Positions 1 through 64,000 of a DNA stretch of 64,000 nucleotides are shown piece by piece. The position numbers and the translations under genes are program-made. The stretch is from Octopus sinensis (lineage: Eukaryota), in the NCBI RefSeq assembly GCF_006345805.1, contig NC_043017.1, forward strand, positions 21,390,001 through 21,454,000. The letters are read 5' to 3'. The notes beneath the pieces were generated by a model. The model was not told the origin of the DNA. It was given only the letters and a program-made list of their open reading frames with translations, and searched no databases. Every line of letters begins with the position of its first letter. Position 1 is the first letter of the stretch.

Positions 1-84
1 TCAGATTAGTAAATTCCTCATTGTTTTCCAAATTTATTGAAATAAAGGCAGTGAATTTCAATGGCAATAATATAACGAAGTAGT

Positions 85-660
85 TAACCCTTTTGTTACC
101 GTATTTATGTTGAAATATTCTTTGTTTTAATTAACTTTGAAAATAATGAAGAATTTATTGAAATAATTTTGTTATTATTAATCTAGTATCTGGAATACTA
201 ATTCTTTTATTCTTTTATTTGATTCAGTCATTTGACTGTGGCCATGCTGGAGTATCACATTGAGGGGTTTTAGTAGAACAAATCGACTCCAGGACTTTTT
301 TAAGTCTAGAATTTATTCTATTAGGCTCTTTTGCAGAACTGTTAAGTTACAGGGATGTAAACACACCAACACTGGTTGTCAAGCAGTGATGGGGGGGGGG
401 GACAAACACACATACACACATGCACACACAACATGCTTCGTTCAGTTTCCATCTACCAAATCCACTTGCATGGCGTTGGTCGGCCCAATGCTATAGTAGT
501 AAACACTTGCCCAAGATGCCATGCATTGGGATTGAACCCAGAACCATGTAGTTGGGAAGCATGAAATTGAGAAGCAAGAAATTTTGATGGAAGTTTTAAT
601 TTAGAATACTTTAAAACAATGAATTTCTATCAGAGAATCAGAAGCAGTTTGAGGCAGGAC
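85..660. mobile_element. piggyBac-like MITE, decayed, interrupted by a SINE
   Basis: Starts TTAA-CCCTTTTGTTAC. Body is similar to the TTAA/CCCTTT MITEs at 27.5 kb and 62-63 kb. Confidence 0.55.
205..560 (-). mobile_element. tRNA-derived SINE family A, decayed
   Basis: Colinear with the well-preserved copies at 17302-17713 and 62043-62467. Confidence 0.8.
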
Positions 661-1803
661 GGTATCAAAATATTTAAAGTGAGAGATTTTAAGCAAAATC
701 TTCTCTTCCATTTAGAGAATGGCAAACATTTGAACCAGACTTTCCGTTTCCCTGCTTGCCAACTTCTAATTTTATTAATTCTTTTGATACCAACTTCCTG
801 GAACTTCCACTAGTTTTATGATAGAAATTTCCTGTTTTAAAACGATCTAAATGAATAAATTCCATCAAACTTTTCATGTTAATTTATGTTCCAAAAACCA
901 GATTAAACAGAGTTATTTTACTAAATTCTTCATTATTTTAAAAATTAATTGAAACAACAGCAGCACATTTCAAAAGAAAAATGGTAACAAAAGGGTGAAA
1001 GACTCTTGCCATAATAATAAGAATTTCCAGACTCATGTTTTATCTTCGATGTTCCTGGTGGTGATGGTGGCGGTGATGGCGGTGGTGGTTTTGGGAATGA
1101 AGAATTATGCCAAATGATATTCCAAGAGAAAATCAATGAAATTATCATCGCATTTCCAGCATTCTAAAAGACAGCTACAGAACATAGCATTGTTCTGCAG
1201 CAGACATGCACCGGCTTGAAATAACTCCAGACCAATGTACTTAATCAACCTCTCCTATTGATACACTTCATTTTACATACAGACATATGTATATACACGT
1301 ATGTACGCATGTGAATACATATGTATAATATTTCCTTCATTTTCTTGCATGAGCTGCCTTTATCCCTATCTCTATCATTTTTGCATGTATTTGCATTACA
1401 CATATATATACACTCATATGCATATGTATATATTATGTATATATGTATAGGAGTATATTTATGTGTGTCTGTCTGTCTGTCTCTCCCTCTCTCTCTTTAT
1501 ATATATATATATATACAAATATAAGAGAGGACACTCTTGCACTAAAAATAGATCCGCAATGGTCTCAACCACCAAGAATTGTTCCCAGGAGAATGCTAAT
1601 TCTCCTTGGGAACAATTCTTGGTGGTTGAGACCATTGCGGATCTATTTTTAGCACAAGAGCATCCACATAGTGGACCCTCTCTTATATTTGTGTACTAAT
1701 TTTTACTGTATCCCAGTTTTTATGTGCTAAACCACTTGGTGTTAACTTGATGTTATTAAATTAATATCCAATTTTTTCACCCTTATTTTTGATATATATA
1801 TAT

Positions 1804-1884
<81 letters not shown>

Positions 1885-1891
1885 GTATATA

Positions 1892-2771
1892 CATACAAGA
1901 TGCGATGGGTAAAATGTCACCATTTTATATCTTTGATTTCGTGTTTGTGCATTGTTTGTTTTTGATTTTCTCAACTACACAGAATAGTAGGGTCAGTTGG
2001 GCACCGTCTGTGAGATAAACAGCAATGTGACACAATTCACCCTGCCAGAAATTTAGAAACAACATGCTGTACTGCTTGGCATTCACATTGGAGGCTCCAA
2101 TATGAATATTTCTGAACCTTTGGGTGTCCATCAGAGGACAGTGTAATCTGAGGACATGTACTGAGAGTGATAAAAATCAAACATCCAGTCAACATCATGG
2201 TGTTTGCAGTGATCACTAGTGATGGCAATGTTATGCCTCCATTCATCTTCCCACACAGTCTAACACTCAACACGGCTGCTTACATCAAGTGCCCGGAGAA
2301 GGTAGTGCTGCCCTGGGTCAAGAGGGTGGCTGCTGGAAGACCCTATGTCTGGCAACAGGACTCTGCACCAAGCCACACAAGCAGGAGAACCCAGTCATGA
2401 CTGTCAGACAATTTCAGCAACCACATCATCCCTAACATCTGGCCACCTAATTCTCCAGACTGCAACCCTCTTCATTATTATGTGTGGGGCACAGTTGAGC
2501 AAGAGACCAATAAAATTCCTTGTAACAACCAAAAATGAACTGAAGGCATGGATTATAGCAGTATTCACCAACTGAAACAAAGAGACCCTCCAGAAGAGTT
2601 GCAGGAGATTTCAAAGTCGTCTAGAGGCTGTGGTTGAAGCCAATGACGATTTTATTGAATAAATTTACTCTTTAGTATTTCAAGATATTTTTATGTAATT
2701 TTGGTAATTATATCTGTTAAAATGAGATGTCAGTGTTATTTTCATTTTTGCATAATACAGACGCACCCGGT
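1892..2771 (+). mobile_element. Internally deleted Tc1/mariner-superfamily transposon, DD37D (maT-like)
   Basis: TA-flanked decayed termini, an N-terminal HTH-like remnant at about 2025-2145, and a C-terminal transposase remnant. Confidence 0.75.
2155..2661 (+). pseudogene. DD37D transposase remnant
   Basis: Reads MVFAVITSDG...YVWQQDSAPSHTSRRTQS*LSDNF...WPPNSPDCNPL(H)YYVWG...RRFQSRLEAVVEANDDFIE*. There are 37 residues between QQD and the third acidic position (D mutated to H). Stops and a frameshift are present. Confidence 0.88.
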
Positions 2772-2802
<31 letters not shown>

Positions 2803-2864
2803 TAACTATCTGTTATATGCAACAGAAGCAGTTATTTATATTAAGTAGAATAAGTAGATGACTA

Positions 2865-3455
2865 TATATGCATACACACACACACACACCCATATATATA
2901 TGTGTATGTATGTATATGCATAGAAACCGACACATATACATACACATAGACACATACACGCACATACACATACATACACACATAAACACACACACATATG
3001 CACAAATATGCATACAGACACACAAACACATACATGCACACACAAACACACACACATATATACACACACATAAACACACACGCATATATACACACACAAA
3101 CACACACACATATATACACACACAAACACACACACACATATATACACACACAAACACACATATATACACACACAAACACATACACATATATACACACACA
3201 AACACACACACACATATATACACACACAAACACACACACATATATACACACACAAACACACACACATATATACACACACAAACACACACACATATATACA
3301 CACACAAACACACATATATACACACACAAACACATACACATATATACACACACAAACACACACACATATATACACACACAAACACACACACATATATACA
3401 CACACAAACACACGCAAACACACATACACACACATACACATAAACACACACACAT
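2865..3455. repeat. Compound (CA)/(TA) minisatellite, unit like CATATATACACACACAAACACACA
   Basis: Directly visible tandem units of about 22-28 bp. Confidence 0.9.
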
Positions 3456-3981
3456 CCTCTTCCATCATTGCTTAAGGCTCCGCCACACCGTAACTCTTAA
3501 TCTTCATTAGCTGTGCTTATTCACTTCTTGCCTCTTCCATCTCTCGACTGGCTGATTGACGGACTGGCTAACTGGCGGTGCTTTCTGGTAATTTCGGTCG
3601 GCTATAATTTAGTTCCTCAGTCTAGAATTAAGAAAATCCTGCGTCGTCAAGCATGAAGCATGAAGCAAACATTATCGATTCCAGTCTGTTGATAATTTAG
3701 GTTTTCTTAGAAACTGAACGGTCTGATGTCTTCTGTCACTTCCATTGCAGCACACATACATATACTTGTGTATACATACATATATATGTGTATATATGTG
3801 TGTGTGTGTGTATATGTATATATGTGTGTGTGTGTGTGTGTACACACACACAGAGGCACACATATATAAATGAAATATATATGAAATTATATATTTACAG
3901 ACATATATATGTATGTGTGTATATATTCACATGCATGTGTGCGTTAATATATATATATATTATATATATATACATATATAA

Positions 3982-4020
<39 letters not shown>

Positions 4021-4084
4021 TCACAGACACACACACACAGAGGCATGCATATATAAATGAAAAAATATAAATTTATATATTTAC

Positions 4085-4130
<46 letters not shown>

Positions 4131-4231
4131 ACATCCATGTATGTAAATGTATGTGCGTATATTATGTGTGTATGTATGTGTATATATTATATATATATAT
4201 ATACACATAGATTATGCAATATGTGCATATG

Positions 4232-4263
<32 letters not shown>

Positions 4264-4627
4264 ACCCACATGCACACACAAACATTTGGGGGATTTATGC
4301 ATCTGGGAATACCAGCACCAAGATTTCTATAAAATTGCTAAATAATAGAGAAATCTAAATACCTTGATTGACCATTCTAGATTCCCGTGAGCTCAATTGT
4401 CATCATTCTAATCACAGGGCATAAATCATTTACATATCGAGATCTTAATATAAACAGAGATTAAGTGTTAAAGCTGAAACCTGTCACAATATTTATTTAT
4501 ATATTAACGTGTCAACTGTGTTATGCCTCATAGAAATGCGCATGTTTTGATTCCAGCGTCAGTGTTTCATATACAGATCAGCACTCATGCTTGCCTGCTT
4601 CAGTTTAATTTGCACGTTGAGATGTAG

Positions 4628-5119
4628 GGGCAGGCGTAGCAGTGTGGTAAGTTTGTTTTCGCTGATGAAGCACATGGTCGTGGGTTCAGTTCCACTGCAT
4701 GGTGCCTTTGGCATGTGTATATGCGTGTTACTGTAGCCTCTGGTCAACCAAAGCCTTGTGAGTGGATTTGGTGCATAAAAACTGAAAAGGAGCCACTCAT
4801 GTGTGTGTGTGTGTGTGTCTTTGTGTATGTGTCTCTCTGCACTACCACTTGACAACCAATGTTGGTGTGTTTATGTCCCTGTAGCTTAGCAGTTCCGCAA
4901 AAGAGACCAATAGAGTAAGTACCAGGCTTTACAAAAAATGAGAGAAAAATAAATATAGGCACAGCATTGCTGTGTGTAAGAAGCTTGCTTCCAAACCACA
5001 TGGTTCCAGGTTCAGTCCCACTGTGTGGCACCTTGAGCAAGTGTCTTCTATTCTAGCTTCGGGCTGACCAAAGCTATGTGGGTGGATTTGGCAGGCGGAA
5101 ACTGAAAGAAGCCTGTCAG

Positions 5120-5166
<47 letters not shown>

Positions 5167-5376
5167 TGTGTGTGTGTGTGTATATATCGTTGTCCTCCCA
5201 CCATCGATTGACATCCAATGTTGGTGTGTTTATGTCCCCATGACTAAGAGGTTCAGCAAAAGAGAGCGATAGAATAAGTACTAGGCTTACTAAGAATAAG
5301 CCCTGGGCTCGATTTGTTCGACTAAAGGTGCTGCTCCTGCATGGCCACAATCAAATGACTGGAACAAGTAAAAGGT
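4628..5376 (+). mobile_element. Two tandem SINE A copies (4628-4929, 4957-5376)
   Basis: tRNA-like heads with box B GGTTCAGTYCC, an internal (TG)n tract, and the tail ending GACTGGAACAAGTAAAAG. Confidence 0.85.
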
Positions 5377-5927
5377 AAATGCTTATAGACCAATGCAGCC
5401 TTCAGGTTGATTGAATCCGGTGAAACCATCAAACGCATGCTAGGATAGAATAGAGACCTTAAATGCTGAGATGTGTGTGTGTGTATGTGTGTTCATATGT
5501 GTCTGTGTGTTTATGGGTGTGTGAGTGTGTTGTGTGTGTGTGTGTGTTGTGTGTGTGTATGTGTGTTGTGTGTTTGTGTGTGTATATCGTTGTCCTCCCA
5601 CCATCGATTGACATCCAATGTTGGTGTGTTTATGTCCCCATGACTAAGAGGTTCAGCAAAAGAGAGCGATAGAATAAGTACTAGGCTTACTAAGAATAAG
5701 CCCTGGGCTCGATTTGTTCGACTAAAGGTGCTGCTCCTGCATGGCCACAATCAAATGACTGGAACAAGTAAAAGGTAAATGCTTATAGACCAATGCAGCT
5801 TCAGGTTGATGAATCCGGTGAAACCATCAAACGCATGCTAGATAGAAATAGAGACCTTAAATGCTGAGATGTGTGTGTGTGTATGTGTGTTCATATGTGT
5901 CTGTGTGTTTATGGGTGTGTGAGTGTG
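5184..5927 (+). repeat. Near-identical tandem duplication of about 400 bp
   Basis: 5184-5528 recurs at 5585-5926, differing mainly by 1-nt indels. Confidence 0.9.
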
Positions 5928-6296
5928 TTTGTGTGTGTGTGTGTGTTTATGTGTGTGAGTGTGTTTGTGCGAGTGTTTATGTGTGTGTGAATGTGTGTTT
6001 GTGTGAGTTTTTTATGTGTGTGTGTTTTTTGTGCATCTGTGTTCGTGCGTCTGTGTATATTCGTGTGTATGTGTGTTTATGCATTTGCGTGTTTATGTGC
6101 ATGTGGGTGTTTTTGCATGTGTATGTGTTTTTGTGTGTATGCGTGTGTGTGTGCATTCTCACCTTGAAATCACAGAATAAAAGCAAACAAGCAACATTAC
6201 TTGGTGATATAATATAAAGAGAGGCCAAGCAGTGGTTTGCTGCTGCTACTGAGATGCAAACTAGAACTTGACCAACTCTGGCTGGGTCAACTAGAC

Positions 6297-6802
6297 CAGT
6301 GCTACTCAAAGGGTGGTCTGCAGACTGGCGCCAGTCCGTCAACCATCAGGCACCAGTACACAGTGAGTTTCCAGAAAAAAAGAAACGATAGCATAATTTC
6401 AGTAATTTCACCTTATGCACAGCAGTTGACTGGTGGAGCTTGGTACTCACCAACTTTTATTATATTCATTATAAGGCCAAGCTACTCCAGACTGATGAAG
6501 GGAATTTACCAGAAACTAGTGTCTGGCTGTTGGCTTTGTTGGGTGGAGGTGCTTATCTCCCCTGTTTGAAAACTTAAGGGCATAGAATGCTTGTGTTGCA
6601 TAGCCAACTAGAAACGGTGTTTGGGGGGCTAAATAGCAGTAGCATTCTTCCGTTTCCCGTGACTGCTACAGTATGTTGGCAACAAGCCACTGCTTCGTTA
6701 TATATATTGTTTCTGGTATAAATTAATACTGCTAAGAAATATTAATGGTCCCTGGTGGTGGGAACTGCTGGTATGCCACATCAGATAGTTTGAGAAACAC
6801 TG
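6297..6802. mobile_element. hAT (Charlie-like) non-autonomous element
   Basis: TIRs CAGTGCTACTCAAA / TTTGAGAAACACTG. 8-bp TSD AACTAGAC (6289-6296) / AACTAGAA (6803-6810). Confidence 0.8.
6473..6538 (+). ncRNA. Type I hammerhead ribozyme motif, cleavage triplet mutated (GUG)
   Basis: Stem I CCAGA/TCTGG extended by AAGGCCAA/TTGGCTTT. Core CTGATGA at 6492-6498, stem II GG/CC, GAAA, palindromic stem III ACTAGT. Confidence 0.7.
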
Positions 6803-7384
6803 AACTAGAAAACAGGATCTGATTCCGTAACAATGCAATGAGGCAGTCTAGTGCAACAGTGAGAAATATCTTAGAACCCCCTTTAGGAATAACATTTCTG
6901 GAATTGAAACAGCACTTGAGTTACAGAATGTTATTGGAAGTTTAGTAAATACATCATGATGATGTATGTTGCATGTTGCCAAGTGTTCAGAGAATAATGA
7001 TTTAGTGACAACATACTATGAAATCCATCAACTCAAAATTTATGTAAATTTATGGATTCTATCAGTTATAAACAATTTATGATTTATCATAAAAATATGA
7101 AACATCAGAAAGAAAATAACAAAAAAAAACAAAAACAAAAACAAAAAAAACAAAGAATGGTATAAATGGAAAACATTTCAACTTAAGTGTTTGGAACTGT
7201 TTACCATATATGTGAGGAAGAATTTCAATTTGATTTTATGATTCTTTCAATAATTTCTGCATTTGATATTGAAATTTATGACAAAATTGCTTGATATTTT
7301 TTTTTCAGGTGGGAGAGTGTATGTTTTTTTTTTCTTCAAGGATTGTTGATTTGATTGCATGCATAACAATATAACAATATGTTA

Positions 7385-7767
7385 GGAGAGGCAGGATCGT
7401 TAGCATGTAGGTGAAATGCTTAGCGGTATTTCGTCTGCGTTACGTTGTGAGTTCAAATTCCACCGAGGTCGACTTTGCGTTTCATCCTTTCGGGTCGATA
7501 AATTAAGTACCAGTTACGCACTGGGGTCGATGTAATCGACTTAATACCTATGTCTGTCCTTGTTTGTCCCCTCTATGTTTAGCCCCTTGTGGGTAATAAA
7601 GAAATAGGTATTTCATCTGCCGTTATGTTCTGAGTTCAAATTCCGCTGAGGTCGACTTTCCCTTTCATCCTCTTGGGGTCGATTAAATAAGTACCAGTTA
7701 TGCACTGGGGTTGATTTAATCGACTTAATCTCTTTGTCTGTCTTTGTTTTTCCTCTCTATGTTTAGA
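7385..7767 (+). mobile_element. tRNA-derived SINE family B, with internal tandem re-start
   Basis: Box B GAGTTCAAATTC and the conserved block GTCGACTTTGCCTTTCATCCTTTCGGGGTCGATAAA are present twice. Confidence 0.85.
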
Positions 7768-7769
7768 CT

Positions 7770-8100
7770 ATGATGGGCATAGTTTATTCCATGCTCCAAC
7801 AATTTTGAGCGTAAAAAAATGTTCCTGAAAGTTATAGATGTCGTGTTGATTTTTGATTCTGTAAGCATGTCCATGAGTGTTAGACGTATGGAATTCAAAA
7901 AGGTGCCCAAGGTTGTGGTTGGAAAGAGGGTGGATACTCTTGTGGGTGTCTACCAAGTCAGTTGCCACACATCTGAGCTTTAATGTGTCCATGCTGATGG
8001 CATTTAGTTTAATTAAATTAATTACTGGTTTGTTAACAGTGTGTTGTAGGAAGGTGATAAAAAATATATTGGGTTCAATACAAACAAAAACGTGTCCTTA
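7770..8100 (-). mobile_element. CR1-like LINE ORF2 C-terminal fragment
   Basis: Reads LKLRCVATDLVDTHK ... NTHGHAYRIK...HFFTLKIVGAWNKL, matching the CR1 C-terminal pattern TRGH..K...FF...V..WN.L. Confidence 0.75.
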
Positions 8101-8647
8101 GAGCAGAATGTTTCCCTGGTGTTGACATGTTTCACTGATTCAAACTAGTAAATGAAGAAGAAAACAATCCCATTCAATTACATGCACATGTAGCATACTG
8201 TTGCACATAAAATTGCATCAACAACTGTAGAGAAGTAAATCAGAAAAACTAGGTTATTTCCTGATTTCTCTCTCTTATTCTCTCTCTCTCTCTGCCTATC
8301 TCATTGCTTCTCTCTTTCTCTGTCAGTTTTCCTTTCTTTCCCATCTTCCTTCTCTTCTCTCTCTCTCTCTCTTATATATATATAATATATATATAAAAAC
8401 CAAGTATAATTAATAGCCATTACATATTCATCCTTTATAGGAGTAAATTGGCTTACAGCTGTTTCCAGGAGTCATTATAGATACGTTACGCTGCAATTGT
8501 TTTATAGATATATATATATATATGTAGTATGTTATATAATATATATATATATAATATATGTATGTATGTATATATATATATATATAGTATATATTATATA
8601 TATGTATGTATGTATATATCTATATATATATATATATATATAGTATG

Positions 8648-8686
<39 letters not shown>

Positions 8687-9177
8687 TATATATATAAACT
8701 TGCTAAACCAGATTAGAAACTGGTTGCAGCCTCCCGGCTTGCCAGTTCTCAGTCAAACCATCCAGCCCATGCCTGTATGGAAGGCAGACGTTAAATGCTG
8801 ATGATGATGATGATGAATAAGAAGAATAAAAAGGGATTAAAAGATCCAGGCAAATATCTCAGTTTTTAAATTGAATTTGGTTAATTATACCCAACAATCA
8901 AACACCAATAAATGCATGTAGAATACACATCCAAAGTAATTCCCTGTGTTTGACGAGTTGATTCAAATATCCTTTGGAAGAATTTTGGTAAATTCAAAGT
9001 ATTATGCAACAAAAACACGTGTATTGTGCTAACATGTATTTCTGGAGATATTAAGTTCAATGATATTTTTTGTATCTTAATATAGTTATAGAACAGAAAC
9101 AATTGTTGGCAGTGTAAGATGAATTCTATAATTAAAGAGATGAATTTCTCCATATATGTATTTTTGTTGTATATATA

Positions 9178-9720
9178 ATCATCAACATCATTTAATGTCA
9201 GGTTTCCATGCTGGTATGGGTCGGACAGTTTGACAGGAAGCTGATTAGCAGGGACCTCCCAGACACCAATTGTCTGTTGTGGCATGGTTTCTGTGGGTGC
9301 ATGCCTTCCTAACACCAACCACTTAACCGAGTGTGCTGGGTGCTTCTTATGTGCCACCAGCAGCACCAGCAATTTTTATGTGACACTGGCACAGGTGCCA
9401 TTTATGTGCCACTGACACCCGAAAGGACAAGCCTGTATGTTTGGAATACAGTGATTTTACTTAGCATGACGTATCCTCTCAAGTGTAGCAAACTGCCACA
9501 TCTTTCAATCCCTTGTCATTTCCACCATGAGGCCCAGCATCGGAAGATCTTTCTCACCACTTCATCCCACATCTCCTGGGTCTACCCCTTCAATAGGCAC
9601 CCTCCACACTTATAGCTCAGCACTTCTCTACACTGTTGGCCTCACCCATACACATCACCAGACCAAACCAGCACAGTATTCTCTCTTACACACAACACCT
9701 AATTCCTCTTATACCCATTG
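9178..9720 (-). mobile_element. RTE LINE 3' end (ORF end plus 3' UTR)
   Basis: Minus strand gives a GRPRRCGMK/W.EVVRKDL-like end and the UTR motif GTGGTTGGYGTTAGGAAGG. Ends in a (GAT)n tail. Confidence 0.75.
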
Positions 9721-9877
9721 TACACCCCACTTTAATTTCCCAGCGGAACCATAAACTAACCAATCTACTACAATGAAATCCACTCCCCAGCAGAATAATC
9801 AACTTAAGAACATAATATAATGTAAGACTAACAAAATTTGACTTTATTACCATTACCGATGTATTAATTTATTTTCC

Positions 9878-9928
9878 GCATTCTGAAGACGTTTACTAAA
9901 ACTAGTAAATTGAAACAATCGTAAATGC
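9878..9928 (+). ncRNA. Type I hammerhead ribozyme motif (Penelope-like type)
   Basis: Stem I GCATT/AATGC, core CTGAAGA, stem II TTTACTA-AAAC-TAGTAAA, GAAA, stem III AC(AATC)GT. GUA cleavage is predicted after 9923. Confidence 0.75.
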
Positions 9929-10103
9929 TACTTTCTTCTTTGTTAATTAATTAAATTAAAGACATACCAGTGAAAACAACAAATTTCTCGTTATTTACAT
10001 CCATTTTCTTCACGTATATATACTACTAATATACGATAAAATTTTTTCAGAAAAAAATTTCATCAAAAGTTGCAACATATTAAAATACCTATAAAGGCTA
10101 AAA

Positions 10104-10181
10104 TTATAAACAAGGGCAATATAAAAATTATTTCAATGTTAATTGACATTGCAATCATTTTTCTATTGCCCTTGTTTATAA
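10104..10181. repeat. Spacerless imperfect palindrome, 39-bp arms
   Basis: TTATAAACAAGGGCAATA...GTTAA|TTGAC...TATTGCCCTTGTTTATAA with 4 mismatches. Confidence 0.9.
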
Positions 10182-10186
10182 GTTAT

Positions 10187-10230
<44 letters not shown>

Positions 10231-10262
10231 CTTAAGTAATATTTTATAATTAGGGCTCAGCA

Positions 10263-11011
10263 ATTGTTGAGGGAACCTGTGGAAGAGGCAGACCCCGAAA
10301 ACCTGGGACGAGGTGGTGAAGCACGACCTTCGAACATTAGGTCTCACTGAGGAAATGACTAGAGACTGAGTCCTCTGGAAGTGTGCTGTGCGCGAGAAGA
10401 CCGGCAGGACAAGTGAGTCCCAACCCGTGGCCTTCTACATGGGATGGAGCCAGCCTACGTATGCATACCTTCCCTTCTTGGGACACAAAACTCTACTTGT
10501 GAAGACCTGTTGAGGCAAGTGAGGATCAGAATCGAAATCGATCAATGGAAATTGCAGATGTGTTACCAGTGCCAGTGGCATGTCGAAACTCTACTTTTGA
10601 AGACCCGTTGAGGCAAATGAGGATCAGAATGGAATCGATAATGGAAATTGCAGATGTGTTACCATTGCCGGTGGCATGTAAGAGAACCTTCCGTTCGCGA
10701 CCGTTGCCAGCCACCGCCCCCGTTTCGTGTCCGTTGCCAGCCTCGCCTGGCCCTCGTGCCGGTGGCACATAAAAAGCACCATCCGTTCGTGGCCGTTTGC
10801 CAGCTCTGTCTGGCACCTTGTGGGTGGCACGTAAAAAGCACCCACTACACACTCACGGAGTGGTTGGCGTTAGGAAGGGCATCCAGCCGTAGAAACACTG
10901 CCAGATTTGACTGGGCCTGAGAAGCCTTCTGGCTTCACACAGACCCCAGTTGACCGTCCAACCCATGCTGCATGGAAAACGGACGCTAAACGTGATGAAT
11001 GATGATGATGA

Positions 11012-11013
<2 letters not shown>
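10263..11013 (+). mobile_element. RTE LINE 3' end, relatively young
   Basis: GTCGRGRPRK/TWDEVVKHDLRTLGLTEEMTRD*VLWKCAVREKT, then a CpG-rich 3' UTR with internal TGCCGGTGGCACGTAAAAAGCACC repeats, a duplication of about 95 bp, and a (GAT)n tail. Confidence 0.88.
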
Positions 11014-11048
<35 letters not shown>

Positions 11049-11898
11049 TATATAATGATTAGAGTTGTGTAATCCTCATGAAGGGATGGTTTCATACCAA
11101 GAAATACTGGTTCAATACTATATTTTGGGGAATAAATTTCCTTAAAAAAGTTATATATAAAACATATAAAAGAAGAAAAAGAAAATGTAGATTTGGAAGT
11201 TAATAATTATTAGCTTCCAATTATTAACTTCATTTCCTCTTTCTTCTTTTATATATATATATATATAATATATGTACATACATACACACAATTATAAAAT
11301 TGCCTATGTAATAGTATGATATGGAGAACTCTGCAACTAACAGCTGTTATCAGTGCACAGAAACAATAGTTGTGATTTGTGATTAAAGTTTCGTCATTCT
11401 ATCTTTATGTTTTATAGATTTATGCACACACATACACATGTGCACGCAAATGTCCTCACACAAAGTGATATATGACAGAAATATCTAACACATAGCATCA
11501 AGTCAGAAACAACACAGCTCCATGACTTCGGAAACATTTTCTCCATCACCTCAGAGTTGCTGAAGCATGGAAATAACTACCTGCGTCATTTGTTGACTGC
11601 CATGACACTGCATCCTTTAAGGCCCTCATGCTTTTCTTCCGAAATCCGGCAAAACTACACCTGATTATATATACACACTTTAGATGAGTTTATGTGCACC
11701 TGAGCACTGTAACACAATTTATTATTATTATTATTATTTATTCCAAAGACCAGTGTAGAATCAGCATAAAAGTGTGATATAAAAAAAATTACACATCCAG
11801 TATACAACCAGTATACATACACACACACATATACACACATACATATATGTACATACACATACGAACACACATACATGCACATATACATACATACATGT

Positions 11899-11944
<46 letters not shown>

Positions 11945-12317
11945 ATATACATATATATATATATTATATTATATATATATATTATATACATATATATATA
12001 TATATCTGGTTTAAATATATATGTATCCAGCATAAATCAATCATGAGCAGAAATAAATCCAAAAGCCAAAAAGGCAAAAAAGAAAAAAAAGGAAAAAGAA
12101 AAAAATATGTAACAGAAAGCACAAGAAAAGAAGAGGAACAAAATATAAAACAAAACAAAGCAAAACAACTAATAAGATTATAAAATGGAAGTATTACGTT
12201 GTGAATGAAATGAGGGGAGAAGATATCAATGGTCTGGGCAATTACGTAACCATATTGTTTTAGTATTCATATTCAATTCTAATCATGTTCCATCAGACAA
12301 AAAAGAAATGATTAATA

Positions 12318-12319
12318 AC

Positions 12320-12352
<33 letters not shown>

Positions 12353-12465
12353 AATGATGATGATGACGATGACGATGATGATGATGATGATTATGATGAT
12401 AATGATGATGATGATGATGATGATTATAATGATGAATGGTGATGATGATGATGACGATGATGATA

Positions 12466-12503
<38 letters not shown>

Positions 12504-12660
12504 AATGATGATGACGATGATGATAATGACGATGATGATGATGATAATGATGATGATAATGATGATGACGATGATGATGATGATGATGATGATGATAATG
12601 ATGATGATGATGATAATGATGATGATAATGATGATTGATGATGATGATGATAATGATGAC

Positions 12661-12690
<30 letters not shown>
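12318..12690. repeat. (GAT)n/(AAT)n trinucleotide microsatellite
   Basis: Directly visible. Confidence 0.95.
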
Positions 12691-12693
<3 letters not shown>

Positions 12694-13007
12694 TATTTGC
12701 CACCAGACACACACAATAGGAGGATTTTTTTAGAGAGAATGGAACGATAAGATGAAATTAATGTTTAATGCGAGTATACAGAGTACACAATGGCTGTGTG
12801 GTAGGAAGGTTGCACCCCAACTGCATGGTTCCGGGTTCAAGTCCTACTTGGTGTAATTAGAACTCAGAACGTAAAGATCAGGAAGAAATGCAGCAAAGTA
12901 TTTTCTCCAACATAATAACAATTCTCCCGGCTTGCTGCTTTCACAATAATGATAATAACAATAATAATAATAATAATAATGATGATGATGATAATAATAA
13001 TAATAAT

Positions 13008-13585
13008 AAATGCTCTGATGCAGTACCAGGCAGTGGGTCTCATGACTTATGATTGGAAGTGTTATCATGTATATTGTTTTGACCTGGTATTAAAAGATGA
13101 CCTACAGCAAATATTCTGCTCAGTACCACAGAGTTGCTTGTCAGTTGCTTGACCTTAACCAGTTGAGAATGCCCCTTGGTGGCTGGCGATATGTGCATCT
13201 CTGATCACGAGCAGAAGTGGTGGGGGAGAATCATAGCCATGTGTTGAGAGGAATTATTTGGGGTTTTGATAATTCACCTTTGGAAACGTGGGTGTTTCAT
13301 TCAACATCCTTAAACAACCCTTATTCAGGGACCTTTTGAGCAGGATGGGTTACTTGACCTGAAGAAAATTCTGACTAGGCCCCACGTACAAGGTCATGCA
13401 TTGTTTATCTTGATAAGAGATCACCTTGTTGAGCACATAAGGTTGCGATGCACATGCCTGGTGTACCCTTATCAGACAGGTAATCATGATGGCTATACTG
13501 GGTTTCGTATATTTTACTCCAGTGTCACTTTGATGACATGCACTGCTCTCTCACTCAATAATAATAATAATAATAATAATAATAA
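13008..13585 (+). mobile_element. Probable retroposon 3' UTR fragment inserted in (AAT)n
   Basis: Complex 550-bp block bounded by AAT tracts and ending CACTCAATAATAAT. Only one copy in the window, family unassigned. Confidence 0.4.
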
Positions 13586-13952
13586 TTTTTTTCAGTAGGT
13601 ACAAGGTTTGAAATTTGGCTCCAGTGTATAACTGGTACTTATGTCACAGACCCCAAAATCTTGTCTGGCATGCTAACGATCCTGTCGTCACCATCTTAAC
13701 AATGATGAGGGCAGTAAGGTGGCAGGGAAAAAGTATAATAATCATGAATGATCATTCAATGGTGAGACTGAATGAATTGCCTGTTAAAGCAATGTGTAAA
13801 CGGCTGAGTATTCCACTGCTACTGGTTTCTTTAATGTGAGATTTTCAGTCTGGATTAGCATGATGCAAAGTATATTGAGGCTGGATCTTCAAATTACAGA
13901 CACAGTTCATGCTATAGGCTTCCTTATAGTTTCTATCACTTCATATGTGTGT

Positions 13953-14078
13953 GTGGAAGCACATAGCTTAGTGGTTAGGGTGTTGCACTCACAATTGCTA
14001 AATCGTGAGTTCGATTCCCAGACTGGGTGTCACATTGTGTTCTTGAGCAAATCTCTTCTTTTCTCATTGCTTCAGTCC
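13953..14078 (+). mobile_element. tRNA-derived SINE family D (CORE-like), 5' part
   Basis: Box A TAGCTTAGTGGT, box B GAGTTCGATTCC, then TGTGTTCTTGAGCAA...CATTGCT. Other copies at 24380-24575(-), 33665-33992(-), 44735-44880(-), 56090-56225(+). Confidence 0.7.
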
Positions 14079-14204
14079 CCCTTTTGATCAACAGGGGCTT
14101 GTGGGCCTGCTCACCAACCCAATGAGGTAGCATCTTTTGAAGGCTAGAACAGTACTAAGTGCATTGTGACCAGGCATGTGTAATGACATCTGATAGTCTG
14201 GTAA

Positions 14205-14547
14205 ATGACCAGTGCCACCTGACTGGCTCCTGTGCCAGTGACATGTAAAAAGCACCATTTGAGTGTGATCATTGCCAGTGCTGCCTGACTCCTGTGCCAG
14301 TGGTAGGTAAAAAGAACCATTCAAGGTTGGTTGATGCCAGTACTGCCTGACTGGCCCTCATGCCAGTGAAATGTGATAAGCATCCACTACACTCTCGGAG
14401 TGGTTGGCGTTAGGAAGGCAATTCAGCTGTAGAAACCTTGCCAGATCAGATTGGAGCCTGGTACAGCCACCTGGCTTGCTAGTCCCCAGTCAAACCGTCC
14501 AACCCATGCCAGCATGGAAAGCAGACAATTCACAACGAGGATGATGA
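14205..14547 (+). mobile_element. RTE 3' UTR fragment with tandem internal repeats
   Basis: Matches 10720-11010. Confidence 0.8.
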
Positions 14548-14855
14548 TTTTTTATACACACACATATATACATATATAAATATAATATATACATATATGT
14601 ATTGTGAATATAAATATAGATACATATATAAAATACATATATATAAATACTTATATATGTGTGAGTGTATTGGTATGTGTATATATTATTGTATACTTAT
14701 ATATCTGTGTGTGTGTGTGTTTGTGTGTGCATGTGTTTTTCTATGTCTATGCATATAAACTTGTACATATTTATATGACATATACACACAATCATATAAA
14801 TATACATGTATGTATAACACACACACACTCACACACACACACTCTCTCTCTCTCT

Positions 14856-14887
<32 letters not shown>

Positions 14888-15466
14888 CAGAAAATCAACA
14901 GATGATTGAAGGAAGCAATTGTTTATGCCACAAGCTAAAATAAAAAAAAAGAATAGTAATAAACAAAACAATAAATATAACAATAATTTAATAAAATAAC
15001 AATAATACAACATGTAATTGAATTTGACATTGCTACATGTATTGGCAATGCTACATGAGTAATAGGATTTTGTAAAATTCTCCTTCTCAATCATTATTGT
15101 GAAACCCCTTAAATATAATAATTCTATCTCTTAATATCCATATTTTGGTCGTTTATTTTTCTTGTGTTTTATATTGCTTTTGTATGGGTTTGTTTATATC
15201 TATGTTACTACTGCTGCTGTTGTTGTTTTTGTTGTTGTTGTTTATATTAATGTATGTACGTTTTTGTTTTTGTGGGGTTTTTTGTTTTTTTTTGTTTTGC
15301 TATTTTTCAACCTGTTTAGTTTACTTACGTTTTGTAATATAATATTATTCTGTGGAAAATTTTACATTACTTTAATGCAATCTGAAATTGGTTTCGCTAC
15401 GACGCCTAAATAAACATGAACGAATAATCTCAAATTCAAAAACCCAAAAATAATAATAATAATAAC

Positions 15467-15505
<39 letters not shown>

Positions 15506-15506
15506 G

Positions 15507-15538
<32 letters not shown>

Positions 15539-16107
15539 GATAATAATAGAAAATAAAAAAACAACAAAAAAAACAGACACTTCATTCTCTCTCACCCGTC
15601 CCCTCCCCTGCAACGTCCCCTCCTCAACCAACTACAGGCAAAAAATAAATAATGGACCACTCCCAATAAATCAACAGCAACTACAGGAGCCCCTACCCCC
15701 ACCAAAGAAGATTTATGAAAAAAACAACAAAAAACATCAAATAATGCTTTGAGCATGTATGCTAAACGTGTGCATCTAAACAGTTTTATCAATAAACAAA
15801 TGCATATTGCTGTTGCACTACCATCCCCCCAACACACATACACACACACACATGCACATACATTTGTATTAATAATACAGCTTCTGATATCAAGACAATT
15901 TAAGACACAGGACCAACAATTGGAAACAAAAATATAGGAATGGTTAGGGAGGAAGTAATTTAAAAAAGCGACAAGAACTAAATAGATATATATATCTATT
16001 ATATAACTAACAAGATTATGAAACAGCTGTAAACAAATGCATAAACATCTACTCTCTCAACCCACTTTGCTCAGACGCATATGTCTGTGTGAATATATAT
16101 ATATATC

Positions 16108-16329
16108 AGAAGGGGTGCTGAAAAGTTACTGGCATTGGGTAAAAGAAAATACTGGAGGATCAATTAATTATGATTTTATTGAACATATTCATTCCCCTCT
16201 CAGATTTACACACTTATTGCAGTGGTCCTTCAGTTTTTTTAAGTCTGATAAAAGAACTTAGAAGGTCGAGCCTCCAACGAGGTTTTTCATGATACCCTTA
16301 AGGCCAGAGATTTTTCAACAACCTTTGTA
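16108..16329. mobile_element. mariner-like MITE
   Basis: Imperfect TIRs AGGGGTGCTGAAAAGTTACTGGC / GCCAGAGATTTTTCAACAACCT. Confidence 0.55.
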
Positions 16330-16491
16330 TAAAGCACTTATAAAACAAAGAGAAGACAAATATAATACAAGATATAACAACAAATATGTACCTGAGTAAA
16401 ACAGATTACAGGTGACTGGTTGGCAATAACATTGAAGTGTACTTTTACTCTCAAGTACTTTTACTTTCATTTTATTTTTTGGGTGTACACC

Positions 16492-16524
<33 letters not shown>

Positions 16525-16569
16525 TGTGGTGGTAGCATTATTATTATTATTATTTTATTATTATTATTA

Positions 16570-16939
16570 TTATCTCTGCCTTAGCAAAGGCAGAAGTATT
16601 GTTTCCAGTCAATTTAATTTGCTTGTTTGTCCGTGGACAAGATTTCCCAAGAACCGCTGGATGGATTCAGATGAAACTTTCAGGGATGTTTGGCCTTGTG
16701 ACTGGCACAAACTGATTAGATTTTGGAATCAATCCGGTACCGGACAAGGATTCTGGATTATTTTTCTGTTTTTTTTACTTAACTTTTGAGAGTGCTGAGT
16801 TTCATTTTTAGCATTTTCATTTGTGAGAGCAGTTGAGTTCATTTCAGATATTCTCATTTTAAAAATTATCCCTGACTAATCGTTGAGAGAACGTTGGTAT
16901 TGCATTCATGGAGGTTTGCACTCTCTGAGTGCTCTTGTT
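16570..16939 (+). mobile_element. Non-autonomous Helentron-like (HINE/DINE-type) element
   Basis: 5' stem-loop CTGCCTT-AGCA-AAGGCAG, a GTTT-type short repeat, and a 3' hairpin GCACTC-TCT-GAGTGC before CTTGTT. A second copy is at 58755-59228. Confidence 0.6.
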
Positions 16940-16964
16940 ATTATTACTATTGCTATGCTTTGAA

Positions 16965-17297
16965 TTCAAATTCCGCTGGTATGGGTTAGACAGTTTGACT
17001 GGAACTGGTAAACCAGAGAGCTGCACCAGGCTCCAGTCTGATTTGGCTTGGTTTCTATGGTTGGATGCCCTTCCTAGCACCAACTACTCCAAGGGTGTAA
17101 TGGGTGCTTTTACGTGCCACCAGCATGGGTGCCAGTTACATGACACTGACATCGGCCATGATTTCACTTGGCTTGACGGGTCTTCTCAAGCACAGCATAT
17201 CACCAAAGGTCTCAGTCACTTGTCATTGCCTTCAAGAGGCCCAACGTTGGAGATCATGCTTCACCACCTCGTCTTCCTGGGTCTGCCTCTTCCTCAG
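16965..17297 (-). mobile_element. RTE LINE 3' end fragment
   Basis: Reverse strand shows a GRGRPRKT...VVKHDL-type end plus the family UTR. Confidence 0.8.
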
Positions 17298-17301
17298 TTA
17301 T

Positions 17302-17713
17302 TTACTCTCTTTTACTCTTTTACTTGTTTCAGTCATTTGACTGCGGCCATGCTGGAGCACCACCTTTAGTCGAGCAACTCGACCCCGGGACTTATTCTTT
17401 GTAAGCCCAGTACTTATTCTATCGGTCTCTTTTGCCGAACCGCTAAGTAACGGGGATGTAAACACACCAGCATCAGTTGTCAAGCAATGCTAGAGAGACA
17501 AACACAGACACACAAACATACACGCACATATCTATATATATACATATATACGACGGGCTTCTTTCAGTTTCCGTCTACCAAATCCACTCACAAGGCTTTG
17601 GTCGGCCTGAGGCTATAGTAGGAGACACTTGCCCAAGGTGCCACGCAGTGGGACTGAACCCGGAACCATGTGGTTGGTAGGCAAACTACTTACCACACAG
17701 CCACTCCTGCGCC
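17302..17713 (-). mobile_element. SINE A, full length
   Basis: Head GGCGCAGGAGTGGCTGTGTGGTAAG...GGTTCAGTCCC, CCTTGGGCAAGT CORE-like start, internal TA/TG tract, (GTAAAAGA)n tail. Confidence 0.9.
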
Positions 17714-17719
17714 TATTTA

Positions 17720-18138
17720 TTCACATTATTTTCAATTAATCATGCATTATCTCATAGCTTTAAGACTTTGATGATGAAATTGTTAATTTTTAGAATGACA
17801 TTGTATGTTAGGTGTGAAAGCCTGGATCTGGAATGTTTGAACATAAAAACAGGTAGAATATATTCTTTTCTACTCTAGGCAAAAGGTCCAAAATTTTGGA
17901 GGAGGAGTCCAGTCGATTAGATCGACCCCAGTATGCAACTGATAATTAATGTATCGGCCTTGAAAGTTTGAAAGGCAAAGTCAACCTTGGCAGAATTTGA
18001 ACTCAGAACATAAAGACAGACGAAATACCGCTCAGCATTTCGCCCGGCATGCTAACATTTCTGCCAGCTTCAGAAGACTTGTGAAGCCAGGTAGAATATA
18101 TTGGTTGGATTTAGCTGGTTTAAATACTAAAGAGTTAA
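17720..18138. mobile_element. piggyBac-like MITE interrupted by SINE B (17865-18070, minus)
   Basis: Similar to 40755-40973. Ends AATACTAAAGAG-TTAA. GGTAGAATATATT is duplicated around the inserted SINE. Confidence 0.65.
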
Positions 18139-18566
18139 TGACCCACCCAGGAAAAAATTTAAATAACAAACACTAGTAAATGTTTAGGGTTAAAACAGAA
18201 GCCGTCTCAGATGGCTTGGCATTAAAATGGTTAACAATATTATAATCCATGTTCTCTTCCTGTCAGGGCCTGCTCAATTAATTCTCTAAAATAAGACTCA
18301 CAGAATGCATTGTAAACACAAGTATTTTTCCAGCTGAATGCTATTTCTAAAATTGTCCACTCAACAGCAAAGTGCCAGTTATTATATTCCCGATTGTCAG
18401 GAGGGCTTTCTAACAATAGATTCCCTGGAAGCGATTATTGCAAGAACCGCATGTCATGTTACTATGTTTGGTGGCACTACTTACACCACTGCGGATTTGG
18501 AATTATTTCTTCCTCAGACACAAATATCTTTTTGAAGAATTCCATCTCATATTGCATTTATTCATT

Positions 18567-18572
18567 TATATG

Positions 18573-18609
<37 letters not shown>

Positions 18610-18914
18610 ATGTGTGTGTGTGTATGTATGTATATATGTGTATATATATGTGTGTATATATATATGTGCATACATGTATATATATGTATGTGTATATATA
18701 TGTATATATATATATGTAAATATATATATATGTACATATATATATATGTATGTATATACATGTGTATATATATGTATATGTAAATATATATATGTACATA
18801 TATATATATGTATGTATATACATGTGTATATATATGTATATGTAAATATATATATATGTACATATATATATATGTATGTATATACATGTGTATATATATA
18901 TATGTATATATATG

Positions 18915-18945
<31 letters not shown>

Positions 18946-18992
18946 TTATATATGTATATGCATGTATATATATATATATGTATATATAAATG

Positions 18993-19023
<31 letters not shown>

Positions 19024-19056
19024 ATATATATATATGTATGTATATATATATGTATA
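18567..19056. repeat. Compound (TA)/(TG) microsatellite with about 60-bp higher-order repeats
   Basis: Directly visible. Confidence 0.9.
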
Positions 19057-19882
19057 AATAGATTCTCTTTGGTTGTTCCTCGATATAAAACAATGTAACA
19101 AATGACCAAAATTAAAACATATATTTTCGGTGCCATGTCCACAAAATTTTATTACTTCCAACTAAATCTGTGTGAAATGAATTTGTTGTTTTTCTTTTTT
19201 CCTTTTCTTTTTCTTTTTTTTTTTTGTTTTGAGTGGGTACCAAATCACAAAGACCCACTGAAGACACGATGGCTGTGAGGTTATGAAGCAAGAACTACTT
19301 ATTGCATGTTGTTTAATAAAGAATCTATTATATTGGTTCTTATTGAATAACTACTCAAGAAAAACAGAGCGAAATAAAATTGCAAATAAATTCATCCTAT
19401 GGGGGCACAGTACCAAAGTAGCACAGATTCTGGAGAGAGGTTATATTCGATTCTATTGACTCCAGTTCTTTGCTGCTACTTTTATTGATGCCAGGAGAAA
19501 AGTTGAAGTAATGGCCATGCCTGCACCTATGTGGCTGTGTGGCAAGAATCTTCCTTCCCAACCACATGGTCTAGGATTCAGTCCTACTGTATGACACTTT
19601 GGGTGTCTTCTACTAGAGCGTTGGGCTGACCAAAACTTTGTGAGTGGATGTGGTAGATGGAAACTGAAAGAAGCTTGTATATGTTTTTACACACACACAC
19701 ACACACATATATACATACATATATGTGTGTGTGCACCTTTGCATCTGTCTTTGTCCCCTATTCCTGCTTGACAACTGATGTTGGAACAGCTTGCTCGTTA
19801 ATTTCACGAGCAAGCTGTTCCATACATCATATCAGCTGGGACCCTCATCGATGTAACCAATGGAATGCTCCTATTTTATATT

Positions 19883-20005
19883 ACTAGGTTGAGGAAAAAG
19901 TTCATGTGCCATGTTAAAATAATGAACTGAATGAACCACACACCACAAAAATATATAAAAAGACATTATTTTAATACGGCGCACCAAATTTCTCCCCAAC
20001 CTAAT
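19883..20005. mobile_element. Short mariner-like MITE
   Basis: TAGGTTGAGGAAAAAGTT / AATTTCTCCCCAACCTA inverted termini. Confidence 0.55.
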
Positions 20006-20212
20006 TTTTATATGTCATGAGTTTAAATTCTACCACAGTCGACTTTACCTCTTATCCTTTTGGGGTCAATGAAATAAATACTAATCAGATACTGGGATTG
20101 ATCTAATTAACTGACCCTGTCTATCCAAATTTCAGGCCTTGTCCCTATAAGAGAAAGGATCATTACAATTATCACTGACGATGTATTGTTTAAAATGAGG
20201 ATACTTTTTTTT

Positions 20213-20610
20213 TTTACTCTTTTTGACTTGTTTCAGTCATTTGACTGTGGCCATGCTGGAGCACTGCCTTTAGTCGAGCAAATCGACCCCAGAACTTATT
20301 CTTTGTAAGCCTAGTACTTATTCTATCGGTCTCTTTTGCTGAACACCTAAGTTACGGTGATGTAAACACACCAGCATCGGTTGTCAAGCGATGTTGGGGG
20401 GACAAACACAGACACACAAACATATACACACACATATATATATACATATATACGACGGGCTTCTTTCAGTTTCTGCTTACCAAATCCACTCACAAAGCTT
20501 TAGTCAACCCGAGGCTATAGTAGAAGACACTTGCCCAAGGTACCACACAGTGGGACTGAACCCAGAACCACGTGGTTGGTAAGCAAGCTACTTACCACAC
20601 AGCCACTCCT
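20213..20610 (-). mobile_element. SINE A, near full length
   Basis: Colinear with 17302-17713. Confidence 0.9.
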
Positions 20611-21572
20611 ACATCTATACTTTTCCATACTTGCCCTAGTCAGATGAGTCTTTACCAGGGCAGAATTTTCTGTAGCTGGATGCCTTTCTTGTGACAAACC
20701 CATGTTTCTTTCCAAACAAAGTAACAACTCCCCACAGATGGGACAGATTTTTTATGGAGATGTAGCCAAGGAAATAATACCATTTGTATGAACGGGTGAG
20801 ATTTGAACTTACTTTGTAAAGACTCAGAAGAAATACCACAGTGTGATTTTATAGGTGCTTTGAACAACTCCGCTACTTAATGCTCATGAGGAGGAGGGGG
20901 AGGGGGAGGAGGAGATGACAACGGCAGTATTATTATTATCATTATTATTATTATGACATCGTCATCATCGTCATAATAATAATGATAATAATAATGATAA
21001 TAATAATAATAATAATGATGATGATGATAATAATAATACTGGTTGTGGGGAAGAAAGAACAATTTGAAATGCCAAATGACTTGTGAAAGCTACATATACA
21101 TTTAAATGATATTCATGAGTGCTTTATGGATCAGTGAATAACAAATATGTAAGTTGAATTCTAAGTATTAGGATTTGAAATTGTGCTTGAATCTGAAATG
21201 AAGCAGTTTAATAGAAAATGTCAGTTTTTAAATAATGCATTTGTTTGCTCAAGAAATTTTTGAAGATGTCTTCTGCCCGCCTACATCTTTTTAATTATTT
21301 GGTAATATTATGACTTATTTATCAAATCTATAAATTATTTTGTTGAGGAGAAGGTTCGAGGAATTGTTCTGCTGTGTCTTGTATCTTTTACTTGTTTCAG
21401 TCCTTAGATTGTGGTCATGCTGGAGCACTGCCTGGAAGGGTTTCGTCAAACAATTTGACCCCAAGACTTATTCCATTTTTTAAGTCTGCTATGAAGCAGT
21501 AAGCTGGCAGAACTGTTTGCATTTCAAGCAGAATGCTTAGTTAGAAAATTACCATTTTTAAATCTCTAGTCG

Positions 21573-21633
21573 AACAATTATTCTGTGCTGATGAAGGGAA
21601 ATAACCTGGAAATCATGATACACAGATATTGTT
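21573..21633 (+). ncRNA. Type I hammerhead ribozyme motif, copy 1
   Basis: Stem I TCTGTG/CACAGA extended by AACAAT/ATTGTT. CTGATGA at 21588-21594, stem II AGG-GAAATAA-CCT, GAAA, palindromic stem III ATCATGAT. AUA cleavage is predicted after 21620. Confidence 0.8.
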
Positions 21634-21883
21634 TTGAAGGACACAGATCGTGTTGTATAGCCAGCTGGAGACGATGTTTCCAGGGACTAAATTACAGTAA
21701 CATTCATCCTAAACCAGGACTGCCATGTTATGTTGGCAAACAATCTTTACTCCAAAGTACTTTTGATGAATATCTCTCGTTGTGAGATTTAAAAATAGTA
21801 ATTTTCTAATATAAATCAGTGACTAGTTGTCACTTTGAAAAGTATATATTTCCAACGGGAATCGGCAGTGCCGCCTCTAGATG

Positions 21884-21944
21884 AACAATTATTCTGAGCT
21901 GATGAAGGGAAATAACCTGGAAATCATGATACGCAGATATTGTT
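21884..21944 (+). ncRNA. Type I hammerhead ribozyme motif, copy 2
   Basis: Same core (CTGATGA at 21899-21905). Stem I TCTGAG/CGCAGA has one mismatch. Cleavage is predicted after 21931. Confidence 0.75.
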
Positions 21945-22152
21945 TTGAGCTGAATGGTGGGGGATTAAATTCCCCTGTCATATAGATCGTGTCATATAGC
22001 CAGCTGGAGACAATGTCTCCTGGGGCTAAATTACAGCAACATTCGTCCTAAACCAGGACCACCATGTTATGTTGGAAAAAAATCTTTACTCCAGAATGCT
22101 TAGTGGCAAACAACTTCAACTGGCCATTGAAGACATAATAATAATAATAATA

Positions 22153-22199
<47 letters not shown>

Positions 22200-22924
22200 A
22201 ATAATAATAATAATAATTTTGTATTTCGGCACAAGGCCTGCAATTTTAAGGAGAAGGGGATGGTTTATCTGTTCATTTTCAAAGTGAGTGAAGTTTATTT
22301 ATATACAATTAATATATAACAATTATGAATCCCAGTTTTTAATTAAGAAAAAATTTTTTAAAATTTAATAAATCAAACTATGAGATAATGCTTGATTAAT
22401 TCAAAATAATGTGGATAAAAAGGCATTACATTTGAGAGAATAATCTGAAATGCTAAAGGGTTGAAGCATGTAATAAGGGCCCAACTTCTCATATAGGACT
22501 TGAGGTGATTTCTTTTTGAGAGACATGTTTATGGAAAAAACAAAAATCAATCTTGTATCTTCAAATGCAACTTTTATCCGAAATAAATCTGATCAAGCAA
22601 AGCCTTGATTCAAACACAATGGAAGCTACTTTTGTGTTTTTATTTCTGAATTATATCCAGACATTGATAACTGCTGAAGTAATTTATTGATCTTCATCTT
22701 AATTGATTAGGTAAAGGATCAATGCTAAGATTTTTACTTTTTTTTTATTACAAATAAATCTCAGAGCTGGTTGTAGATTGGAGATTCAGAATTAATCTAT
22801 TATCATTATCCTTATTATTTCTTCTTCTACCACTACTACTACTACTATTATTACTACTACTACTACTATTATACTACTACTACTACTACTACTACTATTA
22901 TTATTATCATTATCAATATCAAAT

Positions 22925-23113
22925 AAGGCGGTGAACTGGTAGAATCATTAGTGCATGCTGGATGAAATGCTTAGTGGTATTTCGCCCGTCACTCAGTTCT
23001 GAGTTCAAAATCCGCCAAGGTTGACTTTGCATTTCATCCTTGTGCATACTGGGATCGATCTAATCGACTGGACCTCTCCCCAATATTTCAGGCCTTGTGC
23101 CTACAGTAGAAAG

Positions 23114-23148
<35 letters not shown>

Positions 23149-23592
23149 GTTGGTGAGCTGGCAGAATTGTTAATACACCAAGCAATATGCTTAGTGGCAT
23201 TTCATTCGGCTTCACGTTACAAGTTCAAATTTTGCCGAGGTCGACTTTGCCTTACATCCTTTTGGGGTCAATAAATTAAGCACAAATTGTGTACTGGGGT
23301 CGATCTAATCGACAGGCCCCTCCCTCAAAATTTCAGGCCCTGTTACTAGAGTAGAAAAGAATATATTATTGTTTCAATGCAGCAAGCTGGCTGAAATGTC
23401 AGCATGCCGGGCGAAATGCTTAGCGGCATTTCATCTGTCTTTACATTCTGAGTTCAAATTCCACCAAGGCTGACTTTGCCTTTCATCCTTTCAGGATCAA
23501 TAAATTAAATACCAGTTGTGTACTGGGGTTGGTCTAATCGACTGGCCTCCTCCCCAAAATATTTTTGGCCTTGGGCCTAGAGTAGAAAAGAT
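22925..23592 (+). mobile_element. Three head-to-tail SINE B copies
   Basis: Copies at about 22925-23115, 23148-23360 and 23378-23592, separated by (TTA)n. Confidence 0.85.
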
Positions 23593-24607
23593 TACTCCCT
23601 TAGATATCTACATGATTTCAAAAAGCCATCAAGTGCTCAGAGACCTTCTGATGATTTTCCCAATTGGTAAGATAAGAACTATTTGTGCCCTGGTGGTGCA
23701 GGGAGCAAGGTCTATGTAATCAACTTATTCTCTCCTGCTAAAATTGCTGGCCTTGTGCCCAAATTGGAGACCATTATTTTTATCATTGATAATTTTATTA
23801 TTATTCTGCTGTGGTCAACTTTGCCTTTCAACCTTTTTGGGTCAAGAAAAGAAGTCCCGGTGAAGAGCAGGAGTTGAGGTCATTGACTAACACCCTCTAC
23901 CCTGAAAATGCGGACACTATGTCAAGATTTGAAACAATCATTGCTGAGTTAGATTTTTCCACAACTCAGATCTGAGAACTTTGGTCATTACTGTTGACTT
24001 GAAACTTCAAGCCATTCTTGATTGAACTGACTTATGACTAAAAAACATTCCAGTCACGACCAACACTAAAGCCTAAAAAATAAGGAGTCAACTGAAACAT
24101 CAGTCCATAATTAAGAAGCTCAAAAGCAGGCCTGTAATTCCCTAAAAAAAATATCAAAAAAAGGAGAAAGAGAGAGAGCCTCTCTCTAAAATGAGAAATA
24201 TAAACCTCATGGCCGCTTTGAGTTCTGAGAGGATTCCAGACCATCCCCGCCTCTTAGCTGTGTTGGTCAACATTATCTGACTTGTTTTGTTCATGTATAT
24301 GAAAGATAACTGCTGGACATTACTGTCAGGGGTTTTAGAACTCCTTGAGCCAGTTACCTCGTTACCATGGTGAATAAGTGACTGCAATCACAGCATTCTT
24401 CCTGAATGAGATGCCAGTCTCTCACAAAGTGACCCATTTACAGCTGTGCAGACTGGAACAACATGATGTGGAATATTTGAACTCAAAAATACAATGCACT
24501 GCCCAGTCCAGGAATCGAAACCCCGATCTTTTTATCATCAGAGCAACATCTCAGTCACTAGGACATTCACCTTCACTCTTATATAAAGCCTAAAGGTATA
24601 TTTTGAG

Positions 24608-24848
24608 AGGCGGCGAGCTGGCTGAAACGTTAGCGTACCAGGCGAAATGCTTAGCAGTATTTTGTTTGTCACTATGTTCTGAGTTCAAATTCCGCCGAGA
24701 TCGACTTTGCCTTTCATCCTTTCGGGGGCGATAAATAAAAAGTACCAGTTATGCACTGGGGTCGATATAATCGACTTAATCTGTTTGTCTGTCCTTGTTT
24801 GTCCTCTCTGTGTTTAGCCCCTTGTGGGTAGTAAAGAAATAGGTATAT
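24608..24848 (+). mobile_element. SINE B, well preserved
   Basis: GGCGGCGAGCTGGCTGAAACGTTAGC head and box B. Flanked by a direct repeat AGGTATATTTTGAGAGG (likely TSD). Confidence 0.9.
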
Positions 24849-25187
24849 TTTGAGAGGGTGTTTTACTGTTATTTCTATCAGGTTGTGTGACCACAGAGAG
24901 ATTTTCTTGCTAGAAAATTCATTGATGTTCACATTAATAAATCGAGTGGAGGTTCAATGTCACTTAATCATCAATTTTCTGAACTTCACTCAGGCCTCAA
25001 CTATCACAATAACAACTCTCTCCTCTGCGCCACTCCCCTCCACTCTTCTCTGCTCCTAATTTTCTATTATTTTTGATTTATAGAGCAAAAAGTCCGCACT
25101 TGCAACTACTTGGGTATCACAGGAAAAAGGGGTGGGGGAACAAAAACAGAAAAATGGATAGCGATAATCGATAGCTTTCTGAGTGTA

Positions 25188-25975
25188 GTACACAGAATGC
25201 ATACACACACACACAAAATGCATCAAATATACACACACACGCAAAATGCATCAAATACACACACAAAACTTGAACCATATATACACAAACACAATACAAA
25301 AAATATACACACACACACACACACACACAGAGTATATGGAATATATAAACACATACAAGACATAAAATATACACACACACAATACAGGAAATACATACAC
25401 ACACGCAGTACTTGAAATATATACACAAACACACAATACAAGAAATATATACACACACACAATACAAGAAATATATATACACACACAGAGTATATGGGAT
25501 ACATACACAAACACACAATACAGGAAATATATATACACATACAAGACTTAAAATATACACACACACAATACAGGAAATATATATACACACACTCACAAAA
25601 TACAAACCATATACACACACAAACAACACATGAAATACACACACACACACACACAAACAACACATGAAATACACACACACACTACACAAAATGCACATAC
25701 ACACAATACAGGAAATATACATACACACACACAACAATTGAAATATATATACACACACACAAAACATGAACCATATACACACACACACAAACAACACATG
25801 AAATATATACACAGACACACACAGACATGCTATACATGAAATACACACACAATACAAGAACAATATAAATACAGACACACACACACACAACAAATAAAAT
25901 ATACACACTCACACATGAAATACAACACTGTATACATACGGGTATGCACACACACACACACACACAAACACACAT
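25188..25975. repeat. Degenerate AC-rich minisatellite
   Basis: Recurrent CACAATACAGGAAATATATACACA-like units. Confidence 0.85.
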
Positions 25976-26081
25976 AAATATGAAGAAAGGAAAAATAAAA
26001 AAATGCAATGAAAACAGAAAAGGCTTAAGACAAAACTACTGAGATATAGAATAGGAACTGGTTTCTCTTGTGGTGCCACGA

Positions 26082-26113
<32 letters not shown>

Positions 26114-27297
26114 GGAGTGTGTGTTTGTGTACTTGTAAGACTGTGAGTGTGTGTGTGATTGTGTTTGTGTATGTATGTGTGTCTGTATATATGATTGCAT
26201 TTGTGTGCATGTAAGAGTGTGTGTGTGTGTGTGTGTGAGTATTTGTGTATATAAAAGTGTTAACTTGAAACAGATGTCATGCATGAGTGAACATCAAAAG
26301 ATGAAACCGAGTTCTTCAAAGGATCAATGACCAAGGTTAAGTTATTGCATTTGGAGTATGCGTATATGTGCGTGAGCGTGTGTGTGTGTGCATGTGTGCT
26401 TCTATGTGCATATGTGTGTGCACACAAGCACACACTCTCGCCACACATACACACACTTGTAGATACACACACATAGACATCATTCTCCAAGCACACATTC
26501 AGTGTGCATACACGCATGCATGCAGAGAGAAATAAGCCATATTGCTACACATGAGCAATGTTAATGCTGTCAGCTAATGTCTACTGGCTTGGCTAAGATT
26601 AGGCAAAGCAATCTTAGATTAGCAGGCCATGCCTTGCTCAGATATCTCAGTTATGGAATAGTTTCTAGATCTGGACACTCTTCCTATCACCAACCACTTT
26701 ACTGAGTGAAGTGGATGCATTTTTCTGTGGCACCAGCACCAAAGAGGTTGTCATATCTCCAACTTGACCAAAAAGTTACCTTATCTCCATAGTATGCTTT
26801 CTCAGTTCCCAACTATTATATGCTGGATCACAGTTTTAGAACCCATTAATCCTTTTGGTCTGCTGATAGCATACTGAGGATGCAATTTCTTCAGCAACCC
26901 TTTTGTGTTAGGGCTGGTCCTTTAGTCCTTGATATCCATATCCTAATCTGCAAGACAGCACCTTTTTCATTATTTCCAAGTTATCTCATAATCTTTCAAC
27001 TTTCAGCTCCTTCCTGCAAAGTCAGCAATCACTATTTGACACTTGTAGAGTGACAACACTGTTGTTGGGTCGATATATTTTATGGCCTTTAAGAGAATTT
27101 GCCACTGTCAAATCTAGGACCCTATTTTGGGGTCAAAGTGATTTAGTAATACAATGTATTCTGCAACCACTGCAGGTGCTACTGTTCTAGGTGAGTACAG
27201 ACCTGTTCTGGGGAATAGAATCAGTTAGGGGCCAACACCATTCTTCTCAATATCCAGGGTCTCCCAACCTTAGACTCTGATACTGGATACTGATTAA

Positions 27298-27741
27298 CCC
27301 TTTTCATACCATCTTATAATCAGCCCTAGTTCCATAATACAAACTTCCTGTATTAGAATGATCTTAATTAAAATCTTATATCAAAATTTCGTGTTAATTT
27401 AAGTTTAAAACACAAAATTAATAATGAGAAATTTACATTCCTAAGTTCTTCAGTATTTTCAAAATCAGCTTAACCCTTTCGTTACCAACCCGGCTGAAAC
27501 TGGCTCTGGCTCTGAGGTACAAATGTTTTGTTTTCATAAGTTTTTGATTAAAATCTTCCGCCAAACCTTAGTCATAATTTATGTTCCTAACACTAGCTGA
27601 ATGATAACTAAGTTATTTTACTAAATTCTTTGTTATATTTAAAGTAATTGAAAGAAACACAGAGCATCTCAAAATAAATACAGTAACGAAAGGGTTAAAC
27701 AACAACTGTATATTCCCCCCCAAAAAATATGGTAAAAAGGG
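27298..27741. mobile_element. Older piggyBac-like MITE hosting a younger one
   Basis: TTAA-CCCTTTTCATACC ... GGTAAAAAGGG. Confidence 0.6.
27474..27694. mobile_element. piggyBac-like MITE, intact
   Basis: TTAA TSDs (27470-27473, 27695-27698) and perfect 12-bp TIRs CCCTTTCGTTAC/GTAACGAAAGGG. Confidence 0.9.
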
Positions 27742-27782
27742 AGATCAAAATCACATGATTTTAAAATGTATATATATATATA

Positions 27783-28285
27783 TACCCAGACCTATTCCCC
27801 ATTTCTTTTAGGAGGGGGTAGCCACAACACACCAGACATTCCATCCATTTTCCTGGGAATAATTCTAAACTACATCCAGTAGTGGGACCCTGGTTTCAGG
27901 GTTTGAGGAGTGTGGAATTTGACTCTTAACCACTATTGTTCCCAGGTTTACTCAGGCCCTGAGTGGTAGCACCTGTAAGGGTCCAAACTATGGGCTAACT
28001 AGCAGCCCTACCCCCACTGTGACTGTATGAGGGTGCCAGTAGAATGCAGTTGCCGTATTCCCTGTGTGGCGTAAGATTGACTAAAAGGGGTGGGAGCGAA
28101 GGGACTGGGAACCCTCTCATTCCAGTAAATCCATATTCCTGAAAAGACAGCATGAATTTAAAGACAAATAATAAATATATTCTAACATGCAGACTGTCCT
28201 TACATACAAGAAGAGATGGCTGTGGCACCAACACCAAAAGGATTGACATGCCTGCAGCTAGACCACACAGTCACCTCAACCCTGT
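27783..28285 (-). mobile_element. Probable RTE-type retroposon 3' UTR
   Basis: 27783-27850 matches 32743-32820, the 3' terminus of the RTE there. The remainder is unassigned. Confidence 0.5.
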
Positions 28286-28564
28286 GTTGCCTCTGCTCAG
28301 TTAGTCAACCTCTTTACAGAATGTAATTTGAAAAGAGACAAGGTGGGACAAATACTTATTTCATTTAATCAGGAACCAGAGACATACGAGACATTTAGCA
28401 TCCACCTGAATGCCAGCATGTAAGCATGACATGAGTTTAGAAACCTCATTCCTAAAATATCCATCCCTCTCACTCTCTCAACACACACACACACAATGAT
28501 ATATACATACATACACACACCAAGTTCTTTTACACTTCCTTACAGGTACATATTAAGCATTTTA

Positions 28565-28862
28565 AGTCAAAGAAATTGACCCCAGGATTTATTCTTTGTA
28601 AGCCTAGTTCTTATTTGCCGAACTAAGTTACAGGGACATAAACACACAAACATTGGTTGTCAAGCAATATTGAGCAAACAGACATAAGACACATACACAC
28701 ACATAGATACAATGGACTTCTTTCAGCTTCCATCTACGAAATCCAATCACAAGGCTTTGGTCGGCCCAAGGCTATAGTAGGAGACACTTGTCTGAGGTGC
28801 TATGCAGTGGGACTGAACCTGGAGCCATGTGGTTCAGAAGCAAGCTCCTTACCACACAGCCA
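28565..28862 (-). mobile_element. SINE A, decayed
   Basis: Colinear with other copies. Confidence 0.8.
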
Positions 28863-28911
28863 CAAAAAGTCTGCTCCATATTTATATATATATGTGTGTG
28901 TGTTTGAGTGC

Positions 28912-28956
<45 letters not shown>

Positions 28957-28969
28957 TATATGTATATAT

Positions 28970-29160
28970 GATAGGGAGAATTCACAAAAAAAAAAGACAA
29001 AGACATGTGGTGTAGACAACAAACAGACGTTATTAGTTTAACGCTCAGGAAGTGAAAAAGTCTTTAACGTTTTGAGCCTACGCTCTTCCACAGAAAGGAA
29101 CACAGAAAGAAACAAGAGGAGAAAATAAAGAATGAGTAGTGGCTAGCGATCTATCGTGGC
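28970..29160 (-). mobile_element. Short Penelope-like/HHR-type repeat with variant hammerhead (29062-29097)
   Basis: Minus strand reads CTTT-CTGTGGA-A-GAGC-GTAG-GCTC-AAAA-CGTT-AAAG. Homologous to 34135-34355 and sits in (TA)n. Confidence 0.65.
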
Positions 29161-29360
29161 AAATATATATATACACAGAAACCAACAGTACTGATAAAAT
29201 TTTAACACAGTAAAAATTTGGACGCTTCCTCACTACAGTCAGCTTTCATTGGCACAAAACCTAAGTAGCCTCTGTGTACCCTGCATACTGTATAAAAAGC
29301 AAAAGAAGCAAACACATTTGACTCTGCTATGAATTAATTTCTCTTGTTGAAATCGACCCC

Positions 29361-29394
<34 letters not shown>

Positions 29395-29594
29395 AGTGAT
29401 GAGGGAAGTCCCAATGCTGAATAAATCGATATGTGAAGAGACACAATTACACTGAATTTGAATAAGTTCGTCTCCTCATTCTGAATTCAAATACATGTCT
29501 GTGTGTATTTATGTGCATGTGCACAGATATGTTTCTGCAAGAGTTTGTCTATGAGTCTCCCTCTATATATATGTATGCGTGTGTGTGTATTTTG

Positions 29595-29643
<49 letters not shown>

Positions 29644-29647
29644 CCTC

Positions 29648-29681
<34 letters not shown>

Positions 29682-29810
29682 AACACATACAAATATATGC
29701 ACACACACACACACACATATATATCTGTATATGTATGCTGTCTATATGTATGTTATATATATGTATATGACTGTGTGTGTATATATATTATATATATAAT
29801 ATATATTATA

Positions 29811-29846
<36 letters not shown>

Positions 29847-30054
29847 TATATACATAAATATATATACAGAGAGAGAGTGAGACAGACAGATAGATAGATA
29901 GATGTTATATATACATACATAAATGTATATGCATGTTATATATATATATATATATATAAACACATACAAATATATGCACACACACACACATATATATATA
30001 TCTGTATATGTATGCTATATGTATGTTATATATATGTATATGTCTGTGTGCATG

Positions 30055-30090
<36 letters not shown>

Positions 30091-30228
30091 AATATATATA
30101 TAGAGAAAGAGTGAGACAGATAGATAGAAAGATAGGTGTTATATATATATATATATATATATAATATGTATATATATATAATATATATAGAGAGAAAGAG
30201 TGAGACAGATAGATAGAGAGATAGGTGT

Positions 30229-30259
<31 letters not shown>

Positions 30260-31627
30260 GGATGTATGAGTGTATATCTATGTTTCAGTTATCATCAACA
30301 GTTCAGCGATATACACCACTCATTTCTCAACATGTAGGGAATATTTCAATAGGTCACAATATTTCTTTACTGTTTTTGTGTTTTTGATCTTATTATAGGT
30401 GCTGTTTTATTCATTTATTTGTTTATCATTATTACTATCTATTTATTTATCTATTTATTTATTTCTATAAATGTGCCTGAATAATAGTGTCGAATAGACT
30501 TTTCCCTTGTCTGAGAGATAAAGCACTACTTTACAAAGTCAGCTGTTAGAATTTGGTGGGGTGGGGAGACAGACGGATAGAGGGGGAGGTAGAGGGAGGG
30601 ATAGAGAGAGGGGTGAAAGAGAGAGATGTGTATGCATGTATATATGTATGTATTTATGGGTACAAGTATATGTGTATGTGTATATAAATATATATATATA
30701 TATATGTATATATATGTAGGTATTTATGTATGTGTGTGTGTGTGCATGTGTGTGTATATATATATATATATGATTAAATACATATATATATATAAAATTA
30801 AATATCTATAAATACACATGCACCCACGCACACACACACACTTATATATATGCAGACACACATACACACATATATATACGTGTGTGTATGAGTGCGTGTG
30901 CGTATGCATATATACAAATATACACATAAATACACATATATATACATACCTATATACACAAAGAAATGAAGACAGAACTTTAAATACACACATACACACT
31001 CCCACACACAGATACAGACAGACAGACAGACAGACCTGCAAAGAACCCTATCAGACGGCAGACAACATAAATGAATGAGAGAGAGAGAGAGAAAGAGAAA
31101 GTGAGAATACCTCGGACTGTAAGGTCATGCACGTTGGCAGACATTCACACACACATACACACACACACACACGGACGTACATAAACAGATCTAAAGAACT
31201 GGCCCAGAGATCTGAAAGCCCAGAGATGAAAGACAACATTTCTTGAGCTGACTTGTGGGTTTGTCACACATACAAGCAAATCGATGCTCCATTTGTTAGC
31301 CATAAAGTTGTGAATGCTTCCTTTCATGCTGGAACGATGTGATAGCTTTTGATATTGAACTAAAATTATCCGATATTCTATTGAGCTGCTGAAATGAAAT
31401 GAGGCTTTCCTTTCCTCTCTCCATCGTTCTCTCTCCCTCTCAGTTTGATAATGAAATATTACTTATGAAATCAATATCTATCTATCTATATATGTACATA
31501 TATATATATGGATGTTTGTATGCTTGTATGTATATCCATATATTTGCATGTATGTGTGTGCATGTGTATAAATATATATATTTGTATGTGCTCATATATA
31601 TATGTGCTCATATATATATATATATAT

Positions 31628-31664
<37 letters not shown>

Positions 31665-31837
31665 TAGATAGATGTTATATATACATACATACATATATAT
31701 ATGTGTGTGTTTTGCATACATATATATATGTGTGTGTGTGTGTGGTATATATACATATATATATGTTTTATATATATACATATATATGTTTTATCTATAT
31801 ACATATATATATGTTATATATACACACACACACATAC

Positions 31838-32420
31838 ATATCCTAGGGCCATTCGTTACGGTTTATAGGGACTGTCTCTGGTCACGCATGGTCATTCAGA
31901 CAGCCAGTGTCACTGGCTACACTGATGATACAAAATTACCACCTGCAGCAAAGAACTCAGACACTGACACAAGTTTGCAGCAGGACCCAAATGCAATTTA
32001 CAAGTAGGTTGAACAAAACAGCATGCAACTGAATGCCAGAAAATTTTAACCACTGTGCTATCAGCTTGCAAATTTTCCACAGCCTGCCTATACAAGATGA
32101 GAAGATGCTGTAATTTCTGAGATGCAGACAATGAGAGATTAGAGAATCAGTATGAGTTATGATGTCGTCGTGTCCTATAGACAAAGAGAAAACAAGTGGC
32201 AGAATGGATAGTAAGGTCCTTCAAGATAAGAAACCAAGAAGTCGTGTTGACCCTGAGGAAGACCTTTTTTCTCAGCTGCCTGGACTATTGCTCTCAACTA
32301 TGGCCATCACATTGATTCAAAGTAGACCTTTAAACTATCCATTACTACGACACTATAAAGACAGCCACAGCATCTCGTTAGTTATCGAGGCAAGCATCCC
32401 ATAATAAGACTCCGAGTTTC
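31838..32420 (+). mobile_element. Decayed CR1-like LINE RT fragment
   Basis: ILGP...GYTDDTKL...LQQDPNAIYK*VEQNSMQLNARKF corresponds to the RT YADD motif and the downstream LQ.DL....W...N.M..N..K pattern. Confidence 0.75.
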
Positions 32421-32742
32421 AGATGTCAGGGCAGAAAACTGCTCTGGCATCTTGTCAGTTATAGAGGCAATCTTGGAGTGGTTGGCATTAGGAAGGGCAT
32501 CCAGCTGTAGAAACCATACCAAACCAGATTGGAACTTGGTGCACCTCCCTAACTTACCAGATTTCAGTCAAGCCGTCCAACCCATGCCAGCATGGAAAAC
32601 GGATGTTAAATGATAATGATAATGATGATGATGGTATATATATATATATATATAAATTTCATCTATATGTATATATATATATATAGAGAGAGAGAGAGAA
32701 AGAGACAGAGAGAGAGGGAGACATATGCATATATTCTTTTAT

Positions 32743-33380
32743 GTACCCAGGTCTATTCCCCATTTTGTTTTAGGAATGGGTAGCCACAACAAGACACACA
32801 CCAGGCATTCCATTCATTTCCCAGCTCAAATAGGCAAACCCCATTCTATGCTTGGGTGAAGGCATAGAATGCAACTCCCAGTATCAGCAGTGGGCCTGAC
32901 AGCACACGCTGGTTTACCCCTGCAGCATCATTCCGGTTCCCTACCCCTTTGAGCAACATCAAAATTCACTCATCCATCCACAAACCCTCTCCAAGCTTTC
33001 CTCTCGTTTATAAACCCTCTTGCCTTGTTATATGGTGCAGAGATGTGAAGGCTGAGAGAGGTGGAAAGGAGGCAACTAGATGTGTTTGAGATGAGATGTC
33101 TGAGGGCTATGGCTGGTGTGACAGGGATGGACAGGATGAGGAACGTGGAGGTGCAAAGACCAGCAGGAATGAGAGAAAATCTAACAGCCAAAATGGATAG
33201 ATGAATGCTGAGGTGGTTTGGCCACATGGAGAGGATGTGTGAGGAGCGGATGGTGAGGAGGCAGAAATGGCAGAAATGGTAGACAGCAGAACCAGAGGCA
33301 GACCTCGGTTTGTGTGGATGGATGGAGTGAGGAAAGCTTTGGTGTTGGAGTGAGAGAGGCAAGAGAGTTTATAAATGGAG
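32743..33380 (-). mobile_element. RTE LINE insertion with inverted 5' segment
   Basis: Plus strand 33025-33378 reads LLYGAEM*...LDVFEMRCLRAMAGVT..DRMRNVEV...LRWFGHMERM...RGRPRFVWMDGVRKAL. Minus strand 33024-32970 reads ARGFINERKAWRGFVDG* and is followed by UTR. Confidence 0.8.
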
Positions 33381-33414
33381 AGTTTATAAATGATATATAT
33401 ACATATATATTCAA

Positions 33415-33613
33415 AATGTGACCGCGTGTGTACCGTTGGCGATTTTTTTCCTCCGTCTTCCCTTCTTTGAATCTTTTCTTTTCCTATGTTTCTGACGAAG
33501 AGCACCGCTCGAAACGTTAAGCCTACCTTCTTTCCTGAGCATTCAATAATACTATACTTGTTCCACATCCTCGCATTGTGTTTTCTCTTTGTGTTTTCAT
33601 GTCTGGATTAACT
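33415..33613 (+). mobile_element. Short Penelope-like/HHR repeat in (TA)n
   Basis: About 200-bp pyrimidine-rich block centred on a minimal HHR, with TA tracts on both sides. Confidence 0.65.
33488..33522 (+). ncRNA. Minimal type I hammerhead ribozyme motif
   Basis: GTTT-CTGACGA-A-GAGC-ACC-GCTC-GAAA-CGTT-AAGC: intact core, palindromic ACGT stem III. GUU cleavage is predicted after 33518. Confidence 0.8.
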
Positions 33614-33664
33614 ATATATATATAAATATATATATATATGTGTGTGTGTAAATATATATGCATA

Positions 33665-33992
33665 TAGGAGTACTCCCTCTGTTATCATGATGAGGGTCCC
33701 AGCTGATACGATCAACAGAACAGCTTGCTCATGAAATTAATATGAAAGTGGCTGAGCATTCCACAAACATGTGTACCCTTAATGTAGTTCTCAGAGAAAT
33801 TCAGCGTGACACAGGTGTGACAAAGCTGGCCTTTTGAAATGCAGATATCACTCATTTTTGCCAGCTGAGCAATGTGGACTGGAGCAATGTGAAATAATGT
33901 GTCTCACTCAAGGACACAATGCATTGCTGGGAACTGAACTCACGACCTTATGATCATGAGCAGAATGCCCTAACCACTGAGCCATGTGCCTT
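33665..33992 (-). mobile_element. SINE D (CORE-like), near full length
   Basis: Minus-strand head TGGCTCAGTGGTTAGGGCATT...GAGTTCAGTTCCC, then TGTGTCCTTGAGTGAGACAC...CATTGCTCCAGTCCAC. Confidence 0.8.
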
Positions 33993-34099
33993 CACTTATA
34001 TGCATATATATATAAGTATCAACACACAAAATGTTTGGAGCCTGAGTTACCCTGTTGCTTCTGCTAAATATTAGCAAAAATGCACACATCCTCATATTG

Positions 34100-34355
34100 T
34101 GAGTTCTGCTTTTTCTGTTTGCATCAACAGACCTGTACCATGCTTGATCGCTACCCACGTAACCTTATTTTTATTTTCTCTCTCTGTTTATTTCTGGGTT
34201 CCTTTCTGTTGAAGAGCGTAGGCTCAAAACGTAAAAGACTTTCTCACTTCACTTCCCAGGTTTTAAATTAATACATCAGTTTGTTGTTTACACACCTGCC
34301 TTCGTCTTTTGTTTTGTTTTGTTTGTTTGTTTGTTTTTTGTAAATTCCAACTATA
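34100..34355 (+). mobile_element. Short Penelope-like/HHR-type repeat with variant hammerhead (34202-34237)
   Basis: CTTT-CTGTTGA-A-GAGC-GTAG-GCTC-AAAA-CGTA-AAAG. Homologous to 28970-29160. Confidence 0.65.
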
Positions 34356-34391
34356 TACAAACATACATCATCATGATCATGATGATGATTA

Positions 34392-34674
34392 TCATCATCA
34401 TCATTTAACGTCCATTGTCCATGGTGGCATGGGTTGGATGGTTTGACCAAGGCTGGTAAGCTGGAAGGTTGCACCAAACTCCAGTCTGCCTTGGCATGGT
34501 TCTCTACAGCTGAATGCCCTTCCTAATGCCAACCACTCTGAGAGTGTAATGGGTACTTTTACTTACCACCGGCATAGGTGCCACTTGTGTGACAGCACCA
34601 TCTGAAATGACTGTGGTTTTACTTGACTTGATGGGTCTTCTTCACAAGCACAGCATAATGCCAAATGGACACAG

Positions 34675-34678
<4 letters not shown>
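34392..34678 (-). mobile_element. RTE 3' UTR fragment
   Basis: (CAT)n followed by TTTAACGTCC...GCCCTTCCTAATGCCAACCAC. Confidence 0.8.
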
Positions 34679-34717
<39 letters not shown>

Positions 34718-34744
34718 TAATATAAATATATACATATATATATA

Positions 34745-35500
34745 TTCTTTTATTCTTTTATTTGCTTCAGTCATTTGACCGTGGCCATGCTGGAGCACTG
34801 CCTTTGTAAGCCTGGTACTTTTTCTACCAGTTTCTTTTGCTGAACCGCTAAGTTACAGGGATGTAAACACACCAACATCTGTTGTCAAGTGATGGTGGGG
34901 GGACAAACACAGACACACAAACAAACACACGTGCGCATGCACACACACACACACACACATACACATATATGATGGGCTTCTTCCAGTTTCCATCTACAAA
35001 ATACACTACACAACCATTCCTGCACCATATATATATATATATATATATTTATATCCCACATGAGCACCAGCATTATTTATATGCGCAAGGTGTGGCTATG
35101 TGGTAAGTAGCTTGCTTCCCAACCACATGGTTCCGGGTTCAGTCCCACTGCATGACACTTTGGGCAAGTGTCGTCTATGACAGCCTTGGGCTGACCAAAG
35201 CCTTGTGAGTGGATTTGGCAACTGAAAGAAGCCCATTGTACATATATATATATATATATTTTTTCTTAATATATATATGTATGTGTGTGCGTTGTCTGCC
35301 TGTGTTTGTCCCCCCAACATCGCTTGACAACCGATGCTGGTGTGTTTACATCCCTGTAACTTAGCGGTTCAGCAAAAGAGACTGATAGAATAAGTACTAG
35401 TCTTACAACGAATAAGTCCTGGGGTCAAATTGCTCGACTAAAGGCAGTGCTCCAGCATGGCCTCAATCAAACAACTGAAACAAGTAAAAGAATAAAAGAA
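34745..35500. mobile_element. Inverted pair of SINE A copies (34745-35000 minus, 35083-35500 plus)
   Basis: Family sequence present on opposite strands. Confidence 0.85.
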
Positions 35501-35779
35501 TATAATGCATATATGTGTGTATATATATATATATACATATTTACACATGTATGTATATTTGCACATACATCACATAAATTGGGTATTTTTTCTCCTATTC
35601 TTATCCTATTTTATCTCCTATTTTTAGGAAGGGGGTGGTTGGGGGTGGCGTTAGGAGGAAGTGAAAAGGGAGGACAGTTGTAGGGTATGTGGTGGTGGGG
35701 TGTGATGAGGAGGGGAGCATTTTTGATTCGTATTTTTGATTCAATTTCTTTTTCATCGCTGATTTTCCTCTTATTGTTG

Positions 35780-37720
35780 CTTGGTAGTGATAACGATGAT
35801 GGTGGTGGTGATGGTGGTGGTGGTGGTGGTGGTGGAGGAGGAGGTGGCGTCGGTCATGTTGGTGGTGATGACCATGTTGTTGTTATCGTTATTGTGGTTT
35901 ATTGTACATCATTGTTAGAGGTCAGAGGTGTTTTTTGCCTACATTTGTAGTGATGGGGGTGGTGGGAAAAAGCTTACTGTTGGTGGTGATGGTGCTGGCA
36001 GTGGCAGCGGTGGTGGTGATGATGATAGTGGTGGTGGTGGTGTGGTGGTTGCAGTGGTGGCGATGGTGGTTGTTGTTCTAGAGTTGGCAGTAGTCCTGAG
36101 GATGGTGTTAGTGATGCTGACAGTGGTAGTGGTGATAGTAGTAGAGTGATAGAAGTGGTGGCAGTGGTGCTTGAAGAGGTGGTGGTGATGGTGGTGGTGG
36201 TGGGGTGATAGTGGTAATGACGGAGGTGGTGGCAGTGGTGCTTGAGGTGGTGGTAGTAGTGGTGGTGGTGGTGGTGGTGGTGGTGGTAGTGTTAGTAATG
36301 ATTCTTGATGATGGTGGCAGTGGTAGTGGTGGTGGTAGTGTTAGTGGTGAAAATGGTGGTGGTAGTAGTATCAGTGGTGGTGGTGATGGTAGTGGTGGAA
36401 GTGAATATGGTGGTGATGATGGTAGTGGTGGTGGAAGTGATGATGATGATGGTGGTGGTGATGGAAGTGGTAGTGGTAGTGATGGGGTGACAGTAGTAGT
36501 GACAGTAATGGTCATGGTGGTGGTGGTGGCTGTGGTCATAATTATAGAAACGGAGATAGTTGTCATAAGGGTGGAGATGGTGGTGGTGATAGTGGTGGTG
36601 TGGTGTGGTGGTTGCAGTGGTGGCGATGGTGGTTGTTGTTCTAGAGTTGGCAGTAGTCCTGAGGATGGTGTTAGTGATGCTGACAGTGGTAGTGGTGATA
36701 GTAGTAGAGTGATAGAAGTGGTGGCAGTGGTGCTTGAAGAGGTGGTGGTGATGGTGGTGGTGGTGGTGGTAGTGGTAGTAATGATTCTTGATGATGGTGG
36801 CAGTGGTAGTGGTGGTGGTAGTGGTGGTGGTAGTGGTGGTGGTGGTGTGTGGTGGTGGTGGTAGTGTTAGTAATGATTCTTGATGATGGTGGCAGTGGTA
36901 GTGGTGGTGGTAGTGTTAGTGGTGAAAATGGTGTGGTAGTAGTATCAGTGGTGGTGGTGATGGTAGTGGTGGAAGTGAATATGGTGGTGATGATGGTAGT
37001 GGTGGTGGAAGTGATGATGATGATGGTGGTGGTGATGGAAGTGGTAGTGGTAGTGATGGGGTGACAGTAGTAGTGACAGTAATGGTCATGGTGGTGGTGG
37101 TGGCTGTGGTCATAATTATAGAAACGGAGATAGTTGTCATAAGGGTGGAGATGGTGGTGGTGATAGTGGTGGTGGTGGTAGTGGTGGTGTAGCTGCAGTC
37201 AGGGAGGATAAAATTGATGTTGCCTTTGCAGCTAGTTACAGTGGTCCATTGTAGTAGGTCATCGTCACAAACATCAATGGAGTGGTCACGGATGGATTCC
37301 CTTTCATCAGATTCATACATTGGTGTACTATTTGCCAATCAATAACAGCAGCACCAACAATAATAATGCTGTTGCTAACGATGATGATAGTAGTGATAGC
37401 ATTGGTGGTGGTGGTGGTCATGACAGGGTTGGAGACAGTAGTGGAAATGGCTATAGTATTGGCTATAGTACTGATAGTGTTGTTTCTACTGTTGTTGTTG
37501 TTGTTTGCTTTTGTTAGTCATTGTTGCAAGTGATAAGTATTAACTTTCATGTCAGCAGAGCTGCTGCTGCTGGTGTTGTTGTTGCTGTTGTTGTTGTCGG
37601 TGATGGTGGTGTGGTGGTGGGTGTTATGATGATGGAGGTGGCGCCGATGGAGACAAAAAATGTTGTTGTTATTGTTTTTTTTGTTCTGGTTATTTTTTGT
37701 GTTGTTGTTGTTGGTGTCAC
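35780..37720. repeat. GGT/GAT/AGT low-complexity region containing a tandem duplication of about 560 bp
   Basis: 36043-36600 recurs at 36604-37175. Confidence 0.9.
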
Positions 37721-37896
37721 TGAAGTGGAAAGGTAGAGGCTTGGGTGGGGAGGGGAACTATTTAGTTAATTGCTTTTCTTTTTCCTTTTCCCTTTCACAA
37801 CCAACAAACTGAACTGGTGCCCATACACACATATATGTGTATATATGTGTATATATATGTGTGTATATATATGTGTGTATATATATACACACACAC

Positions 37897-37927
<31 letters not shown>

Positions 37928-39204
37928 GTGTGTATATGTGTGTGTATGTGTGTATACGTGTGTGTATACGTGTGTGTATATGTATATGTGTGTGTATATA
38001 TATATATATATATACAGTATATATATGTGTGTATATATATACACACATACATACATACATATATATGCATATACACATACACACGCAAATACATACATAT
38101 GAATATAAACATACACACACATATACATACACATGCATACAGACATGCACACATATACATATGTATACGTATGTATAAGCACACAATCATATACACATTA
38201 TACACACATACATATAGGCACACATGTACATATATTTGTACACACACATGAACATACATATATACACTTACAAACACACACACACATACTCATATATATA
38301 CATAGATATATATACACACAGAGACTCACACAGATGCATATACATACATACACACATTTGCAGACACATATACATATATACATACATACATGCATACTTA
38401 CATACATACATACACACACAAGTGTATATGTCACTCTTGTTCCCAATGATGATAGCAATCATGGTGGTAGTGATGAGGATGATGATGACATAGGTGATTG
38501 ATGATGCTGATGCTGGTAATGATGATGGTGATGAAGGTAACAATCAACAATAAAGATGATGGTGGTGGTGGGGGGCAGCAATGATGTAAACAAAGATGAT
38601 GATGATGATGGTGATAATGATGATGACAACGCCGATAATGACTATGATGATGATGATGGTAATGAAGCCACTAATACTGATAGTGCTTTTGTTTTGGGAA
38701 AGGAGGAGGGGGTTAGGACAAAAATAAAAACAAAGAACCTTAGTCTATTTACTCACAGTCTTCTTAAATGTAAAATCAATATGCCATCGGTGTGTGTGTG
38801 TATATATACGCACACACAACACACACACGTATGTGCGTGTGTGTGTGTGTGTATAAATACATATATCGATGTCTGAACCACTTGATCCCTTTCAAACACA
38901 GCCACCAGTACATAGGGAGATATTAATATAGTTGCAACAAAATAGGTCAGGGAAATTTTCTAGGGTTTTTTTTCATTTTTTTTTTTTTTCATTTTGTAGT
39001 CTTTTTTTTTAAGAGGAAAAAGGAAACAGTTCACGTGACCCCTTTATAGAGCTTCTGAAACTGGTGGTGCAGAAACAAACTAACTATGTTTACCTTGAGG
39101 CCCCACACCTGTCTGGAAAAGCTTGTGCCAAGGACTCTGCTGAAGTAACCTGAGTACTAAATGGGTGAAGTCTACCACCCCAGGACAGAAGTAATACTTC
39201 AAAC

Positions 39205-39925
39205 ACTTTCCACACTATTTCCAAACAATTTTTATGCAATTTCCATCAATTTTCCATGCAGTTCCTGCACCATTTCCTCACTATTTCCACAGTTTCCATA
39301 TAGTATCTACATAAATTCCACCCATTTTCCATTCAGTTGCTGCACTATTTCCACAGTTTCTATGCAATTTCCATCCATTTTCCATGCAGTTCCTGCACCA
39401 TTTCCTCACTATTTCCACAGTTTCCACACAATTTGCAGTTTCCATATAGTATCTACACAAATTCCACCCATTTTCCATTCAGTTGCTGCACTATTTCCAC
39501 ACAGTTTCTATGCAATTTCCATCCATTTTCCATGCAGTTCCTGCACCATTTCCTCACTATTTCCACAGTTTCCATATAGTATCTACACAAATTCCACCCA
39601 TTTTCCATTCAGTTGCTGCACTATTTCCACACAGTTTCTATGCAATTTCCATCCATTTTCCATGCAGTTCCTGCACCATTTCCTCACTATTTCCACAGTT
39701 TCCATATAGTATCTACACAAATTCCACCCATTTTCCATTCAGTTGCTGCACTATTTCCACACAGTTTCTATGCAATTTCCATCCATTTTCCATGCAGTTC
39801 CTGCACCATTTCCTCACTATTTCCACAGTTTCCATATAGTATCTACACAAATTCCACCCATTTTCCATTCAGTTGCTGCACTATTTCCACTCAGCTTCTA
39901 TGCAATTTCCCCTCATTTTCCATGA
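39205..39925. repeat. 130-bp tandem minisatellite, about 5.5 copies
   Basis: CTATTTCCAC unit starts at 39491, 39621, 39751 and 39881. Central copies appear identical and edge copies are diverged. Confidence 0.95.
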
Positions 39926-40754
39926 TAGAATAAGAACTACTAAGCTTACAAAGATTATGTCCTGGGGTTGATTTGTTTGACTAAAGGCAGTGCTCCAGCA
40001 TGGCTGCAGTCAAACGACTGAAACAAGTAAAAGAATAATAACAATGATGATGATGATGTGTGTGTGTGTGTACGTGTGTGTGGGGGGGTGTATTAATATC
40101 TGGAGACAAATTTACCTTTCAGAAGTTATTGAATTTAGTCCGATTCCAAAGTGTCAGCAGTATTGATCGGAATAAGTTCATATACACCCTTACAGTCTTT
40201 TGTTATGAAGCTGTCAACAGTGTAAGGACTACCAAGACTTGGTGAAAATTATTATTACAGGGTAATATTCTTGATAGGTATTGGTAATTCTTCTGAAAGC
40301 CAGGGTCAACAGTGAAGAATGAGAAAGAGATCTATTTATCAATTTTTGGAACACTTCAATAATGAAAAAAAATAAATAAATAAAAATTAATGTTTTTGTG
40401 GATGTCGATATCATGTGATTTGTATTGAAAATTATCACGCAACAATGATTTATAACTGGCTATATCATTTGACGGAAGAGTACAGATGTACTTTCAGACA
40501 GATCAACTGTAGTGTGGGCAACAGCAGAAGATAGTCCCTTGTCAGGGAAATACTTGCTTTGATACTTAGGCTCTGGGTTTGTGGTTTGAACAACCCATGT
40601 GCCCAAGGCTTGAAGATTACATTGATTGTTAAGTAGGTTTTAGAAGCGTGGAATTGAGTAAACCAGAAGTTGTGCAACCATTTGCCTGTGTTTATGCTTG
40701 AAGCTGCCCAATCATAAAACATCCAAAAACTAAGAAAGTAAAAAAGCAGTTTAA

Positions 40755-40973
40755 CCCTTTAGCATTCAGATTATTCTATCAAACATAATGCTTATTGATT
40801 CTCATTGATTTGAATTAATCATGCATTATCTCATATCTTCAAGATCTTGATGGTGTAATTACTTAATGTAGAATAACATTGTAGGGTAGGTGTGAGAGCC
40901 TGGATCTGGTCAGTTTGAACATAAAACAGATTAACTATTTTGGCCGGATATGGCCAGTTTAAATACTAAAGGG
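40755..40973. mobile_element. piggyBac-like MITE, second subfamily
   Basis: TTAA TSDs and TIRs CCCTTTAGCATT / AATACTAAAGGG. Confidence 0.85.
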
Positions 40974-41038
40974 TTAAGTCAGGAGATCTCAATGACATGC
41001 CCAGGTCTGACTTATGATAGCAATAATAATAATAATAA

Positions 41039-41069
<31 letters not shown>

Positions 41070-41087
41070 AAGAAGAAGAAGAATAAT

Positions 41088-41529
41088 AACCTTTTCTACA
41101 AACGGCACAAAGCCTGAAATTTTGGGGGAAGGGACTAGTTGATTACATCGACCCCGGTGTTTCACTGGTACTTAATTTATTGACCCCGCTGAAGTTGACC
41201 TTGGCGGAATTTGAACTCCGAATGCAGCAACAAGTGGAATACCACTAGAGAATTTCATACAGCATGCTAAAGACTGTGCCAGCTTGCTGCCTTAATAATA
41301 ATAAAAATAAGGCAAGAAGCTGGCAGAAATGTTAGCATGCTGGGCAAAATGCTTAGGAGTATTTTGTCTGTCTTTACGTTCTGAGTTCAAATTCCACCGA
41401 GGTCGACTTTGCCTTTCATCGTTTTGGGGTCAATAAATTAAGTACCAGTTGCATATTGGGGTCAATCTAATCAACTGGTCCCCTCTCCCATAATTTTGTG
41501 CCTTGTGCCTAGAGTAGAAAATAATAATG

Positions 41530-41581
<52 letters not shown>

Positions 41582-42078
41582 TAACAATAATAATCTTTTC
41601 TACTAAAGGCACAAGGCCTGAAATTTTTTTTTGCGGGGAGGGGACTAGTCAATTACATTGACCCCAGTGTTTCAATGGTACTTAATTTATTGATCCCGAA
41701 AGGATGGAAGGCAAAAATCCACCTCTGTGGAATTTGAACTCAGAATGTAAAGACAGACGAAATACTGCAAAGTATTTTGCCCGGTGTTCTAAGAATTCTG
41801 CCAGCTCACCACCTTAATAATAATAATAATAATAATGATGATGATGATGATAATCATAATAATAATAATCCTTTCTATTATAGGTACAAGACCTGAAAAT
41901 ATTGGGGAGGGATGGTTGATTACATGGAACCCAGTGCCTAACTGGTACTTATTACACCGACCCTGAAAGGATCAAAGGCAAAGTTGACCTTGGAAGAAAT
42001 TGAACTCAGAATATGAAGACAAACGGTATGCCACTAAGCATTCAGTTTGAAATCCAAACAAAATCTGCCAACTCACTG
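41088..42078. mobile_element. Cluster of four SINE B copies (-,+,-,-) in AAT tracts
   Basis: Copies at about 41090-41293, 41310-41520, 41595-41815 and 41868-42078. Confidence 0.85.
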
Positions 42079-42785
42079 ATTCATAGTGGTGTTGGTGGTA
42101 GGAGTAGCAGTGGCACTAGTAGTAGTGGTGGTGGTGGTGGTGGTGGTGGTGGTGTAGTAGTAGTAGTAGTAGTAGTAGTAGTCGTGGTGACGGTGGTGGT
42201 GTTGGGGTATTATTATTATTGCTATTAGTCATAGTAGTGAAGTGAAATAGAACCGGTGTGTGTGTGTGTGTTTATTGGCATAATGACCCCACCAAGATAC
42301 AACAAAATCAGCTTCAGCACATGATTTCACATCAAGATTCTTGCAAAGCCAAATCCAAAAAGGAAATAAAGTAGAAAAGAAAAGTATTTATTTTTCAGTA
42401 TTGTGAAGTAAATTTAATGAAATATTGCAAATGTCTTTGTGAAACATCAAGAGGATATTAAATAAATATCCAGAACCAACCCATCAAAGGTCAGCAAAAT
42501 TACTTATTTATTTACTTATTTATGTTCAAATGGAAGCTGGTAGGTCGGTCGGTCAGTTGGCTGGCTGGTTGGTAACTTTGTAATGGCGTGAAAGGGGGGA
42601 AAGTTTGGAAAAAAAAATTATGTTGGGGAATAAATGAGATAAAACTTTCAATTAAAACGAAAAGAATTTGAATGAGAAACTTCTAAAATGTTGAAATGAA
42701 ATAAGTTTAATATCCAACTTTCTAAAGTTTAATAATATTATTGTTGTTGATAGACAGAGATGATTACAAACAAAGCATACATATA

Positions 42786-43210
42786 GGCACAGGAGTGGCT
42801 GTGTGGTAAGTAGCTTGCTAACCAACCACATGGTTCTGGGTTCAGTCCCACTGCGTGACATCTTGGGCAAGTGTCTTCTGCTATAGCCCCAGGCCGACCA
42901 ATGCTTGTGAGTGGATTTGGTAGGCAGAAACTGAAAGAAGCCTGTCGTATATATGTATATATATATAATATATATATATATGTATGGTGTGATTTGTGGT
43001 CTGTGTTTGTCCCCCTAGCATTGCTTGACAACTGATGCTGGTGTGTTTACGTCCCCGTCACTTAGTGGTTCGGCAAAAGAGACCGATAGAATAAGTACTG
43101 GGCTTACAAAGAATAAGTCCCGGGGTCGATTTTCTCGACTAAAGGCGGTGCTCCAGCATGGCCGCAGTCAAATGACTGAAACAAGTAAAAGATAAAAGAA
43201 AGATAAAAGA
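42786..43210 (+). mobile_element. SINE A, full length
   Basis: Complete head, internal microsatellite and (TAAAAGA)n tail. Confidence 0.9.
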
Positions 43211-43574
43211 TATACATAGAAAACATTAAAATGTGTCTTGACAGGGCGACGAGCTGGAGAACCATTAGCACACCGGGCGAAATGCTTATTGGTATTTCAT
43301 CTAATGTTATGTTCTAAGTTCAGATTCTGCAGAAGTTGACTTTTATAGGCACAGGCATGACTGCGTGGTAAATAGCTTGCTTACCAACTACATGGTTCTG
43401 GGTTCAGTCCCACTGCATAGCACCTTAGGTAAGTGTCTTCTACTATAGTCTTGGACTGACCAAAGTTTTGTGAGTGGATTTGGTAGACGGAAACTGAAAG
43501 AAGCCCATCATATATATGTATATATATATGTGTGTGTATGTGTGCATTCACATTGTGTGTGTGTGTGTATGTAT

Positions 43575-44270
43575 CATCAACATCATCATCACCCTTCAAC
43601 ATCCATTTTTCATGCTGGCCAGGGTTGGATGGTTTTGATTGGAGCTGGCAAGGCTGGAGAGCTGCACCAGGTTCCAGTCTGATTTCACTTGATTTCTACA
43701 GTTGGATGCCCTTCCTAATGCCAACCACTTTAAAGTATGTGCTATAAAGTGGGTGCTTTTAACATGGCATTGCATGAGTGCTTTTATGTGGCACCAGTAT
43801 AGGTACTTTTTACATGGCACCGGCAGAAGACTCTTGCAGGCCAGTCCTCCTCTCCAGAGAAAGCAGCTATAACACTTCTGCTGCAAAAGATGGATTTTCT
43901 TGAGTACAGCAAGGCACCAGGTATCTCAGACCTTCGTCATCTCACCTGAAAGGTACAGCATCCTGAGATCATTCTTCAGCACTTCGTCCCATGTCTTCAT
44001 GGGTCTCCCGCTTCCACATGTTCTATTTATTTCAAGAGATCGGCACTTCTTTATGGAGTTGCTGGCATTCATCTGCACCACTTGACCAAACCATTGCAGT
44101 CTTCTCTCTTGCACATGAACCGATTCCCCTTATGCCTAACTTTTCTCTCAGAACACCGGCACTCTGTCTAGCATGTACATTTACATTACATACTCAGTGG
44201 AGCATACTAGCCCCATCTGTCTGTAGCCTTCATATGTCTTCTACATTCAGGGCCCACATCTCACTCCCAC
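43575..44270 (-). mobile_element. RTE LINE 3' fragment
   Basis: QERRLQWFGQVVQM...TCGSGRPMKTWDEVLKNDLRML plus the family UTR and GAT tail. Confidence 0.88.
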
Positions 44271-44273
44271 AAA

Positions 44274-44313
<40 letters not shown>

Positions 44314-44314
44314 C

Positions 44315-44612
44315 GTCACCCTTTTCAAGCCTAACCAGGCTCATGGGCCTGGTATCCCAGTTTCTGTGGTGTATGTGTTCCCCCCAGCTGGATGGGACTC
44401 CAGTCTATCGCAACGTTACTCAAGAAACAGGAAGAGAGAGTGAGGGAAAGTTGTGATAAAAGAGTACAACAGGGGTCACCACCACCCCCTGCCGGAGCCT
44501 CGAGGTGCTTTTAGTTGTTTTCCCTCAATAAACACACACAACGCCCGGTCTGGGAATCGAAACCGCGATTCTGCAACCACGAGTCCGCTGCCCTAACCAC
44601 TGGGCCATTCCG
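44315..44612 (-). mobile_element. tRNA-derived SINE family E
   Basis: Head TGGCCCAGTGGTTAGGGCAGCGGACTCG...GGTTTCGATTCCC. The 3' block GCGATAGACTGGAGTCCCATCCAG resembles motifs of V-SINE-type elements. Confidence 0.75.
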
Positions 44613-46070
44613 CGCACACGCACACACACACACGCACACACACACACGCACCCACATATATATGTGTGCGTGTGTGCATGTATCACATGAGCATGAATAA
44701 CCAGACTACCAATGAATGTTAGCATTATTTTAGCCTTTGAATGATGCCACCTTGCTGGCTAGGTGAGCAGGCCAACACTCCACACTGATCGAAGGGGGGA
44801 CTGGAGCAACATCAAATGAAGTGTCTTGCTCAAGAACACAAGGTGTTACCTGGGAACTGAACTCACAGTCTAGCAATTCACATATGTGCATATACATACA
44901 TATACATATATATATACTACTATACATATATAATATACATATATATATATATAAGATATATATATTATATATATATATATATTTACAATGTTTTGAATTC
45001 AATTTCCTTGTTTGCATTATCAAACCTTTACACATGCATATATATATATATATTTATATATGTGTGTGTGTGTATGCTACGCACGTTTATATATTTGTTT
45101 ATATATATTGTAAATAAATAAATGGAAATTTGGTAATATTATGCAAGGAAAACATATCCCATTTTATAGAAACCATCTCATCCAAGTATTTTCCTTGTTT
45201 TACACGCCATTGTCTTGTTATTTCCTTCAGTTGAATCCATTTTATCACAACATCAACAATTTCCATTGCTTACGTTGCATGTTGGGATTGTTTACCCATC
45301 ATGCAATGCATTTTGTATTTTGTTTTTTGTTTGTTTATTTGGTTGTTTATTTATTTTGTCGCCATTCATTTCTGTTCCCATTTCCGAATTACCTTTTTTT
45401 TTTATATATTTGGTGCTATGTTAAATTTCTCTGTGTGTTGAATAAATAACCTGCGTCATTGGTCACATGGATGCAACATCCCAATGCATACTGACCCGTG
45501 CATACATGTAGATGCAAACATATGCATGTAAGATGCACATACACATGCACACATACACATTGTGTGTCTACATGCATATACATATATGTGTGTTTGTGCA
45601 TTGTGTGTGTGCGTGCATGTGTGTATGTATATATATATATACATGTATATTCATATATGTATACATATGTATGTGTGTGCATGTGTATATATGTATATAT
45701 ATATGTATGTATATATATGTGTATGTATATGCATACATATGTAAGTGTGTGTATATATATATATAATATGCATACATATACACGTATGTGTGTTGATTTG
45801 TATATATGTTTATGTATGTGTATATGTATATATGTGTGTGTGTGTATGCTTCTGTGTAGACATGTATGTATGTGTATATGTATATATATGTGTTTATATG
45901 TACATCTATCTACATACATATATGTATATACACATACACACACACAAACATACACACATACAAACACATAAATATATAAACCTACTAACATACAAAAAAT
46001 GTATTTACATATATGCAGACACCTCTCTCTCCCTCTCTCAATCAGTCTCAATTTCCGTGTATATATACAT

Positions 46071-46119
<49 letters not shown>

Positions 46120-46357
46120 GTACTATGTATATGTATATATATATATATGTACTATGTATATGTATATATATATATATGTACTATGTATATGTTATATATA
46201 TATATATATATATAACATTGTATGTATGTATATATATATAAATGCTTACATACATACATCTATGTACTTATGTTACTTACATAATGCAAACACCTACATC
46301 TATGTATGTGTGTGCTTACATACACCACTGTGTAAACTGACATTAGGCACACAGATG

Positions 46358-46389
<32 letters not shown>

Positions 46390-47115
46390 CTTGCTTAACT
46401 AGACACGAGTATACGTATATTGCGCCTGTTTTAGATAAATTGTATTTGAGATTAATAGATAGATCAAAGGCATGAATTAGAAAGAGAAACCAAACAGGAT
46501 TTATTAATGAGAAAGAAGAAATCAATGCTCATGCATACACATACACATTCATACATAAATCACATTTTCATATACATACACACACACACAGATACACACA
46601 CATAGAGAGTCTTTCTCACATACATGTGTACATAGTAATATAAAACACTCCTGTGTAGCTTATTTACTTTTGAATATATACATACGTACATACATATATG
46701 TGTGTGTGTATTTATATATAATATATATATATGTATATATATGTATCAATATATATATATATTTATGCTATGTGCATATGTGACTGTGCTTGCGTGTGTT
46801 GAATGAATAAATTGCATCAATAGACATGAATACACATTGCAATATATAGCTGACCTTCACACATACTTGTTCATTGAGTTCTTACAACATGACCAGTTGT
46901 GGCAACGTTCATCTCTTCAGAGAAGATTATTAAATGTGTGGTAGCATGGTTTACTCATTTCCTCTGGGGTGGAGTAACAAAGGATATTACGAAAACAGTG
47001 ATAGTAATAGTCCTAGCAATTATAATAGTGACAGTAACTGTATTGAAATACGATGTAAACAGTAAAATATTATTAGGAAATGGTAAAGATACTAAGAGTA
47101 ATAATAATAATAATA

Positions 47116-47628
47116 ATCCTTTCTGTTATAATCACAAGGCCTGCAATTTGGGGATTTACATCGATCTCAGTACTCAACTGATGTTTATTTTATTGATCCC
47201 CGGAAGGATGAACGGCAAAGTCAACCTTGGTGGAACTTGAACTGAGAACATAAACACAGGTGAATTACCACTAAGCATTTCATCAGATGTGCTAACTATT
47301 TCTCCAGTTCACCACCTTAATGATAATAATAATAATAGTAATAATAATAATAATATTAAAAATGATGAAAGTAAACATTACAGGAAAAATTATTCTTTTA
47401 CTTGTTTCAGTCATTAGACTGTGGCCATGCTGGAACACTGGCATAAAGAGTTTTAGCTGAACAAGTCAATCACAGTACTTATTGTTTTTTAAACCCGGTA
47501 GTTATTCTGTTAGTCTCTTTTGGTGAACTGATAAGTTACTGGGAAGGAAACACACCAACACTAACTGTCAATCAGTGGTGGGGAACAAACAAACGCACGT
47601 GCACACACACACACACACACACACACAT

Positions 47629-47663
<35 letters not shown>

Positions 47664-47822
47664 CACACACACACACACACACACATACATGATGGCCTTC
47701 TTTCAGTTTCCATCTACCAGATCCACTTACAAACCTTTGGTCAGCATGAGGCTATAGCAGAAGACACTTGTCCAAGTTGCTACACAGTGGAACTGAACCT
47801 GGAACCCTGTGGTTGGAAAGCA
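47116..47822 (-). mobile_element. SINE B (47116-47320) and SINE A (47393-47822)
   Basis: Family matches. Confidence 0.8.
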
Positions 47823-47910
47823 CACTCATGCCTATTATCTGGAGAAAACAATATCAAAATTGAAATACAGATAGACATAAGGTGGAAGTTGTAGTTATGG
47901 GAATAATAAA

Positions 47911-48176
47911 TATGAGGTGGTGGTCAAAAAGTTCCCGGGCTAGTTCTGTAGCGCACCAACAAATGGCAGCACACAGTTGCATGTGCTGTGAGTGCAGGAA
48001 GTAACTTTCATAAGGCAGAGTGCCAAGTGACATCACTGTGTTTACTTCACAAGTTGTGAAATTTGGGTTCTTGAGATCCAGAGCATATCTCAGAAGGTCC
48101 TTGACTCACTAATGGAAAACAACTTCCAGGCCAGATTCCAAAAGTGGCAGGAACGCTTGCACCAGTGTATTGCAGG
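47911..48176 (+). mobile_element. mariner-like deleted remnant
   Basis: TA-TGAGGTGGTGGTCAAAAAGTTCC terminus. ENNFQARFQKWQERLHQCIA resembles the mariner transposase C-terminus. Confidence 0.55.
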
Positions 48177-48519
48177 AATGAGACAAGTAAAAGATAAAAG
48201 AGAAAAGAGAAATGTAGGTTCAATACCCAGCAAAGTCAGTCAACTTGGCCTTTCCCCATATCAGGTCAGACATATGCCAGGGTCAGTTCTTATCTCTCAC
48301 ACTTCCATGCCTCAAGATGGGCTCTGCCAAGTTTATAATACCCAAAATTTGTTGTATGTCATAACAGTGCTCTTATGGCTCCACCAGGCTCTGTAGGCCT
48401 GAGGCAAGGTGCAAGCAAGACAATAAAACCAAGAAATAAAATAAAGTTCCTGTTGCCATCCCCTAATACTGAAGCCACATCATCAGCTAAAAAGTTACAT
48501 TGCTAAACACCTTATCAAA

Positions 48520-48906
48520 TTCTTTTCTACTCTAAGCACAAGGCCTGAAACTTTTAGGGAGGAGCTCAGTCGATTTGATCAACCACGTACACAACTGGTT
48601 CTTAATTTATTGACTCTCAAAGGATGAAAGGCGAAGTCGAACTCGGCAGACTTTGTACTCAGAACGTAAAGACAGACGAAATACCTATTTCTTTACTACC
48701 CAGAAGGGGCTAAACATAGAGGGGACAAACAAGGACAGACTAACGGATTAAGTCAATTACATCGACCCCAGTACTTATTTAATTGACCCGGAAGGATGAA
48801 AGGCAAAGTCGACCTCAGCAGAATTTGAACTCACAACGTAACGACAGACGATATACGGCTACGCATTTCGCCCGGTGTGCTAACGTTTCTGCCAGCTTGC
48901 CGCCTT
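48520..48906 (-). mobile_element. SINE B with internal re-start (dimeric form)
   Basis: Same organisation as 7385-7767. AAACACCTYATCAAATT is duplicated on both flanks. Confidence 0.85.
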
Positions 48907-49404
48907 AAACACCTCATCAAATTAACTCACAAGAAATTTGTTCAGAGGAAGGTGGGTTATTTACTACAGCAAAAAGAGAGGAAGGGATCATTTCAGAGGT
49001 GGAGAAGGGTGTGATACAGTGGGAGAGATTACAGTTTTGCTTGACCTATTTAAAGGAGATAGGTGAACAGTGGGGATGGTCACAGTGGTGATGGTGGGGG
49101 AGGGGAACATGTCAGGAGTAACTTTTGATGTCACCTCATCTATTTAGGTAAAAAGATGTCAAAACATTTTAATAACCACTACCACCACTCTTGTTGTTGC
49201 TGGTTATTGTTGGAGTTGTGAAGATGACAGAGGTGGTATGCTTGATTATTATCATTATTATTTTCATTATTATTATTATTATCATTATTATTATTATTAT
49301 TATTATTACTATTATCACCATCATTAATATTAATGGTGTTGCTGTTGATGTTATTTTCATTACTAATGATAATGATAATAACAATAATAATAATAATGAT
49401 AATA

Positions 49405-49727
49405 GTAAGAAGAAGGAGGAGGAGGAGAAAGAGGAGCAGAAGGGAAGAACAAGGGAGTGGGAGGAGGAGGGGAGGAGAGCTGGGCAGGAAAAAGAGAGGG
49501 AAAGCAGGAGAGGAGGAAGAGGAGACTGGAGAAAGGGGATGAAGAGAGATGAGGAGGAGAAGTGGGGAAGAGGAGGAGTGGAGTGGAGACAAGGGGAGAG
49601 AGAAGGAGGGGAAAAGAAAAGGAGAAAAGAGAGAGAGAAAGCGGTGGAGGAGAAGGAGGAAGAAGAAGAAGAAGAAGAGAAGAAGAAGAAGAAGAAGAAG
49701 AAGAAGAAGAAGAAGAAGAAGAAGAAG
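49405..49727. repeat. Polypurine tract ending in (GAA)n
   Basis: Directly visible. Confidence 0.9.
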
Positions 49728-50324
49728 GTTTTTATTTTATCAAAGCTTATGTCCAAGTGGCACTGAAAAAAAGCACCCCACCCCACCCCCAAATCCTTTG
49801 CTGATTTGTAAAATAAGAATGATTAAAAGAAAATAATTTACAGAGGTTTGTGGAGATTAATGACTAATTTTAGTTGATACAAGGGAGAAGGTGAAGGAGG
49901 AGGAGGAAGAAGAGGGAAGGACTGGAAGAGGAGGAAGATGAAGGGGTTAGATTGTTGGTCTTTGCTAGTTGTTTGGGTCCATCCTGAACAAACAGTCCCA
50001 CTCACTCACCAATACCTCTTGGAACATGCTTTGATTTGTTGCAGATAATAATAATAATAATAACAATAATAATAATAATAATGATAATAATAATAATAAT
50101 GATCAGTAAACAAATAATTAAATGAATAAGAAGACGGAGGAAAAGGCTTTCGTGTCTGAATTAAGAAATTCTTTTGAAGTAGGCAAAAGTAAATCATTAA
50201 GTGGGTAACTAAATAAATTAATTAATTTAAAGAACAAACATAAGATAAACAAATTAGGTGTGAAAAACAAAAACAAGAAAAAATAATGCATTTTATTTTG
50301 AACTGTGAGGAAAAGGTAGATATT

Positions 50325-50660
<336 letters not shown>

Positions 50661-51265
50661 AAATAGCATAAAAGTAAACATCAAGTATCATAAACCAAGC
50701 AAAACATATCATTAAATAGTGGATATAAAATGTGACATACATACAACACATGTAATTAGGAAATTAATTATGGGTAACGAAGGATGCTAAGTGATCTTGG
50801 GAAAAGAAAAGGAAGAAAGAAAAAAGCAGTATTACTAGCTGCCAATCTATTGGTAGAATGGATGAAATATTAGTTCTGAACTACCATCTTATGTTAGCTA
50901 AGACTGTAATCCTCAACAATTCTAGGCTTGAAAATGTTGTATCTTTTACTTGTTTATGGCTTTGGACTTGGCCATGCTGGGGCACTGCCTTGAAAGGTTT
51001 AGCTGGATAAATTTATCCCCAATACTTAGTTCTCTTCCTTTTTTTTATTTGACATCTGTACTCATTCTATTGGTCTCTTTTGCTGAACTGCAGAGTTATG
51101 GGGATGTAAACAAACCAACACCAGTTCCCAAGTGGTTGGGACAAACACAACAAAAGCAAGAATGAACACCTTCATATATAAATATGTTCGACCTATATAA
51201 TGTTCATATATATATATATATATGTTCGACCTGTATAATGTTCATATATATATATGTATATGTTC

Positions 51266-51431
51266 GACCTTCGAACATTAGGTCTCATCGAGGCAATGAC
51301 TAGTGACCGAGACCTTTGGAAGTATGCTGTGCGTGAGAAGACCCAGCAGGACAAGTGAGACCATAACCCGTGGCCTCTACCTGGGATGTAGCCAGTCCGC
51401 TTATGCATACCTTTCCTTCTTGGGACACAAA
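51266..51431 (+). mobile_element. RTE fragment of the 10263 subfamily
   Basis: Matches 10324-10490. Confidence 0.85.
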
Positions 51432-52282
51432 ACAAGAAGAGGACATGCACAAGGAATGTATTAGTTTGGTTCTCAGTGGAAGGAGAGAAAAAGGGAAAAG
51501 TCCAAAGATAGAGGAAAAAATCTTCAACAGCATGTGTGTTGATACATACGCACATACATGCACACAACATGTTTCCTCACAGTTCTCATCAACCAAGTTC
51601 ACTCACAAAGCATTGGTCAGCCCATGGCTATGGTTGGAGACACTTGCCCAAGGTGCAGCACAATGGAAACGGCTGCAAAGCAAGCTTGTGAACCTCACTG
51701 AGTATTTTAAAATCTAAGGTAGCAAAAATAACTTATTTTGAGTCCACCTTGTTATTGCTGAGGAGGGGAAAAAAAGAAAAAGAAAGCAACAACTTCTATA
51801 ATTAAATTTTTACTCTACATTTTATTAACTCAAAAAACATTTTCTTTTGTTTGTTTGTTTTTTGTTGTTTTTTTCTCCGTTTTTTTTTTTTGATTGTTTG
51901 TTTTTTTAGTTTTTTTTTTGTTTTTGGAAAGTACTAAATTCTGTAATCTGACAGGTAAATTGAAAACCAGGATTAGGAAGCTGGCTTTTGCAAAATCTGT
52001 AGGAATTGTGTGTGTATTGAATGATTGGAAATATATCGAGAAACTGTAATGAGTTTTACGAGGAATTTGCAGAATTAAAAGCTTAGTAGAATAAGAGCAT
52101 TTAGTTGAAGTGGGATTTGGATCTTGTCAGAGAACTAAGGCAGGAAACAGCGAAATGTGTTTAGTAACAAGGAAACACAGGCTTGTACAGAAATTATCTG
52201 AATTTCACTACTAAGGTAATTATAACTCAACCGAGATTTAATTAAATGTTTATTTTACTAGAGTGCAGAAGTTTTTATGTAA

Positions 52283-53453
52283 TCATCATCATCATAATCA
52301 TCATCATCATTTAACACCTGCTTTCCATGCTAGCATGGGTTGGACGATTTGACTGAGGTCTGGCAAACCAGATGGCTGCACCGGTCTCCAATCTGATCTG
52401 GCAGAGTTTCTACAGCTGGATGCCCTTCCTAGCGCCAACCACTCCAAGAGTGTAAAACGATGATGATGATGATGATATATATATATATATATATATATAT
52501 CATCATCATCATCATCGTTTAACGTCCGCTTTCCATGCTAGCATGGGTTGGACGATTTGACTGAAGCCTGGCGAACCAGATGGCTGCATTGGACTCCAAT
52601 CTGATCCGGCAGAGTTTCTACAGCTGGATGCCCTTCCTAAGGCCAACCACTCCGAGAGTGTAGTAAATATATATATATATATCATCATCATCGTTTAACG
52701 TCCACTTTCCATGCTAGCATGGGTTGGACAATTTGACTGAGGTCTGGCGAACCAGATGGCTGCACCGGACTCCAATCTGATCTGGTAGAGTTTCTACAGC
52801 TGGATGCCCTTCCTAAGGCCAACCACTCCGAGAGTGTAGTAAATATATATATATATCATCATCATCGTTTAACGTCCACTTTCCATGCTAGCATGGGTTG
52901 GACAATTTGACTGAGGTCTGGCGAACCAGATGGCTGCACCGGACTCCAATCTGATCTGGTAGAGTTTCTACAGCTGGATGCCCTTCCTAAGGCCAACCAC
53001 TCCGAGAGTGTAGTAAATATATATATATCATCATCATTGTTTAACATCCGCTTTCCATGCTAGCATGGGTTGGACAATTTGACTGAGGTCTGGCAAACCA
53101 GATGACTGCACCAGACTCCAATCTTGATTTGGCAGTTTCTACAGCTTGATGCCCTTCCTAAGGCCAACCACTCCGAGAGTGTAGTAAATATATATATATT
53201 ATCATCATCGTTTAACGTCCGCTTTCCATGCTAGCATGGGTTGGACGATTTGACTGAGGTCTGGCAAACCAGATGACTGCACCAATCTTGATTTGGCAGA
53301 GTTTCTACAGCTGGATGCCCTTCCTAAGGCCAACCACTCCGAGAGTGTAGTAAATATATATATATATCATCATCATCGTTTAACGTCCACTTTCCATGCT
53401 AGCATGGGTTGGATGATTTGACTGAGGTCTGGCGAACCAGATGGCTGCACCAG
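52283..53453 (-). repeat. Tandem array of about 6.5 RTE 3'-terminal units (about 170-200 bp)
   Basis: (CAT)n-CGTTTAACGTCC...CCAACCACTCCGAGAGTGTAGTAAA-(TA)n repeated. Confidence 0.92.
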
Positions 53454-53614
53454 ACAGACAGACAAACAGATGGACAGACTGATGGATAGATAGACAGATG
53501 AACAGATGGATGGATGGATGAATAGACAAACAGACGAATGGATGGACTAACAGACAGACAGACAGGCATACATCTAGACATATGGATGGATGGACAGAGA
53601 TAGATAGGTACTAG

Positions 53615-53732
<118 letters not shown>

Positions 53733-54325
53733 CATAGATAGATAGATAGATAGATAGACAGATAGACAGACAGATTGGCAGGCAGGTAGACAGACAGACA
53801 GACTACTGGATGGATAGAAACACAGAAGGAGAAATAGAATAATGCTAAAGTTAACATTCTATTTCTATGTATGTGTGTATCAACATATATGTGAGTGGTT
53901 AGTGTACACAGGAAATATTACATATGTATATATATATATATAGAGAGAGATATTATTATGATAATATATACACACGTTAGCACAAACTATCATCTATATA
54001 CAGAAGTGCAACAGTTGCTATGTATTTCTATAGATGGAGCTCTGTGTGATTGCATGAATGTTTGTAGGTGGGTGTGAAGATAAACAAGCATGTATGTGTA
54101 CATATGGCTTTAAATATGTATCTGATTTCTTTGAAGTCAGTTTAATAGTTTTGTATTATGCTGGTCTCTATTTATATGGACAACTAAACTAATAAATGAA
54201 TCCACTGTTGAGCTACATGCTTCATTGCTAGGTTCATGTGTGTGCATATATGAATATAAACATACAAAAGTATACACATAAACACACATGCATATACTAC
54301 ATATGTATAAAATTACGTACATTTC

Positions 54326-54360
<35 letters not shown>

Positions 54361-54914
54361 TATATATACATTTATATAACATATATATATATATGTATAT
54401 ACATTTATACGTATATATATATATATACATACATATATATGTTTATACATACATATATATATACATATATATGTTTATACATACATACATACATGCATAT
54501 ATATACACACACATTTATATATACATATATATATACGTATATACATTTATATATATATACATATATATGTTTATACATATATATATATATATTCATGTAT
54601 ATACATTTATATATATGTGTGTGTGTGTATGTGAGTGTGTGTATATGTGTCTGTATATGCATTAACATATGCTTGTATAAAAGAAATGAGTGAGAGAGCT
54701 TCACACTTGCTTATATACACCTACACAGATTTTATAAAGATATATACACCTACATGTGATCATATATATTAATGAAAGCACTTATTTTAGTATGAACACA
54801 TACATACAAAGACATTCTGTGTCTGTGTATATGCATATATATATGTATATATCTGTGTGTGTGTGTGTATGTGTATATATATATATAGGTAGATATTATA
54901 TATGTGTGTGTATA

Positions 54915-54950
<36 letters not shown>

Positions 54951-55269
54951 GTATATATATACTTACATGCAACAAACATATATATGTGCACCCACTCACA
55001 TCTACACACACGTAACACTATTTATATTAATTTTTGTTTGTGTATTATAATGGAAAAGAACTAAAAACTGCATTGCACGGAAATCACATTATTTGGTTCA
55101 AACCAGTGAGGTACTGGCCATGCTAGGGCATCAGATCTTTAGAATTTTAATGTGCAACCTGGTGTCCTTGTTCCCATTATAGTTGCACTTAACAAAATTT
55201 TGTCCACGGCACAATGAGTAAGTCACTTTTGTGAAGCCACATGTTGAAGAATAAATTGGGAGTGGTGAA

Positions 55270-55816
55270 ATCATCATCATCATCATTATTTAACATCCAC
55301 CTTCCATGCTGGCATGGGTTGGACGATTTGACAGAAGCTGGTCAGGCACTAGGCTACCTCAGGTTACTGTGTCTGTTTTGGCATGGTTTTTATGACTGGA
55401 TTTCCTTCCTAACATCAACCACCCTGCAGAGTGGACTGAATGCTTTTTACATGGAACCAGTGCAGGCAAGGTCAGTTTTGGCATGGCTTTTACAGCTGGA
55501 TGCCCTTTCCTAATGCCAACCACTCTGCAGAGTGGATTGAGTGCTTTTTACATGGTCCAAGTACAGGTAAGGTCAGTTTTAGCAAGGTGCTTACAACTGG
55601 ATGCCCTTCCAAATGCCAACCACTTTACAGTGTGGACTGGATGTTGTTCAGATGGCACCAGCACTGGCAGGGTCACCAAGTGACTTGCAAGACAAAAATC
55701 ATTTGAGAGGGAAGGGGGAAATGAAGGAGGGCATCTTGAGTCAGATGATGACAGGTTAGAGTGTGAGAGGGAGACAGAAACAGGTGTCTTGCTGTAGAGG
55801 AGATACATGGATACCC
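55270..55816 (-). mobile_element. RTE 3' UTR-related element with three internal repeats of about 105 bp
   Basis: GGATGCCCTTCCTAATGCCAACCAC-type block recurs at about 55398, 55498 and 55599. Confidence 0.7.
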
Positions 55817-56260
55817 AGAGAGAGAGACAGAGCGAGGGAGAAAGAGAAGAGAGAGAGGGAGAAAGAGGAGAGAGAGAAGGAGTGATCAAGATCGAGGCCA
55901 GTAGGGTATCATAAACATTTTCATATCCTGTGGTATATATCTATGTGTGTCTGTGAAATTTGTGCAGAAACCTGTCATTCATATCTTTTATCAACATCGT
56001 AAATGTTTATAGTATGCTTATTTGTCTGTTTCTCCAAGGTCACCAGAGTTGCTGCAGAAATAAATTGATTAGCTACATGTTTGTCTGAGAGTACATGACC
56101 CAGTGGTTAAAGTGTTGCGCTGACAATCACAAGATCATGGATTCAGTTCCCGAACCAGGTGATACATTGTGTTCTTGAGCAATACACTCTATCTCACATT
56201 GCTTTCCAGTCGCTTCAACACCTGACATGTGGTACATAGAGAACCTGTTCCAGCCCTGTA

Positions 56261-56294
<34 letters not shown>

Positions 56295-56492
56295 CAAATA
56301 TATATAAATACACATGTATACATATATATACACATATATATATGTATACACACACATATATATATACATATATATATATATGATGATTGTATACACAAAT
56401 GTGTGTGTATATATATATATATATATAGACAAATAAGCATACTATAAACACACACGCACACACAAACAGAATGATATATACACGCATACATG

Positions 56493-56578
<86 letters not shown>

Positions 56579-57374
56579 ATGGAGAGAAAAAAGAGAAAAA
56601 CCATACAAAAACAAGACAAATGAGTGATTGTTTAAGCAAGTTAAACTAACAATCGATTAGTTAGTTCGATATTTAACCAATTGACTAATAATAAAGGAGT
56701 GGAACTGAATGAGTATGTATGCTATTAACATTGACATCATGACTCTCCCTAGTCGCAACAAAATATATATACACCCACACACACACATACCATTGTCATA
56801 ATTTTCCATGTTGGATGGTTTGATGGTCAGACAGGATCCAAAGAGCTGCAGGGCTCTGCTGACCTGTGTTGTTATCTTTTATATGATTTCTAAGGCTGGA
56901 TGCCCTTCCTACACTCTGTCCCTCAACACCTGGGATAAATTCATCTTCCTTTCTATAGCAACCCCATTCAATAGAGGTGCAGTGTTTTCCTAAAAGCGCC
57001 CGGAACACTCCATGAAAAAAAGTGGTTGGTGTTAGAAAGGGTGCATCCAGCCATAGCAACCATGATAAGAAATAAATATTAGAGCTTGCCAGTCCTCTAG
57101 CTCGTTAGATCTTGTCAAATTTCCCAACCTATGCCAAAATGGGAGTCTGTTGTTAAATGGGGATGATGACAGTGATGGTGACGATGATGATGATGGTGGT
57201 GGTGTGTGTGTGCGTGCATGTGTGAGTAAAATAGAGAGGGGGAAAGAGAGGGGCAGACATGCAGCCTTGTGGTCAATTATATTTACTAATATATAACATA
57301 CCTACATGCAATAAAAGACAATCGCACTTGCTTATAAATATATTCCTATTTTGAGACTAATTTCATGTACACAC

Positions 57375-58097
57375 TTATACCCACACAACACATACATACA
57401 TACGTAAGTACACATACACACAACTTACATACATAAACACACACCAACAACATACACACACACACATACGCACAACATACATGTTCATACACAACATACT
57501 TATACACACACTCATACAACATATATATAGCATACACACACATATACACACACAACATACATACAACAACATACACATATACACATTCAACATACATATA
57601 CACACATAGCATGCATACATAAGCATACACTCACGCAACATACATACAGCATATATACAACACACACACCACACACACACACATATACACACACAACATA
57701 CATACCACAACATACACATATACACATTCAACATACATATACACACATAGCATGCATACATAAGCATACACTCACACAACATACATACAGCATATATACA
57801 ACACACACACATATACATACACAACATACATACCACAACATACAGATATACACATTCAACATACATAAGCATACACTCACACAACATACATATAGCATAT
57901 ATACAACACACACACACACATATACACATGCACACATACATACATACACAGTATACATATACATGCACAACATACATATGTAAACATACACACACAACAT
58001 AAACATATACAACATACATGCACGCACTACATACATACATATACATACACACAACATACATATACACACACACAACACACACACACCATACACACAT
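57375..58097. repeat. CA-rich compound minisatellite with about 130-140 bp higher-order units
   Basis: CACATTCAACATACAT...AAGCATACACTCAC recurs three times. Confidence 0.85.
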
Positions 58098-58754
58098 GCG
58101 ACATATGTACGTAGATATTGATAAAGCATTTCAATCAGTGAATGCAGTCTGTTGCTGTCCATTGTCGATGCTTACCTACAGAACAACAGCATCACCGAAC
58201 AATGGAACACAGAAATAACTATGTGAAAAAGTTCCAAAATATCTCGATGCTCATATCACTCGTAAAACAAAAAAAAAAAAAAAAAAAAGAGAGATTTTTG
58301 TACAATATCCTCCCCACCTCCATACACACACACACGCACATGTACACCTCTCTAAGGCATCTTTACTAACAGAAAACATATTAAATGCATAAAACCGCCA
58401 GGGGGGGGGGGGGGAAATTACGTGCCAGAAAAATAAAAAAAAAAAGAAGAACAAATGTTTATATGTCGCAATGGAAAAGTACTTTAATAATAATTATATT
58501 GCAGAAAGAAGACTGTCTATTGTTACAGCAAGCTGGCAGAATTGGCGGCTTAGCGTGCTGGACGATATGCTTAGTGGTGTTTTGTCCGATTCGTTTTTTT
58601 GCATGTTCTGAATTCAAACTTCACCAAGGTCGACTTTGCCTTTCATGTTTTCAGGGTCGATGAAATAAGTACCAGTTGAGTACTGAGGTCAGTTTAATTG
58701 GTTAGCCCTTTCCCCAACCTCAAATCTCAGTCCTGTGCCTATTGAAGAAAGGTT

Positions 58755-59228
58755 TATTACTTTCACTTTCGCTAAGGCTGAGGTACTGTTTACAGTCATG
58801 TTTGTTTGTTTGTTTGTCTGTAGACAAAGATATCTCAAGAACCACTGGATGGATTCGAATGAAACTTACAGGAATGTTTGGCCTCATGACTGGCACAAAC
58901 TGATTAGATTTGGGGATTGATCTGGTACCAGACAAGGATTCTGGATTATTTTTCCTCTTTTTTCAATTAATTTTTGAGAACGGTTGGGTTCATTTTTAGT
59001 ATTCTTGTTTGTGAGAGCAGTCAAGTTTATTTCAGACATTCATCATCATCATCATTATCATGATCATCCTCATCATCGATTAACGTCTGTTTTCCATGCT
59101 GGCATGGTTGGACGGTTTAAGTGAGGTCTGGAGAGCCAGCAGCTGCACCGGGCTCCATTTAAAAATCATCTCTGGCTAATCATTGAGAGGACGTTAGTGG
59201 GGATTTGCAGTCTCTGAGTGCTCTTGTT
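58755..59228 (+). mobile_element. Helentron-like non-autonomous element, interrupted by an RTE tail (59040-59158)
   Basis: Homologous to 16570-16939. Flanked by SINE B copies (58528-58752, 59238-59450). Confidence 0.6.
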
Positions 59229-59615
59229 GTTATCATTAAGGTAGCAAGCTGGCAGAATCGTTAACACACTGGACGAAATGCTGAGTGGTATTTCATCTGT
59301 CTTTACATTCTGAGTTCAAATTCCAACGAGGTCAACTTTGCCATTCATCCTTTTGAGGTCAATGAAATGAGTACCAGTTACGCACTGGGGTCTATGTATC
59401 CGACTATACCCCTCCCCTAAATCTGAGGCCTTGTGCCTATAATAGAAAAGATTATTTATTATTATCATTATTTTCCACTGAGGTCGACGTTACCTTTCAT
59501 CCTTTCGGAGTCAATGAAATAAGTACCATTTGAATACTGGGATCAATGTAACCGACTCGTCCCCTGCCCAAAACTGCTGCCCTTGTAGCAAAATTTGAAA
59601 CCACTATCATTACTA

Positions 59616-59649
<34 letters not shown>

Positions 59650-60015
59650 CATCACTATGGCAAAGAGCTGGCGGAATCGTTAGTAGTGGTCAAATGACTG
59701 AAACAAGTAAAAGAATTAAAGAACACACACACACAGGCTACTTTCAGTTTTCTTCAAACAAATCTACTCACAAAGCTTTGCTTGACTAGGTGATATTGTA
59801 GAAAAACACTTGCCCAAGGTGTTACACAGAGGGTTTGAACCTAAATCTATGCAATTAGGGAACAAACTTCTTAACCACACAGCCATGCCTGCACCCACAT
59901 AATACCATATTATATTATCAGATTTCAGGAATCTCAGAGACAGAACTTTCTGCCATTCTTCTTTCAGACCATTCCTGAAAATATTTCTGGTCATTTTCTC
60001 ACCTTCTCCTAAGCA

Positions 60016-60054
<39 letters not shown>

Positions 60055-61052
60055 ACACACACACACACACACACAAACACACGTATCTTGTAATCAAAAT
60101 ACATTTTAATTGTCTGTCTATATCTTTTGTTGTACTTTGTGTGTGCGTGTGTGTTTTTTTTTTTTCACTGATTTGTGTATTTCAAGTAATTAGGAGCAGA
60201 GCATTTGACATTATACAGAGATTTGAAAAGACTAAAAAGTGATTTAAAACTGGACAAAGGAGAAAAATTGAAAAAATTGAAAAAAAAAACGAAAAAAAAA
60301 ACAGGAAAAAAAAATTCATTTCTTTTTAAATATTTAAAGTTCACTTTATTGAAAATGTTGGTATTTCTCCACTGTTCTGTTTCTTTTTTGTTTTTGTTTT
60401 TTTTTGCTTGCTTATTTTTGTCGTTCAACTAAACAACAAAACAACAATGCCCACAAAACAATGGCATTTAATAATCCAAAAACAAATTAAAGAAAAGTTG
60501 TGTTAATTTTTCTCAATCAAGTTGTTTGCAGATTTGGATTTCTTTCTTGTGTGCAACTAAAAACAATTTATCCGTCATTTAATCATTTAATGAGGAAATC
60601 TCTTCGTGGTTCTTCTCTAAATTTTCTCTCTCTCTCTCCTACTTTTTCTGAATTTATGATTTCATTGCTTTGAGATTTTGGTCCTGCAACTGTTTACTTT
60701 TGGAATGACATTGTAGGGAAGAAGTGAGAAGCCAGATCTGGCCAGTTTGAAAGGAAAGGTACAGCAAATAAAATTAGTGCTAGATGCATCTGTCGAAAAC
60801 AGATAAGACAGGATGGTCATGGGAGGAACACATTTGACCACATAAAATACACACTATCAGATATTGTATTTTGCATTTTCATCAATCATATAAGTAAATA
60901 TATCTATATAAACATTTAAATATATAAAAATACCAAAGCATATATTAATATTTTCTTCAGAACATGCACACATACATAAATATGTATACACAACACATAC
61001 ACATATTTCCACAGTGCACACACACAAACACACACACATATATATATTTAGA

Positions 61053-61093
<41 letters not shown>

Positions 61094-61169
61094 CATATAT
61101 TATATTATATATATATATACAAAACATATACATGTATATATATATATATCTACAGAACACATATACATA

Positions 61170-61215
<46 letters not shown>

Positions 61216-61933
61216 ACATATATAAAGTTCTCCACAAAATGCAGATACATACACTCGCACACACACATATATACATATACAAACACCTACATAACACTCA
61301 AAGCTTTCCACAAGATACTGACACATACACACACATGCACATCCTAATACATAAATGCACACAAGTGCTTATACACAAACACACACAGGTTCTTATACAT
61401 AAACAAACTTATAAACACATCAAAACACTTATACACAATCACACACACAGACACACATATACACAAATAGACACACGTCCTTTTACACAATCACACACAC
61501 ACATACACACTGAGCCTTACTCACAAAGATACGCAGCCGACCTATCAATCCTCATTATTACTTCTCAATTTGTTTCAATGAGTTTCTAACTTGTAACGAT
61601 CCAAGGGTCAAGAACCATGTGACAATGTTGTCAAATTTCAATGATAAATTTCTCCAGTGGTGTAACCCAACATGGAGGTCAGGGTTTCACAGATAAGCTG
61701 CACATCAGAGAGGTCACATGGTTAGACATACAGCCAATTAAAAATAGAGACCAATTGTTTAAAATGCTTGATGTGGAACAATACAATTTGTTAGAATTGT
61801 TGTTGTTTCCAGCCAGGCAGCTCTGAAAGAACAAAACTCTGGTTAAAAGGATTCAAACCAAGACCATCCCATCTTATTTTTTCAGGCATAACAACAGCTT
61901 AATGCCGCTTGTTTAATTTTGTGCACAACCTTC

Positions 61934-62253
61934 TTAAACCCTTTTGCGACCAACTTGCTTGAGATAAACTCTGATGCTATTGTCCAAACTCCCAGTTTAA
62001 AGGTGATCTGAATTAAAAACCTTCCATTAATATTGTATACTATTACTCTTTACTCTTTTACTTGTTTCAGTCATTTAACTGCAGCCATGCTGGAGCACCG
62101 CCTTTAGTCGAGCAAATCGACCCCGGGACTTATTCTTTGTAAGCCCAGTACTTATTCTATCGGTCTCTTTTGCCGAACCGCTAAGTTACGGGGACGTAAA
62201 CACACCAGCATCGGTTGTCTAGCAATTCTAGGGGGACAAACACAGACACACAA

Positions 62254-62302
<49 letters not shown>

Positions 62303-63292
62303 TATGACAGGCTTCTTTCAGTTTCCGTCTACCAAATCCACTCACAAGGCATTGGTTGGCCCGGGGCTATAGCAGAAGACACTCGCCCAAGATGCCACGC
62401 AGTGGGACTGAACCCGGAACCATGTGGTTGGTTAGCAAGCTACTTACCACACAGCCACTCCTGCGCCTATATGTTCATTTATGTTCTAAACACTGGCTTA
62501 ATAACAGCAAAATTATTTTATTATATTCTTCGTTATTTTCCAAATAAATTGAAACAAAGACAGTGTATTTCAACAGGAATGTGGTAACAAAAGATTTAAC
62601 CATTTTGATGCCAACCCTCCTGATACCAAACCTGGTTCTACGATACAAACTTCCTGTTTGAAAGTGATCAAAATTTCATGTTAATTTGTTCCAAACTCCA
62701 AATTAATAATGACAAAGTGATTTCACTAAATTCTTAATTATTTTCCAAATAAACTGAAACGAAGGCAGTGTATATCAACAAAAATATGATTAAAAAAAGG
62801 GCAGCGGTGAGGGTGGGGTGGGGGATGTTAAGTAGTTGTTAAGTGGATTTTTCTGTGTCTTTTGCAGAATGACAAATACTTGAAGCAGTCTTTTTGGTCC
62901 TTGCCTGCCAACCAATCTCAGACTACCTTTGGTCCTGTGATACGCATTCCATGTTTTAAAGTTATCTAAAATTAAGAATTTCCATGCAAAATTTCATGTT
63001 AACTTATATTCCAAACAACAGATTGATAATGACAAAATATATTCGACTAATTTCTTCAATATTTCAAAAATTAATTGAAGCAAAACATGGCATATTTCAA
63101 CAGAAATATGGTAACAAAGGGTTAAAGAGATCTAAATTAAAACCTTCCACCAAAATTTCTCGTTAATTTATGTTCTAAACATTGGCTTAATAATGATGCA
63201 ATTATTTTGCTAAATTCTTCATTTTCATTCTTCAATATTAATTGGAAGCATGGCAGCGTATTCCAGTTGGGATACAGTGAAAAGGCAGTTAA
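61934..63292. mobile_element. Run of about four piggyBac-like MITEs, the first interrupted by SINE A
   Basis: Repeated bodies (AATTTATGTTCYAAACA...TTAATAAT...CTAAATTCTT) ending GGTAACAAAGGGTTAA-like. Confidence 0.7.
62043..62467 (-). mobile_element. SINE A, full length, young
   Basis: CpG-intact and nearly identical to 17302-17713. Confidence 0.92.
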
Positions 63293-63521
63293 TAATGCCT
63301 AGTTTTCTCATAAAATTTTTGTGGTAAGAAGCTTGCTTCAAAGCCACATGGTTCTGGGTTCAATCCCACTGCATGGCACCTTGGGTAAGTGTCTTCTAAT
63401 ATACCCTCGGGCCGACCAAAGCCTTGTGAGTGAATTTGGTAGATGGAAACTGAAAGAAGCCCATTGTATACATATATTTATATATCTGTTTGATATATCA
63501 AGAAATAGACAAACATATTTC

Positions 63522-63685
63522 CTATGTCAAGTCCAACAGGAAACGGTGTTTCCTAGGGCTAAATAACAGTAGCATTCTTCCCTTTCATGGGACTGTCATA
63601 TTAAGTTGACAATATCCTATCACTTTATCATGCTGATACTGCATAAATCTTTCAGAGAGATTTAGAAACGTATTATTTCCAAATT
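63522..63685 (+). mobile_element. Fragment of the retrozyme-like family lacking the HHR
   Basis: GGAAACGGTGTTTCCTAGGGCTAAATAACAGTAGCATTCTTCC aligns with 6610-6652, 21667-21710 and 22006-22048. Confidence 0.65.
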
Positions 63686-64000
63686 GATCCCAGGACTTAT
63701 ATTTTATGCCTAGTACTTATTCTATCAGTTTCTTTTGCTAGTCTGCTAAGCTATGAGGATATAAACACACCAACGCCAGTTGTTAAGTAGCAGTGGGGGG
63801 ACAAACATAGACACAAAAACATACACACACACAGATATATAAATATATGTATACATATTTCTAGAATTTAATCATATATTATCTTGTAGTTACAAAATTT
63901 TGAAGATCTGGTTGTTAAATTTTGGATTAACATTGTAGAGTAAGTGTGAGAGGCTGGATTTGGCTAGCTTCAACATGAAGCCGGTAGAATATTTTGGCTG

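What the first reader, a model, noticed from the sequence alone, without database searches (positions are those of the whole stretch)
21529..22104. Candidate cephalopod retrozyme: TSD-flanked 1.7-mer with two hammerheads 311 nt apart
Seen: a 13-bp TSD (CAGAATGCTTAGT) splits a SINE head. The 550-bp insert is a direct repeat (starts 21564 and 21875), and each copy has a full type I HHR (CUGAUGA, GAAA, palindromic stem III AUCAUGAU, AUA site, long bulged stem I). Predicted cuts after 21620 and 21931 would release a 311-nt monomer, about 340 nt with the segment copy 1 lacks. There is no ORF, and the insert ends do not coincide with the cleavage sites. Known: non-LTR retrozymes in other metazoans are tandem repeats of a few hundred nt with type I HHRs that yield circular RNAs, and Penelope-like elements carry similar HHRs. 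Inference: this is a retrotransposed copy made by reverse transcribing more than once around a circular RNA, probably using a Penelope-like RT. I do not know whether this family has been described.
Basis: partly seen in the sequence, partly recalled or inferred. Interest (0 to 1): 0.82.

Follow-up and report, generated by a model that had tools for sequence, protein, structure and literature searches.

The report
Octopus retrozyme with Penelope insertion marks
A decayed copy of a very abundant, non-coding octopus repeat carries two predicted self-cutting hammerhead RNAs and ends shaped like Penelope-transposon insertions, so it is likely a retrozyme, a kind already known from corals, mussels and amphibians, though nothing here shows that it cuts or forms RNA circles.

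Summary
In detail: a 550-nt insert in a 13-bp target-site duplication splits an octopus repeat and holds two type I hammerhead motifs 311 nt apart. Reads laid on the unit show a very abundant family (roughly thousands of copies) whose ~350-nt non-coding unit also runs head-to-tail at other loci; hammerhead stems covary between variants. The first 25 nt of the insert are an inverted copy of the family's 3' end. Family 3' ends pile up at one place (21809/21810) instead of being permuted. Both copies carry different deletions, and hammerhead 2 has a stem I mismatch, so this copy is decayed. Inverted end piece, one-sided tail, partial tandem and TSD are the published anatomy of Penelope-like (PLE) insertions, which supports a PLE enzyme. 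A circular template is neither shown nor excluded: one RNA run mirrors the DNA profile with no ends at the cut. Verdict: new (cephalopod) member of the known non-LTR retrozyme / non-autonomous PLE class; I found no cephalopod example in print in my searches.

The parts
21529..21541 (+). left copy of the 13-bp target-site duplication
   Evidence: empty site matches an uninterrupted repeat at 42086-42026
21542..21566 (-). inverted end piece: reverse complement of 21784-21808, starting at the family's main 3' end; last 3 nt shared with the start of copy 1 (microhomology)
   Evidence: (I18); family end table 7
21564..21752 (+). copy 1 (5'-truncated repeat, about 41 nt deleted after 21637 relative to the family)
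21573..21633 (+). hammerhead 1, type I; stem I 6+6 bp with a 3-nt bulge, predicted cut after 21620; stem I letters equal the family majority
   Evidence: table 3
21753..21809 (+). 57-nt tail: continues the repeat in other family members and ends at the main family 3' end; absent at the right end of this insertion
   Evidence: tables 2, 5, 7
21810..21874 (+). 65-nt segment upstream of the hammerhead that closes the unit; begins with a TATA-like motif (untested)
   Evidence: tables 2, 4, 8
21875..22091 (+). copy 2 (about 13 nt deleted near 21979-21983 relative to the family)
   Evidence: table 7, 37
21884..21944 (+). hammerhead 2, predicted cut after 21931; A-G mismatch (21897/21933) at the second pair of stem I, both letters rare in the family
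   Evidence: table 3
22092..22104 (+). right copy of the target-site duplication
   Evidence: right junction is covered in DNA run X1 (depth 48.8)
6400..6745 (+). old, about one-unit relative (75% over 91 nt) with a hammerhead at 6476-6534 whose stem I differs by compensatory pairs; position 17 is G (non-cleavable by the NUH rule)
63533..63612 (+). short old fragment of the unit's middle (74-79%)

Best explanation
The insert is a decayed, about 1.6-unit copy of an abundant ~350-nt non-coding octopus repeat with a predicted type I hammerhead in each unit, and it was likely written into the genome by a Penelope-like reverse transcriptase/endonuclease acting in trans, which makes it a probable non-LTR retrozyme. 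Shown: TSD, tandem unit, hammerhead motifs, family abundance, fixed 3' end, inverted end piece. Inferred steps: (1) tandem source loci are transcribed through several units; (2) neighbouring hammerheads pair through the palindromic stem III and cut as dimers; (3) monomers are ligated to circles by a host ligase, as in mussel and axolotl retrozymes; (4) the PLE protein nicks both target strands 13 nt apart and primes twice on a template that spans the ribozyme site: once at the tail end (giving the 25-nt inverted piece) and once 57 nt upstream (giving the 528-nt, more-than-unit cDNA); (5) the two cDNAs are joined at a 3-nt microhomology; (6) each copy then decayed by about 5% and took its own deletion. 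For the template of this insertion I slightly favour a circle (about 0.45) over an uncut linear multimer (about 0.4) or a template jump (about 0.15).
For: Family: 5768 contigs laid in DNA run X1 and 4493 in X3; summed depth over the hammerhead in X1 is 3,300-6,600 times that of the unique right flank (the tool warns this is no copy number, so only 'thousands' as a rough order). Closed unit: the joint 22091->21753 stands in 5 X1 and 4 X3 contigs; the tail-to-spacer junction is crossed by 14 X1 and 14 X3 contigs with a 2-nt insertion, and by X1 record 1 (21773-21943, 29 other letters) and X3 record 17. Fixed 3' end: loose ends behind 21809/21810 in 123 X1 and 108 X3 contigs with flank agreement 0.41-0.45, and depth falls about threefold there; the inverted piece starts exactly there. 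Partial tandem + inverted 5' piece + one-sided tail + TSD is the PLE layout (PMC8557442 and PMC3846280, passages); a PLE protein nicks and extends both strands and starts at two internal RNA sites that define the tail (PMC11167929, parts 1-2). Hammerhead kept by selection: positions 21926/21927 read G and C in 51-85% of depth, the pair of changes that keeps the stem III palindrome (linkage inferred from similar frequencies); 21918 C turns a G-U into G-C in stem II; the old copy shows 6 double changes, 4 unchanged and 1 broken pair among 11 stem I positions. The dimer fold is 10.7 kcal/mol better than two monomer folds. Depth does not drop upstream of the cut site (X1 161,000-324,000 upstream, 164,000 downstream), so copies were not made mainly from cut linear monomers.
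Against: No cleavage or circle is shown. Raw RNA run X24 (another species; 1824 of 12,895,792 reads laid, about 6% of the run read, unstranded) has no pile-up of ends anywhere, and its hammerhead-to-middle depth ratio (0.12) equals that of DNA of the same species label (0.10), as read-through would give; 63 of 153 reads at 21902 carry a core change. The cut-to-cut 311-nt circle folds no better than shuffles (z -0.8; the 339-nt unit z -2.2). The active dimer fold lies 6.7 kcal/mol above the minimum and its stem III has ensemble probability 0.06. Rfam hammerhead models do not score the motif. In the Xenopus study 8 of 9 predicted retrozyme dimers did not cleave (10.64898/2026.07.22.740005), and the one PLE studied in vitro did not need its hammerhead. 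No partner PLE was found, and only the best-supported rows of the loose-end table were shown (24 shown, 578 not).
Confidence: 0.72

Rival explanations
1. An internally deleted, non-autonomous PLE (pLTR - tail - short remnant - pLTR) that moves only through uncut linear transcripts; the hammerhead is inherited from the parent pLTR and no circle is part of the cycle.
For: Repeat length (about 230 nt), inverted piece, tail and TSD match the Adineta Pen2a layout (218-bp pLTRs, 31-bp tail, 9-bp TSD). Uncut RNA was the main substrate of the anole PLE. No RNA evidence for processing.
Against: The hammerhead has the canonical build of retrozymes (6-bp stem I plus distal helix, short stem II, 2-bp stem III), not the minimal build of most animal pLTRs, and it covaries within the family and with an old relative of the same unit length. 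The tail is 57 nt against 30-40 nt in print.
Confidence: 0.2
2. Two 5'-truncated ends of an ordinary autonomous PLE joined by a template jump at this one locus, so that the 311-nt 'monomer' is an accident.
For: PLE insertions are often partial tandems of truncated copies. The two copies differ by 9.7% and by different deletions. X1 records 2 and 3 carry unseen sequence upstream of 21810/21815 (table 8).
Against: The same tail-to-spacer junction exists at other loci in two species labels (tables 4, 8). The divergence is compatible with decay after one insertion: 1 of 38 in TSD plus inverted piece against 18 of 186, Fisher p 0.21, and at CpG sites the copies decayed on opposite strands. No RT or GIY-YIG family in 150 of 417 complex frames of the window; a 71-aa frame over copy 1 found no longer protein (weak test).
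Confidence: 0.06
3. A chance hammerhead-like motif in a locally duplicated repeat.
For: No Rfam hammerhead hit; extra A/G at the base of stem II.
Against: Descriptor hits 3 against 0.025 per shuffled window; stem I z -3.45 for copy 1; compensatory changes; TSD and inverted end exclude a simple local duplication.
Confidence: 0.02

Closest known systems
Metazoan non-LTR retrozymes (Cervera and de la Pena 2020, PMC7229834; parts 2-4 of 6 read, supplement not readable)
   Same: Non-coding tandem unit in the 150-450 bp range (mussel 350-390 bp), canonical type I hammerhead with weak palindromic stem III, GC below 50% (37-38%), TSD longer than 4 bp; a mismatch at the base of stem II also occurs in axolotl HHR_Amex2.
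   Different: Cephalopod host; no circle or cleavage shown; predicted circle not strongly self-paired; dispersed, truncated copies with a fixed 3' end and an inverted end piece, which the parts I read do not describe.
Animal retrozymes as non-autonomous PLE derivatives (Li, Clavereau, Pollet 2026, bioRxiv 10.64898/2026.07.22.740005; parts 1-3 of 5 read, supplements closed)
   Same: Meets their working definition (two consecutive units with hammerheads, fold below -5 kcal/mol); PLE origin and mobilisation proposed.
   Different: Their 35 genomes hold no mollusc; their evidence is co-occurrence and pLTR phylogeny, not insertion-site anatomy.
EN+ Penelope-like element insertions (Arkhipova et al. 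2013 PMC3846280 and Craig et al. 2021 PMC8557442, passages; Frangieh et al. 2024 PMC11167929, parts 1-2 of 4)
   Same: Partial tandem, inverted 5' piece, tail at one end only, TSD of about 10 bp, microhomology at the junction, hammerhead in the repeat.
   Different: No ORF between the repeats (122 nt instead of about 3 kb); tail 57 nt; canonical rather than minimal hammerhead.

Membership tests
non-LTR retrozyme | tandem non-coding unit of about 150-450 bp | tested here: met
   about 350 nt; head-to-tail joints here and at other loci
non-LTR retrozyme | type I hammerhead motif in each unit | tested here: met
   covariation; copy 2 has one stem I mismatch; Rfam models do not score it
non-LTR retrozyme | no protein coding, no LTR/PBS/PPT; GC below 50%; TSD longer than 4 bp | tested here: met
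   PBS/PPT judged by eye only
non-LTR retrozyme | many genomic copies | tested here: met
   (thousands of contigs laid in two DNA runs); no exact count
non-LTR retrozyme | self-cleavage of the transcript | not testable with these tools
   needs in vitro assay; no read ends at the cut in X24, which fragmented RNA-seq would seldom show
non-LTR retrozyme | accumulation as monomeric circular RNA | tested here: inconclusive
   X24 profile follows DNA; joints also stand in DNA; library selection not known
non-LTR retrozyme | highly self-paired predicted circle | tested here: inconclusive
   z -0.8 (311 nt) and -2.2 (339 nt) on decayed, deleted copies
autonomous Penelope-like element | RT + GIY-YIG ORF between pLTRs | tested here: not met
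   122 nt between the repeats; no Pfam RT/GIY-YIG in 150 of 417 frames
PLE-type insertion | partial tandem, inverted 5' piece, one-sided tail, TSD | tested here: met
   against passages
PLE-type insertion | an autonomous partner sharing the terminal repeat | not testable with these tools
   no genome held; pattern scans of metagenome and viral contigs empty
PLE minimal hammerhead (Cervera and de la Pena 2014, PMC4209133, parts 1-2 of 4) | long stem II (7-8 bp), short stem I (4-5 bp), little or no stem III | tested here: not met
   stem II 3 bp, stem I 6+6 bp, 8-nt palindrome; it does share the extra base after A9

The most novel reading that the evidence does not exclude
A cephalopod retrozyme whose circular RNA carries a defined Penelope-type priming site, so that a PLE protein primes on both target strands and rolls more than once round the circle; the family would be the first retrozyme in which the insertion scars name the mobilising enzyme class and mark the RNA element it binds, making in-trans mobilisation of a ribozyme circle directly testable.
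Probability: 0.3. Interest if true: 0.65.

Novelty: new member of a known kind. Interest (0 to 1): 0.42.

Why it matters
Which enzyme moves animal retrozymes is still argued from co-occurrence and phylogeny (PMC7229834, PMC7761336 passages, bioRxiv 10.64898/2026.07.22.740005). This family adds insertion-site evidence for a Penelope-like enzyme (fixed 3' end, inverted end piece, one-sided tail, TSD) and extends the class to octopuses, where the repeat papers I searched do not mention ribozymes. If circles exist, octopus tissues would hold an abundant, unannotated small circular RNA. The class, the ribozyme type and the PLE link are already in print, and this copy is decayed, so the interest is moderate.

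Tried and rejected
No whole genome is held, so the genome-wide end survey was replaced by one read lay. Rfam scans at E<=5 and E<=10 gave no hammerhead family. Pfam on 150 of 417 complex frames gave only three weak hits below cut-off. The 71-aa frame over copy 1 found no longer protein. Exact-pattern scans of metagenome contigs and viral contigs were empty. The sigma-70 scan is not meaningful for an animal. The idea that TSD and inverted piece are too well kept for one insertion event was tested and not supported (p 0.21). A 7-of-10 likeness between the TSD start and the unit's continuation might be priming microhomology; only 2 nt fit exactly and one case proves nothing. My automated shuffle test scored only the proximal helix of the old hammerhead (level 1; reached by 2,439 of 200,000 shuffles); its distal pairs were read by hand-set anchors. 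The 3'-to-5' depth gradient is confounded by related subfamilies mapping only to the conserved middle. The locus flank has no depth in X3, X15, X24, but 31 nt of flank is too little to call the site empty there. Earlier-finding look-ups by sequence and place were empty.

Full report
Observation. The 13-mer at 21529-21541 recurs at 22092-22104 and nowhere else in the window. With the insert removed, the flanks match an uninterrupted repeat at 42086-42026 (83.6% over 61 nt) and four weaker copies. The direct repeats start at 21564 and 21875, differ at 18 of 186 aligned positions (13 transitions) and by a 28-nt indel. Each has a hammerhead core with predicted cut after 21620 and 21931. A descriptor written after seeing the motif hit 21588, 21899 and an unrelated motif at 33492, against 5 hits in 200 shuffled windows. 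Rfam did not score either motif. The host is an octopus: a repeat-derived frame hit 5 proteins, 4 named Octopus vulgaris.

The first 25 nt of the insert are the reverse complement of 21784-21808 (25 of 26 with the last TSD base) and overlap copy 1 by 3 nt. Hammerhead 2 has an A-G mismatch at the second pair of stem I, and both motifs have an A after A9 facing a G before G12, over a 3-bp stem II.

The family. No genome was held. A run search found 20 rows of 12 studies holding part of the insert, with five organism labels among rows of share 0.2 or more. I laid four of the 24 listed runs on one unit plus right flank, 21753-22134, at 80% likeness. DNA runs X1 and X3 gave 5768 and 4493 contigs; summed depth over the hammerhead in X1 is 3,300-6,600 times that of the unique flank. 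The tool warns that this is no copy number, so I read it only as thousands. The unit is closed: 22091 continues into 21753 in 5 X1 and 4 X3 contigs and in 193 RNA reads (three rows); the junction at 21809/21810 is crossed by 14 X1, 14 X3 and 2 X15 contigs with a 2-nt insertion and by longer, more divergent records (X1 record 1, X3 record 17). Loose ends before 21984 agree (0.68-0.93) on a segment about 13 nt longer than in copy 2, and the old relative at 6400-6745 has it too: both copies here carry different deletions, and the full unit is about 350 nt. At 21897 and 21933 about 99% of X1 depth has the letters of copy 1, so the mismatch in hammerhead 2 is decay.

Ends. Loose ends behind 21809/21810 occur in 123 X1 and 108 X3 contigs with flank agreement of only 0.41-0.45, and depth falls from 414,000 to 145,000 (X1) and 382,000 to 104,000 (X3). 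So the family has one main 3' end, and the inverted piece of this insertion starts exactly there, while the right end of the insertion lies 57 nt upstream of it. Craig et al. (PMC8557442, passages) describe PLE insertions as partial tandems with an inverted 5'-truncated piece and a 30-40 bp tail often at one end only; Arkhipova et al. (PMC3846280, passages) show this with 218-bp repeats, a 31-bp tail and 8-10 bp TSDs; Frangieh et al. (PMC11167929, parts 1-2) show that a PLE protein nicks and extends both strands and starts at two internal RNA sites that bound the tail. The match is close, except for the longer tail. Only 24 loose-end rows were shown and 578 not, and two X1 records carry unseen sequence upstream of 21810/21815, so a link to a coding PLE is not excluded.

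The ribozyme. Within the family 21926 and 21927 read G and C in 51-85% of depth, the two changes that keep the 8-nt stem III palindrome (linkage inferred, not shown), and 21918 C converts a G-U to G-C in stem II. The old copy has another palindrome (6 nt), the same 3-nt bulge position, and 6 double changes, 4 unchanged and 1 broken pair over 11 stem I positions (distal pairs by hand-set anchors; 1.2% of flank shuffles reach the proximal helix). In the two-copy transcript the dimer fold (-81.8) beats two monomer folds (-71.1) but not the minimum (-88.5), and the dimer stem III has probability 0.06. The build is that of canonical type I motifs in retrozymes, not of minimal pLTR motifs (PMC4209133, parts 1-2). 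Depth does not fall upstream of the cut, so most copies came from templates that span it: circles or uncut multimers.

RNA. Raw run X24 (organism B, unstranded, about 6% read) gave 1824 of 12,895,792 reads. No place shows many ends; the hammerhead-to-middle ratio is 0.12 against 0.10 in DNA run X3 of the same label; the joints also stand in DNA; 63 of 153 reads at 21902 carry a core change. This looks like read-through of dispersed copies and gives no support for a circle; it is a weak test, as the library selection is unknown and poly(A) selection would lose circles (own knowledge). The 311-nt circle folds no better than shuffles. In print, 8 of 9 predicted Xenopus dimers did not cleave.

One event or two. 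TSD plus inverted piece differ at 1 of 38 positions against 18 of 186 between the copies (Fisher p 0.21); at CpG sites the two copies lost opposite strands of the same dinucleotide, and they share the minority variants at 21918 and 21926-7. This fits one insertion followed by about 5% decay per copy but cannot tell a circle from a linear multimer.

Known or new. Non-LTR retrozymes are described from coral, mussel and axolotl (PMC7229834, parts 2-4 read) and argued to be PLE derivatives (bioRxiv 10.64898/2026.07.22.740005, parts 1-3; no mollusc sampled). Searches for retrozyme + octopus, octopus + hammerhead ribozyme, a five-term search and cephalopod + self-cleaving ribozyme + circular RNA listed no description of a cephalopod family (listings only); the main texts of two cephalopod repeat papers have no 'ribozyme' (PMC13282606, PMC8967140; passages), and a retrozyme review has no 'octopus' or 'squid' (PMC7761336). 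The supplement of PMC7229834, which shows further invertebrate examples, and the preprint's supplements could not be seen, Lunse et al. was not held, and repeat libraries could not be searched; any of these may already hold the family. PMC6765202 (passages) was used as background only.

Verdict. A real, decayed insertion of an abundant octopus hammerhead repeat with PLE-type scars: new member of a known kind, interest 0.42.

Noticed in passing
window 6297-6810: The old hammerhead unit sits inside what looks like a hAT-type MITE (inverted ends near 6297 and 6802, near-identical 8-bp flanking repeats; hAT label recalled).
   Followed up: partly
window 33410-33615: A minimal PLE-type hammerhead (core at 33492, 4-nt palindrome) in an unrelated repeat with no second copy in the window: a second Penelope-derived family.
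   Followed up: partly
window 21810-21834: TATA-like motif followed 20 nt later by an initiator-like TCACT, as described for the Adineta Pen2a pLTR; also a small hairpin at 21818-21834. Possible promoter for the next unit, untested.
   Followed up: no
window 22033/21824 (table 5c): One X1 contig joins two parts of the unit through telomere-like repeats.
   Followed up: no
window 22090 (table 7): 319 RNA reads continue with a different tail that resembles the tail of the old copy at about 6690: a second subfamily.
   Followed up: no
window 31672-32004: A frame with a decayed reverse-transcriptase-like motif by eye; no Pfam hit.
   Followed up: partly
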